A stretch of 64,000 nucleotides of DNA, taken from NCBI GenBank assembly GCA_950097015.1, contig CATNEN010000007.1, forward strand, positions 10,912,001 to 10,976,000. Direction: 5' to 3'. The DNA comes from Macrostomum hystrix. Lineage: Eukaryota; Animalia; Platyhelminthes. The notes beneath the pieces are model-generated. The model had not been told where the DNA came from and did not search any database. It saw nothing but the letters and a program-made list of their open reading frames with translations. The translations under genes and the position numbers were made by a program. Shown here in pieces: positions 1 through 64,000 of the stretch (its first letter is position 1; the number at the start of each line of letters is the position of its first letter).

Positions 1-831
1 ACGCGTGGGTGTCGTGGGGCTGAGTAAGAGTCAAACTGGGCTTGACCAATTAGAGAGGGAGGCAGATAGAGGGTGCGTGTGCATGAGATCTGCGTCTGCG
101 CGCTGCTGAATGAACCAATTGAAGCCGGCCTTGAGACGTCCGATGCCCAAATATGGCCGAGAGTGTGGCTCGCTGGTAATTGGGGTGGCTGTGGCTCAGG
201 CAGCCAATCAGGTTCTAGGGCCGGATTAGACGAGTCAATGTTTCATTTTTAATTGGAATGGAGAGAAGTTGCACGAATATGCAGGTGAGCTGGTGGTATG
301 TACATAATGAATGCATGCTGTCTGTCAGTGAGTATAAGGTAATATACCATATGGGTCAATATATTATATGAGCAAGTCACCTACGTACGATTCGTACGTA
401 TATTCTCTGATAATAATTCAGCAGCTATCACAACGATACAAGAGTTATGATTCTGGCTAGGAATGGCATAAAATTATTTTCTATATATTTAGTAGCTGCT
501 AACAGTTACCGGATACGACCAGTGTAACACTTGCCTCCCTAAACTGCAACTCAAATGTCCCAATGTAAATTATCACCAGATACGGACAGTGTCCACGTAG
601 CATCTGACTGAGACGGCGCCAGCACGAGCTTTCAGGTTCCTGAAGCCTTCAGCCCATCTCTGGGCAGAGCACGCCCAGGGCGTAGCGCAGCAGGGATCTG
701 TTGGATCTGCGTCCACGGTCTACTCTTGAAGGCCAAACAGTAGCACTGGCTCCACGGCATCCTCAGTGCGTCTTCTTCTTCTTCTTCTTCTTCTTCGGGC
801 GTGCGCGGGCCAGGGCCCATGGCACCGGGCA

Positions 832-3800
832 TCAGATGATGCCCGCCTTCCCAAGCAGGGCCAGCACGGAAGCACAGCATTCAAAGACCGCAGCGGGCTC
901 CGGGCAGGGGCCCCAGAGGCGGCAGCGGTGGGCGGTCAGGGCGGGGCAGGCGAGGAGCACGTGGGCCGCCGTCTCGTCGCCCTCGCCACAGAGTCGACAG
1001 GTGGGGGCCACCGGGGCGCCAATCGTGGCCTGGAAGCCCCGGAGGGCATGGCAGCGGTCGGCGCGCAGCTGGCAGATCAGCCGCTCGTGCCGCCGCGAGA
1101 GGTCAGTCGGCGGAGGAGGCGGCAGGTGGCCCGAGGTGCAGGCGGCGTGCCAGGGCAGCGAGCTCGTGCCCGCAGCGTCGGCGGCCGCCGCGCGGTACAG
1201 CTGGTGCCAGCGGGCAAGGCAGTGGCGGCGAATGGCGGCCTGGGCCGCAGCCAGCGGGATGTGGGCCTCAGCCTGCGGCAGCGCGGAGCCGCGCTTGGCA
1301 ATGGCATCGACCGCCTCGTTGCCAGGGATGCCCGCGTGGCCCGGGACCCACTGCAGGTGGACAGCGACGCCTCCGGCTGCGAGGTGGGAGAGGCTGGCCC
1401 AGATGGCATCGGCAGTGGTGACGCCCGTCGAGTCGGGGCCGGACTCGAGCGCAGCCAGCGCACTCAGGGAGTCCGAGCACACGCGGACCGGCGACAGCTC
1501 GGCCGGGTCCGGTGCCGCCAACACCCACTGGAGGGCCTCGGCGATGGCCACCAGCTCAGCGTGGAAGCTGGACGTCACGTGACCGGCTGGGACGCACAGT
1601 GCCGTGTCGGGCTCGACCAGGGCGCCGCTGCCGCCGGCCGAGACGCCATCCTTTGCCGCTCCGTCGGTCCAGATGGCCGTGCGGGCGGGCAGCAGGCCTG
1701 CCAGCGTTAGCTCAGCCGCCGCTCTCCGTGCCTCAGGCGGGTCGCACCGGGAGGAGGGGGCGGACAGCTGCAGACCAAAGGTGACGGTGTCCAGGTTGGC
1801 CCAGGGAGGCGTCGCGGGGACAGCGCAAACGGGCTCGCGCGGGTAGCCGCTCAGGCCCGCGTCGGTGCTGACTCTGGTCGCCGTTTCCCGCCAGCCTCGG
1901 GCGCTCTGGAGGCGGCGGCGTGGGCCCTCGGCGGCCGCGCAGGCGAGCAGCGGGTTGTCGGGCGGGAGCCTGAGGGCGCGCTCGAGGAGAAGGCCGGCGT
2001 GCATCTCGGCGCGGACCGCCATCGGGGGCAGGCCGGCCTCTCGTTCTAGCACCTCCGACCTGGTGTTCCGAGGGCACCCGGTGATGACGCGCGCGCACAG
2101 GCGCTGGGCTCGGTCCAGCTGCTCAATGGCCGTCTTGCAGGCCGACGGCATCCAGGCGCCGGCCGCGTACTCCAGCACCGGCCGCACGTAGGCAGTGTAG
2201 AGCCGGCGCACGTCGGTCTGCTTGGCGCCCCAGCTGCTACCGGAGAGCGCGGCCAGGACGCCGCACCGGGCGCGGGCGCGGCCTGCGACGTTGGCGGCGT
2301 GCGCGGTGAAGCTCAGCAGGCGGTCCAGGATGACGCCGAGAAACCGGGGCTGGCGGTCCGTCGCGAGGGGGGCGTCGTTCAGCTGCAGCCGCAGCTCCCG
2401 GCTGGCCTCACCTGCGGTGGTGGAAAACAGGGATGCGGCGCACTTCTCCGGCGCCAGCTGCAGCCGCCACTTGTTTGCCCACTCGGCCGTCGCATCGATG
2501 GCCCGCTGCGCTTTCGCCTCGGCCTCCTCCACAGTCAGGCCTTGCACTGCAATGGCCAGGTCGTCCGCGTAGAGGAGCGGCGTGCAGTCGGGCGGCAGCT
2601 GGTCCGGCAGGTCGTTAATGAAAAGCGCGAAGAGCAGCGGGGCAAGAACGCTCCCCTGTGGTAAGCCCTCGCGGAAGAGCCGCCAGCTGCTCGTCGCGCC
2701 GTCGACCCTGACGGCGGCCCTTCGGTCGGCCAGGAAGCTGCTGAGCCAGCGGACCCCGGCAGCCGGGATGCCCGCGGCGTGGAGCTTGTGCAGCAGGCCC
2801 TGCTTCCAGACGGTGTCGTACGCCCTGCGGAAGTCGAACAGAACGACGACAGTCCGCCGGGCAGGGCTGGCCTGGTGACCATCACTGATGAGCTGGGTGA
2901 GCCTGGCGATCTGGTCCTCGGTGCAGCGCCGCTTGCGGAAGCCGGCCTGAGCCGGGTGCAGCAGCTGCCGGGACTCGGCCCACCAGTAGAGCCGCGCTTG
3001 GACCAGGCGCTCGGCCAGTTTGGCCATGGCGGAGGTCAGGGCGATCGGCCGGTAGGAGCCAATCACGTCGGCCGGCTTGCCCTTCTTCAGGATCGGCACG
3101 ACGTGGGCGCGTCGCCACGCAGACGGGACCTCCCCCTTTGCCCAGGACTGGTTGATCACGTGCAGAGCCGCCCGGCGACCGGCGGGGCCGAGGTGCTGCA
3201 GGTGCTCGGCACAGATGCCGTCTGGTCCTGGGGCTTTCCTGGCCGGGAGGGAGCGAAGGACTCTGTCCAGCTCGCGAGACGAGAATTGCTTGCTAAAGTC
3301 TCCTGCCTCCGGGCTGTCAGCTTGTGCGGCGGCGCGGCTGCGGTGGTTCTCGCGGCGGAGGATGCGCGTCCTGCGGTCTTGCGGAAGGCGGCTCACGGCG
3401 GCGTACTCCTTGGCGTAAGCCTCGGCGATGTCCTTTGGTCGGACGTAGAGCTTCTGGCCCACACGGAGCGCTGCATCCCGCTGCAGGTTGTTGCTTCTGC
3501 CGTCAAGGGAGCGAACGACTCTCCAGATCTTGGAGTGGTCTGTGTCCGCTGCCACCTCGCCGGCGAAGGCACTCCAGCTGTCGCGCTTGGCGTCGGCGAT
3601 GATCTTCTTGGCGTCTGCGCTGGCCTTGTTCCAGGCCGGCCGCTCGTTCGGATCGGCAGCGGCGGCGGCCCGCGCGGCCCGACGGCTCTTCACGGCGTCC
3701 TCGACCTCCGGGGTCCACCAGGCCTTCGGGGACGGCCGGGCCCCTCGCGGGATGAACGCCTTGTCGGCCGTCATGATGGCCTCGGTCAGCAGCCGGTTGG

Positions 3801-4749
3801 CTTCGGTGGCCGTCGCGGGCGGCAGGGCGTCCCAGCCAGCCAGGGCCTCCTCGGTCTGCGCGCGGAAGCCGGCCCAGTCCGCTTTGGCCCAGGCCCGCCG
3901 GGCGGCGCCCGCTCTCTTGGCTGCGCCTCGGCTGCCATGAATGATGACGCTGATCGGCAGGTGGTCCGATCCGACGTCCCTCCGCACCTGCCACTCAGCC
4001 CGGCTGGCGAGCGACTTGTGGCACAGGCTGACGTCGGGCGCCGTCTGCCGAGCATCGGCGCGGCGCGGCATGTGGGTGTGGCTGCCGTCATTCAGGATGC
4101 GCATGCCGGAAATAACGGACCATTCAAAGGCGGCCGTGCCCAGGTCCGTCTCTTCCGATTCGGGGTCCCAGGCCGGGTGGTGCGCGTTGAGGTCCCCTAG
4201 GATCACCGTGCTGGCACCTGACGGGAGCCACTGGGGGTTGAAACGCTGCACGCGGTCGTCGCCTTCGGCGTTTCTGATGGGCGGCACGTACAGGCAGTGA
4301 ATGTCCAGGCTCTCGACCGTCTTCTCAGATGGGAAAACCCGGATGCCGGCCCACTCGGTGGAGACGTCCTCGGGGGCGCAGGGCCGCTCATGCAGCACCT
4401 CGTAGCGCAGCCCCTCGCGGATAAGGATCGCGACCCCTCCGCCGCGGGTGGGGCCACCTGAGCGCCGGCCGCTCTGTCTGTGGCGCCAGACTGCATTGAA
4501 GCCCGGCAGGCGTGGTTCCCTTCCTTCGGCGGTGTGGGTCTCTTGAAGACAGGCCACGTCAACACGCAGGTCCAGGAGCAGCTTGCACAGTTCGGGCGTC
4601 TTGGCAACGACGCCCTCTGCGTTGAGTTGCAGGAGGTGCAGGCTGCTGGGGGCCTGAGCGCGCGCGGACCGACGGTCGGGCTGGCGCTTTGCACCGCCGG
4701 GGGCCCGCCGTTGAGGCTCGGCAGGCTGCGTCGGCAGTTGGTCAGTCAT
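832..4749 (-). CDS. Retrotransposon polyprotein: APE endonuclease, reverse transcriptase, RNase H, C-terminal zinc finger (1305 aa)
   Basis: APE motifs LQLNAEG, CLQET, GDLNAHH, SDHLPI. RT motifs KAPGPDGI, YRPIAL, QAGFR, GLPQGSVLAP, YADD. RNase H motifs WTDGA, AELVAI, SDSLSAL, WVPGHAGIPGNEAVD. Zinc finger CRLC...HVLLAC. Confidence 0.97.
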   Translation of the reverse strand: MTDQLPTQPAEPQRRAPGGAKRQPDRRSARAQAPSSLHLLQLNAEGVVAKTPELCKLLLDLRVDVACLQETHTAEGREPRLPGFNAVWRHRQSGRRSGGPTRGGGVAILIREGLRYEVLHERPCAPEDVSTEWAGIRVFPSEKTVESLDIHCLYVPPIRNAEGDDRVQRFNPQWLPSGASTVILGDLNAHHPAWDPESEETDLGTAAFEWSVISGMRILNDGSHTHMPRRADARQTAPDVSLCHKSLASRAEWQVRRDVGSDHLPISVIIHGSRGAAKRAGAARRAWAKADWAGFRAQTEEALAGWDALPPATATEANRLLTEAIMTADKAFIPRGARPSPKAWWTPEVEDAVKSRRAARAAAAADPNERPAWNKASADAKKIIADAKRDSWSAFAGEVAADTDHSKIWRVVRSLDGRSNNLQRDAALRVGQKLYVRPKDIAEAYAKEYAAVSRLPQDRRTRILRRENHRSRAAAQADSPEAGDFSKQFSSRELDRVLRSLPARKAPGPDGICAEHLQHLGPAGRRAALHVINQSWAKGEVPSAWRRAHVVPILKKGKPADVIGSYRPIALTSAMAKLAERLVQARLYWWAESRQLLHPAQAGFRKRRCTEDQIARLTQLISDGHQASPARRTVVVLFDFRRAYDTVWKQGLLHKLHAAGIPAAGVRWLSSFLADRRAAVRVDGATSSWRLFREGLPQGSVLAPLLFALFINDLPDQLPPDCTPLLYADDLAIAVQGLTVEEAEAKAQRAIDATAEWANKWRLQLAPEKCAASLFSTTAGEASRELRLQLNDAPLATDRQPRFLGVILDRLLSFTAHAANVAGRARARCGVLAALSGSSWGAKQTDVRRLYTAYVRPVLEYAAGAWMPSACKTAIEQLDRAQRLCARVITGCPRNTRSEVLEREAGLPPMAVRAEMHAGLLLERALRLPPDNPLLACAAAEGPRRRLQSARGWRETATRVSTDAGLSGYPREPVCAVPATPPWANLDTVTFGLQLSAPSSRCDPPEARRAAAELTLAGLLPARTAIWTDGAAKDGVSAGGSGALVEPDTALCVPAGHVTSSFHAELVAIAEALQWVLAAPDPAELSPVRVCSDSLSALAALESGPDSTGVTTADAIWASLSHLAAGGVAVHLQWVPGHAGIPGNEAVDAIAKRGSALPQAEAHIPLAAAQAAIRRHCLARWHQLYRAAAADAAGTSSLPWHAACTSGHLPPPPPTDLSRRHERLICQLRADRCHALRGFQATIGAPVAPTCRLCGEGDETAAHVLLACPALTAHRCRLWGPCPEPAAVFECCASVLALLGKAGII

Positions 4750-4841
4750 TTAGGACCGGTTCGGACCGCCAGATGCTTGTTGGGCGGTGAGATAGGGCTG
4801 TGCTGTGCTGTGCTTTGCTGGGCTTTGGGAGGGCCCGTTTG

Positions 4842-4910
4842 ATGGCCTGCATTTCGTAGGACTTGCGTCCTCCGGGGGGCACCTCGTGGAGGCGCAGGCC
4901 ATTGCCCCCC
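4842..4910 (-). ncRNA. HDV-like self-cleaving ribozyme at the 5' end of the LINE
   Basis: Minus strand reads GGGGGGC A AUGGCCUGC GCC UCCACGA GGU GCCCCCC GG AGGAC GCAA GUCCU ACGAAAU GCAGGCCAU = P1, P2, P3, L3, P1.1, P4 with GNRA loop, J4/2 with a C. G1 (4910) abuts the TSD. Confidence 0.88.
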
Positions 4911-5149
4911 TCCTCAGTGCGTCTCGCGCAGATGAGTTGAAAATTCTGCTGAGTAGTCGAACCGCGTGCCAATCCTCCTGACGGAAATGATGGCGTCTGG
5001 GCACATCGCCCGGAAGCCCGATGTACCTGAATTACCTGGAAGTCTGGAGGATTATGAAGGGATTCTAGAGGGATTCTAGAGAGCTTTTAGAGGGATTCTA
5101 GCGGGCTATTGGGGATTCTAGAGGGATTTTAGAGGGATTTTAGACCTGT

Positions 5150-5702
5150 TCTAGAATGATGTCTAGAGTAATTCTAGTGATGTCTAGAGTAATTCTAGTG
5201 ATGTCTAGAGTAATTCTAGTGATGTCTAGAGTAATTCTAGTGATGTCTAGAGTAATTCTAGTGATGTCTAGAGTAATTCTAGTGATGTCTAGAGGAATTC
5301 TAGTGATGTCTAGAGTAATTCTAGTGATGTCTAGAGGAATTCTAGTGATGTCTAGAGTAATTCTAGTGATGTCTAGAGGAATTCTAGTGATGTCTAGAGT
5401 AATTCTAGTGATGTCTAGAGGAATTCTAGTGATGTCTAGAGGAATTTTAGTGATGTCTAGAGTAATTCTAGTGATGTCTAGAGTAATTCTAGTGATGTCT
5501 AGAGTAATTCTAGTGATGTCTAGAGGAATTCTAGTGATGTCTAGAGGAATTTTAGTGATGTCTAGAGTAATTCTAGTGATGTCTAGAGTAATTCTAGTGA
5601 TGTCTAGAGTAATTCTAGTGATGTCTAGAGGAATTCTAGTGATGTCTAGAGGAATTTTAGTGATGTCTAGAGGAATTCTAGTGATGTCTAGAGTAATTCT
5701 AG
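5150..5702. repeat. 21-bp minisatellite (TCTAGAG[T/G]AATTCTAGTGATG), ~26 copies
   Basis: Direct inspection; accounts for the VMSRVIL/LDITRIT ORFs. Degenerate GGGATTCTAGA units flank it. Confidence 0.95.
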
Positions 5703-7191
5703 TTGGTATTTTGGGGGATTCACTGTGGTTCTGGAGGGATTCTAGAGGGAGCGCGTTGAGCAGCGGCCTTGTCGCGACACAGAAGTGCAATGTCTTTGGC
5801 GTACGCGAGGAAGTGAAGAAGGGCATGGGAACCAGCGTGACAGCCCGTAGGTCACCAGAACTCGTCTGAGCAAACGTCCTGGATTCTTTGTAGAGATCTA
5901 CCAGCGTGGGGGACGCCATGCTGGGACAGCAGCATGAAATGCTCGAGCACAATCGAAACTGATCGCTGGCGGGTCTTCCAGACCTCGACTATTTAGTCCA
6001 CTACTAGTGGACCAAAATGGCAGATAGAAATAGGAAAAGAAGCTTGCTTGCTTGCTTCAACTGAGTCACTTTGCAGAAAGCAACTGTCTTTAGATTCTTC
6101 TGATCAATAATAAAACAAAAAGTTAGCCCTGAACTCTGCAACTTTATGTAGAACAGGAGGAAGCTGCATTAGAAGTGGCATACAGGACAGCTGGGTAACC
6201 TATCGTCACAGTAAGAGCATAAAAAAGCTTTCATCAAGAATCCCCTGCTTTTGCTACCTGATGAATCAGTTGATAGAAAATATCCCTTTCGACATTACGC
6301 TGATTGATTAAAAAACGAATTGCAACGGATCTGTAGTGCAACTGTGGTACATCTCTCGCCCAGCGTGTAAAAGTACATTGCTGATTACTCAGTGCCGCTC
6401 AATCGAGCCTAGCCAAAGAGATGGTCTGAGCAGCTGGGAAGTGTTTGCCAGCTGATGCGGAAGGCTAGCCGGAGGTCGATAGTGGCACAGAGTGTGAGCA
6501 GTGCTCAATCAGATTGCTGAACAAGAGTTTAATTGCTGCCACCATTGAGAATAACTTTCATCCATTAGCGACCCTGCCAGACAGACAGGTCGATCTGAGG
6601 GGGCCGGCTGCGCGTACTGCGCCGCCCTGTGCGCATCGGCAGCTAATGACCAGCGACATGCTCGACCCCGCGGCCCCCGTGCGTAACGGGAATCAAATCT
6701 GATCAGCTCTCTCTCAAGTCCGGCATGTGGCAGGCAGGTCGATACCAACCCTAAGCATTCTGGGCAGCCGGGCTCCGTGATTCACTGCAGCTGCCACTGC
6801 TCTGCCATTAGGCAGACAAAGCCCGCTTGTCTCGGAGCCTATATTTTATAGACTCGGCCAACGGAAGCCGCGCAGGGTCACATCCCGGCGAAGCGGCCTG
6901 GACAGCACGAAGTGATCTGTCAGAAGGTCTGATCCATGCAATATCCAGGAGTGGAATATATTGCTTTAGCTGGCCTCCCAAAGTCATCATCTCCGGCGCT
7001 GTCAAGCACTAATCTTACTGGGCGGGGGAGACCAGGGAGGGGAGAACTGGAGGCGTCCGCTGATTGAGTGAGGGGTGGCTAGCGAACGAAGAAGCTGCAC
7101 GAGGGCTGATCTCTCACCCCTGCCCGAATATTCCCAGTCGGATACAAGACTCTGATCTCTTCCTTCCCGGCGAGCTCGGTGTTCTCCCAGC

Positions 7192-9036
7192 ATGGCGGGG
7201 CTCTCCTACCCACGCTCTGCGGTGCCGGTCCCTCAGGAGGAGCTGCCAGTGTGGGTCCTGCGTGACGAGGCGGAGGGCTCGACGCGGCCTGCCGCCTCGG
7301 AGGCGCCCATCGGCGGAGGCGGCGGCAGGCAGACTCGCGAGCTGGCGCTGTCCCGGCACCGCAGGCTGACGGTCGCCAGGTTTCTGGACACGGCGGCCAT
7401 TCACGGCCTGTGGCACGTGGGCGCGGCCCCTTGTGGCGCGGCCTGGGCGGTGGTTCTGGCGGGGATGCTGAGCTGCCTGGGCCTGCACGTGTTCCAGCAG
7501 GTGTCGGAGTACTACAAGTTTCCGCTGCAGTCCTCAACGCGGGAGATCCTCAACGACTTCAGGTTCCCCAGCGTGACGGTGTGCGAGGCGTGGCAGATGC
7601 GCTTCTTCAGGGCCGGCTACCCGGCGGCGCTGCGGCGGGTGCCCGACCTCAGCGACTTCCTGCTGCTCTCGCATGGCCTGTTCGGCCTGCCCAAGTCGCT
7701 GCCGGGGCTGCACTTTCTGGGCAATGCCACCGCGCTGGGAGTGTCGGTGCAGGACCTGCTGATCCAGTGCAAGTTCTGCGACTCGCTCTGCCAGCCGTCT
7801 CAGTTCTCCGCCTTCTACCACAGGCAGTACGGCAACTGCTTCACCTTCCGGCCGCAGGGCGTCCAGGAGAGGCCGCACGATGGCCTGAGCCTCATCCTGT
7901 ACTCGCCAGCCTCCGACCCGCACTTCCGCAACTGGAGCGACCCGGCCGTGCTGGACGGCTCCACGGACACGGGCCTGGAAACCAATGGGGTGCTGGTGAC
8001 AGCGCACGAGGCCAACTCGGTGCCCAGGGTCAGCGAGGACTCGATCATGGCAGCGACCAGCCACGAGACCAAGATCGGCCTGAGAGAGGTGCGCACCCAG
8101 CTGCTCAACACGCCCCAGAGACCGTGTGAGGAGGCCTCTGAGTTCTTCGTTCGCGACCCGCTCGTGCCGACGGTCAGAACGTACAAGACCAGCCTGGCGG
8201 ACCGGCTGGAGTGGCAGGAGGCGGAGCAGATCCAGGCCAGGTGTGGCTGCCTTCCCACGGGTCCCGTCGGCCTGCCGACTCACCTGAGGCCCGGCCGCCA
8301 TTGCGACGACCTGTTTGACGCACAGGGCGGCGGCTTCCAGGGATTTCACCGGCGAGTCCGGGCTCTGTGCGGCGACCTGCTTCTTGCTGGCAACTTCTCC
8401 GCCTGCAGGGACCTCGTGCGGGACCACATGCCGGACCTGTGGCGCAACTGGGAGGCGCTGCAGTGTCACCAGCGGCTCACCGAGCAGCTCGTGGAGGAGG
8501 CCGAGCACGCCGAGGACCAGTGCTCCTCGACTGGCTACCAGTTTCAGATCTTCACCTCGGAGCTGCCCGACTCTGCCAGCCACCAGCACGGCCGCTACGA
8601 CGCCAGGCTGATCTTCCAGACCTTCTCCGGCATTTTGGACGCCTACCTGAAGCAGTTCGCCAACTCCAGCCTGCCCGTGGACCGCCTGCCCGCCGTGGTG
8701 AGGGCCGTGCGGGCCCGCCAGCTGCGCCCGGGCGACTGCACCCGCATGGACAGCAACAGAAAGTTCGCCAATGAGAGCCACTGCCTGCAGGTGCAAAAGT
8801 TCATCTCCAGGCACTTCCTCAGGGTGCAGGTGTATCCCTTCAGCCTCAGCGTCGTCTACATCGCCGAGGAGCGCAGCTACTCCACTGTGGACCTGCTGTC
8901 GCATCTTGGCGGCATCCTCGGCCTCTGGATGGGCTCCTCCGTGATCTCGCTGGCCGAGCTGCTGGAGCTGCTGGCCACCCTGTGCGCCTCGCACATTAGC
9001 TTCCGCATCAACTTCCCGCTGCAGCACAGAAAGTAA
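7192..9036 (+). CDS. DEG/ENaC (amiloride-sensitive sodium channel family) subunit, 614 aa, intronless
   Basis: Pre-TM1 HG motif (TAAIHGL), TM1, FPSVTVC, YGNCFTF, GLSLIL, Cys-rich domain (CGC), TM2 LLSHLGGILGLWMGSSVISLAE with a GSS filter. Confidence 0.93.
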   Translation: MAGLSYPRSAVPVPQEELPVWVLRDEAEGSTRPAASEAPIGGGGGRQTRELALSRHRRLTVARFLDTAAIHGLWHVGAAPCGAAWAVVLAGMLSCLGLHVFQQVSEYYKFPLQSSTREILNDFRFPSVTVCEAWQMRFFRAGYPAALRRVPDLSDFLLLSHGLFGLPKSLPGLHFLGNATALGVSVQDLLIQCKFCDSLCQPSQFSAFYHRQYGNCFTFRPQGVQERPHDGLSLILYSPASDPHFRNWSDPAVLDGSTDTGLETNGVLVTAHEANSVPRVSEDSIMAATSHETKIGLREVRTQLLNTPQRPCEEASEFFVRDPLVPTVRTYKTSLADRLEWQEAEQIQARCGCLPTGPVGLPTHLRPGRHCDDLFDAQGGGFQGFHRRVRALCGDLLLAGNFSACRDLVRDHMPDLWRNWEALQCHQRLTEQLVEEAEHAEDQCSSTGYQFQIFTSELPDSASHQHGRYDARLIFQTFSGILDAYLKQFANSSLPVDRLPAVVRAVRARQLRPGDCTRMDSNRKFANESHCLQVQKFISRHFLRVQVYPFSLSVVYIAEERSYSTVDLLSHLGGILGLWMGSSVISLAELLELLATLCASHISFRINFPLQHRK

Positions 9037-9104
9037 ACTGTAACCACCGAAATCGACTTGAGCAAAGTTTTCAGATTATATCAGCCAGCAGGAGTCTGAG
9101 TCTG

Positions 9105-9342
9105 CCTCATTGCTGACTCCACCAGACTCATTACTGAATCTACCAGTCTCATTGCTGACTCCACCAGACTCATTACTGTATCTACCAGTCTCATTGCTGA
9201 CTCCACCAGACTCATTACTGAATCTACCAGTCTCATTGCTGACTCCACCAGACTCATTACTGAATCTACCAGTCTCATTGCTGACTCCACCAGACTCATT
9301 ACTGAATCTACCAGTCTCATTGCTGACTCCACCAGACTCATT
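9105..9342. repeat. 42-bp tandem repeat built from two ~21-bp subunits, ~5.5 copies
   Basis: CTCATTGCTGACTCCACCAGA + CTCATTACTGAATCTACCAGT repeated. Confidence 0.9.
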
Positions 9343-9948
9343 GGTACCAGTTTCATTCTTAATTTTTGCTTAACTCTTTAGTTTTATTAAAGCAAAGTTT
9401 CACCATTAAGCTGATTCATAAATCGATTTTCTCGTGTTGAATTTTTTCCTTGGTCGACACCTAAAAGTCGTAATCTATAACCTAAACCTAATGTGAGTGG
9501 ACGCAACTGTTTGCCCATAAGCAACTGATTGAGGGCTCAGTCAATTTGTCTTGCACTGAACTCCTGTCGGCCAAATGCAATGTGTTGCTGCTAATTCCAT
9601 CCCTCACCTGACGCTCGCGCCCCACCTATCCCAAATGCTGCGGCATGGCCAGCTGGGCAGGCCGGTCCGGCATGCGGGTGCATCGTGCGCCGACTGCGGT
9701 TCGCTTTGCCAGCGGCCGCATAAATCATTTGGGACTTGAGCTCTCCGCTGCATGCATGGCGGGCCGAAGATGATAGATTTCGAGCCGATTCTCCTGGAGC
9801 TCGGGAATGCGCGAGGCCGAGTGAGCCCATGTTTGATCCAGGGGCATTGGAAACACCGAAAATGACTCAAGGGGGACCCGGGAGGTTGGCAGGGTCTCCT
9901 GCAACCCCAAGGGAACTAATGAATAGCGTAGCGCCAAGAGGACAACAG

Positions 9949-10079
9949 GGTCACATGACCGCAAGAAGGAAACAGGTTCAGGCGACTCTAAAAGGGCAAC
10001 TCGGTCACGTGACCATCAAGTTAGGTCACATGACCATCCAGATCAGGTCACGTGACTATCCAGCCTGAGTCACGTGATA
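9949..10079. promoter_or_regulatory. Cluster of five GTCAC[G/A]TGAC E-box/CLEAR-like palindromes
   Basis: Motifs at 9949, 10003, 10024, 10046 and 10068. Function not shown. Confidence 0.35.
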
Positions 10080-10338
10080 GGACGTTGACTTCAATAGACA
10101 CCAGGATCTCCTATGGGTCTCCTATGACCTCAGGAAATAAAAAGGCCATGTTGGCCTGGAGGGCAAATCCGCAAATCTGCAGGTCGTGGCTGACAAGCTT
10201 GTGGCTGATCAGCTGCTCAGTTTACTAGCTTTGATTTACGAATAATGATGGGATTAGTGAAGTTCGATTAGTCAAAAAGTGAGCTTGTGATATAAGGCGC
10301 AGGTGTTTGACGAGGGTTCGCGTCGGCTTCGGCGGCAT

Positions 10339-13300
10339 TCACAGGTCTGTGGCGTCGGGCAGCAGGGCCAATTCGCCGTCCTGGCACTCGTAGGTGTCGC
10401 CTGAGCTGCGCGGCCCGGCTGGCTCTAAAGGGATCCAATATAGAGAGCGTCGTGACCTCGTAGGTGACTCTCTGGCGCAGTCCCTGGGTTCCAGGTCTTT
10501 GGTGAAGCACAGACGCAGCTCATACAGGTAAACCTTGTCATTCTGCTGGAGAAATTGATGGCGAAAAACCGACTCAATTTTTACTTATTGTAGTTTTTTG
10601 CTGAATAAATAACTTCATAGAGAGCTGGGAAACAGTTTTTAACTTCATAAAAACTGGGTGCTAATCCAATTGATTAGAAGGCTAGTGAAATTAGTGAGGT
10701 GGCTGTAAGAGTGAGATGGCTGAGGGAGTGAGGTGGCTAAGGGACTGAGATGGCTGAGGGAGCCAGGTGGCTGAAAGAGTGAGATGACTGAGGGAGTGAG
10801 GTGGCTGTAAGAGTGAGATGACTGAGGGAGTGATGTGGCTGAGGAGTGGAGTGGCTGAGGAGTGGAGTGGCTGTAAGAGTGAGGTGGCTGAGGGAGTGAT
10901 GTGGCTGAGGAGTGGGGTGGCTGAAGGATTGAGGTGGCTGAGGGAATGAGGTGGCTGAGGGAGTGAGGTGGCTGAGGGAGTGAGGTGGCTGAGGGAGTGA
11001 GGTGGCTGAGGGAGTGAGGTGGCTGAGGGAGTGAGGTGGCTGAGGGAGTGAGGTGGGTGTAGGATTTAGGTGGCTGGAGGAGTAAATCGTTGGTTTTATG
11101 ACGGTGGATGAGGAGGAGCTGTTGGCAACATCAGTGAAGGCAGGCGTCTACTAAGAAGCCTCACCGTCTTAGCGCAGCGGACCATGGGGTTGAAGCCGAA
11201 GCTCTGGCTGACGGCTTTGCGAATTTTTGAAGCCTGCAAAAAAGGAAAGATTCCGCAGAGATTCGATGTCATCATTGGCAAAACCAAAATAGACTTACAT
11301 AAATCGGAGCTGATCCGGGGCTCAAGCCGCTCTTTCGAAGCATTCTGCAAAGAAAAATATGAGCAAATCTTTTCCCAGAGTGAAGCTGTGAGCACAATGC
11401 TCACCGGCGATGTCTGACAAGGCTACTCACTCGAGCAGGTTGTACCTCTGACTCAGTGAAAGCGCAGCTTTAAAGTACAAGTAGGTGGAGTTGAACCTGG
11501 CGTCGGTGGCCACGCAGGAGCCGTGCTTTGTGAACTCCTGGTGCCTTCAAGTAGATGGCTTATGAGGTCACCATGGAAACAAAGATGGTAAATCCCAAAC
11601 AAAACTGACCCCTCACAAACTCACTCACCAAAACTTCAGCGGGCTGCCGCCCGGATTGAGCAGGTTCATCCAGTACTTCTTCAGCTCATCTTGGATTGGC
11701 TGGAAGGGTGGCATTTATAGGTTAGCTGCAGTCTGGTATCCGACAGTCTCACCTGGCATCCCACTGACTTACCTGGCATCCCACTGACTCACCTGGCATC
11801 CCACTGACTCACCTGGCATCCCACTGACTCACCTGGCATCCCACTGACTCACCTGGCATCCCACTGACTCACCTGGCATCCCACTGACTCACCTGGCATC
11901 CCACCGACTCACCTGGCATCCCACCGACTCACCTGGCATCCCACTGACTCACCTGGCATCCCACCGACTCACCTGGCATCCCACTGTCAGTCCTATAACC
12001 TGAACCATTCAATGACCATCTGCAATCCCATGACCATCTGCAATCCCATGACCATCTGCAATCCCATGACCATCTGCAATCCCATGACCATCTGCAATCC
12101 CATGACCATCTGCAATCCCATGACCATCTGCAATCCCATGACCATCTGCAATCCCATGACCATCTGCAATCCCATGACCATCTGCAATCCCATGACCATC
12201 TGCAATCCCATGACCATCTGCAATCCCATGACCATCTGCAATCCCATGACCATCTGCAATCCCATGACCATCTGCAATCCCATGACCATCTGCAATCCCA
12301 TGACCATCTGCAATCCCATGACCATCTGCAATCCCATGACCATCTGCAATCCCATGACCATCTGCAATCCCATGACCATCTGCAATCCCATGACCATCTG
12401 CAATCCCATGACCATCTGCAATCCCATGACCATCTGCAATCCCATGACCATCTGCAATCCCATGACCATCTGCAATCCCATGACCATCTGCAATCCCATG
12501 ACCATCTGCAATCCCATGACCATCTGCAATCCCATGACCATCTGCAATCCCATGACCATGGCAGGCAGCTCACAGTCAGCTGGGCTGGGTCGAAGGTTGT
12601 GTGGCAGAACATCGGTGGCTTTGACGGGGAGTCGTCCAACTCGGCCCTGCAGATGTGATGGTGGATCGGTATCAGAGCTGCCAGACTTGCTACAAGTCTG
12701 CTCGAAAGATCCCCCCAGACTGCTCACCACAGCCCGTGAATGTTGAACTGGCTCTGCAGCAGCTTCTTGTTCTTGCACTAAGGGATTTAGGGAGATTAAA
12801 GAGCTAATTATCAATACTGCTCACATTCAACTGGGATTCAGACTGCTTATAATCAATTGGGATTCAGATTACCCATAATCAATTGGGATTTAGACTGCTC
12901 ATAATCAAATGGGATTTAGACTGCTCATAATCAAATGGGATTTAGACTGCTCATAATCAAATGGGATTTAGACTGCTCATAATCAAATGGGATTTAGACT
13001 GCTCATAATCAAATGGCATTTAGACTGCTCATAATCAAATGGGATTTAGACTGCTCATAATCAAATGGGATTTAGACTGCTCATAATCAAATGGGATTTA
13101 GACTGCTCATAATCAAATGGGATTCAGACTGCTCATAATCAAATGGGATTTAGACTGCTCATAATCAAATGGGATTCAGACTGCTCATAATCAAATGGGA
13201 TTTAGACTGCTCATAATCAAATGGGATTCAGACTGCTCATAATCAAATGGGATTTAGACTGCTCATAATCAAATGGGATTTAGACTGCTTATAATCAAAT

Positions 13301-16300
13301 GGGATTTAGACTGCTTATAATCAAATGGGATTTAGACTGCTCATAATCAAATGGGATTTAGACTGCTCATAATCAAATGGGATTTAGACTGCTCATAATC
13401 AATTGGGATTTAGACTGCTTATAATCAATTGGGATTCAGATTACCCATAATCAATTGGGATTTAGACTGCTAAAATTAAACTGGGATTTAGACTGCTCAT
13501 AATCAAATGGGATTTAGACTGCTCATAATCAAATGGGATTTAGAATGCTCATAATCAATTGGCATTCAGACTGCTCATAATCAATTGGGATTCAGATTAC
13601 CCATAATCAATTGGGATTTAGACTGCTAAAATTAAACTGGGATTTAGACTGCTCATAATCAAATGGGATTTAGACTGCTCATAATCAAATGGGATTTAGA
13701 CTGCTCATAATCAAATGGGATTTAGACTGCTCATAATCAAATGGGATTTAGACTGCTCATAATCAAATGGGATTTAGACTGCTTATAATCAAATGGGATT
13801 TAGACTGCTCATAATCAAATGGGATTTAGACTGCTCATAATCAAATGGGATTTAGACTGCTTATAATCAATTGGGATTCAGATTACCCATAATCAATTGG
13901 GATTTAGACTGCTAAAATTAAACTGGGATTTAGACTGCTCATAATCAAATGGGATTTAGACTGCTCATAATCAAATGGGATTTAGAATGCTCATAATCAA
14001 TTGGCATTCAGACTGCTCATAATCAATTGGGATTCAGATTACCCATAATCAATTGGGATTTAGACTGCTAAAATTAAACTGGGATTTAGACTGCTCATAA
14101 TCAAATGGGATTTAGACTGCTCATAATCAAATGGGATTTAGACTGCTCATAATCAAATGGGATTTAGACTGCTTATAATCAAATGGGATTTAGACTGCTC
14201 ATAATCAAATGGGATTTAGACTGCTCATAATCAAATGGGATTTAGACTGCTTATAATCAATTGGGATTCAGATTACCCATAATCAATTGGGATTTAGACT
14301 GCTCATAATCAAATGGGATTTAGACTGCTCATAATCAAATGGGATTTAGACTGCTCATAATCAAATGGGATTTAGACTGCTCATAATCAAATGGCATTTA
14401 GACTGCTCATAATCAAATGGGATTTAGACTGCTCATAATCAAATGGGATTTAGACTGCTCATAATCAAATGGGATTTAGACTGCTCATAATCAAATGGGA
14501 TTCAGACTGCTCATAATCAAATGGGATTTAGACTGCTCATAATCAAATGGGATTCAGACTGCTCATAATCAAATGGGATTTAGACTGCTCATAATCAAAT
14601 GGGATTCAGACTGCTCATAATCAAATGGGATTTAGACTGCTCATAATCAAATGGGATTTAGACTGCTTATAATTAAATGGGATTTAGACTGCTTATAATC
14701 AAATGGGATTTAGACTGCTCATAATCAAATGGGATTTAGACTGCTCATAATCAAATGGGATTTAGACTGCTCATAATCAATTGGGATTTAGACTGCTTAT
14801 AATCAATTGGGATTCAGATTACCCATAATCAATTGGGATTTAGACTGCTAAAATTAAACTGGGATTTAGACTGCTCATAATCAAATGGGATTTAGACTGC
14901 TCATAATCAAATGGGATTTAGAATGCTCATAATCAATTGGCATTCAGACTGCTCATAATCAATTGGGATTCAGATTACCCATAATCAATTGGGATTTAGA
15001 CTGCTAAAATTAAACTGGGATTTAGACTGCTCATAATCAAATGGGATTTAGACTGCTCATAATCAAATGGGATTTAGACTGCTCATAATCAAATGGGATT
15101 TAGACTGCTCATAATCAAATGGGATTTAGACTGCTTATAATCAAATGGGATTTAGACTGCTCATAATCAAATGGGATTTAGACTGCTCATAATCAAATGG
15201 GATTTAGACTGCTTATAATCAATTGGGATTCAGATTACCCATAATCAATTGGGATTTAGACTGCTAAAATTAAACTGGGATTTAGACTGCTCATAATCAA
15301 ATGGGATTTAGACTGCTCATAATCAAATGGGATTTAGAATGCTCATAATCAATTGGCATTCAGACTGCTCATAATCAATTGGGATTCAGATTACCCATAA
15401 TCAATTGGGATTTAGACTGCTAAAATTAAACTGGGATTTAGACTGCTCATAATCAAATGGGATTTAGACTGCTCATAATCAAATGGGATTTAGACTGCTC
15501 ATAATCAAATGGGATTTAGACTGCTCATAATCAAATGGGATTTAGACTGCTTATAATCAAATGGGATTTAGACTGCTCATAATCAAATGGGATTTAGACT
15601 GCTCATAATCAAATGGGATTTAGACTGCTTATAATCAATTGGGATTCAGATTACCCATAATCAATTGGAATTTAGACTGCTAAAATTAAACTGGGATTTA
15701 GACTGCTCATAATCAAATGGGATTTAGACTGCTCATAATCAAATGGGATTTAGACTGCTCATAATCAATTGGCATTCAGACTGCTCATAATCAAATGGGA
15801 TTCAGACTGCTCATAATCAAATGGGATTTAGACTGCTCATAATCAAATGGGATTTAGACTGCTCATAATCAAATGGGATTTAGACTGCTCATAATCAAAT
15901 GGGATTTAGACTGCTTATAATCAAATGGGATTTAGACTGCTCATAATCAAATGGGATTTAGACTGCTCATAATCAAATGGGATTTAGACTGCTTATAATC
16001 AATTGGGATTCAGATTACCCATAATCAATTGGGATTTAGACTGCTAAAATTAAACTGGGATTTAGACTGCTCATAATCAAATGGGATTCAGACTGCTCAT
16101 AATCAAATGGGATTTAGACTGCTCATAATCAATTGGCATTCAGACTGCTCATAATCAAATGGGATTCAGACTGCTCATAATCAAATGGGATTTAGACTGC
16201 TCATAATCAAATGGCATTCAGACTGCTGATATACAACTCTGATTTAGACTGCTAATAGTTTAGCACCCATCAGCTGATTTGTCCTGCACAAACGCGCTTA

Positions 16301-16553
16301 CCTCGGTATTAACGGAGCAGAAGGAGAAGGGCCACTCCCTTGTAAGCATGATGAAGTCAAACTTGCTTTCATGAGCTATGTTGAGTCGGGCATCCGCCAC
16401 TGCCAAGGCTGAGCACAGATTCCAGCTCAGGGCGATGAGGCACGCTGCTGTGAGGCTGCAAATATTGAGCTTTAAGCTGTGCGCTTCAAACAACCAAAAT
16501 GCGAATAATACCACAGCAGGCAGGACTTACAGGTGGAGCTGGGACGCACGCAT
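10339..16553 (-). CDS. RNASET2: Ribonuclease T2 family protein, 9 coding exons, signal peptide
   Basis: Exons 16553-16531, 16455-16302, 12777-12728, 12646-12574, 11699-11629, 11544-11431, 11344-11299, 11233-11165, 10545-10339, all GT-AG and phase-consistent. Motifs FDFIMLTREWPFSFC, CAS I FNIHGLW, CAS II FWHQEFTKHGSC, LYELRLCF...DC. Confidence 0.92.
10692..11075. repeat. 17-bp minisatellite (GAGTGAGGTGGCTGAGG) in RNase T2 intron 8
   Basis: Direct inspection, ~20 variable copies. Confidence 0.9.
11748..11987. repeat. 20-bp minisatellite (CTCACCTGGCATCCCACTGA), 12 copies, RNase T2 intron 4
   Basis: ACCTGGCATC recurs every 20 bp from 11751 to 11971. Confidence 0.95.
12012..12558. repeat. Perfect 18-bp minisatellite (ATGACCATCTGCAATCCC), ~30 copies, RNase T2 intron 4
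   Basis: Direct inspection. Confidence 0.97.
12832..16255. repeat. 26-bp satellite (TGGGATTTAGACTGCTCATAATCAAA), ~130 copies with higher-order structure, RNase T2 intron 2
   Basis: 26-bp period. Variant unit GATTACCC recurs at 12867, 13439, 13595, 13881, 14037, 14271, 14817, 14973, 15233, 15389, 15649 and 16013. Confidence 0.97.
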
Positions 16554-19500
16554 GACTGAGCTCACGAACACTTGTCGCCGCGCAAAGGCTTGGCTCACCT
16601 GGCTAGCAAAAGGCAGCTGGACAGGGCTTCGGTAACTTATTTAGTTACACCGCTCTGCACCCAGGCCAGCAGCAGCTTATTGAATAATCGCTGCTGTGTG
16701 ACAGGCACCTGGATGCAGCAGATGCAGAACAGCTGCCGAGTCTGCGAGTCTGTGACAAGCACCCAAGCAAGTCCTGGCTTAACTGAGACAGCGCTGCCAC
16801 CCGCAGCCTTCTTTGGCTAAATATTTATATTTAAAATTTTGCAATTCGTCTCCCTGAGGCCACGAAATATTGTTCAGCATCACAAAGAATGTTGTATCAG
16901 GTAAGCTCTGCGCATCGACCCCCCGTATCTCTGGGCTTGCTGCTTGCTTTGCAGCTGACAAATTCTAGGCAAAACTTATGCCTCGATATTTTGCCTTCGT
17001 GACTGTCGTCATCGTGATGGGTTTGCTCAGCCGCAGCAACAGAAATGCGCAGTCCACACTATACTACTGGCCTCTTACAAGTAGCACATTAAGCATACCG
17101 GGCACACAAGAGCCTTTGAAACTTCAGGCCGCCACAGCCGCAGCCAACGACCGCATTGTGTGCGCATAACGAGACAGAACAAAAGAGAAGCTGCAGGGGA
17201 AAGGGCCAGGGCTGGGGCATGAAAAATAGATGAAGCAAGACAGCCCAGCAGCCTCATCAATCATGCAACAGGAGGCCGCGACGCTTCTCCCCGATCCCCA
17301 CCTGCGTGCTCCCCTTTCCCAGCCGCGCTGCAGCCTATTATGTCAGGAGCGACCTCTCATTTCCAGCATCACAAAAGTGATGGCGCAGGCCGGATGAGAA
17401 TTGTAAGCTGAGGGGATGCCGCCCGCTGGGAAGAGAGGAAGCGGCCCGCATCCGCGCGGCCTGCTACCTCATTCTATTCTTCTCCCACGCCTCTTGAATT
17501 GCCCATTCCACTGGCGTGGCAGTCCCATCGCCGGCAAACAATGGGTGCCAGCAGTGGCTGCAGCAGCAAAGTTTCCCCGTTGAGTGTGCGCTGCGGCCTG
17601 GCCGAGGAGGGGCCACGGGAGCGACAGCTGCTGCGGTCCGCCTTCCGCCTGAGCTCAGTGGCTGCAGGCCAGGAGGATTCTGCCACGCGGGAAACACAAT
17701 GCGGCCGGCCCTACAAACAGGGGAGAATGAGGAGGGTAGGGAGAGGCGCCAAAGACGGAAAGAAGCGAAATGGGACACGGGAGGGCAGGCGAAAAGGCAG
17801 CGAGGGTGGGGAGGGGCAGCAGGGGGCAGCGGAGGCCCCCCAAGTGGCGCGCAGATTGCGAGAAGAAAAAAGCCAGGGCGCGGCACGCGGAGTCGGCGGA
17901 GGGAGGCGACCCGCCGCGCCTTGGGGATTAGCTTTAGAGAAGGTGGGCAAGTAGGAGAGAAGCGAGAAAGAAGGAAAGAGGAAGAAGAGATTTCCGCTGA
18001 TCCGTGGGCTCGGGTGCGGAGCTGATTAGAACCGGCATCCACGGAGACGGCCCGGATCGATTCCAGCGGGCCGCAGCGGGGTTGCCAGTGGGTTGCCAAG
18101 GAAGTCAAGTACCGGGCTGGGGGATGGCTTCCCACTGCGGTGCATTTTTTCACCTCAACAGTTCTGCCTCAAACAGTGCTCAGAGCTAGGTGTGCTCACC
18201 CCTGCCCTGCATTGCCAGTGAGGCGGGCAGTAAGTCGCGCGGGAATCGCGGGGCATTGTTGGTAGGCAGCGGACGAATTGCGTCCCTCCGCTGCGATTTC
18301 GGCTCTGCTCAGCTCAGCTTTGCTCAGCTCAGACGGTTGGGGGCCGAAGCTGACTTGAAAGAAATTTCCCAGCCACGTGGGAAAGTGACAGCCAGGCCCT
18401 TTGCATGCAAGACAAGATCCGGTAGGCGGGGGGAGACAGCCCCGCCCGACTCAAGCGGGCGAGGAGCCACCTGCTCAAACTGCTCAAACTTTCTAACTCA
18501 TTTTTGTACGGCTAGGAGATTTCTACAGTAGTTGCCAACTACTTCTTGCTGCCTCATGGCCCATGGGTTTGAATTCTCCTGATGGACCCGGAATGGACTA
18601 TTCTCACCTGCTCACATCTGCAGCAATGAGAAGCAGGCTATAGTCTGACACTTTCAATTCTTTTTTCACGGTGAAAGAGAAATGCAGACTCCGCACATAT
18701 GCCAGCCACAACGGGCATCTTGCAGGCCCTGTTGCAGAGGCGCGAACGCTGCTCAACATGCCACCCAGCCAGACACCGCAAACACGGCAGAGCCGGGGAG
18801 GTGGCAAGACAGGAGTGGGCGTGAGAGCACTTCTTCTCAATACTCCCTGCTTGCATTCAGTTAAACAGCAGCATTAACAGCCTGAGAAACTGAAAACTAA
18901 GTCGCCATAGCGACAGCCGACGCGACGCGCGGCAGGGCGGCCCACCCCACACCCGCCGCCTCTGGCTGAGTCAATATCGCACGCATGCAGCAACATGCAG
19001 CAGCCTATGCTGGGTCGTTCCCAAGGCTTGGCCTCACTAAATGTTGGAGACAGACAGCGAGAGTCTGAGCCGAGTCGCCGTCCTGAATTGACCCGTTGCC
19101 CCCCTCACACGGCTGGGGCCGGGGACACCCTGCAGAGCCCGTGGCCTCATTCGCCGTGTCGCCCTCCCATTGTGCCAGGGCATTGTGGTTTGAAGTACCT
19201 GAGCAGCATGAGCGCGCAGTCGCCGTAGGGAGAGGCAGTTAAGTTGAGGCTGCTCACCGCTGCTGCATTGTCATGCAGACAGCTGGAGCAGGGCTCAGGG
19301 CCTGAGAGCGCTACACGGCTGGCCTGGACACGCCACAGGCTGACCTGCCCTGTCTTGAGGCTTCTCTCCGTGCGCCTCAGCTTGCTGCTACTCAGCTCAG
19401 CCCAGCCTGCCTGGCCTAGATAAGCAGCGGGCCTGGCTTATTATACCAGCGTGACTGCAGGCTGCATGAGGAAAGTGTGAGTATCCGGCGGAGTAAACAC

Positions 19501-22500
19501 GGCGGGCTCCAAGGCGGCGGTCCTCCTCACCCCTCTGTCCGTTCTTCCGATGCCCAGCACTGCATCTAGCGGAATCGAATGTGCAATGCTCCCCGCAGAA
19601 GGAAGGCTGGTAGAGGTGGTTGGCGGTACATGGGTAGGATTAAGGAGTGGATGAAAGGGTGGTTTTGTATGAGTAAAGGCCAAGCTATTAATAAAGAATG
19701 CTAGTGTTTTCTCCGAAATTCGTTCAGCAGAACAGGATTTAGAGATCCATCGCTGCATGGTCGTGAAGACCCGGTCCAAGCAATCAGATGTACTTCTATT
19801 TTAGCAAACCAGAATGCAAGCTGGCGCAGCCAAGCCTCTCCTGTGCTCCGGGTGGGGGCACTGCTCGTGCTCAGTGAGCTTATGCCAGAGACTGGAGTTT
19901 GAATAATTGATGCGGTAGACCCCCTAACTAGCTAACTAGCATCTGAAAACTGCGGGGAAGTTGGAGGCAGGTCGAGGATGTGACCGGAGTGATCAGCTAT
20001 AAAAATGAGTCATTAGTGAGCAGGCGGGAGCCCAGAGATAGAACAAAGCGCCAGTACTTTCACTGCACGGCCCAATTAGTCTGATGCATTAGCAGTTGCA
20101 GGTGGGTTTAGCGACCGGGGCTTTCCGAAGCCAGGAAGCAGACAACTGCACTATTCCCCAAGCCTGCATCCCCTACCTACATGGAGCAAGGCGGTAGGTG
20201 GAATGTATTTCTCGCCTCACTCTCCCTATCTGCCGCTAATTGCCATAGCAACGGCACTGGGCTGGTACAGGCTAGGAGAGCGGTAGGCGGGAGCCCAGCT
20301 GGCTTGCGTGGACCCGGCAACAAAGTGGCCCAAGAGACGCTAGTCACTGGGTCCCCGCCCCCGCCAGTACCGGCTGAGCCGCAATGAACCCGCATTGTGC
20401 GCGATTACTGCACGGCCCCCGAGTTGCTGGGCCAGTCAGCCCATAGAGCACTGCGCATGAGGGCCTCAGCAACCCGTTACCAAGGCCAAGCAGCCGAAAG
20501 CAGATGGAAGCCCAGGCCTGCCGGTTTCCATGGGGTCGGTAGGTGGGCACTGGGCCTTGGAGACAGGGGGAGGGCTTGGGCAGCTGGGGACAGGAACTCA
20601 GCTCAGGAGTTTGTCTTCTTTTGTCCGATGCAGGTTTGGGCACAATGCCCGCAGGAGATTAGTCAACCTATTTGAGAATTGAGGCCCGGCCGACATTTGC
20701 TAATGCAGCCCAGCCAAGGTTCGCATCGCTAGTTGGCTTGCAACTTATAAGATAAGACTCAAAATGCGATTGTGCTCAACTTTTTCAGTGAGTCTCAATC
20801 TCACCCTGTCAAACCATCCGCAAATGGTTCAGCACCCACACAGAATGAGCATTGCGCAACTGAGCACACATCGCTGTGAGCAGTAAAATTTCCAATATTT
20901 CCTAATATTGCCAGACAGCTCCGACGCGAACCCCACCCCAAAGCCGCTGTCTGGCCGTCTGTGGGACACAATGGCCAGCTCAAGCCCCAGCAAGAAAAGC
21001 CCACAAGTCCGAGCAGACGGACTGCTTAACAAATCGAGGGTCTCCGGCTGCAGCACGCTGCGAGAGTTAGAGAAGGCCCCAGCAACATCAGGTCCTCGAG
21101 ATCGGGTTCTGACAGCTCTCAGCACAAACTCAAATTCGCATCTGTGCTAGTAATGTATGCTCAACAATGCGCCCCACAGATACGGCAGACAATAGCTAAA
21201 GAAATAAAATAACAGGTCTAGCCATGAATGCAAGCTGGAGCAGGTGTAAACACCAGGAGACCAGAGATTGAGAAGCCCCACGCAAGCAGCAGAACAGGGC
21301 ACATTAAAATAATACCTTCCTATTCTGCAGTGACAGCGCCTTAGAAAGGCTTTCCGTTTCTTTTGTTACATATGTTTTTTACGATGAAAAAATAACAAAA
21401 ACAGAACAATAAGCCCGTTGCGGCAGCGCTTTTCACAAACACTGATGTAAAAAACGATATATATTTTAATTAACACCCAGCTCTTACCATACTAGTGTAC
21501 TTTACTTTATTGGGTTCGGTTTCCTCACTAGGGAATTAGGTCGAACGACTCTCACTATCTTGGAAATCTACGCATCAGAGCATTGGGGCATAGCAGGCTC
21601 GGAATCAGCCGAGAACACACCACACAAGTTTCCTCAAATATCCCCAGGCAGTCAAGTCCGCTGGTTATTTACTGATGCATTCGTTAGTTGGTACATTTCA
21701 AACAGTGCGAATAGTTGAATAAAATTGTACTGTTTTAAATAATTTAATTTTAGTTGAGACAACAAAACAGTAAGCAAACAAAGAATGCTCGAGTGAAAGC
21801 ACAAGCAGCTGGGGTAGATGGGATGGGATTGGCGATTGCTCCTCCGCTAGACATCATTACCTGACAGTATTAGACACGTATTGGCTTATAGAGTTCCAAT
21901 AATGCCAGGTAAGACGCCACAGATCGGAGGGTGAGCATAGTCACGAGTATTTTATGCACACATTTCAGCTCAGGGCGGGGCCGCACATAAAGCTAGCGGT
22001 GCGGAAGGATGACACTGATATACGCAAGCAAACACACGCATGGCATGGGACTAGCGCGGCTGAGCACTGCCTAGGTGGCAGTGCATGGACTTACCGGCTC
22101 GGCCGTGTTGGAATGTCTCGCTGGCTAGAGCAATGGAGAGCAGGCAAGGTAAGACAGTTGGGAGAGTCGCTGGTTTAAACGTTAAAGGGAGGAGGAGTGG
22201 GGTGGGCCAGGCGGTGGGGGGGTCGGCCCGGTTTGGGGTAAGGAAGACTAAAGGAGAGAAAGGAAAGAGAAGGGGCGGGGCGCGATTTGGGGTTGGGGCC
22301 CACGCAGCCACCCATGCGCGCGGGCAGATTTTATTGAGCGTGTTAAAGGCTAAGACTAAGGAGTAAAGAGAAGGCCTCGGGCGCGTCTTGTGTATTTTGT
22401 GGCCGCCCCGCGTGTCGCGTGAGTCAGTCAGACAAGGCCCAGGAGGCAGGGGTTGGCAGGCTGGATAAAGGAGAGAAAATGCCTTCACACGGTTGTTTTG

Positions 22501-22942
22501 TTATGTATGGCCAGGCTGGCCTGAGCCGGTGTGGGCGCAGGCGGTAGGGGAAGGGGGACGAAAAAGGAGTATAGAGAAGGCCAACTGTCAACTGCCTTTA
22601 TTCCACAGGCTTGGAATGCTTTTGAGAATGAGAATGCACATAAAACCAGATGCTAGGCCACGGTATGTAGGGCGGATATCAAATTCAGGACAGGGCCTAA
22701 AATGAATTGTGACTTGTGAGAATGGCCCACAATATGATTCAGATAAGAGTTGGGAATAAATTGTAAGTAGTAAGTTGAGCAATGAGCATAAAAAGGTTCC
22801 TAATTTTAGACAAAATTTCTAAACTGAACATTCAGACCTGATATAAAAATGTCTTAACGAATCCTGTGAATCATCTAAAAATTAAAGTATCACTAAAATG
22901 TGCAGTCATGGCAATACCCATGATTACTAAGAATTTCAACCT

Positions 22943-23250
22943 TGGTGTAGGTTGTAGTCTTGTGGTTACATTCTTGGACTTGCAGGTCGGGGGTTTAATT
23001 CATAAATAAAAATACCGAAAAATGATGTCCTTTTAACAAGACACTTCAGTGATCATTTCATCCGGCTGTAAATTGGGTCTACCAGCTTTAGCAAGGCTAA
23101 TAACAATTGAAGGTGAGTGTGGCACCCCATTGAGTCCATGGACTGAACAGAAATATGCACCTTCAGATGTAATAGACAATAGCTGTGCCTAAATCTGCTG
23201 GCTGCACAACTGCAAATTGGGGCAGGTGTAATCAATAATTATCACTATTA
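22943..23250 (+). mobile_element. Degenerate copy of the tRNA-derived SINE at 56042-56304
   Basis: Shares blocks GGTTGTAG..GTGGTTA, GGTCGGGGGTT, CATGGACTGAACAG, CCTTCAGATG, CAATAGCTG and ATTGGGGCAGGTGTAATCAAT with that copy. Confidence 0.7.
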
Positions 23251-26200
23251 CTATCACTATACACATGTAAAACCTTAGCCTCATATTGATAAGGAGACTA
23301 CTTAGTCTACTTTGAATGTTTTTTTGCTTCTAGGCTACTTCAGTAAATTTCATGGAATAAAAGACATTTAGGCCATCAAAGCCATGAAGGTCACAAAGCT
23401 AGGGTATAAAGTCTAGCCAATATTTGAATATGGCCTCACCACAGGACTGAGACAAATGCATTAGACCAATAATCCACTCCCTAAGCATGAATAATAGGTG
23501 ATAAACACAATCTGACAGTGGACTCTAGAGTGCTTGACTCTGAAATTGCATATAGAATCCCTATTTTGGAATGTACAAAGGAAATACAAAGAAAGGAAGA
23601 AATGTGGTAACCTCTTATCCTTGAAGCCAGTCAGAGCTGTAGGGGTCTTGGTTATGTACTTTTCTATGCATGACAAATAGGAACTAGCAAAATATCAACA
23701 CTCACTTTGATCCCAGGATACTCAGAGTATAGCTAGAGTCTGGCAAGGATGGCTAGAATACAGTTTTTATGTTGTAAAACGTTAGATTAGTAAAAGAAAA
23801 GTTTTTTTCAGGCTTTCAATAAAATGTGTTTATGCTTATGAAGCAACCCAATTCTTACCTATTAAAGCTGGGGTCATCTTGGTGTTTTAGTGGTCTTACT
23901 TATTCACTGTATCATTTACGTGTTCTAGTGCTAGCAGACTATTCTTTAGAAGGGCCTAGCTTTATTGCCCATCTCCTAGTTTACAACATACAATAATTTT
24001 ATTTTTTCTCAAGCTATTTATTTAATTTGCCTATTGTCATGACTGGAAGGCCCAGAGCACCCAATAGCATAATCCCTAAGCCTGAGGCTGACCAAAGGCT
24101 GGCAACATACATGTGCAACCTCCCAAATCTTAGCCGGCCGTGTGACTTAGTTTTTGCTCTATTTACGACTTAGTTTGCTCTCAGTTGCAACTTAGTTCAT
24201 TTCATTGCTCTATTTACAACTTAGTTTGCTCTCATTTGCTCTATTTTTTCTCTCCCCTTTTTCCTCTTCTTCAAGCCTTCCTTTTTTGTCCCTTGGTCCC
24301 CCCTTTGATTTTTTTGCACTTGGTTGATTGGTTTTTGCGACTTACCTTGCTTGGCCCTCATTTCACCTAGCCAGTTCGACTGGGTGTTGTGCATGTATGT
24401 GCCTACACATAATGTAAAGTTGTAAATTTGAGCCAACTAGTTATTACACATAATTTTTCTATGGCTTCAAGCAAGGAAAAGTGTTTAAAGTGATAACACA
24501 AACACAATTGAAGGCCAATGCAAAGCAGAAATTCTGGAGCATGTATAGCACATCCGATACTTTGTTTAAAAGTCAGCTAGAATAGTTCCTGTGGCAGCAG
24601 CTAGATCTTAACAATGTGTTTGGTGCAATTCTCTACTGGATTACACATCATTATCCACTGTGAACAATTTTAGTGATCTAACTAAGGCAATAACTCTTTA
24701 GAATGTTTACTGTTAGTGTTTTGCTTGTCTACAATTGAAGCTTGTTCATTTTCAATATAAAAAATAATAATGTAAAACAAACTACAACATTGCCTTTTGT
24801 GCCTAGAGCAATGCCAGATTTGGAGAAATGCTCTAAATAATGCACCTCTGAGGCCCTATTTCAAAGCCACTGAATAAGTACTTCTGGTTTCCAAGGAAAG
24901 AGTTCTCGGAAGGTAAGCTACTGAGCTACTTAATACTAGATTAGGTGAAAACCTAAAAAAACTTGATGTTATAGCCTAGCCTAATCATTTAAAGATACTA
25001 AACTGGAATATTGCCACTTTATTTTTACTCATGGCCTAACAAATATAGCTAGCCAACTTTTAATTTTAAAAGCACATAATCATTACATTAACAATTTATA
25101 TGGATAGGCCCTAGTTAGAAATGTGTGTTAGTCCTTAAAAAAAATATATATATATATTAGGCCTATGTGCTACCACATAATCTATAATACCCCAGAATGT
25201 TGAAAGAGGTTAAAAAGAATAAATCTCTCATTTAGAGACACTTGTATTATTTAGTATGGTTGTAAACGTTAAACTTACAGGGTTAAATTTTTTAGATTAA
25301 ATGTAAACCTTAAATTGCCTAGATGTTTAACTTTCTCATTTCATTATTTCATCATTATACATACAACATGTTATTTAAACTAACTTATCTGACTTTTACT
25401 TTACAGAAAATTTAAACAAGAAGTTAGAGAGGACAGTTACAAAAATATATTCGTTGTGGAGAAGAGAAAAACTCTAAATGTTTATATAGTGCTAAACATT
25501 TAGGATACAAAAATGTTATGATATTGAGACTATTAAATGTGGGTAAATGTTAATGTTGTGGGTGAATGTTAAGACTGAGTAGCTAAATACATGATAAATG
25601 AGGCATTGCATCAATTAGTCCTATGGCTATGACTACAACAAAACGAAAACTGTCTCTACTTAAAAAAAACGAGCTATAAAACAAAAACTAACAGATACTG
25701 ATAGTGAAAACACTGATCATCTCATATCATGACTTATAACAATTTCATGAAAGGAATTATTAAACAAATTTAACGAATTTTTATGCATAATAATAATAGG
25801 CTCTACATGCTATAATACAATATACCAATTGACTGTTGAATATTACAGACCTAAAGGCTACAGTACAGAGCCACTGGCGCTACTTGTACATTGTACATAG
25901 ACATTTCTCTGTGCCCCTTGGAACGGTCTTTGAATCATACACGGGCCTCAAAAAAGGAAGTGTAATTTTTTCCTAATTTTTTCAGCGTTTATTATCAACG
26001 CCATATAAATTTCTAAAGAGTGGCACAGACAAAAGACAATCTGGCCAACTGGCACTCAATCAGAAACGTATGCCATTGTCATGGTGCTGAATTCTTGCTA
26101 ACTGGAAAACGTCAATTATGGTTGTCTCTCTCAACTCTCAAACTCCAATGTCGTGTCACGTAGTTCATTCAAATTTATCGCCCAAAAACATTAGGGAGTA

Positions 26201-26689
26201 TCATAAAGCACTGAAGGCAAAGACATGGGCTAGATGCCCTGCTTCATTTGTTTAACATATAAAATAAATTTGTATCAAAGTTAGAAGCAGTAACTTCTCA
26301 CAAAGAATGCACAAATTTATTAACGATCAGGGAGCTTCAATTCAAATAAAGATGACCAATTAACGCATAAACAAATGACTTATGAGAAAGAAAATGCAAG
26401 AATGAAGGGATGAGGCGGCCCCACAGTGGCCGAGCTTTGACTGGCACAAACATCAGCATGCTGGAGAAATGCAGCAGAAACAAGGATAGGAGCCAGTAAA
26501 GGGTACAGCTAGTACAGGTGCCTGGAGCTTTATAAACAAATGCATAAGCAGCTCAAAGGCTTAAATTAGGCGATTTACTGTGCTGATCGATGAACGTCAG
26601 TATTGAGTAACAGCCGAGCGGACAAATCTAAATCGAAGCCAGACAAACCGCTAGAGAGGGCGATAGGAGAGAGGACAGTCAGTGATGCC

Positions 26690-26812
26690 GAAGAGCCAGT
26701 CAGTCCAGACAGAGCCGGTCAGTCCAGACAGAGCCAGTCAGTCCAGACAGAGCCGGTCAGTCCAGACAGAGCCGGTCAGTCCAGACAGAGCCGGTCAGTC
26801 CAGACAGAGCCG
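26690..26812. repeat. 19-bp tandem repeat (GTCCAGACAGAGCCGGTCA), ~6 copies, overlapping the MPP8-like stop codon
   Basis: Unit equals the last codons plus TGA of the CDS on the minus strand. Confidence 0.9.
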
Positions 26813-29011
26813 GTAGGCCTGCAGCAGCACCCGCAGCTGGCCCATGCCCGAATTCTCCTGCGGCAGCTGCAGCTCCAGCTCGTTAGTCTCGCCGGGAGGT
26901 CGCAGCGGCTGGCAGCCGGTCAGGAAGTGATGAGGTGGCGTGAAGCTGGGTTGGGTGACCCCGTTGAGGCGCACGCCGGACACCATGTCCGGGCCGGACA
27001 GCATGGGGTGGGCGGTGCCGGTGCCTGGGAAGTGGGCCACGGCAATGAACAGGCAGTCCAGCGAGCGGCCAGCCGGGCCCTCTTTCAGATCCTCCGGCGT
27101 AGAGAAGGTCAGGACCCGCTGCGGGCCGGTGCCAGGGCTGACAACGAAGGGCGAGGACACTGAACAGGTGATCTGCGCGCCGGGGAGGCAGCTGCCAACC
27201 ACCTGTTCGATCTCGGTCAGCAGCAGGGCCTGCAGCTCGATAGACCACAGACGAGAAATTTTCAAGGCTTCTTCGGGGATGCCGGCCGCTCGACCGGGCC
27301 AGAGCGCGTTGAACTCTGCGCCGCGCCAAAGCAAATAGTTCATGGTGTGAAACTGGGACTGGCGGGCCGCGCGCATCAGGGCTGTGTCGCCCCGGTGGTC
27401 CCGCAGCTCCAGGTTGGCTCGCGCCTGCAGCAGGAGGTCGCAGGCTATCTGCAGGCCCAGGCCAGCTGCTGTCATTAGGGCCGTACGGCCGGTCCGGCGC
27501 TCCGGAAGGTCCGGGTCGGCGCCAAACTGTAGCAGCAGTTGAAGGGCTTCCGTCAAGCCGTACTTGGCGGCGGTGTGCAAGAGCCAGCTGGGCCGGGATT
27601 CGGGGATGACGTTCAGACTAGGACAGTCCGGATGCCGAAGCGCCTGGCTCAGCGCCATCAGCGGCCTGTCAGGGTCTCGAACCAGATCCACAAGCTCGCG
27701 CTCTGTCAACAGTCGCGGTGGGAACTCAGCGTCCCGCTCAACCAGAAGGATCCGCATGATGTCCGCTGAGCTGCCGGATACCTGCCTTGCCGGGTTGGCC
27801 AGCTCAGACGACAGTGTGGCCTTCCAGGCGTCGGAATCACCACCAGATCTCACCGACTTACCTGAGTGTGCAGCGTCAGTGCGCGACGATCCTGACGGCC
27901 CGTGACCGGTGGTCTTGTCTTTAACGATCTCGCGGCCAGCTAAACTCAGCAGCTTGATCTGGCGCTTGCGGATCACTGCTCCGGTTGGCAGCATCTGGCG
28001 GCTTTCCGTGGAAGCTGGCGCCGCCGAATTAGACCCGGGCTGCAGCCGGCGAGGGTCGCTTGGGCCTGAAGTGCTCACCGAGCCGTCCTCTTCATCTTCC
28101 TCTTCTCCCTCTTGCACCTCACCTCCAACGTCACCGCTGTCACTGATGTCGTCAGCTTCAGCTGCTCTGACCGTGCGCTCTGCCTGCTGCTCCTCCTTCT
28201 CGTTGTAGACGCCATTGTCATTGCCGTTGTCGTCTCCATCAGCCTCGGCTTCGGATGGTGTGTCGCCAGTTTCGGCAATGCGCAGCCCTGAGAATTGAGC
28301 ATCATCGTCATCGTCATCATCATCCTCATCATTGGTTTGGTCGGCATCATTGAACGGCGCAAAAACGGCGAAGACCTTCGGCTGTGGCTCAGGCTGCTTG
28401 ACTGGTGGCTCAGCGGGTTCAACTGGCGCCGCTGTTTCTGTCACGTGGCCACCGTCATTAACGGCCTTGCCGCGGTGTCGCCGGCGGCGGTGTTCAGCCT
28501 GTTTGCTGGCTTTGCTTCGGCCGCTTCCGTGGCGCCGTCCTGACGACGAGCTGTCAGAAATTTCGCCCTCTTCGACTTCTCCGCCTGTCGACGCAGCCAA
28601 ACGAGCAGAAGCCACCTCAGCACTCTTGCGCTTGTGCTTCTTCTTCTTCGCAGGCTTTTGCTTCTTGTCGTTGCTGTCGCTGCTATCATTGTCTGACACA
28701 ATGAACGCCTGTCGCCGTGCTGCAGTCTTCCCAGCGGACTCCTGGGTGAGTCGTTTGATGGCTTTGCCGGACTTGGTGGCAGCGGCGGTGGCGCCCTGCT
28801 CCATGAAGGTCCGCACGGCCTCCTGAGCGTTTCCCATGTTCCCCTCATCCAACCACTGGTAGCTGTCGCGCCCCCAATCGCCCAGCCATTTCACATAGTA
28901 CTCGACCCTGCCTGTGCGTGGGCTGACGCGCCGGTCGAGAACGCGCTCGATCTCGTACTCCTCGTCGCTGCTGCTTGACAGGGAGCCCTCTTCCTCCTCG
29001 GCTGTGCCAGT
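26795..29011 (-). CDS. MPHOSPH8: MPP8-like protein A: chromodomain, acidic/basic linker, ankyrin repeats, MPP8-type C-terminal domain (5' end uncertain)
   Basis: Chromodomain EYEIERVLDRR...EYYVKWLGDW...QWLDEGNM. Ankyrins LHTAAKYG, GRTALMTAA, GDTALMRAA. C-terminus GP..V..VRLNG..Q..HF...GETNEL...RVLLQAYR resembles the vertebrate MPP8 end as recalled. Acceptor TTCCAG| before 29011; an in-frame ATG at 29128 is an alternative start. Confidence 0.8.
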   Translation of the reverse strand, partial: TGTAEEEEGSLSSSSDEEYEIERVLDRRVSPRTGRVEYYVKWLGDWGRDSYQWLDEGNMGNAQEAVRTFMEQGATAAATKSGKAIKRLTQESAGKTAARRQAFIVSDNDSSDSNDKKQKPAKKKKHKRKSAEVASARLAASTGGEVEEGEISDSSSSGRRHGSGRSKASKQAEHRRRRHRGKAVNDGGHVTETAAPVEPAEPPVKQPEPQPKVFAVFAPFNDADQTNDEDDDDDDDDAQFSGLRIAETGDTPSEAEADGDDNGNDNGVYNEKEEQQAERTVRAAEADDISDSGDVGGEVQEGEEEDEEDGSVSTSGPSDPRRLQPGSNSAAPASTESRQMLPTGAVIRKRQIKLLSLAGREIVKDKTTGHGPSGSSRTDAAHSGKSVRSGGDSDAWKATLSSELANPARQVSGSSADIMRILLVERDAEFPPRLLTERELVDLVRDPDRPLMALSQALRHPDCPSLNVIPESRPSWLLHTAAKYGLTEALQLLLQFGADPDLPERRTGRTALMTAAGLGLQIACDLLLQARANLELRDHRGDTALMRAARQSQFHTMNYLLWRGAEFNALWPGRAAGIPEEALKISRLWSIELQALLLTEIEQVVGSCLPGAQITCSVSSPFVVSPGTGPQRVLTFSTPEDLKEGPAGRSLDCLFIAVAHFPGTGTAHPMLSGPDMVSGVRLNGVTQPSFTPPHHFLTGCQPLRPPGETNELELQLPQENSGMGQLRVLLQAYRLCLD

Positions 29012-30174
29012 CTGGAACGGGGTGGAGCAAGGAAGCAGTAGTGACAGCCGTCCAGATACCAACCCCAATGCAACTGGCTTAAGTAGAAGAAACTGCTGAT
29101 TGATTTGGAACGGCACTGGTGGCTGCATTGGAATGCATTGAGCGCTGTCCACTAACAGAAGATAAAAATAATGCCTAACAAGGTGGGTTGAATTGGAGAG
29201 CCTGGAACTATTCCTTGGGTTCTAAAGCGCTTTGCTTTTTAGAGAGGAAACCAGGGAGAGCACAAATTTAAAACTGAACGGCATCAACTAACTGCTAACT
29301 GCTGGCACAAAGTGAGTAGCTGGACTCAGCGACACTTACTAGGTTGCATCGAATCTAATAGCCGTGACCTAAGCTCCTGACTTAACTACCCCTTACTCAA
29401 TCCAATCTAGCTGCAATAACTCGCTGTTGTGTCGCTTACGGAGGAGCGATAAAAAAAGCAAAATGAAGGCCAAGAGCTGTCACAAACATAATACGCAGGG
29501 GGATGCGTCGGGTCGCGCGGTCTGATTTCAGACGTTCGCACTGCCAAATACGTAGTGTAATAGCACACCAAGAGCCAAGATTAAGCCATGCGAAACAAAC
29601 CTGACAGACTATACAGATTGCTAGAAGTGCACCATCACAGCGAACCGAAACCTGCTGCAGTGGGTGAGTACTGACCGATACACCAAGATTATACAATTAT
29701 TATGAGTAGCTCTGAACAGAGCGCACGCCACTAAACATTAAAAGCGAAGAAAAAGAGTGGCTTATTAGTGCACTAGTAAATCACAAAAATACAAAAACAA
29801 CTGAGCTTAATTGCTGCTTAACTACGAGAATTCGAAGGATAATCGATTAGGTAAAGTATAAAATAACGGACGCATAGGCCTAAGAGAAAATCGGGTTAGC
29901 TGGGCCTCCAACACTCCCAATCTCGACCATCCAAAATCTACTCATTCAGTGGGCTCTGCTCGTCTTTTGCTTCTTAGTCAAGCAGTCAGGGCAGGTGCCG
30001 CTTGTAAAATAAACTGATCCAACAGTAATCATATTTATTCTTTAATCGTAGAATTAGCGCCAAGGAGTTCTGCTGATCTCCAAGGCAGCTATGACTTGAT
30101 GCCAGGTAACAAAGAAAATAAGGGGCGATTTTGGCGCACGCCAGGCCTCCCGAAAGGACCGGACGCAGCGAACT

Positions 30175-31776
30175 TTAGCCGGGACCGGCGCCGGACCGAA
30201 AAGTGTTGCAGCAGACGGGCAGCAACAGCAGCTTGTGGCGACAGCGGGCCGGGCCGTCTGGACTGAAGGCCAGCTGTACATGGTTAGTCTCGCCCGGTGC
30301 GGCAGCGGCCTCATCCGCTGGGTAGACTTCCAGGCAGTCGGCGCTGGCCAGAGGCTTCAGCTCGTGACCGTTCAGCTCGAGGCGGGCGAGCAGTCGCTGA
30401 CCGACTGGTCGCCGGAGCCGGACGCCGCCAAGGCCATCAAGTTCGATGAGGCCAGCAAGTATCAGCTGAGAGTCGGACTCGGCCAGGCCCTCCAAGGTGG
30501 AGTATTTGAATGCGCGGAGGCCGCCAGGCGCCACAGAGAAAAGATGCGGCAACTGGGCAGCCACAATGCTCTGGGCGCGCAGGCGAAATGCGCTGAGCAG
30601 TGGCTTGGTGATGCTGTCTATCCAGTCGCTCAGCTGCTTAGAGTCGAGTAGGGACTGGTGGACCAACTCAAACTCGGCGCCGTGGCGGAGAAGCGCGGCC
30701 GCCGCGTCCCATTGCTGACCGTGGACAGCCAGCATCAGGGCGGACTGATCGGAGCTGTTAAAGTTCTCCGGGATGGCGCCGAACTGCAGAAGGCGGTACG
30801 TGGCGGCGGCGTTGCCAGCTCGGGCAACCAGCATCAGCGGGGTGAAACCGTTCGAATTGGTCACGTTGGGCGAAGCGCCAGCAGCCAGCAGGGACAACAG
30901 AAGCGCCGAGGCGAAAGGGCCAGCATGGGCGGCCGCTGTCACCAGGTGGCTTGTGAGTGCAGCGGGGCCAGCGCGGCTCGCAGCGTTGAACAAGGCGACA
31001 GAGTCGCCGACGGCCACGAGCTGGTGGAGGGCGGCTGTGTCAGGAGGTGGTCCCAGACTGTCGCGGGACGGTTGGGCGAGTTGCAATTCCCGGATAGCCA
31101 CTACCAGAGGCTTCTCGAGCGGCGGTCGCAGGAGCGCCTCGGAAAGGTTGGTCGATTTCTGGAAGGCCGACAGGCTCTGCGGCTTTTGCTGCTCGACTTT
31201 GCGTGTGGAGACCAGGCCGCTTGATGCCGAGGCGCGCTCTCTGGGCTGACCTGACAGCAGGCTGGCCCCGGTGATGTCTTTAGTGCTGCTGTGGATCTTC
31301 TCTTTGAGCTTGCGGGTGGTGCACACCTTCTCGATGCGCTCGCGGGACTTCACACTAGACGGTTGCCGCTGGCGTTTGCGAGGCTGCTCCGGCATCTGCA
31401 GTGGCTGTGAGTCAGGCAACTGTTGGCTGGGCGGCTCGTACTCTGGCGTGTTGTCAACGGAGCTCGCCGATGTGTGGCGACGCTTGCTGGTGCCGGAGGC
31501 GGGCCGCTGCTCGTCAGGCAGCTGGTGTCGGGAGCGCTTGCGAGTGGGCCCAGCCTCAGTAGGATCCAGCACTTGCGTGCGCCGGTGCTGCAGCTTGAAC
31601 TTATCCAGCTTTTGCTTGTTGGACGAGCTGTTGGCAATGAGGTCAGCCTCGGCTGCCCATCTATAGCTGGGGGAGGCTCCAGTGTTTCTAAATCTGACTT
31701 GAAACTCCCAGCCGCGAATGCCGGGCCGGCAGTCAATGACTCGCTCTACGTCTAGTGATGGCGCATTGTGGTGCAT
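30175..31776 (-). CDS. MPP8-like protein B (divergent paralogue, 533 aa): degenerate chromodomain, ankyrins, same C-terminal domain
   Basis: LDVERVIDCR...EFQVRFR...RWAAEADL. Ankyrins GFTPLMLVARAGN, QSALMLAVHG. LELNG...PGETNHVQL matches paralogue A. Minus-strand AATAAA at 30034-30039. Confidence 0.8.
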   Translation of the reverse strand: MHHNAPSLDVERVIDCRPGIRGWEFQVRFRNTGASPSYRWAAEADLIANSSSNKQKLDKFKLQHRRTQVLDPTEAGPTRKRSRHQLPDEQRPASGTSKRRHTSASSVDNTPEYEPPSQQLPDSQPLQMPEQPRKRQRQPSSVKSRERIEKVCTTRKLKEKIHSSTKDITGASLLSGQPRERASASSGLVSTRKVEQQKPQSLSAFQKSTNLSEALLRPPLEKPLVVAIRELQLAQPSRDSLGPPPDTAALHQLVAVGDSVALFNAASRAGPAALTSHLVTAAAHAGPFASALLLSLLAAGASPNVTNSNGFTPLMLVARAGNAAATYRLLQFGAIPENFNSSDQSALMLAVHGQQWDAAAALLRHGAEFELVHQSLLDSKQLSDWIDSITKPLLSAFRLRAQSIVAAQLPHLFSVAPGGLRAFKYSTLEGLAESDSQLILAGLIELDGLGGVRLRRPVGQRLLARLELNGHELKPLASADCLEVYPADEAAAAPGETNHVQLAFSPDGPARCRHKLLLLPVCCNTFRSGAGPG

Positions 31777-32822
31777 GTTAGCTGAAAGCGAAATAGAGTG
31801 GCAGCGGCTTTGATTCTTGATTTCTATTGCTCACTCCAACTGAATTTCCTGAACAGAAAAACTATTTATAAAATGACTATCAAAACTCCAAGGTTACTAC
31901 TGGGTGGCGCTAGTTGACAGTAGAGTAAGCGCGGGCGAATCTTTAAACAAGATTTTGTTCTCTCAGGCTGGATGTACTGAGGGTTGTCTCTGAGAGAGCA
32001 GCTCCTGCGCGCGCTTGTGGAGGCAGAAATCTTAAGAAGAGGGAGCAAGTTTTTCAGTTAGCTTTATCGATTTTCCTGGACACAGGAGGGAGGCGAAACG
32101 GGGAGAAAGAAATTCCCGCTTGGCACTCCCCAGGCCAGTCAGGGGCCGGGGATGATGAATGGAAGCCTGTGCAGATGAACACTGAAGCCGCTGGATGAAA
32201 AGCAGTTGCAGTCCAGGCCAGCAGGCAAGGCAGATAGGCAGTGCAGGAATTCTGATGCTGCTTTTTATGCCATTTAGTCTCCGAGTAACAAAGCAGCAAT
32301 GCAGACCTGGGGCAGAGTAGCGGCAAATCTAATTCTTTGAAAGCTTTAATTAATGTCGTTTAGACTCGAGTTACGCTTGAACAGCAAGTTCTGTGTCAGG
32401 TTAGTCAGGAAGTGAAGATCTGCTGTGCCTATGACTTGTGATGCCGCTGGAAGACAGGCAGGCACTAGACACACTGAATGAATGCGTGATGACTCGGTGT
32501 ATGACTGGGAGGCAAGTTGGGGCAAGGAGGTTTGGGGCAGCGGAGTGGGCAGGGGCGTTGCAGGGATTGAAATAGCCGAGGCGGAGGGGTGGGTGTCGGG
32601 CTCGGGGCTGGAGGGTGCGAGGGCCTGGCGGTGCAGCGAGCAATGGAGGCGGTGGCAGTGGCAGTGTACAATCTGAAAGTCACGCGCTATCTGCGTGAGA
32701 TTAGATCGACCAACTACATTCAACAAAGACGAAAAGGCACATGTGACGCGAGGGTTCTGAGTCTACTCAGTCAACGAGAGATAAGAGCGACTGAAATGGA
32801 GTCACCATTGGATTTCACATAG

Positions 32823-33222
32823 CTGTGCTAGGCTCGGGGCTGCGACCCCAATCTTCACAAACTATCTGGTGTAATGTTGCCAAGAACTTTGCACCACCCC
32901 TGAAAGGAGGGGCGTGAAATGAAAATATAGGGCAGAGCGGGGCGCGAAAGCCCCGCCACCGCCGCGATTCTTAGAAAGCTAGTCTTTGAGCTCCAGGTTA
33001 GCCAATTAGAAAATAAACTGTGTTTGTGTTCTTTCTTGGTCTGATCTCCGATCACCGAGGTAAGGATCGAGAAGAGATCGCAACCACCAGCCGTTGTATA
33101 GAGGATCGATAGTCGTGAGTAGTTATAGCCTTCAAGTCACCAAGACTGCCACAAAACCGCTAGACTACGCATAGAGAAACTGAACTGAACTCCCAAGAGA
33201 GAAACAAAAAATTGAAAAGCTA
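32823..33222. repeat. ~400-bp dispersed repeat, copy 1 (inverted relative to 50437-50842)
   Basis: Highly similar reverse complement of copy 2; TGT...ACA-like ends, internal AATAAA and GC hairpins. Confidence 0.85.
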
Positions 33223-33873
33223 AAGTTGCAATATAGGACGGAGGTTGAGTAAGAAGAAACTGTACTACGATTAGACCTGCATTTCTCAGAATAGGCCTTA
33301 GAATTGTAACTGGAATCCGCAAGCAATGGGTGGACCGAACCTAGTTTAATTTCCTTCTCTACTCCTAGTTGCAATTCACACAGGTTAAAAAGCAGCATTC
33401 TGTGAATAAATAAAATCCCAAAACTGTTTTGCAAGTTAAGCCGCGAAATAAAATATTTGTTTCATATTTATTTTCTAAGTAGAAAAAGAATGCCATCTCG
33501 AGAGAGAATGCTCGAGGGACTCTACAAAACTCTAAACAACACAGCTAAGGGTCTATAGCGAGTATGCCAGTGCAGTGCAACACAAACAGCATAATTGCTA
33601 CGGCTATTCGGTAATACTAGCATGGCGCAGACCGCCGGTGCGAGCGGACAGACATTGCTGGGCAATACTTGAATGCGAACTAGCAACTGGCAGATCAGCC
33701 CGGCCTGTCATCTCAATCAGCAGCTTCAAACAAACCCTGAGATGACCGGCCCGACAGACTCTGATAGATAGACTGACAGAATATTCTCAAAGCGCAATTT
33801 CATAGAAAATGTTTAGACAGACATAGGTCAGAAGACATCGGGCAGGGAGGTCTCGCAGGGAGGGTTACAGAGG

Positions 33874-36800
33874 TCAGTCGCAGGCGGCAGACCTGGGCAT
33901 GGCTGCCAGGCGAGCGGCCAGACAGGCAAAGCTGGGCCGCTGGTCGGGGCAATAGCGCCAGCACCGTAGCATGAGATCGTACACTGGGGCTGGGCAGGCG
34001 GCCGGGCAGGGCAGGCGGTCGCCCCGCTCCAGCATCTGCACAATCTCCGTGCCTTTGAGATCGTGATAGGGCCTGGCGCCGTAGCTGAACAGCTCCCAGC
34101 AGGTGACGCCGAAGCTCCAGACGTCGGACTGGCAGCTGAAGCGGAAGTAGTAGATGCACTCGGGGCTGTACCACTTCAGAGGCCAACGACCCGCGGCGTC
34201 CGCGCGGTAATAGTCGCTGTTGCCGGCCAGGGCCCGGCTGAGGCCGAAGTCCGAGATCTTCGCGCTGCACCGGCCAGCCAGCAGGACGTTGCGCGCGGCC
34301 AGGTCGCGGTGAACGAGCCGGCGGGACTCCAGGTAGCGCATGCCCAGCGACACCTGGTGGGCCAGATCCGTCAACTGCTCCACCGGGCACTCACTGCGGG
34401 ACCGGGAGTTCAGGGTACGGGGGGTTCAGAGTCGGCGTGTAACTGTGCAAACACTCGTTGAGTCAGCAGCTGCTCCTGCCCGCTAAACTCTCAGAACTCA
34501 CTCCAGTTAGCCTAGCTGACGGGCAGAAGCATTCATTGTATTGTATGCACAAGCAAATAGAGATTATTTATCTTATCCATAGGCATTTTACTTCAGAACA
34601 AAACTTACTCGCCTAAGGCCTTAAGGTAAAGCTGGAACTCGCAGATCAGATGCCCCTGAACAAGTAGTCTCCAATGCGGGCATGAACATTACCGGAGATT
34701 GAAATTGTCATCAGACTAGCCAAACTTCAAAATATCTACTGTTAGTAGCCCAGTAGGTAAAGCGACCATTTTATCTCTAGGTAACCTAGTTTTACAAGAG
34801 GAAACCCTTTTTGCTGTAAAAGTGACGCACGGGTGCTTCCTAAGGAACTTGTTGACGGGACCCAGCGGCGCCAGTTCCAGCACCAGCATCAGGCAGCCGC
34901 TGTCCGGCTCCCGGCTTAGCCCCAGCAGGCGCAGCACCCGGGGATGCCGCAGGCCGCACATGGCCCGCGCCTCAGCCAGGACTTCGGCTTCAGCCTCAGC
35001 GCCGGCGCCAGAGCGGAGAGTCTTCACAGCGACGCGGGTCTCCCGGCCCGTCCGCGGATCGCGGTACTGAGCGGCGCGAACTTCGCCAAAGTTGCCACCA
35101 CCAAGGCGCTCCCCAAGCCGTAGCCGATCTGCGGGCAGCTCCGGGGTAGCCCCGCGTGAGTTGTCGAGGGCCTGGTTGTCATAGTCATCGCCGTCGCTGC
35201 TGCCGCTGTACCACCAGTCGGCCATGTCGATGCCGCCGCAGCTGATGGCGCATTTGCCGCTGCCGATGTCAATAGGCTGATCATTCTTTCTGCATTCTCT
35301 TTCCTCTTTACCGCTACCATCTACTTCGCCGTCGTCGTCGATTCGCACCAACACGTCGACTGCGACGGACGTGGGTCGGCCGGGTTTACTGGCTCCCGGC
35401 TGCTCCAGGTCGGAGGCCTGGCGATGGCGACGGCTATGGCAGCAGCGGCAGGTGTCCGAGGCGGCGGAGGAGCAGGACGATGAGGACGGGTCGGTGAGGT
35501 CCGAGTCGGTGGACAGCTGGCGGCTCTGCGAGGATGGGAACGGGCGGGAAAATGCAGAGGCCGGCCGATACAAGCGAGGCAGCTTATCAATCAACAGTGC
35601 ACAGAGTTATAGAGTGCAAGTCCGCAGAGTCAATCCTTGCAGCTTAGGGCCGCCAGCTAGTTTTAGGACAGTTCAGTCCACCAGAACTTGTGTAAGTAAA
35701 AAATCTGGTAGAAAACATGCATTTTCAAACTAAATAACAACACTGCGAACAAAACATTCCCACAGGACAGTGACTGGCTGGGAATGAGATCACAGACAAG
35801 GCAAGGCTGACGAATGCACACTTTAGCTGGATGCCGCGATGGCGCCAGTGAAACAAAATCTGCAACTTGCCCCGGAGCAGTGAGTCAGCACCCAAGGGGC
35901 CAGTTCACTGAGTTCAGCGAAACTAAGCCAATTGCGATTTCTGCAGTTTGACACGCGCCCGCGGTTCCCCTTGAAATCTGCTCCTGTCCATCCGCTGTGA
36001 CTCGCCGAACTGCCAAGACCTCCGCACAGAAGCGGTCACTCGCGTGCTAGTAGGACGGCGGGCAGAGTCTCGGCCGCCTGAATTCAAGCAATCAAGTGGC
36101 CGAGAAGAAAAAAGTCCGAAAAGGCTGCCTGCCACCTTTGACTCAGTCCGTCTAATTAGTAGCCACCAACGCAGAAGTCGCACGCGCTTTTAAGGCCTAA
36201 TTGGTCTACTTCTCTCAGGCTGCGCTGGGCTGGGAGGCTGCAATAAGGCAGCTTTAGACAAAAAAAGAGCTTAAAAGCAACGGCGAATGCGCAAAGAACT
36301 AGCAGAGGCGCCGAGCACGAAGCATCATCAGAAAATGTGTCCCCTCGACTCCCTGACCTCAATTGGAGAGTTGTGATGGGGCACGTGGAATCCAAGGCCC
36401 ATTGATTAACTTTTAATCTCTGGCCCGGCCGTTAGCGCATGGGAGCCGGCAGATCCCCCGGGCCCAATTTGCTGGAATTGACTGGCCGAGAAGTGAATGC
36501 AGACGGCGCTGGAAGGGTCACTCGGGCACCTATCAGATCTACTGACAGGCCGCAGGGTTCTCGGGAACTGCGGATTAGGATCGGACGCGTAATCAAGGCT
36601 AGATTAGACCTGAGACTAAGCCCCCGGATACTAAATTAGACTTGAACGGGTCGCAGCGGCAAGGCAGCAGTGATTGGCTATAAATTTAGCTTCATTCTGA
36701 AGTCACTCCGAGCTGGTCCGGCCTCTCCAAGCCACATTGGCCAGCTGTGCCAGAGAAAGCGTCTGAGCCTGGAAGACTCAACTCAATCAGTGCAACAAAT

Positions 36801-39800
36801 TTTCTGAGCCAATTTTCGACAGAGACCGAGAGACATAATCGCATCTGCAACCGGCAGCGGGCTCCATCAGGTTGCCAGGGGTGGCACGGATGAAGCTGCA
36901 ACTTAGCTGGGCAGAAGAGGCGGTGGGCACTCGGGTACCCCTAGCTCGGCATTGGTAATTGAGAGGCCATCGCCGCCCGCTGACTGTTGTTGCTTTAGTT
37001 GATTAAGCCGACGGCGATTGGGATTTTTAGGGAACACGAGAAATGAAGCATTGTGTGCCAAGGACTTAAAGCAGTTGCGGCTAGGGAGAGCTCCGACATG
37101 CGAGTTTCCGCTGGCTGGGAGCACGAACGGCAGGCATGGGACGCGGATGCCGCCACTGCAGGCTGGGGGGAGCCCCGGTCAGGAAGCGGACTGTTGTGAC
37201 GCTGCCATTAATCAGCCTGCCCAGGTTGCCCCAATAGCAGGCACACGGCTTAGTCAGGTCACCAGTCTGCTGATCCGCTGGCCAGATACGGGCGCTTCAC
37301 TTGCCAATGGGCTAATAGTGCAAACACTGCAGACACCAAGACTTGTGTCTTGGTTCGTAGCTACGCAACAAATAGTAGTATAAAAGGGCCCCTGTGTGTA
37401 GCTTATAGCAATGGGACTCGACTGGGCGCACTCGCACCTTGCAGCTCCAGCTTAATTGGCAAGCAGGATTGGGGCTGGATGGGGAGGGTATAGAAAAAAT
37501 CCCCAGCTTATAGACCGGCATCCGGGAGAGCTGGTTTGTTATTGAGTTGGGTGAGCTGAGGTAGGGGAGGCGGACAGAAGTTTTAAATCCCGGCAGCGGG
37601 CGGAGCGGGCAACTCGGCAACAAGATTTGCGAGCCTCGCCGGACGAGCAGCGGCCATGGGATCCGAGGAGGCGGATTGCGGCTAATGCGACGGGCAGCGG
37701 CTGAGCACAGCTTGCCAGCCAAGACTGGGAGAGTCCATTGCAGAGGCCGCAGAGGCACGGACTGGCTCAGCGAGAAGACGGGTAAATGGAGAAGCCACGC
37801 CCGCCAGAACTCTTAGGATCGGAGACATGCAACTCAGGCGGAGGGACCGGGGTTCGAACTGATGCTGACAAGGGCCGGGCAGCTGGAGTCGGGTTCCTAA
37901 TAGCCGGCATTAACCGGAACCAGGCCTAGAGTAAAGCTTGCAGCACGGGAAAGCAGCAAATGCGCGCCAGATTTAAGGAAAAGTTGACGAGATGCACAGA
38001 TGCACATCGGGAGAATTGCCGGAGCGAAATTTAAGGAAAAAATTAGCAGCCTGAAGCAACTAGCGCACCAGCGGTATTGCCCAAAAAACTGTTTATTTAC
38101 CGGCCTGGTTACGAGCCCGCCAGCAGATGCAGTCAGTAGCGTGGGAAATCCTGCCGCAGAAGACAGGCCTTTTCGATTGCCAGACAGTCAGACACGAGAA
38201 ACAAGAAAATGCGAGGGCGCACTTTGAAGGAAGCAGATTTGGAAATCTGAATCGACAGAGAAGGTTTATAGCAATTTGATCATTCGCCTATTAGCAAAGG
38301 GCGCCAAAGGCCAGAGAGCTGTGACAGACGCTGGAATTAGAGAGGCCCAGGCCTGGCAGCGCAGCCTGCTGTCGCAAAGCATGAATACTATTGAAGCCTG
38401 GAACAAAACAGCCGCCTCTGCTGCGGAATTGGCGTGGCTGCGGCACACAAGAAGCAGAGAAAAGAGAGCATGAAAGCAGCGCCACGGCCAAGGGCACAGC
38501 AGCTGCAACTGCGCAGGACAAAGGCCCATTGTGCTGCGCATGGGAAGGCGATGAGGCAGGGGGGAGTCTGGGGCTGGGTTGCTGAATGGCGGCCTCAGAA
38601 GGCCGGAGCTGTCAGGTCGCTGAGAAATCAATTATCGAAATTCAATGCCACTCTGCCCTGCTTCTCCGCGCTGACTTCTGGGGCCGGGGGCCGACTCGCC
38701 AAGAGCACTTTCTCCTCCCACTGGCTCCATTGTGCCAGAGGGTCAAGCGGCGTGTTGTGGGACCTGTTTGTATTAAGGCCAGCCTTGCAGAAGTAAATGA
38801 ATTGGGGCTTCACCGCTGGAAGCTGCTGAAACCGAAATAGTGCACAGTGGGCAGCAGGCGGCCCGCCCGGTCTGCCAGGAAATCCTCCGTTGCGACAGGC
38901 GTGACCAGTAGGATTTCAGGCAGCGGATGGAGGCACAATTTAAGCGTGAAATGTCTCATTGCGAATAGCCAAGCCGATTGTCGGGCTAATCCGCCCAGCT
39001 TCTTCGTCCCCAGTTCTCAGCTGGCGAGGCGGCTGCGTCACGCACAGGGAGGCCGCGGCGCAGAACGCTGCGTAGCGGAAGGCTCGCTTAGCACACCGGG
39101 ACACCAACAGGAAGTGGCGGCTTGGGGAAGAAAGGAGCCGGAAGTCTCAGGTAGAGACCGGAGAAGCAGCGAAGAGTGCGGGCCACTTCCCACCAGAGAG
39201 ATGCGAATGAGTATCAGCAATGAACTTGGAAGAGCTGGGATTAGTTCTCTAAGGGATCTCCGCCGCACATTTGTTCACACAGTGGATCAACTCCTAACTG
39301 AAGGGATTAAATCCACACAGGAGATCTAGTCCTCACAGGGATCAAATCCTCAAAGGGGATTGAATCCTCAAAGGGGATTGAATCCTCACTGGGTATCAAA
39401 TCCTAACATCGGATCTAATCACAACACAATAGATGCAATCCTCACAGGGAATAACATCCACACAGGTAAACAAATCTAATCTCTGGGATCAAATCAAGCA
39501 CCTCCCTAATCCTAAGGAACAGATCTCAAAGAGGCAACAGAGGATCAAATAATCTCATTTATTTAAGTAAGTTAATTAAAACCCCGTGAAGTTTTATGTT
39601 GGCGATACAAAATCATACAGCTGCTATCCAGTCAAACATTACGGATCTTACTGCGCTCTCTAAGTCGGCCGCCTCTGCCCAGCTGAGCCTTGAGCGTCCC
39701 TGACTGCCGGCCGCTGCGCCGGTAGTGTCGTTCACGGCCGCGGCGCTGGCATCGGGCCTGGCCACTGGGCGGCGAAGGCGGCACAGCAGGCCATCCTGCC

Positions 39801-40614
39801 GCAGGTGGTAGTGATCGACAAGCTGCGCCAGAGAGGCGAACGCCTGGCCGCCTTCGATGCGAAGCCGCCGGCCGTCGGACAGCCGGTCGATCCTGTAGTG
39901 CTTCGGCTCCCGGCGGCAGCTTAGGCTCAGCGCGAAGGCGCCACCGCCGCAAGCGCTGCGCACCAGGAAGGCACCCTCGACGTGACCAGCGGCTGCCAAT
40001 CGACGCTCGGCCTCTTCGCGACAGACGCGGCCGTGGAACCAGGCCTGGCCGAGGTGCAGCTCCGCCAGAGCCAGGCGGCAGGCGATATCTCGCCTGGAGC
40101 CGTTCAAGCTTCGGGCTTCGCAGCCGAGCTGCGTTGCCTTGGCAACCACAGCGGCAGCCAAGTCGTCCAGTGTGACACCCTGCAGTGCTAGTGGGCTGGC
40201 GCCGGCGGGTCGCTCGCAAGGCAGGCTGGCGAGTGTGACGAATCCATCCAAGCGGACCGCATGGTGCTGCAGGAGTTCAACTGGGCCGGGGAAGGCACGG
40301 CCGTGGGCGATGCGGTAGGCTCCATCGGGCTGCCGCTCAACGCTGTAGTGCAGAACACGGCCAGCATGGCAGATGCTGACAGCATAGTTGCCGCCGGGCG
40401 AGGCGCGCAGCAGGAAGAGGCCGTCGGCGGCGCCTCGGGCCAGCAGTTGCTCCTCGGCCTGCTCGCGTGTCAGCCGGCCGTGGAAGTAGGCCTGGCCAGC
40501 CGGGCTGGCCGCAGGACGACGGAGGCTGGCGACCTCCAGGCTGGTGGCAGCGGCTTCACCGCAGCCGCAGCAGCCGGAACAGCAGGGCACGTACGGGTTG
40601 GCTGGGAATTTCAT
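33874..40614 (-). CDS. SYK: Syk/ZAP-70 family tyrosine kinase (tandem SH2 plus kinase), 3 exons
   Basis: Exons 40614-39652 (SH2 YFHGRLTRE..GLFLLR and WFHGRVCRE..GAFLVR), 35582-34831 (GGGNFG, VAVK) and 34393-33874 (HRDLAARN, DFG, DYYRA..GRWPLKWYSPEC). The exon 2 acceptor is the least certain boundary. Confidence 0.9.
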
Positions 40615-41764
40615 TCATTCGCCGACGGTTCAACAGGGATGAGCAGTCGAGTCGCTGCGGCTTTCTGCGCTTTCTCAGACTTCGGTCTCGCCGCGCCATG
40701 AAAGGAGCTGTAGGGGAGGAGGAGGCGGAAGGGGGGTCGTTGGATCGCCCCAATAGCGAGCGGGCAGAGCAGCAACCAACCAGCTGAGCGCAGAGCTGCA
40801 ACGCGCAGCAGGCAGTGGAGGCATGCGTGAGACACGGCAGAGGGGGGATTCTCCAGCAGCCAGTCCGGAACTGTGATTGACACTGCCTCCGCCTAATGGC
40901 AGGGGAGGGGAGTCAGTCTGGTCAGTTCCCAGTTCCTGCTCTCCTCACACGGGGAATAGAGAGCAGAGAAGACAAGCTACCTGTCTATCAAAGCCCGGCA
41001 CGCAGCCTCCAGTTTGTGCGCCGGTTCCGCGTGCAGTTTTTGGTTGCTAAGTGCAGCTCGGAGATCTGACTCAATCAGCTGGCTGGAGGGGCGCCTCGGT
41101 TTGCCGCAAGTGGGTGCCACTAAATCAACCCAGTGAAGAGTGGACTGGCTGAGCTGTTTGCCGGAGTATTCGGGTTACGAAGATTGCAAGTTGCAGCGGG
41201 CAAATCGGATTACAAAACATACAGAGAGGGGGCGGACAGGGCGCGACTGGCGAGCTGTACGCAAAGCTGTGTAATCAACTCGAGCACACTGCGCATCCGG
41301 TGTCACCATTTATTTTGGCTGTCTTTTTACAAACAGCTTGTTATTGTAATCTAATTGCCACAGCCATCTCGGCGAGGATCGAGGGCCTTAATCATTGCTT
41401 CTAAAGTTAGTTAAAAATATTCCAATTTAAGTCTAGCTCAAACTGGCGAGCCATGTTCATGGCATGCTACTAACAACCATTAGCATCTCTATCTTAAAGC
41501 AGCTTAATTTCAGATTGATGCCCAGCTCACCTGAGTGTCCAAGGGCATGCCGCCTGCCCAATGCGCAGCGGGCATTTATGGAGCTCGCACAGTTGCAGCC
41601 GGGCGTGGACAGGCGGGCTGCCAGGCGATAGTCTTGGTCCATTGTGCGCTGAGGAGCAACAGAAGGTCGGCGGTATGCAAAGCATCGAAAGAAAATCAAA
41701 GCAAATAGGCAAACATGACAGCCTTGTTCCATTCGTTAGATACGACTTTTATCATTGGACAACA

Positions 41765-42136
41765 CTGAGTTAGTACCCAGGGTCAAAGCAGGGCACGTAC
41801 TGTCACCACTGAGTACCCAGTGTCAAAGCAGCACCACTGAGTACCCAGTGTCAAAGCAGCACCAATGAGTACCCAGTGTCAAAGCAGCACCAATGAGTAC
41901 CCAGTGTCAAAGCAGCACCAATGAGTACCCAGTGTCAAAGCAGCACCAATGAGTACCCAGGGTCAAAGCAGCACCAATGAGTACCCAGTGTCAAAGCAGC
42001 ACCAATGAGTACCCAGTGTCAAAGCAGCACCAATGAGTACCCAGTGTCAAAGCAGCACCAATGAGTACCCAGTGTCAAAGCAGCACCAATGAGTACCCAG
42101 TGTCAAAGCAGCACCAATGAGTACCCAGGGTCAAAG
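41765..42136. repeat. 28-bp minisatellite (GAGTACCCAGTGTCAAAGCAGCACCAAT), ~12 copies
   Basis: Direct inspection. Confidence 0.95.
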
Positions 42137-42680
42137 GGTAACACTGAGGGGCAAAATTGAAAGGGCTGTGTAAAGGGATCCCCCAAGCAACTATATTATA
42201 TTGTAAAAAGCAAGCAGAGTCCTGAATACAACGTGTAGTTTTGGAGGTTACTCTTAATAAAAGAGACGCATAATGTAGTTTTCAGAATAATTAACGAAAG
42301 TGTTTAACGACGGGAGACAGTTAAATTATTTTGACCGGGAGTGAAGCGGGTATGTTTTAAGAAAAGACTAGCCAATGGGATTTATGCTGCCTGTATTTTC
42401 AGCTGCTCGAGATAAACAGTGGATAAAAATGTGGATAAAAAAGCTGCGAATTCGGGGTCTAAACAAAACAAAGACTTGCATTCCACAGTCAGCAGCTGCA
42501 TTAGACGGTTGATCAGGCTCTGCGTTAAAGAATTTCTCGCTGCAGAGAATTTGATAAGAGCTAGAATACTTAATAAAAAGCGCCCAGTACAGGACGGTAT
42601 GGCTTAGTGCAGTCGGGGACGCAAACACAACAGCGAACAGTCAGCCAGATCGGTCTGAGCGTATCGGTCACACCAATGCG

Positions 42681-42863
42681 TCACTTGCTCTCGGCGGCCT
42701 GGGCTCCGGTGTCAGCAACGGCCTGCTTGGCGGCTCCCTTGGCCTGCTTAGCCGCGGCCTTCGTGGCCTTCGCATTCTTGGCTGGCGAGGCCTTCTTGGT
42801 GGCGCCCTTTTTGCCGCCCTTCTTGGCTTTGCCTTTGCGTGCAGTCTGGCGAGAACGAGCCAT
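42681..42863 (-). CDS. 60-aa Lys/Ala-rich basic microprotein with an H3-tail-like N-terminus and no histone fold
   Basis: MARSRQTARKGKAKKGGKKGATKKASPAKNAKATKAAAKQAKGAAKQAVADTGAQAAESK*. GC3-rich codons (AAG/GCC) within AT-rich flanks. Pyrimidine-rich acceptor TCTCGTCTTGCAG 17 nt before the ATG. Confidence 0.7.
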   Translation of the reverse strand: MARSRQTARKGKAKKGGKKGATKKASPAKNAKATKAAAKQAKGAAKQAVADTGAQAAESK

Positions 42864-43708
42864 TGCTGTCAGGCGATTGACTGCAAGACGAGAATGGCAA
42901 CAGCATGCTTTTGGCATATTTATGGTAGGATTTATGTCAGTGCTATTCTTGTCAGAATATAAATTATTTTGCTACCTTTTTCAAATAAGCACAATTGTGA
43001 AGCCAAAAACATGATATTTTTGCATAATATAGCTACGATACAAAAGAACATTTATATTTTCTTCAACACTCTTTATGATAAGTTTAATAAAATGCAGTAA
43101 ACCTGATAAACTGTTTGAATAATATGGATGTCCATGCAACAACTATACATTACCATAGATAAACCATTAGGAGCACTAACAAAGTAATATACAAGTAGCA
43201 GAATATTTTCAGCAGAAGATAGCAGAACAGCAGAATATTTTTATAGTAAAGTCAGGTCTTGTGTGAACTATATAATTGGTTTTTGAATAATTAAAAGCAT
43301 GTTTTAATGCTTCAATATAATTTTTGTGTCAAGTAGCATCAAGTCTAGTAATCACTACAAAAAGAAACATTTTTTGTCATTCATCTAACAATAGTGAAGG
43401 ACAATTTTATTTAGCAATAGCAAACCATCTATTTCTAGACTCTGATATAATTAATAATTATACAACTCATTGAAAATGATAGACATACCACTGGCTTTGT
43501 CAACCAAAAAGTCATGTCTCAAAAATGTTTTTTACTCACTATATTTATATTAGTAAAAGATCAGTAACAATAATAAAATTTAACGTTGGTTTTGGTTCCA
43601 CCCGAAAAAATTTGCTTGTTATTTTTCTTGAGGATTGAATAGGCTACTGTCAAGTCTAACCTATGATTAAATAACATACATAGCATAGCCAAATAAGTAT
43701 AGAAATAT

Positions 43709-43875
43709 CAGTGGCAATGACAGCCATGATTTTCCTCTAGGGGGCCAAAGGCGCCACTTCCATTGTCAATGCTATACCCAACACTCATAGTGCAGTGTAG
43801 CAGTAGTAGCTATCAGCCCTAAAAGTTAGGTGCCTAGGGAGTCATGACCTATTGACCCCTCTGGTTATACTACTG
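43709..43875. mobile_element. Small degenerate MITE, hAT-like
   Basis: 8-bp TSD AGAAATAT at 43701-43708 and 43876-43883; ends CAGTGG.../...CTACTG. Confidence 0.6.
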
Positions 43876-44508
43876 AGAAATATCAATACAAAACATCTAG
43901 TAGGGCCTACTTGACTTTTAAGAAGCAATGGTCCGCAAAAAAGAAATATTTAGCATAGTAAAAAAAGAAGTGTAAGCTAAATCAAGTGTCAAATATTTTT
44001 ATACAAGAAATGCTTAAAATATTGCTTTGTCAGCTGGGCTATTTTTGTTGGTACATAGGCTTGGCTTGCTAAAAATGTTGTTTATTTAAAAAAATTTCAC
44101 TTGAATTTAACTTTATTACTTTGATTACTTAGATTTACCCAGTCTGTCTACAAGCATACAAACTAACTACAGGGCATTATAACAATCACTTTAATTCTTA
44201 TGGTATGAATTAAAACTTGATATTATTAAATTTAAACATTTGTGATCTCCTAGAACTCAAACACTCACAGTTTGCCCTCAGTTTTCCATAGACTGTACAT
44301 TGGCAACTATAAATCAAGTCAACACTCTAGTTTCTATTGATAGGTAACAAACTGACCTAACTTTAACTCTAAGATTCGCCAACTGACTGGATGACAAAGT
44401 GTCTGATCTGATCTGAGAAGTTTATTATAACAGTGTAAGAAAAAGCAGATGACAAAGTGTCCACAAACCATTGAGAAGGCATATAGCAAAATGTGTGCTA
44501 TTGTTTAT

Positions 44509-45147
44509 GAAAGTGCTTATTCCCATGGTCCTGTTGCAATAATTTTCTGCTTATCCACATGGTAGCTTGTATGTCTACTTTCAAGTCCCTACCTATTCTT
44601 CTCTGAGCATAAGGCTTTTGCTTCAGAGTATAGTGTATAGTGTACACTATCAATGCATAGTGTAAAATAATAAAAATGATGTATAGTATGTGTGACGAGT
44701 TTGGTGCTGACTAGAATTCTGCTGGTTGACTCGTATGATTTTCTTTGATAGACTTCTTACTTTTTAAGTCAATACAATTTGAATGAAAACACATAACGAT
44801 GACAAAAGATTTAGTAAGTTGTTATTACAATAATTAAAAAGGATCAATGACAATAATGTTGGTTAATGAATGTGTAGGTCGAAATATAAAACACTGTCGT
44901 AACACACTGGCAACTTAGTTGATCTATTGGCTCGAGGGTTCAACAAAACGTTCAAACCCAAAAGGGCCTCGTTTCAAAGATCAGAACCATGTGGATAAAA
45001 TTGAAATTAATGGCACGGCATATTTATATTAAGAGTTTTAGACCTATTCATACAAGCTGCCATGTGGATAAGCAGAAAATTATTGGCACGGCTCTGTATG
45101 GATAAAATTGAAATTATTGGCACGGGACCATGGGAATAAGCTCTGCC
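44509..45147. mobile_element. Non-autonomous TIR element (Mutator-like MITE)
   Basis: Inverted blocks GCTTATTCCCATGGTCC and CAATAATTTTCTGCTTATCCACATGG..GCTTGTATG at both ends. 9-bp TSD ATTGTTTAT at 44500-44508 and 45148-45156. Confidence 0.8.
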
Positions 45148-45639
45148 ATTGTTTATACCCAACTCATATAGGCAATAGGCCTAGCTTCAGCTAACCTCTA
45201 GTTTGAGGCTAATTAAATTGACAAAAATCTAACATAATAATTATAAAAGCAGACATACTCTAGGTTTGAACATCTAGTTGTAATTAATTTTATAAAAAAC
45301 TATATTAACAACTTCCTTAGGCATATAGGAAAAAATAAATAAATGACAAAAAATCAACAAATAACAACCAAGTTCTAACAAGCCACTCCAAATTCATAGT
45401 AGGCCTAGGCCTACTGTGCTCAGATAGTGTAGTAGTGTGCCACCCAGAAGAGAATGTTGCCAAAGGTTCATGTAACAAGGCAAGAAAAACTTTTGTGACT
45501 CTGTCTACAAATAGAATAGCTAATTAAATACTGTATAACTGTCTCATTTTTTATATAAAGCATAATACAAGCACTATGCCAGTTGGCTAGGCGATTGTTG
45601 TCAATTGCAACTCAGACTGAAAACAATTAGCATAGCTAG

Positions 45640-46760
45640 ATAGCACAAACTCCACGTTCCAGTGTAAGTTCGAGCAGTGGCATAGCTAGGATTTTGAAAT
45701 CAGTTGATTTTAATTTAATCAGTAAGTGAAATGCAAATAGATGGATCCTAAGAGATGGGATTTTGTGCTTGTTTCCAGAAAACCTCAAGTCTGGTTTAGG
45801 CAACTTACATCTATGGTCTTTCCTAAGTTGGTTTCGAGAAACCTCCCCAGCTTGTGTCAATTGCACTACAAGACTGACTTCATTGCTGTCCTCAGTGCAA
45901 CTTCGCCATCCATGATGCAGGCAAGATCAACTGTTGATAATGCAGGTAGAGAGGCTTTAGCTTCCTCCCAAAGTTGCCTATCTCGAGCTTCAAGCTTATG
46001 GTCATGAACGAGAAACAACACAGGGCAAATTGGGTTCCCATGAAACATAGGGAGACGCATGACGAGTGTAGCACCAGTCATTTCAAAACCGGTGTCATAT
46101 GAAAGGAGTTGCTTCTTGTCTCTCAAAAGCAGGACGCGGTTTAAAAGTTCGACAAGTTCTACATGGCCTGCAGTTACCGCTACAAACATTGGGAAATGTT
46201 TGAATGCTCCGAACAAAGCCTGGAATTCCATTTGCAATGATGTGCACACTGCTTATCGCGTCACAACTAAGTTTGTTCATGGCAGACAGAGTCTGTCTTA
46301 GATTTTGCACTTGCTTAAAATTGCGAGGTAGGCACGCTGGGTTGCTAGAATTTCCTGAGTGAAGATGGTAGGCTTGCGACAGTGCATTATGAGCTAGATC
46401 AACTCTCATTTTCACTAGCAATTATGGGCAAGTTTGTAGGTAGGGCCCACAGCGAACGCTATTTCCATGGTAGACACTGTGAGCATCTGGCTGCACCTAC
46501 TTGAGCTGCCAACATAGTGAACCAGAGCTTTTCTAAAAGCGAGATAAAAAGTTCAAAGAATTAAGAAGACATTCACACACAGACTAATGGAAGGAACTTA
46601 AAAATGGCATTATTTATTTACACTTTGTTGATATCTCTTGTCCCATTAGCTAAAAGTTGGTATGCATGTCATACAAATAGTCGCGAAAGTTGGCCACCGA
46701 CAAGTCGAGACGAATATCTGTACTTGTACAGTTGTAGCTGTCTCCTGAAAAAAAAGTATT
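45640..46760 (-). pseudogene. Decayed Mutator-like (MULE) transposase
   Basis: Frameshifted/stop-interrupted pieces: PRNFKQVQN, FVRSIQTFP, LSYDTGFEM, PICPVLFLVHDHK, CIMDGEVALRTAM, SRNQLRKD (DT-F, D-E and CxxH-like MULE motifs). Confidence 0.65.
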
Positions 46761-47307
46761 TTGCAGCTTGAAAGGTTATAAATTATCCCAATGTTAACAA
46801 CAGAAAAGAGTATAGCAACATAGTTAATATTTGCACAGTTTAGATCTAGAACAATCAAACAGTAGGATTTCATTCTGCTTTTTTCTAACATGGACATATT
46901 GGGTATGCGCCTGTACTCTGCATGCGGATTCCCACCCTTTGCTACCAATTAATTTATCTATGGTGTATATTTAAAACCCTCTCTTTGTAAAGAAGTTTTT
47001 TTAACTAATTCGATGGACAAACACTTTAACACTCACACTCATGGCTCTGGCTTATTTTATTAGAAGCCACTCTGATAGACGATAATTATATATACAAAGA
47101 CGCATTTTTATAACCTTCTGGTTGTAAAAAAATGCAGTTTCATGAATTATGATCGAAATAAATTATAAATAAAATTAAATTTTGAATTATGCTCTTTTTC
47201 TATATAGAAGTAAGTGCGTCTTCATGAAATTAACTTTCAATTTTGTGTAATAATTAAATATTTTCATTCTCATTTCAGATGCATAATTACATACAATTGC
47301 ATGTACA

Positions 47308-47770
47308 GCAGGGCGAGGAGGGCGAGGCAACAAGAAGGTGGGGAGGGCGAGGCAACAAGAAGGTGGGGAGGGCGAGGCAACAAGAAGGTGGGGAGGGCGA
47401 GGCAACAAGGTGGAAGGGGAGGCAGCTTAAAGGTGGGGAGGGCGAGGTAGCTTAAAGGTGGGACAGCAAGGCAGCTAAAAGGTGGGAGGGCGAGACAGCA
47501 AGGTGGGGAGGGCGAGACATCAAGAAGGTGGGGTGGGTGAGAGAACAAGGTAGAGAGGGCGAGACATCAAGGTAGGGAGGGCGAGACATCAAGGTGGGGA
47601 GGGCAAGACAGCTAAAAGGTGGGGAGGGTGAAGCAGCTAAAAGGTGGGGAGGGCGAGTCAGTTAAAATGTGGGGAGGGTGAGACAGTGGGAAAGGCAAAC
47701 ATAGGGGCTAGGCAAGGTAGGAAGGGTGAGGCAGCAAAATGGGAAAGCAAGGCAGCAAGGTCGGAAAGAT
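47308..47770. repeat. Purine-rich ~25-bp degenerate tandem repeat (GGGCGAGGCAACAAGAAGGTGGGGA)
   Basis: Direct inspection; decays rightwards into AG-rich sequence. Confidence 0.85.
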
Positions 47771-48532
47771 GAGGCAGTAAGAAGCCATAGAATGTAAAGA
47801 TAGTAAATAGGTTTGACAGAATAGTCCAGTAATTAAGGTGGAGAAAGTGAGGCTATTATAGAATCTAGCAGATGGTATAACAATAGGCCTAAGAAGGGTT
47901 AGGAAGGTGGAGGTAATAAGATAATATAGGTAAGGCAATAAGAAGATAAGGATGGCATAGTAGTTTGAAAGTAAATATTTTGCTCTAGCCTAATAATTAG
48001 CTAGGTAGTATAAAAGGCATAGAAGGAGAGATAACAAGAAAGTCAAGAGGGCAAAGCAATAAGAAGGTTATAGGGATTAATATGTTAAAAAGCAAATATA
48101 GCAAAGTAGCAAGAAAAAATAAAAGAAAGGAAATAGGAATCTATAACTTATTAGAGCCAGAGATAAAGTAGCAAGAAAATAGTCACAGATAATATTAAAA
48201 AACAATAGCAAGTTGGAATATAGGCTATGAACTTGGCTAATATAAATTGTGGGCTAGGCAATTAAAATATACTAATAGGCCTAGTAGGGCATTAGGGCCT
48301 ATTATATTATATATTTGTCTAACGTAAAGGCTAAACTTTTAGAAAAATGAGTAGCAAAATGTTCTAAAATACAAAAAATTGGTCCCATCAGCACCAGTCC
48401 AGACTATGCAGATGACTCAGGCCTGGCCAGCACCTTGGCCTGCCTGCTGCCAGCTTGGCCAGTATAAAGCTTGGCTAAATTGTCCTTATTATGAATATGA
48501 CATATGAAGGAAGGCAATGCAATGGTATAAAT

Positions 48533-49153
48533 GAATCCGGTCCATTTTGGCGACAAGTCATTTTGGCGACAACCATTTTGGCGACAAGTCATTTCGGCGA
48601 CGACCACTTCGGCGACAAACATCGAAACCACAGTAATAATGGATCTGATAGTGTTTGCTTATTGAGTATGTAATGTATTTGATTCTTCTACTTGTTAATG
48701 TATTCCTGTTATAGTATTTGTTTTAACATGTAATATAAATAGCGAGTTTGGATCAGTTTGGTCCGCACTCTATGTGCATCAACCTCACCTGTCTTACTTT
48801 ATAAGTATCATCATTTGCGTCACCAATATTTTTGTGAGGGCAAATATTTTGCTGACTCGCTTGCAGCCACATGAATGCCTCTGTGGGACAGTAAGGTCTT
48901 TTACTTTTAATCGAACTTATAGATCTAATCGAGATGCATTAGATGCAACAGTGCATTTGTTGCCAATTTGTTCCGCGCTTCTGCCGATTTGTGGCTTCTT
49001 TTATTTGATTTAAATAAATGTAAAAAATATATAAATAAAATAAATTTGTTCCACGGCTTCAAAAGTATTGTCGCCGAAATGGTTGTCGCCGAAATGATTT
49101 GTCGCCGAAATGGTTGTCGCCAAAATGGTATGTCGCCGAAATGGACTGTTTCC
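48533..49153. mobile_element. Foldback-type non-autonomous DNA transposon with TIRs made of 15-16-bp tandem units
   Basis: Five CATTT[T/C]GGCGACAA units at 48540-48620, mirrored at 49068-49147. TSD GTATAAAT(GAA) at 48525 and 49154. Confidence 0.85.
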
Positions 49154-50436
49154 GTATAAATGAAGTCTTAGGAAATTATATTTATATAGCATATTTTATT
49201 GATTAATGGATATTGATCATATGCATAGTCTAGTCTAGTCTAGATCCTAGCAAAATATAACAACATGGAAGAAAGAGAGGACATCATAGGTCTAACTTAA
49301 GAGGCTCAATAGAATAATGCATAGGTAAGTTTAAGTCAAGACCCTAGGCCTATTAATTGCCACTTGTCATTGTCAGGGCTTGGCCTAGGCTAGGGCTAGG
49401 TCTCATATAGCCTCACAATTTATTCTATTGAGCAATAAATGCCATAGGCTACTAGATATAAATTACAATCAATGAAAACATTGAGTCCACAGCATGATAT
49501 TCATAGCCTAAGCATTGCAATCAGGGCCTATATTATAGGACTATAAAAGACAAGTAGCAATATGTAATATGAATGCACCAAATAATGCCGTGATTTAAAT
49601 TGATACTCTGCTCTGCTGCTTCTACATATCGGTATGTTGCTCGCTTTTCTTGTCTCTGGTTTTAAATTGCGCGCGAATTCCTGCCCAAGGGTTTTCAATA
49701 GAGTTGGCTTTTAATCGGAAGAATGACCTGCCATCGTGGCATTTGGCATGCCATCTGACCGATCTAATCGTAATTAAAAGTGGTAACCTTTTCTCCCGAT
49801 TAAATCGATGCCTTTCGGGTGCAGGGGCGGTGCGTCGAGGCTTTTAGGGAGACCCAACTAAAATTTGGATCAGAAAAGAGGCAATAAGTAAAACAAAATC
49901 CTTTTTGGTCAGTTAAAAAGCAAGCTAGCTTTGGGTTAGATAACTAGAACAATGTTTGAAAAAGTCTGGACGCCATAAAAAAGCAGGCTAGACAATTATT
50001 ATGGAGTGAAATGATACCTTCCAATTACAATAACAACCCCATCCATACATCTGAATCTGATCAATCGTCATTAACATCATGTAATTTGCTTCGCTGATTC
50101 GCTTAAACAAAAAACTCGAATATTTTACTGAAGATTTATAGAGGTCATCGATGAGAGAGCCATATTTATAATATGATATATAAATTTTTCCATCCTTCGC
50201 ATTCTTGATAAGTTAGCAAAATGGAGGATATATCCCCGTATCCCCCCTATAGCTACGCTACTGAGTCCGAGCCATGTGTAAACTTACTGAAAATGGCCAC
50301 TTTAAATGTCTGTTGGAAGTTATTTTCCAACCAAGCTGAAGTCATACATCGATTTTCTTTCATTAAACATTTTTTAATCTTGATCAATTTTCGATGTATG
50401 GCTGACTGGTCAATATAGCTCATCAATTGATCAATA

Positions 50437-50842
50437 TAGCTCTTCCAATTTTTGGTTTCTCTCTTGGGAGTTCAGTTCAGTTTCTCTATGCGTAGTCTAG
50501 CGGTTTTTTGGCAGTCTTGGTGTCTTGAAGGCTATAACTACTCACGACTATCGATCCTCTATACAACGGCTGGTGCTTGCGATCTCTTCTGGATCCTTAC
50601 CTCGCTGATTGGAGATCAGACCAAGAAAGAACACAATTGCACAGTTTATTTTCTAATTGGCTAACCTAATGGAGCTCAAAGACTAGCTTTCTAAGAATCG
50701 CGGCGGTGGCGGGGCTTTCGCGCCCCGCTCTGCTTTATATTTTCATTTCACGCCCCTCCTTTCAGGGGTGGTGCAAAGTTCTTGGCAGCATTACACCAGA
50801 TAGTTTGTGAAGATTGGGGTCCCAGCCCCGAGCCTAGCACAG
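50437..50842. repeat. ~400-bp dispersed repeat, copy 2
   Basis: Reverse complement of 32823-33222 with scattered substitutions and small indels. Confidence 0.85.
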
Positions 50843-51137
50843 CGCCAAACGTAACTATTTAGTTGGTAGGCACACCAACCACTCTCCCCCTTCTCGATCG
50901 GGTCTTCGTACGTGCGGTCCAGGCCTTCTCAAGCCCTCGTCTCCATGCAGGTGTGGTCCAGGCCGGCTCCGCCTCATCTCGTGGTCCTAGGGTTCGATGT
51001 CCACCCCCGATCGATTCTCCTCCTGTCAGTCTTCTCAGCGGGTCGGTTCGGGCCGGTTCTGATGTTGCAGTCGGTCCAAGCCAAGTTTACGCTTTAATTG
51101 ATGTGTGGGCCCTAGGCATATCTTCATCTAACCTCTG

Positions 51138-51241
51138 TTTTCCGGTGTTAGCTGCTTTCCGGTGTTAGCTGCTTTCCGGTGTTAGCTGCTTTCCGGTGTT
51201 AGCTGCTTTCTGGTGTTTGCTGCTTTCCGGTGTTAGCTGCT
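51138..51241. repeat. 17-bp tandem repeat (TTTCCGGTGTTAGCTGC), 6 copies
   Basis: Direct inspection. Confidence 0.9.
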
Positions 51242-52640
51242 CGGCTGTTGCCAAGTTTACACAAAGTTATGCTCCTTTCAGATTTCTAACTCTTATAATC
51301 AAAAGATTTATCGAAAAGCAGTAAAGAAACATTTGTTATACAGAAAGCACGACACTTTAAAAAAGAGCGTTTGCCTATTTGCTTTTTTGCCTTCTCAATT
51401 CTACCAAAACACTCAAGGTCGCAGTTACACTCATGTCATCTTTGTAAAAGCATAAAAGTTATAAAAGTTTAATACATGAGGGTTAACTGCGACCTTCAGG
51501 CATAATTAATTAAGAAACTCCTAGGATTAAACTTGGCATACATGTCCTCCTCTAGCCGAGAAATAACTTCTTCAAAGAAAAAAAGATAACTCAAGGAACA
51601 GCTATATATACGCCTAGAATAGGAAAGATAATCCATGAAAGCGCCAAGGACTGATTAGTTGTAACAAACGTTTTGGCTGATTACCCAATCGGCCAGAGGG
51701 TAACAAGAGACTATAGTCTAGACAGTACGCTGTGAATCTGGCTGGAACATGTACAGAGCAGAGCCCCCCTCCCTCCCGCCAACTCCCTCATTTTATTCAG
51801 CCAATGGGAGACTTCTGCGTCACTCCCTGTCAGTTACGCCAGTGGCCATCCACATGCTCTCTCCGTGTTGCGTGCATTGCAGGAGCTATTGACAAGCACT
51901 GCAAATTAGTTCCGATAGCACGCCTTGCTGAGCAAGTGTTGAGCCGATTCGCCAAAAACGAGTATATGAGGCTGTTTCTTGGATTTAATCCAATTTTATG
52001 CCCATTTGCAGCTCAAGAGTAAATATTTTTGTTTTCTAAGCTCTTAGATGTGAAGCAATGATCGCGTTTCAATTTCTTAGCTTCATATATTCCGAAGCAT
52101 CGAGACTCGTCCAGGTGCTGACACCGACTTTGATGGGCCGGTGGATTGCTTTCACAAACTGAAGCTTTGCACGTGCAATTCTTAGAGATTCTCTCATCCC
52201 AGATCCAGAAGGCAGCGTTCTCGTGCCTATTTGGCTTCTTCAATTCTGGCACTTTTTAAGTTTGTTGAAATATATTCTGGCACCTCTGCAGTTCTGCTTA
52301 CTTGCCTGTTACAAACATGAGTCAACAATAGTCTGTCTACTTTCAGTAGGCGAAAACGGTTGTCTAGTTGAACTGCGCGTCCTTTTAAAAATGGCAAACT
52401 CAGAGAACATTTACTACCGATTGCAGTCAGGGATCCATATGCTCCGCTCCTTTCACAATGCCCTATCATGCAGTCCCCATTGGGTCTGCGGTGCACTATA
52501 TCACCCTAACCCTGTCTGCCAATCCCGCATCGCCCTAGGAAGGCCCTGATTGGCTTGACTGAGGAGACTAATATAGGCTGTTTACTCTCGGACTCCACAG
52601 GCAGCCAGTCGGTCCTCCCGTGACTGCGGGCCGCCCCAGA

Positions 52641-55600
52641 ATGCCAGACGGGGATGCCAACGGCAGCACCATCGAAGAGGACAGCGGCGAAGGCGGAGCA
52701 AGCAGCGCCTTCGAGCGGCTGTCCAGGGAGCTGCAGACCAGCGCCGCAGTGCAGAAGGAGGTGGCGCTAGGCCAGCGGGTCGGTTTCTACAAGCTGCACG
52801 GCCTGCTGGGCACCGGCAACTTCTCGCAGGTCAAGCTGGGCACGCACGAGCTCATCAAAGGTGAATTGAAGGCCTCTCCAACTGTGACTCTGGCGCACTT
52901 CTGTCGCAATGAAGCCATGCAGTCAGTTGCAATTGTTTAATTAGTTCCCCTTACCTCAGGTCTCAGCTCTCGGGATCTTAAGGCTCAGAAAATCACAGTG
53001 GGTCACAAGCTATGCATGATCCACACTGTGCTACAGTAGAGTGAGTCTGTTCTCAGTCCAGGTGAAATTTGAGCTGCTATACATGCGAGCATGGCATAAT
53101 TGGCCAGTTTGGCTTGTGACGGCAGTTTGCCGGTAGGGCTGTTGGCTCAGAATACTACTCAAACTCGCTGCAGGCGCATAGTAGGCTCAGGCATGAGGAT
53201 TGCCTCCACCCGCCTCCATTTACAATAACTGCTCGCGTGAAGATCGCCCGGTCCTGTCAGATCCGATTCTTGCATTCTTGTGACATGGCATGTCAGATTC
53301 GATTCTTGTGACATGGCATGTCAGATCAGATTCTTATAACATGGCATGTCAGATCCGATTCTTGCATTCTTGTGACATGGCATGTCAGATCCGATTCTTG
53401 CATTCTTGTGACATGGCATGTCAGATCCGATTCTTGCATTCTTGTGACATGGCATGTCAGATTCGATTCTTGTGACATGGCATGTCAGATCAGGTTCTTG
53501 TGACATGGCATGTCAGATCAGGTTCTTGTTCCGCCGCCAACTAAATCTGCTCTGGCAGGGATTTAACAATTGATGTCAGCCCAGAATGCGTCTTGGGAAC
53601 AATTGGTGAAGCAAGTCTTTATCTCGCTGGCGCCATTGTTCTTTCCCTGACAATGGGAATCAAGGCAGTGTCCAGCAGTCCGGGCTGTGCATAACAACAG
53701 ATTCGAGACGGAAAAATATTCTGCCCTTTAGGATGAGCAGGGATAAAACAGCAAGGGAAGCCTGAGATATGAAAATGAAATCATAAATTTTTATGCGGGG
53801 AGAGCAGTGTGAGGCAGGGAGAGCAGTGTGAGGCAGGGAGAGCAGTGTGAGGCAGGGAGAGCAGTGTGAGGCAGGGAGAGCAGTGTGAGGCAGGGAGAGC
53901 AGTGTGAGGCAGGGAGAGCAGAAGGATTCAGGGAGAGCAGAAGGATTCAGGGAGAGCAGAAGGATTCAGGAAGAGCAGGATGCAGGAAGAGCAGAAGGAT
54001 TCAGGGAGAGCAGAAGGATTCAGGGAGAGCAGAAGGATTCAGGAAGAGCAGGATGCAGGAAGAGCAGAAGGATTCAGGGAGAGCAGAAGGATTCAGGGAG
54101 AGCAGAAGGATGCAGGGAGAGCAGAAGGATTCAGGGAGAGCAGAAGGATGCAGGGAGAGCAGAAGGATTCAGGGAGAGCAGAAGGATTCAGGGAGAGCAG
54201 AAGGATTCAGGGAGAGCAGAAGGATTCGGGGAGAGCAGAAGGATTCAAGGAGAAGAGGATACAGGGAGAGCAGAAGGATTCGGGGAGAGCAGAAGGATTC
54301 GGGGAGAGCAGAAGGATTCAGGGAGAGCAGAAGGATTCAGGGAGAGCAGAAGGATTCAGGGAGAGCAGAAGGATTCAGGGAGAGCAGAAGGATTCAGGGA
54401 GAGCAGAAGGATTCGGGGAGAGCAGAAGGATTCAAGGAGAAGAGGATACAGGGAGAGCAGAAGGATTCAGGGAGAGCAGAAGGATTCGGGGAGAGCAGAA
54501 GGATTTACATACTTATTTGCGGGGGGCCTGGGGCACATGACGCACAAGCGCAAAAACGGCATGCCCCCAGGCCGGCGAACTAGGCGGGAGTCGCCCATCG
54601 CGCCATCTGGACCCCGGACTCAGGCACCCTCACACACAGCAGCAAGCCAAGCAGGGAAGGGGGCGGCAGCCGGAGGGCCTCTCACCCCAAGACGCACACA
54701 CACAGAGCAAGCCAAATTAAACCAGGGGAGGACTTAGATGCCTGAAGGGTAGGGACGAGAGTACACATTGGTGCACACCCGCCCCACCCCAATACAACGC
54801 CTCACACCCGGCCCAGCGCACAAACACGAACACAAACAAGCAGGCATGCAGAAGGCAGGGGTTAAGCTATTTTAAATTAGCTTTGGTTGCACAGAATAAG
54901 GTGCATCTCCGCAAGTCACTACTTCGCATACCTCCAACTAAGCCCCGAAATAATCGTGACTTGGAGGGAGGAACGAACCAGCGACCATTGGAAAGTGAGG
55001 CAGCGACACTAGCCGCTGACCCACTCACCCCCTCAGAGCAGAAGGATGCAGGGAGAGCAGAAGGATGCAGGGAGAGCAGAAGGATGCAGGGAGAGCAGAA
55101 GGATGCAGGGAGAGCAGAAGGATGCAGGGAGAGCAGAAGGATGCAGGGAGAGCAGAAGGATGCAAGGAGAGCAGAAGGATGCAGGGAGAGCAGAAGGATG
55201 CAGGGAGAGCAGAAGGATGCAGGGAGAGCAGAAGGATGCAGGGAGAGCAGAAGTATGCAGGGAGAGCAGAAAGAGGCAGGGAGAGCAGAAAGAGGCAGGA
55301 GTGCAGAAAGATGCAGGAGTGCAGAAGGATGCAGGAAGGCTGCAAGGTTCTAATAAAATTAATTAAGGTCATTTTCGAGTTCACCCGGTGCTTGTTCGCT
55401 CGAGAGCAGAGCTCGGGCTCACACCTTGCACCGAGCAGCACAAAACAACCCGCAGCAGAAGCGGCCTCCATAGCTGAGCTGGCTCCTCCCACGCACTGCG
55501 TACCCGGCTCCGCACCCGCAGCTGCAAGAAGGGCCGGCATATTGGGGGTGGGGCCTCGCTAATCCTGCTGGACTGCCCGCCTGTATGTCGCAGATTTTCT

Positions 55601-58600
55601 GCCAGCTCTCGCCTTCTGCCCGCCATATTGAATACAGAATACAGAACTCACCAACAAGCCAGTGCCCCTGAGCTTGCCTCCCCGGCTGTGCTCAAGTACT
55701 TGTCTCCTCCCCTTCCAGCTTAAGTGTCTCAGCGATCTGCCTTGGCGAAAGGTAAAGCGGGAAGGCAGCTGGGGACAGATGGGGGACAATTGCGTGGAGA
55801 CTGGTTAGCCGGTGCCCTGAAAAGAGATCAGGGGGACATCAGGAGGAGGAGAGAAGATTAGAGGTGAGGATAAGGGAGAGGAGGAGATATGGGAAATGCA
55901 GCAAACGGCACGCACAGTTAATACGGCGGGCAAACTCATCAATAAGAAAAGGCAGGAAACAAGATTTGAGAACATGATGGGTCGGCAGGATAATCAGGAT
56001 AAGCAGGTGATGCTGCTTGACATTCAAAGTCTTCTGTAGCATTAATTTAATTTATAATAATTGATTACACCTGCCCCAATAGGGTTAGATGTTAAGCCGA
56101 CAGCACAGCCGCAGCTATTGCGCGGCGCATCTGAAGGCTGCGTACAGCTGTTCAGTCCATGACTGGGGGGACGCAACACCCACCTTCAATTATCCCAGCT
56201 GATGCTGGTACCCATTTAACAGAAAAAGGCACACAGTGGAGTCGGGAATCGAACCCCCGACCTTCAAGTCGTGAGTCCGACGCCCTAACCACTAGGCTAC
56301 AACCTCTGTAGCACGAACAGTTTCTGGAATCTCAATGGCATTCCTTGCAGAACAGATTATCAGCAGGCATCGCTGGGGGCTGGTTGCCAGGGTATCCACT
56401 TACCTGCTGCCAGCATGCGGGCCGCGTGGCCTGAGGAAACTCAATGAGACACTGTGAGCTAGTGATGGGCGGTGTGAAAACTGGAGAGCCTGAGGAATAG
56501 AAACTGCAGGGCTGCTGGAACTGGGCTGGAGAAGGCAGGGAAGGAGAGGGACCGAGGGTGACAATGCATGCAGAGAAAGTTGGCGGATTGGGGGAGAGCT
56601 TGAAGCACTGCTGACAGACTAGAGGAACGAATGTGTTCGAATGACTGCTTTCCGTAAAGGGAAAATAGACAGATGGAGAGATACGCAGAGAGTGGCAGAG
56701 ACATGGAGAGAGTGACAGAGACATGGAGAGAGTGGCAGAGACATGGAGAGAGTGGCAGAGACATGGAGAGAGTGCCAGAGCGGCGATAGTCCGTGGCCCG
56801 CAGCAGACAGGCCGTGTGCCGGGTGTGACAAGCAGTGCCACAGTATTCCTTACAGAATCTCCCAGCCAAAAAGTCCCCCCCAGTCCTCTTAGATTTGTCA
56901 CTGCCAAAACTCTACAGCTGCAGGCGCGAAGACGCAGAGGTGGAGCCTGCTGGCCTCACCTGGTAGAAACTGCGGGGCTTGCAGGGAGAGAGGTGGGGGC
57001 GCAACTAAGAGAAGATCCTCAATTTTCCCCAAGCAGTACTCTCTTTTGCGGCCTTCTGCAGCTGGCAACCGTCCCAGAAACTGGGCTAGGTCCTCACCGG
57101 CTGAGCACATGGCTGCTCAAATATTCATGCGCAGCGGGACCCGATGCTTTGAGTCTGGCAGGCTGCGCTGACCAGATGGAGCGGGGACCCATTGTCCTAT
57201 GGGATTTTTATAGCCTTCTTCCATTCCTTCCCGTGTTTTCTGCTGGTTCACTATCACATGGATTCCAGCGTAGCTTAGGAATGAAATCCCACAATTAGAT
57301 GAAGATCCACATCATCCTGACTGAGATCCCACAGTCTGGAAGGGTATCCAGCATTACTAAAATCCCAAAATCTGGAAGGGATTCAGTATTCTTGAGATCC
57401 CAGACGGACCCGTCGACCCGCAGAAAAAGTGGCCGTGAAAATCCTCGACAAGACGAAGCTAGACGCCAAGACGCAGCGCCTGCTGTCTCGCGAGGTGACC
57501 GTGATGGAGCGGCTGCAGCACCCCAGCATCATCAGCCTGTTCGAGGTGATCGAGAGTGTGGCCAAGCTGCACCTGGTGATGGAGTTCGCGCCGGGCGGGG
57601 AGCTGTTCACCCGCATCAGGCGGGAGGGCCGCATGTCAGAGGGCCTGGCCAGGCACATCTTTACCCAGGTGGCCGGGGCAGTGGCGCACATGGTGAGAAC
57701 TATGTATATGGGTGTTGCGGAGAGAGTGTGGGTGTTGTGGAGAGAGTATGGGTGTTGTGGAGAGAGTATGGGTGTTGCGGAGAGAGTATGGGTGTTGTGG
57801 AGAGAGTATGGGTGTTGTGGAGAGAGTGTGGGTGTTGTGGAGAGAGTATGGGTGTTGTGGAGAGAGTATGGGTGTTGCGGAGAGAGTATGGGTGTTGCGG
57901 AGAGAGTATGGGTGTTGCGGAGAGAGTATGGGTGTTGTGGAGAGAGTATGGGTGTTGTGGAGAGAGTATGGGTGTTGCGGAGAGAGTATGGGTGTTGTGG
58001 AGAGAGTATGGGTGTTGCGGAGAGAGTATGGGTGTTGCGGAGAGAGTATGGGTGTTGTGGAGAGAGAGGAGATGGGATGGGTTACGGAGTAAGGAAACCT
58101 CAGGATATTTCTCATTAAGGAGAAGCCATTGTGTAGCGATGCAGGTGAGGAAGGATATTTCAGGGCTAGCCTGAGATCAGACAACTCGCCAATGCTTCCC
58201 CAATCAAGTCAATCAGATTATGCTTTCATTTCCTGAAACGTCTGTCTGCTCCTGTAATCTTGGTGGGATTATTGGAGGATCTCAGGCAGGATTCGGGTGT
58301 GGAGATGAGAGACAATCTGCAAAAAAGCTCAGCAACCAAGGCCTCGGCCGCCCCTACCGCAGCACTCTCGCAATGTGGTGCACCGGGACCTGAAGGCGGA
58401 GAACGTGTTTTTCGCCGGGCCGCGTCGAGTCAAGATCGGGGACTTCGGCTTCAGCACGCTGGCAAAGCCGGGGCAGGAGCTGCACACCTTCTGCGGCTCG
58501 CCGCCCTACGCAGCCCCGGAGCTGTTCCGCCGGGAGGCCGCCTCCACCTACCTCGGCCAACCAGTGGACATCTGGGCGCTGGGCGTCCTGCTGTTCTTCA

Positions 58601-59127
58601 TGCTGGCCGGGGCCCTGCCGTTCCGAGCGGCCACGCTGAGCCGGCTGCGCCAGCTGGTGCTGGACGGCGACTTCAGCCTACCGACCTTCGTCTCTCAGCC
58701 GGCGCGCGATCTTGTGACCGCACTGCTGCAGCCGGACCCGGACAGTCGGCCGGCGGCGGCTGAACTGGCCAGGTCCGGGTGGCTGCTGGCCGGCAGGGCA
58801 GCGGAACGGCCGCCAGAGCAGCAGGAGGAGCTCTGGGAGGAGCGTCGGGAAGAACGGCGGAGACGGCGGCGCGAGGCGGCGGCCCGCATGCGGCTGGGCC
58901 AGCTGGGTATCGATGAGCGGAGCCTGGACGAGGCGGCGGGCTCCGTCCGCTCACCCATCGGCGGTGCCTTCCGGATTGCCGCGCACCGCGGCTGCGACAA
59001 AGACTCCGACAAGCACAAGGACAAAGAAGAGGACGAAGAAGGGAACTTCGACGATGGCGACGAGAGACGCAGACGAAGGCGGAGGTCCGCTGACAATGGG
59101 AGCAGCAAGGCCTGCGCCCTGCTCTGA
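52641..59127 (+). CDS. NIM1K: NIM1 serine/threonine kinase (AMPK-related), 3 coding exons, C-terminal CaaX
   Basis: Exons 52641-52860 (LGQRVGFYKL..GTGNFSQVKLGTH), 57424-57692 (KVAVKILDKTKLDAKTQRLLSRE) and 58363-59127 (HRDLKAEN, DFGFST, TFCGSPPYAAPE, ends CALL). Confidence 0.93.
53254..53528. repeat. 24-32-bp tandem repeat with palindromic core TGACATG-G-CATGTCA
   Basis: ~9 units in NIM1K intron 1. Confidence 0.9.
53797..55340. repeat. 19-bp purine-rich minisatellite family (CAGGGAGAGCAG + TGTGAGG / AAGGATT / AAGGATG), interrupted at 54506-55035
   Basis: Three successive unit variants; accounts for the QGEQKDSGRAEG ORFs. Confidence 0.93.
54506..55035 (-). mobile_element. Probable tRNA-derived SINE (second family) inserted in the minisatellite
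   Basis: Minus-strand head TGGGTCAGCGG (A-box-like)...GCTGCCTCAC...GGTTCGTTCC (B-box-like), A-rich 3' end, flanked on both sides by GAGCAGAAGGAT (which is also the repeat unit). Confidence 0.5.
56042..56304 (-). mobile_element. tRNA-derived SINE
   Basis: A box TAGCCTAGTGG, B box GGTTCGATTCC, core motif TAAATGGGTACC, AT-rich tail. 9-bp TSD TCTGTAGCA at 56033-56041 and 56305-56313. Confidence 0.85.
56686..56780. repeat. 20-bp tandem repeat (AGAGAGTGGCAGAGACATGG), ~4.5 copies
   Basis: Direct inspection. Confidence 0.85.
57706..58068. repeat. 20-bp minisatellite (AGAGAGTATGGGTGTTG[T/C]GG), ~18 copies, NIM1K intron 2
   Basis: Direct inspection. Confidence 0.95.
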
Positions 59128-59786
59128 GGTTGCTCGCACCCCCAGGCTTTCCTCAGATATGAGCAGATGCGCCTTTTGTAAAAGTACATGCACAGGTGCA
59201 CTTATTCTACTGTCAGTAGGCAGTTCACAGAGGTAGTAGTCGAATTTTTTGCTTTTTTCAACAGACTTAGCTACTCCTGACCAGGGCCAGTTCCTCATAT
59301 GTGCACTGGACTGGTTTCCAAACTATAGTCAAAGATGAATTTGACAATCTTGACAATCTTTAACGGCTTCAATGAGGGTCGGTTTTTCAAGGACACTAGA
59401 AGAAATTGTACGTCATGTACTGCGAATGCATGTGATCGAACTGTTGCTAAGCCGGTGATATGCACATTGCAACAGAAAGCAAGGTTTGGTCTTTAGGTAC
59501 TCTTATAAAATAAACAGGCACATGAAAGCATTAAACAGTAAATCGTGTAATTTTATAAACAGAGAAACGGCTGTGATTTGAAATCGGCCTCACTTGAATG
59601 GTTTATTATTTCTTTAAAAAAATAGACTGCTCAACAATTTGTGAATGCAATTTGACTGACAGAACTTACAGCTTGGGCGGCTGCAGAATGCATGATATCT
59701 GGGAAACATTGTGCCTTTCGGGATCAGCTGACATCTCGTGATCACTAATGGCTTGGGAGTCAACTGGCGCTCTAGTATCGGTTGTC

Positions 59787-60168
59787 ATCTGACCCTCTGA
59801 GTCACAGTTCGCATGGGGGAGTCAACTGACCCTCTGAGCCACAGTTCGCATGGGGGAGTTAACTGACCCTCTGAGCCACAGTTGGCATGGGGGAGTCAAC
59901 TGACCCTCTGAGCCACAGTTGGCATGGGGGAGTCAACTGACCCTCTGAGCCACAGTTGGCATGGGGGAGTCAACTGACCCTCTGAGCCACAGTTGGCATG
60001 GGGGGTCAACTGACCACATCGAGACACATTTGGCATGGAGGGGTCAACTGACCCCGCTGAGTCACATTAGGCATGGGGGGTCAACTGACCCCACTGAGTC
60101 ACAGTTATCATGGGCGGTCAACTAACCCCTCTGAGTCACAGTTGGGATGGGGGAGTCAACTGAACCCC
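59787..60168. repeat. 37-bp minisatellite (CTGACCCTCTGAGCCACAGTTGGCATGGGGGAGTCAA), ~10 copies
   Basis: Direct inspection; lies between the convergent NIM1K and TDP2 3' ends. Confidence 0.92.
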
Positions 60169-60303
60169 TTACTCACTGATGGCTCGAGTTACAAATTAGC
60201 AAAAAATAGCCAGACTTGGACACCTGCTTAATTCTATTGTGAGCAGAAGACAAATGCAACGGCAGGCGCACAGAGTGAGGGAGGTGAGGAAGCGAGGCGA
60301 GGG

Positions 60304-61741
60304 TCAGCCAGGCAGCTGGAACAGGCCTACAATGGCCCAGTGATCGGATGGGAACAGCTGAGTGCCGGGCGCCAGCTCCAGGCCGGCCAGCTGAAAGTCA
60401 AGCGGCTCAGAGCGCCATGCCAGCGCGCGGTCGAAGCGGCAGCGGGCGCGGCCCATGTTCTGCGGGGTGGGGGCGGGCGAACGGCTGCTGTGCTCTGCGG
60501 TCTGCTCAGCCCTTTTTTTCCTGTAAATATCTCATGGAAACGCCCCTCGCTCACCTGAATATTACGATTGCGCGTGGCGTCCCAGGTGTACTGAGCCTCC
60601 GGCCGGGCGCCGCAATGGCTCCAGGAGTCACGGACTCCAGCTGGCAGGCCGCCGATCGCCTGCAGCTCGGAGTCGCGCAGGTTTAAATCGCCTGCCAGCA
60701 GGGCCGGCCCGGCCGACTCAGTCATGGTGCGCAGGGCCACGGCGAGCTGGCGCTTCCGCTCGGCTGCGAAGTCCTTGGTGGACTCCAGGTGCGTGTTCAG
60801 CAAAAGCACCTGCGGGTTGGGGCGCGGGCATGTAGTATGAATTAGGATTGGATGATAAAAATATTAGCTAACTATGATTGGATGAAAATTTGCTTAATTT
60901 TAATTGGACCTTGAAAGATTGTCGTATTCTGATTGGATGATAGATTTCGTGATTTTAATTGCTTGAAGGCTTGCCTGGCAGCCTTTCTGATTCTGATTCG
61001 ATGCAATCTTGAAATACTTTCGATATTTAGAGATATTTGGACAATGGCTTGTTAATTGAGCTACTCAGCCGCCTACCTCGGGTCCGCCGGCCCACCTGGC
61101 TCGGACAGCCAGCAGAGTGCGGTCCATGCGGGAGCCCTCGAAGCGGTGCAGGCTGGTTCCCAGCAGCTGCAGCTGGCTGCGGAGCAGCAGGGTGAAGGTG
61201 AAGTAGCGATCGTCGGGGTGCGCCCGGCCGTCCACAAACTCGTACCGGCTGTGCAGCAGGTGGCGCAGCAGGCCCAGCGTGTCCGGGGCGACCTCCTTCA
61301 AGACAATCAGGCGCAGGCGCTTAGCAAACAAAGGAAGACAAACCAAGGTCGGATGAATTCAAAGCGGCTCACCTGCAGGTGGAGCGCGTGCGGCTGGACC
61401 GCCTGCACCACGGTGATGGCAGCCCGCGTCCGCGCCTCCACCTTGTCGTCAGTCAAGCCGTCCAGATTCCAGGACATCAGACGCAGCCGACGCGCTTCGT
61501 CGCCAGACGCCGCCGCTGGCTGAGCGGTGGATGTCAGAGTGGGCGCCGCAGTGGCTGCCTCTCCTGGCACATCACCGAAGCAGCGCTCCAGGGCGGCCTC
61601 CAGGGACCAGCCATTGCTCTGCAGCATCATCAAGGCGAAGGCCGAGTCTGTGCCAGTGATCTCGGCGAACTGGTCGCAGAGTCGGCGACAAACTGGCTCT
61701 GGTGGGACATTGCCAGCGTCCTCATCGGGGCTGTCCACCTC
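60304..61741 (-). CDS. TDP2: Tyrosyl-DNA phosphodiesterase 2 (UBA-like plus EEP domain), 4 exons; start codon not located
   Basis: Exons 61741-61373, 61295-61077, 60809-60555 and 60459-60304, all phase 0. Motifs FAEITGTDSAFA, SWNLDGL, LQ|EV, THLES, GDLNLRD, TWDA, RFDR, PSDHWAI. Confidence 0.93.
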
Positions 61742-63536
61742 CTGCAGGCAGGTTAATAATTACTGAAAACTTAGCTACCTGAGACAAAAGTGCAGAGGTG
61801 TTTAGGAGCCTTAGACACAGGGAGAACCAAGGCAGGGAAAGGCAAATGGAAACAGAGTCCCAATGTGACCTGTTGCCAAATGCCAAGGACAGGTACCTAT
61901 TTCGCCATATAATTGAATAATTAAGTATTTAAATATTTTAGATAATGATGATTAATAATAACATATAGGGCCTAGCTAGGTAGCAATTGTTATTGATAAT
62001 AAAATAACACTGCTACTAGCAACATTTTATGGGTGAAACTAAAGTAGCAAACATTTAATCACAGTGTTGATTTCAACTACTTATATGGTCATGCATCTAG
62101 TTAGCTAGTCATTGAAAAAGAAAGTAGAACTGGTTAGCTAGAAGCTAGATAAACATAGCTAAAAGCAAAATGGCCAGCTATCTATAACTATAGGCCTAGG
62201 CTACTCACTACTGGTTAACCAGCTAACATGATACTAGCTAGCAGTTTATTGAGGAACAAAATATTAGCTAACAACTGATTTAACTGATCAATTACATTGG
62301 CCATCGATTTCAGTGATAGCTAGTCAAATATAGATTTGTCTAGATATACATACATTTATTCAGAAACAAGAAAATTAGATAACTTATAGCTTGTTTAGTT
62401 TATGTTGTAGTGCTTCTTTTACAATTGCACTTTTCTAGTAATTCAAACTCTCCTCATACTGTAAGTAATTGGCCTAAACTTCTGACTTATTGCCTGTCAA
62501 TCATTTTAGAGTGACATATACATTATACCACACCCCTGCTCGGGTGGACTTATGCAAACTACAGATAGTTTGGGTAGCGTGGCTCTTTGTCACGATATTT
62601 CTGGCCTCCTGCCAGTTATATTCTAGATATTAAATCTAGTTAGATCTGGAGACAATGCTCTCAGGTGATTCAGACAAGTTTTGTCAGGTAATTCAGGCTC
62701 TCTGGCCAGTCTGTACTCGGGCTTCCCCGGATCGGTTTCAACGGCTTCCACTTACTTTAGAAATAAGTAAGGCTTTTGTAAGATTGCTCACGAGGAGAAT
62801 TGAACTGTTTCTAATAATGGTCACGAAACGGTTAGCTATCTAATTGAAACTGGGCTGTATTTATAGTAATTTTTCCACGTACGCTGGATATATGCTCAGT
62901 ATAATTTTACATTTTAAACAAATCGAATAAGGCTAATATTACCAGTATACATACAGTATATTTTTCTAGCGCGGATTTAAATTTGACCCACAACATTTAG
63001 TTAGCTAGCTAGATGATAAATACTAAATAGCAAATAGCAGTGAAAAAGTTGTTTTTAGGCCTAGGCAGCGAGGCCTACCTGGCCTACAACATAAAAATCG
63101 AGCTATATTTCACTAAGCTATACTTGAATCACTTGATGCTATATTTAAAGCAAAATTAAATATAGCTAAGTGTAGTTAGCTTGCTACCTAGTCCTAAAAA
63201 CACAATAGCTAGCCCTATTCTTAGAAAGAATGCAGTTTGTTTTGCATATTAAAATCTAAAAAAAGTAACTCTTAGAAATTGAAGTGACTTCTTCACTTAT
63301 GTTAAGCAGCCTACTTCTAGTCTCCTATATTAATTAAACAAATATTTATATTATGGAGACAGACATGTAGCTAACAAGTTAACACTTAAATTCTCACTAT
63401 TTGTCAATGCAGACTTGCAATACAATGTGAGTCCCTAATGTCTGAAGTCCCTACAGTCATAATCATCATATTTGTAAATATGTCTAACGAGAAGCTACAG
63501 TTTTATCATAGGGCCTACAGGTGTCATGAATGATGA

Positions 63537-64000
63537 TCTATATATATAAAAGTGAAAACTCTGTGTGTGTGTCTGTGTGTGTGTGTGCAACCTTTTGTCT
63601 TTATAGACGCCGAAACCGCTCAACCAAATCGCACCAAACTTTGCACATACCTAAAACCACCTACGCTGAGTGCAATAGGCTACTCAAATTCCCGAAAAAT
63701 CATTTCCTTCCTGCTCAAAAGTGCAAAAAACTGCTCAAAAATCGTCAAAAAATCACTCAATTCGACATATCGTCGCCCCACTTTGTCAGATTTTCTCCAA
63801 ATTTGATCCACTTACACTTTACATGTTTTCCAACAATGCTGTCAATTTTGAACATCTCTACTCAATCCAGAGCAAAGCTGCATCATCTCAAAGTGAGTCA
63901 CTTTTTGTTTTCCGAGGACAGCCACCCCAACTCCCCTCCGCCACTCTGCGGGCCAAATTTTACAGTCTATGGCCGCGGGCTAGCCGGCCCCAGCTCATGC
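63537..64000 (+). mobile_element. Probable 5' part of a non-autonomous Helitron-like element
   Basis: A|TCTATATATATAAAA followed by a (TG)n/TCTG microsatellite and AAACCGCTCAACCAA..CACCAAACTTTGCACA, a layout typical of invertebrate Helitron 5' ends. 3' end not confirmed in the window. Confidence 0.55.

Follow-up and report, generated by a model that had tools for sequence, protein, structure and literature searches.

A trans-spliced gene for a small basic protein with an H3-like start, and its family of orphan paralogues, in the flatworm Macrostomum hystrix

Short K/A-rich H1-like proteins without a winged helix bind linker DNA in kinetoplastids, Tetrahymena and Toxoplasma, and to our knowledge the protists that have such globular-domain-less proteins lack canonical H1. 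The microprotein described here, encoded in a 64,000-nucleotide stretch of the Macrostomum hystrix genome (the whole stretch of DNA analysed, hereafter the window), is also short, K/A-rich and devoid of a winged helix. Because at least four canonical H1 genes are present elsewhere in this genome, the microprotein family is an addition and not a linker histone. Its closest parallels are sperm nuclear basic or protamine-like proteins and the C-terminal tails of H1. With these the family shares small size, 30-38% lysine plus arginine with almost no acidic residues, Ala, Ser and Gly as filler, an S-P-x-K site, disorder combined with a potential for helix formation, several apparently fast-diverging paralogues and confinement to a single lineage. 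Unlike H1, the microprotein shows no detectable similarity to the genome's own H1 and has an H3-like, not an H1-like, head. No match to the linker histone H1/H5 family (PF00538) was found, and descent from an H1 tail was rejected on the absence of any tblastn match to the four H1 loci. Literature searches returned nothing on flatworm protamine-like or sperm nuclear basic proteins, and nothing on the peptide string itself.

Two further systems bear on the head of the protein. The first is histone H3/H3.3, to which residues 1-10 are seven-tenths identical from the same Met-Ala and one gene of which lies 0.8 kb from a second copy of the microprotein gene. The microprotein differs from H3 in its total length of 60 aa, in lacking the ~70-residue three-helix fold (PF00125) and in a tail that past residue 10 is not significantly H3-like. 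The second comprises the known non-histone H3K9 mimics, namely the G9a/GLP automethylation sites, LIG1, and ATF7IP read by MPP8 (reviewed in PMC9768651). These are internal motifs in large proteins, with Ser or Thr after the lysine, for which methylation and reader binding have been demonstrated (PMC9768651). The microprotein has the same A-R-K core in a disordered basic stretch. Unlike the known mimics, it is a stand-alone protein that carries the motif at its extreme N-terminus, continues with Gly in place of the Ser or Thr of A-R-K-S/T, and has paralogues that read S-R-K-G and R-R-A-G.

The gene lies on the minus strand of the window and is organized as follows.

42681..42863, minus strand: coding sequence of the 60-aa basic protein (type A, copy A1), with the ATG at 42863 and the TGA stop included
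42864..42880, minus strand: 5′ UTR, 17 nt
42881..42893, minus strand: pyrimidine-rich tract and AG trans-splice acceptor (AG at 42882-42881), placed by the leader ends of transcript contigs X1, X3 and X6
42324..42680, minus strand: 3′ UTR from transcript contigs, at least 280-357 nt

Transcript contigs from four public runs (three studies, four organism labels) span 42364/42401-42881 without a joint. The runs are labelled merely "RNA?" or "?", and we take them as RNA because the contig ends carry the spliced leader; contig depth in these runs gives no ranking of expression. In contigs X1, X3 and X6 the genome match breaks off at 42881, and the following 24-25 letters, when reverse-complemented, equal the 3′ terminus of the M. 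lignano spliced leader, which is 35 bases long (PMC8629364). The last G of the leader coincides with 42881, and the mRNA body begins at 42880. Since the contigs switch to the spliced leader past 42881, the upstream splice acceptor that the first-pass annotation had taken as a sign of a real exon is a genuine AG, but one that accepts the trans-spliced leader and not a cis-splice. The ATG at the end of the leader starts an out-of-frame mini-ORF of 4 codons that stops within the 17-nt 5′ UTR, and the main ATG has G at both −3 and +4.

Every contig reads through the stop codon; there is no intron in the gene and no onward splice into a histone-fold exon. Two of the three outcomes that the first-pass annotation named as fatal to its idea, a missing transcript and such a splice, are therefore not what the contigs show. 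Two candidate splice sites were rejected. Onward splicing at a GT inside the last codons was ruled out by contigs that all run past the stop. At the 42401 break in X1 and X3 the loose end matches the second gene copy and no GT follows; 42401 is the point where the two copies stop being alike. The contigs reach 3′ to 42401 (X1, X3), 42364 (X6) and 42324 (X5). X5 and X6 carry an insertion of 33-35 letters near 42365, and in X5 18 nt are also deleted at 42457. Strains or species differ by indels in this 3′ UTR. The microprotein gene is real, expressed and intronless, with a trans-spliced leader.

The encoded protein agrees with its first description as a stand-alone microprotein that ends at 60 aa and has a K/A-rich body with an SPAK motif. 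Residues 2-11 read ARSRQTARKG (codons 2-11 at 42831..42860, minus strand). The composition is dominated by 19 Ala and 15 Lys, with 3 Arg and 2 acidic residues, giving a net charge of +16 and a pI of 11.4. Two further features map to the body of the protein.

42777..42788, minus strand: S-P-A-K (residues 26-29), a motif of the S/T-P-x-K type
42690..42785, minus strand: single long helix predicted for residues 27-58 (AlphaFold2, three-sequence family alignment)

The AlphaFold2 model, built from the three-sequence family alignment, has a mean pLDDT of 67 (64-82 within helix 27-58), leaves residues 1-26 without predicted structure and contains no globular fold. Searches of Pfam returned zero matches for the 60-aa protein at E up to 10. 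Together with the unspliced transcript and the single predicted helix, this bears out the initial observation that a histone fold is lacking. GC3 of the type A coding sequence is 0.75 (0.71-0.78 across the family) in AT-rich surroundings. A 35-codon Arg/Pro-rich ORF overlaps the coding sequence in another frame (42668-42775, minus strand) and is probably a by-product of AAG/GCC-rich coding.

A family profile searched against the genome found exactly four loci; a genome pattern search on the conserved start added none. The additional loci are listed here with the block that the two type A copies share.

42401..42889, minus strand: 489-bp duplicated block, 98.6% identical to copy A2, which lies 206 kb away on the same contig in the opposite orientation
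L023 128-298, plus strand: type B ORF, 56 aa, 4.4 kb downstream of copy A2
L003 1495-1671, plus strand: type C ORF, 58 aa, first seen as a weak match 660 kb further on

The shared block begins 9 nt ahead of the acceptor and ends 280 nt beyond the stop. Copies A1 and A2 encode an identical protein and differ at one synonymous position in the coding sequence and at six positions in the 3′ UTR. Both type A loci are transcript-supported: past the shared block, X1 and X3 continue in the 3′ flank of A2, X5 and X6 in that of the window copy. Type C aligns with a score of 102, which 0 of 20,000 shuffles reach. As judged by these alignments, the four loci form a new family of three types, encoding proteins of 56-60 aa within 0.66 Mb of one contig.

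Pairwise identity among the three types is 48-49%. The family-invariant residues are M1, A2, R5, R9, G11, K12 and K14, and all types also agree at several positions of the body and in a G-A-Q-A motif close to the C-terminus; the conserved core is R-x-G-K-x-K, not A-R-K. All members keep CAGCA directly before the ATG, as well as the stop context and stop position. The paralogues can be aligned in the coding part only, at ~66% nucleotide identity, and their flanks are unalignable. Paralogue dN/dS is 0.40-0.63 at dS 0.7-0.9, values that rest on small numbers. The maintenance of the same 56-60 codon frame in three diverged genes is good evidence for a translated, constrained protein. In a close relative (run X5), three codons have changed (G17S, T34S, T52S), all non-synonymous with zero synonymous changes; the H3-like head is unchanged, at a divergence too low for this to mean much.

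Across the family, net charge ranges from +16 to +22 and pI from 11.4 to 12.0, Lys plus Arg make up 30-38% of residues with at most two acidic ones, and no signal peptide is predicted. Type A is lysine-rich, whereas types B and C are mixed K/R/S, and the types may therefore not share one job. The S-P-A-K site of type A has an S-P-S-K counterpart in type C and none in type B. Type C is rich in Arg and Ser (11 of each; net charge +22), which gives it a more protamine-like look than type A.

Beyond this genome, a profile HMMER search of 1.84 billion protein representatives found 0 relatives at E up to 0.001. A word-indexed homologue search returned nothing, not even the protein itself; short eukaryotic ORFs of such size may be uncalled in the protein collections searched. 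The ESM Atlas yielded composition look-alikes only, bacterial K/A-rich proteins scoring 0.85 or less. The family appears restricted to the Macrostomum or flatworm lineage.

The head of type A was compared with H3 using this genome's own H3.3 gene as reference. The in-register match right behind the Met, on which the first-pass annotation was built, was reproduced: ARSRQTARKG and H3 ARTKQTARKS are identical at 7 of 10 positions (A1, R2, Q5, T6, A7, R8, K9), and the differences from H3 are Arg for K4, Gly for S10 and Lys for T11. When ten residues were drawn at random from the protein's own composition, matches of at least 7/10 arose in 88 of 2,000,000 trials. The DNA pattern for A-R-x-x-Q-T-A-R-K occurs at 15 places in the 220-Mb genome (reversed control, 2). 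These are nine real, complete H3 genes (five of H3.3 type, four of H3.1/2 type), the two copies of the microprotein ORF and four short frames that carry the motif without a Met directly before it. Genome-wide, the motif stands directly behind a Met only in H3 genes and the microprotein gene. Other pattern matches (ARSRQTASK, ARQSQTARK and similar) proved to be short chance frames. Past residue 10 the likeness ends: for residues 11-59 against H3 11-40, 68% of shuffles score as well.

The paralogues place this match in context. The type B head, A-S-A-R-K-A-S-R-K-G, has 3/10 identities with H3 1-10, and the type C head, A-S-M-R-K-G-R-R-A-G, has 2/10, with Ala at the "K9" position. Identities A1, R8 and K9 are common to types A and B, and A1 and R8 are also found in type C, so these three look like family background; R2, Q5, T6 and A7 occur in type A alone. 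The ten H3-like residues are a peculiarity of type A on the family frame M-A-x-x-R-x-x-x-R-x-G-K-x-K, not a conserved core. The heads of types B and C exclude K9 mimicry as the common function of the family; it could at most be a type A specialization.

Copy A2 and type B flank a histone gene, and the features of this second region are as follows.

C7:11161554-11161964 (L002 2500-2910), plus strand: H3.3 gene, intact and without introns, flanked upstream by A2 (0.8 kb) and downstream by type B (2.2 kb), all on the same strand
L025 8944-9798, plus strand: repetitive ORF of tandem units of ~20 aa, between the H3.3 gene and type B

The chance of such a pairing is ~1e-3, a rough, post hoc estimate that takes the nine H3 genes of the 220-Mb genome and counts three family locations as independent. 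No other histone genes lie within 5 kb of the H3.3 locus, and beyond that distance a transposase fragment and a coronin gene are all that can be recognised. The gap between A2 and H3.3, ~0.3 kb, is small enough for the operon criterion applied to M. lignano (PMC8629364). Searches for the Rfam histone 3′ element (stem-loop) found none at any family locus and none at the H3.3 gene. A replication-dependent histone-type mRNA was rejected on the missing 3′ stem-loop and on transcripts that extend at least 280 nt past the stop. The pairing of A2 with H3.3 may reflect either descent from the H3.3 tail or co-regulation.

We consider it an even bet that the family consists of lineage-specific polycations binding DNA or chromatin in the manner of an H1 tail or a protamine-like protein. 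A largely disordered polycation (net +16, pI 11.4) would bind DNA or chromatin by charge, phosphorylation of the S-P-x-K site would probably act as a switch, and binding could turn the C-terminal half helical. Its charge makes DNA or chromatin binding the most likely activity, and the H3.3 linkage points toward a chromatin job. A sperm nuclear basic protein, which the first-pass annotation had offered as its alternative, fits the family picture better than mimicry does; the germline or sperm role itself would follow by analogy. The proteins are very basic, small and of low complexity, as sperm nuclear basic proteins are, and their apparently fast-diverging paralogues fit the usual pattern of reproductive chromatin proteins. 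Possible signs of rapid evolution and turnover, in small numbers, are the 3 non-synonymous and 0 synonymous changes against the close relative and the recent 489-bp duplication. A plain polycation leaves two observations unexplained, the 88 in 2,000,000 odds of the head and the H3.3 neighbour.

As to origin, a partial tandem duplication of the neighbouring H3.3 gene could have given rise to the family from the N-terminal H3 tail, with type A keeping the ancestral head and types B and C drifting away. Such an origin is compatible with either a polycation or a mimic function. H3.3 has two family members beside it on its own strand, all within 4.7 kb; the H3-like head begins, as H3 does, with Met-Ala; and an almost gapless alignment to the H3 tail puts lysines at K9, K14, K18 and K23. 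That alignment is, however, no better than shuffles past residue 10, and the first 33 bases differ from H3.3 at 11 positions, including 5 of 7 synonymous third positions. No relic of the histone fold was found in any mRNA frame or near any family locus, and the H3 gene flanks are unrelated to the microprotein gene. The H3 loci of this genome, which has at least five H3.3-type and four H3.1/2-type genes, share coding parts only, at 85-88% identity. On balance we regard birth from the H3.3 tail as unlikely, if well short of negligible.

The window contains a candidate partner for an H3 mimic, and its main neighbouring features are listed below.

33877-41649, minus strand: Syk/ZAP-70-like tyrosine kinase gene, directly downstream of the microprotein gene
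30178-31776, minus strand: ankyrin-repeat-only ORF
26798-29152, minus strand: ORF with an HP1/CDYL/MPP8-type chromodomain and ankyrin repeats, of MPP8-like build

Under mimicry of the H3 N-terminus, the free A-R-S end and Q-T-A-R-K of type A would engage readers or writers of the H3 tail, as a decoy or a DNA-tethered dock anchored by the K/A body. Candidate partners, engaged after removal of the Met, would be K9 methyltransferases, chromodomain readers and A-R-T/S pocket binders. The 7/10 match behind the Met, its rarity among shuffles, its restriction genome-wide to real H3 genes and this gene, and the presence of A-R-K, the core of known K9 mimics (PMC9768651), are all consistent with this idea, as is the chromodomain-plus-ankyrin gene 14 kb off on the same strand. 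Yet 14 kb in a gene-dense region is weak linkage, and on alignment to CDYL this chromodomain has Asp at the third aromatic-cage position. A complex prediction for residues 2-36 with the same chromodomain (score 0.17, mark 0.34) is evidence neither way.

The head itself speaks against mimicry in several respects. Types B and C keep 3 and 2 of the ten positions, with the lysine itself replaced in type C; three of the seven identities look like family background; Gly replaces the Ser/Thr phospho-switch that known mimics use after the lysine; and there is no H3 likeness past residue 10. The proposal of a K9-only decoy or docking site that could not be switched off thus found no support in the paralogues. 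H3 mimicry by type A is unproven, and we think it improbable.

A combination of descent and mimicry would make the family a tail-only descendant of H3.3, which retained ten residues from the start of the tail, lost the fold, founded a free DNA-binding family with an H3 head, and in type A kept a head still read or modified like H3 (R2, T6, R8 and K9 kept, K4 and S10 removed). We judge this distinctly improbable. If it were true, the protein would be a soluble or DNA-tethered competitor for H3-tail readers, or the family would be a protamine-like one derived from H3 and not from H1.

Small size, a Met-Ala-Arg start and a K-rich, part-helical body also recall SERF-type and other small basic proteins. 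A job outside chromatin, such as RNA or ribosome/nucleolus binding, a SERF-like charge chaperone or a cationic peptide, would suit the one long predicted helix. Against it, the protein has no Pfam match, SERF / 4F5 (PF04419) included, at E up to 10; three canonical SERF loci lie on other contigs, and a SERF identity was rejected on these grounds; a signal peptide is not predicted; and the H3.3 link points to chromatin. We hold such a job to be very unlikely.

The downstream neighbourhood of the gene is compact. The kinase gene has a trans-spliced first exon (41649-41531), an 823-nt intron and a second exon from 40707; its product has SH2 domains in tandem (39616-40614), and its kinase domain is split over two ORF pieces (34719-35594 and 33877-34383). 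Its acceptor lies ~0.7 kb from the microprotein 3′ end, an operon-like spacing. Half of the gap between the two genes is occupied by a 28-bp tandem repeat (41804-42136, 11.9 copies, 98% identity). Elsewhere, the window holds an intact-looking LINE ORF with endonuclease, reverse transcriptase and RNase H (835-4749, minus strand) and an amiloride-sensitive sodium channel (ASC/ENaC) ORF (7192-9033, plus strand). That the peptide is functionless, its unit being merely the first cistron or promoter-proximal part of an operon-like unit (with the Syk-like kinase or with H3.3), is hardly credible: at both loci the next same-strand gene does begin <1 kb downstream, and in the window that gene is trans-spliced at 41649, as fits the M. 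lignano operon criterion (PMC8629364), but the ORF is intact in three diverged paralogues, its start and stop unchanged, conservation is confined to the coding part, and dN/dS is below 1.

Collectively, a DNA- or chromatin-binding polycation of a single flatworm lineage remains our preferred reading of the family. Sperm and chromatin polycations of flatworms are essentially undescribed, and this family provides a concrete, expressed candidate. Macrostomum is a model genus in which RNAi and transgenesis work. If the head of type A is neither functional nor inherited, the family would counsel caution, showing that short tail-like motifs arise readily in lysine-rich orphan proteins. Should the H3-like head have a function or stem from H3.3, the microprotein would be the first H3-tail protein to stand on its own and would reveal a second route, besides H1, to protamine-like proteins.
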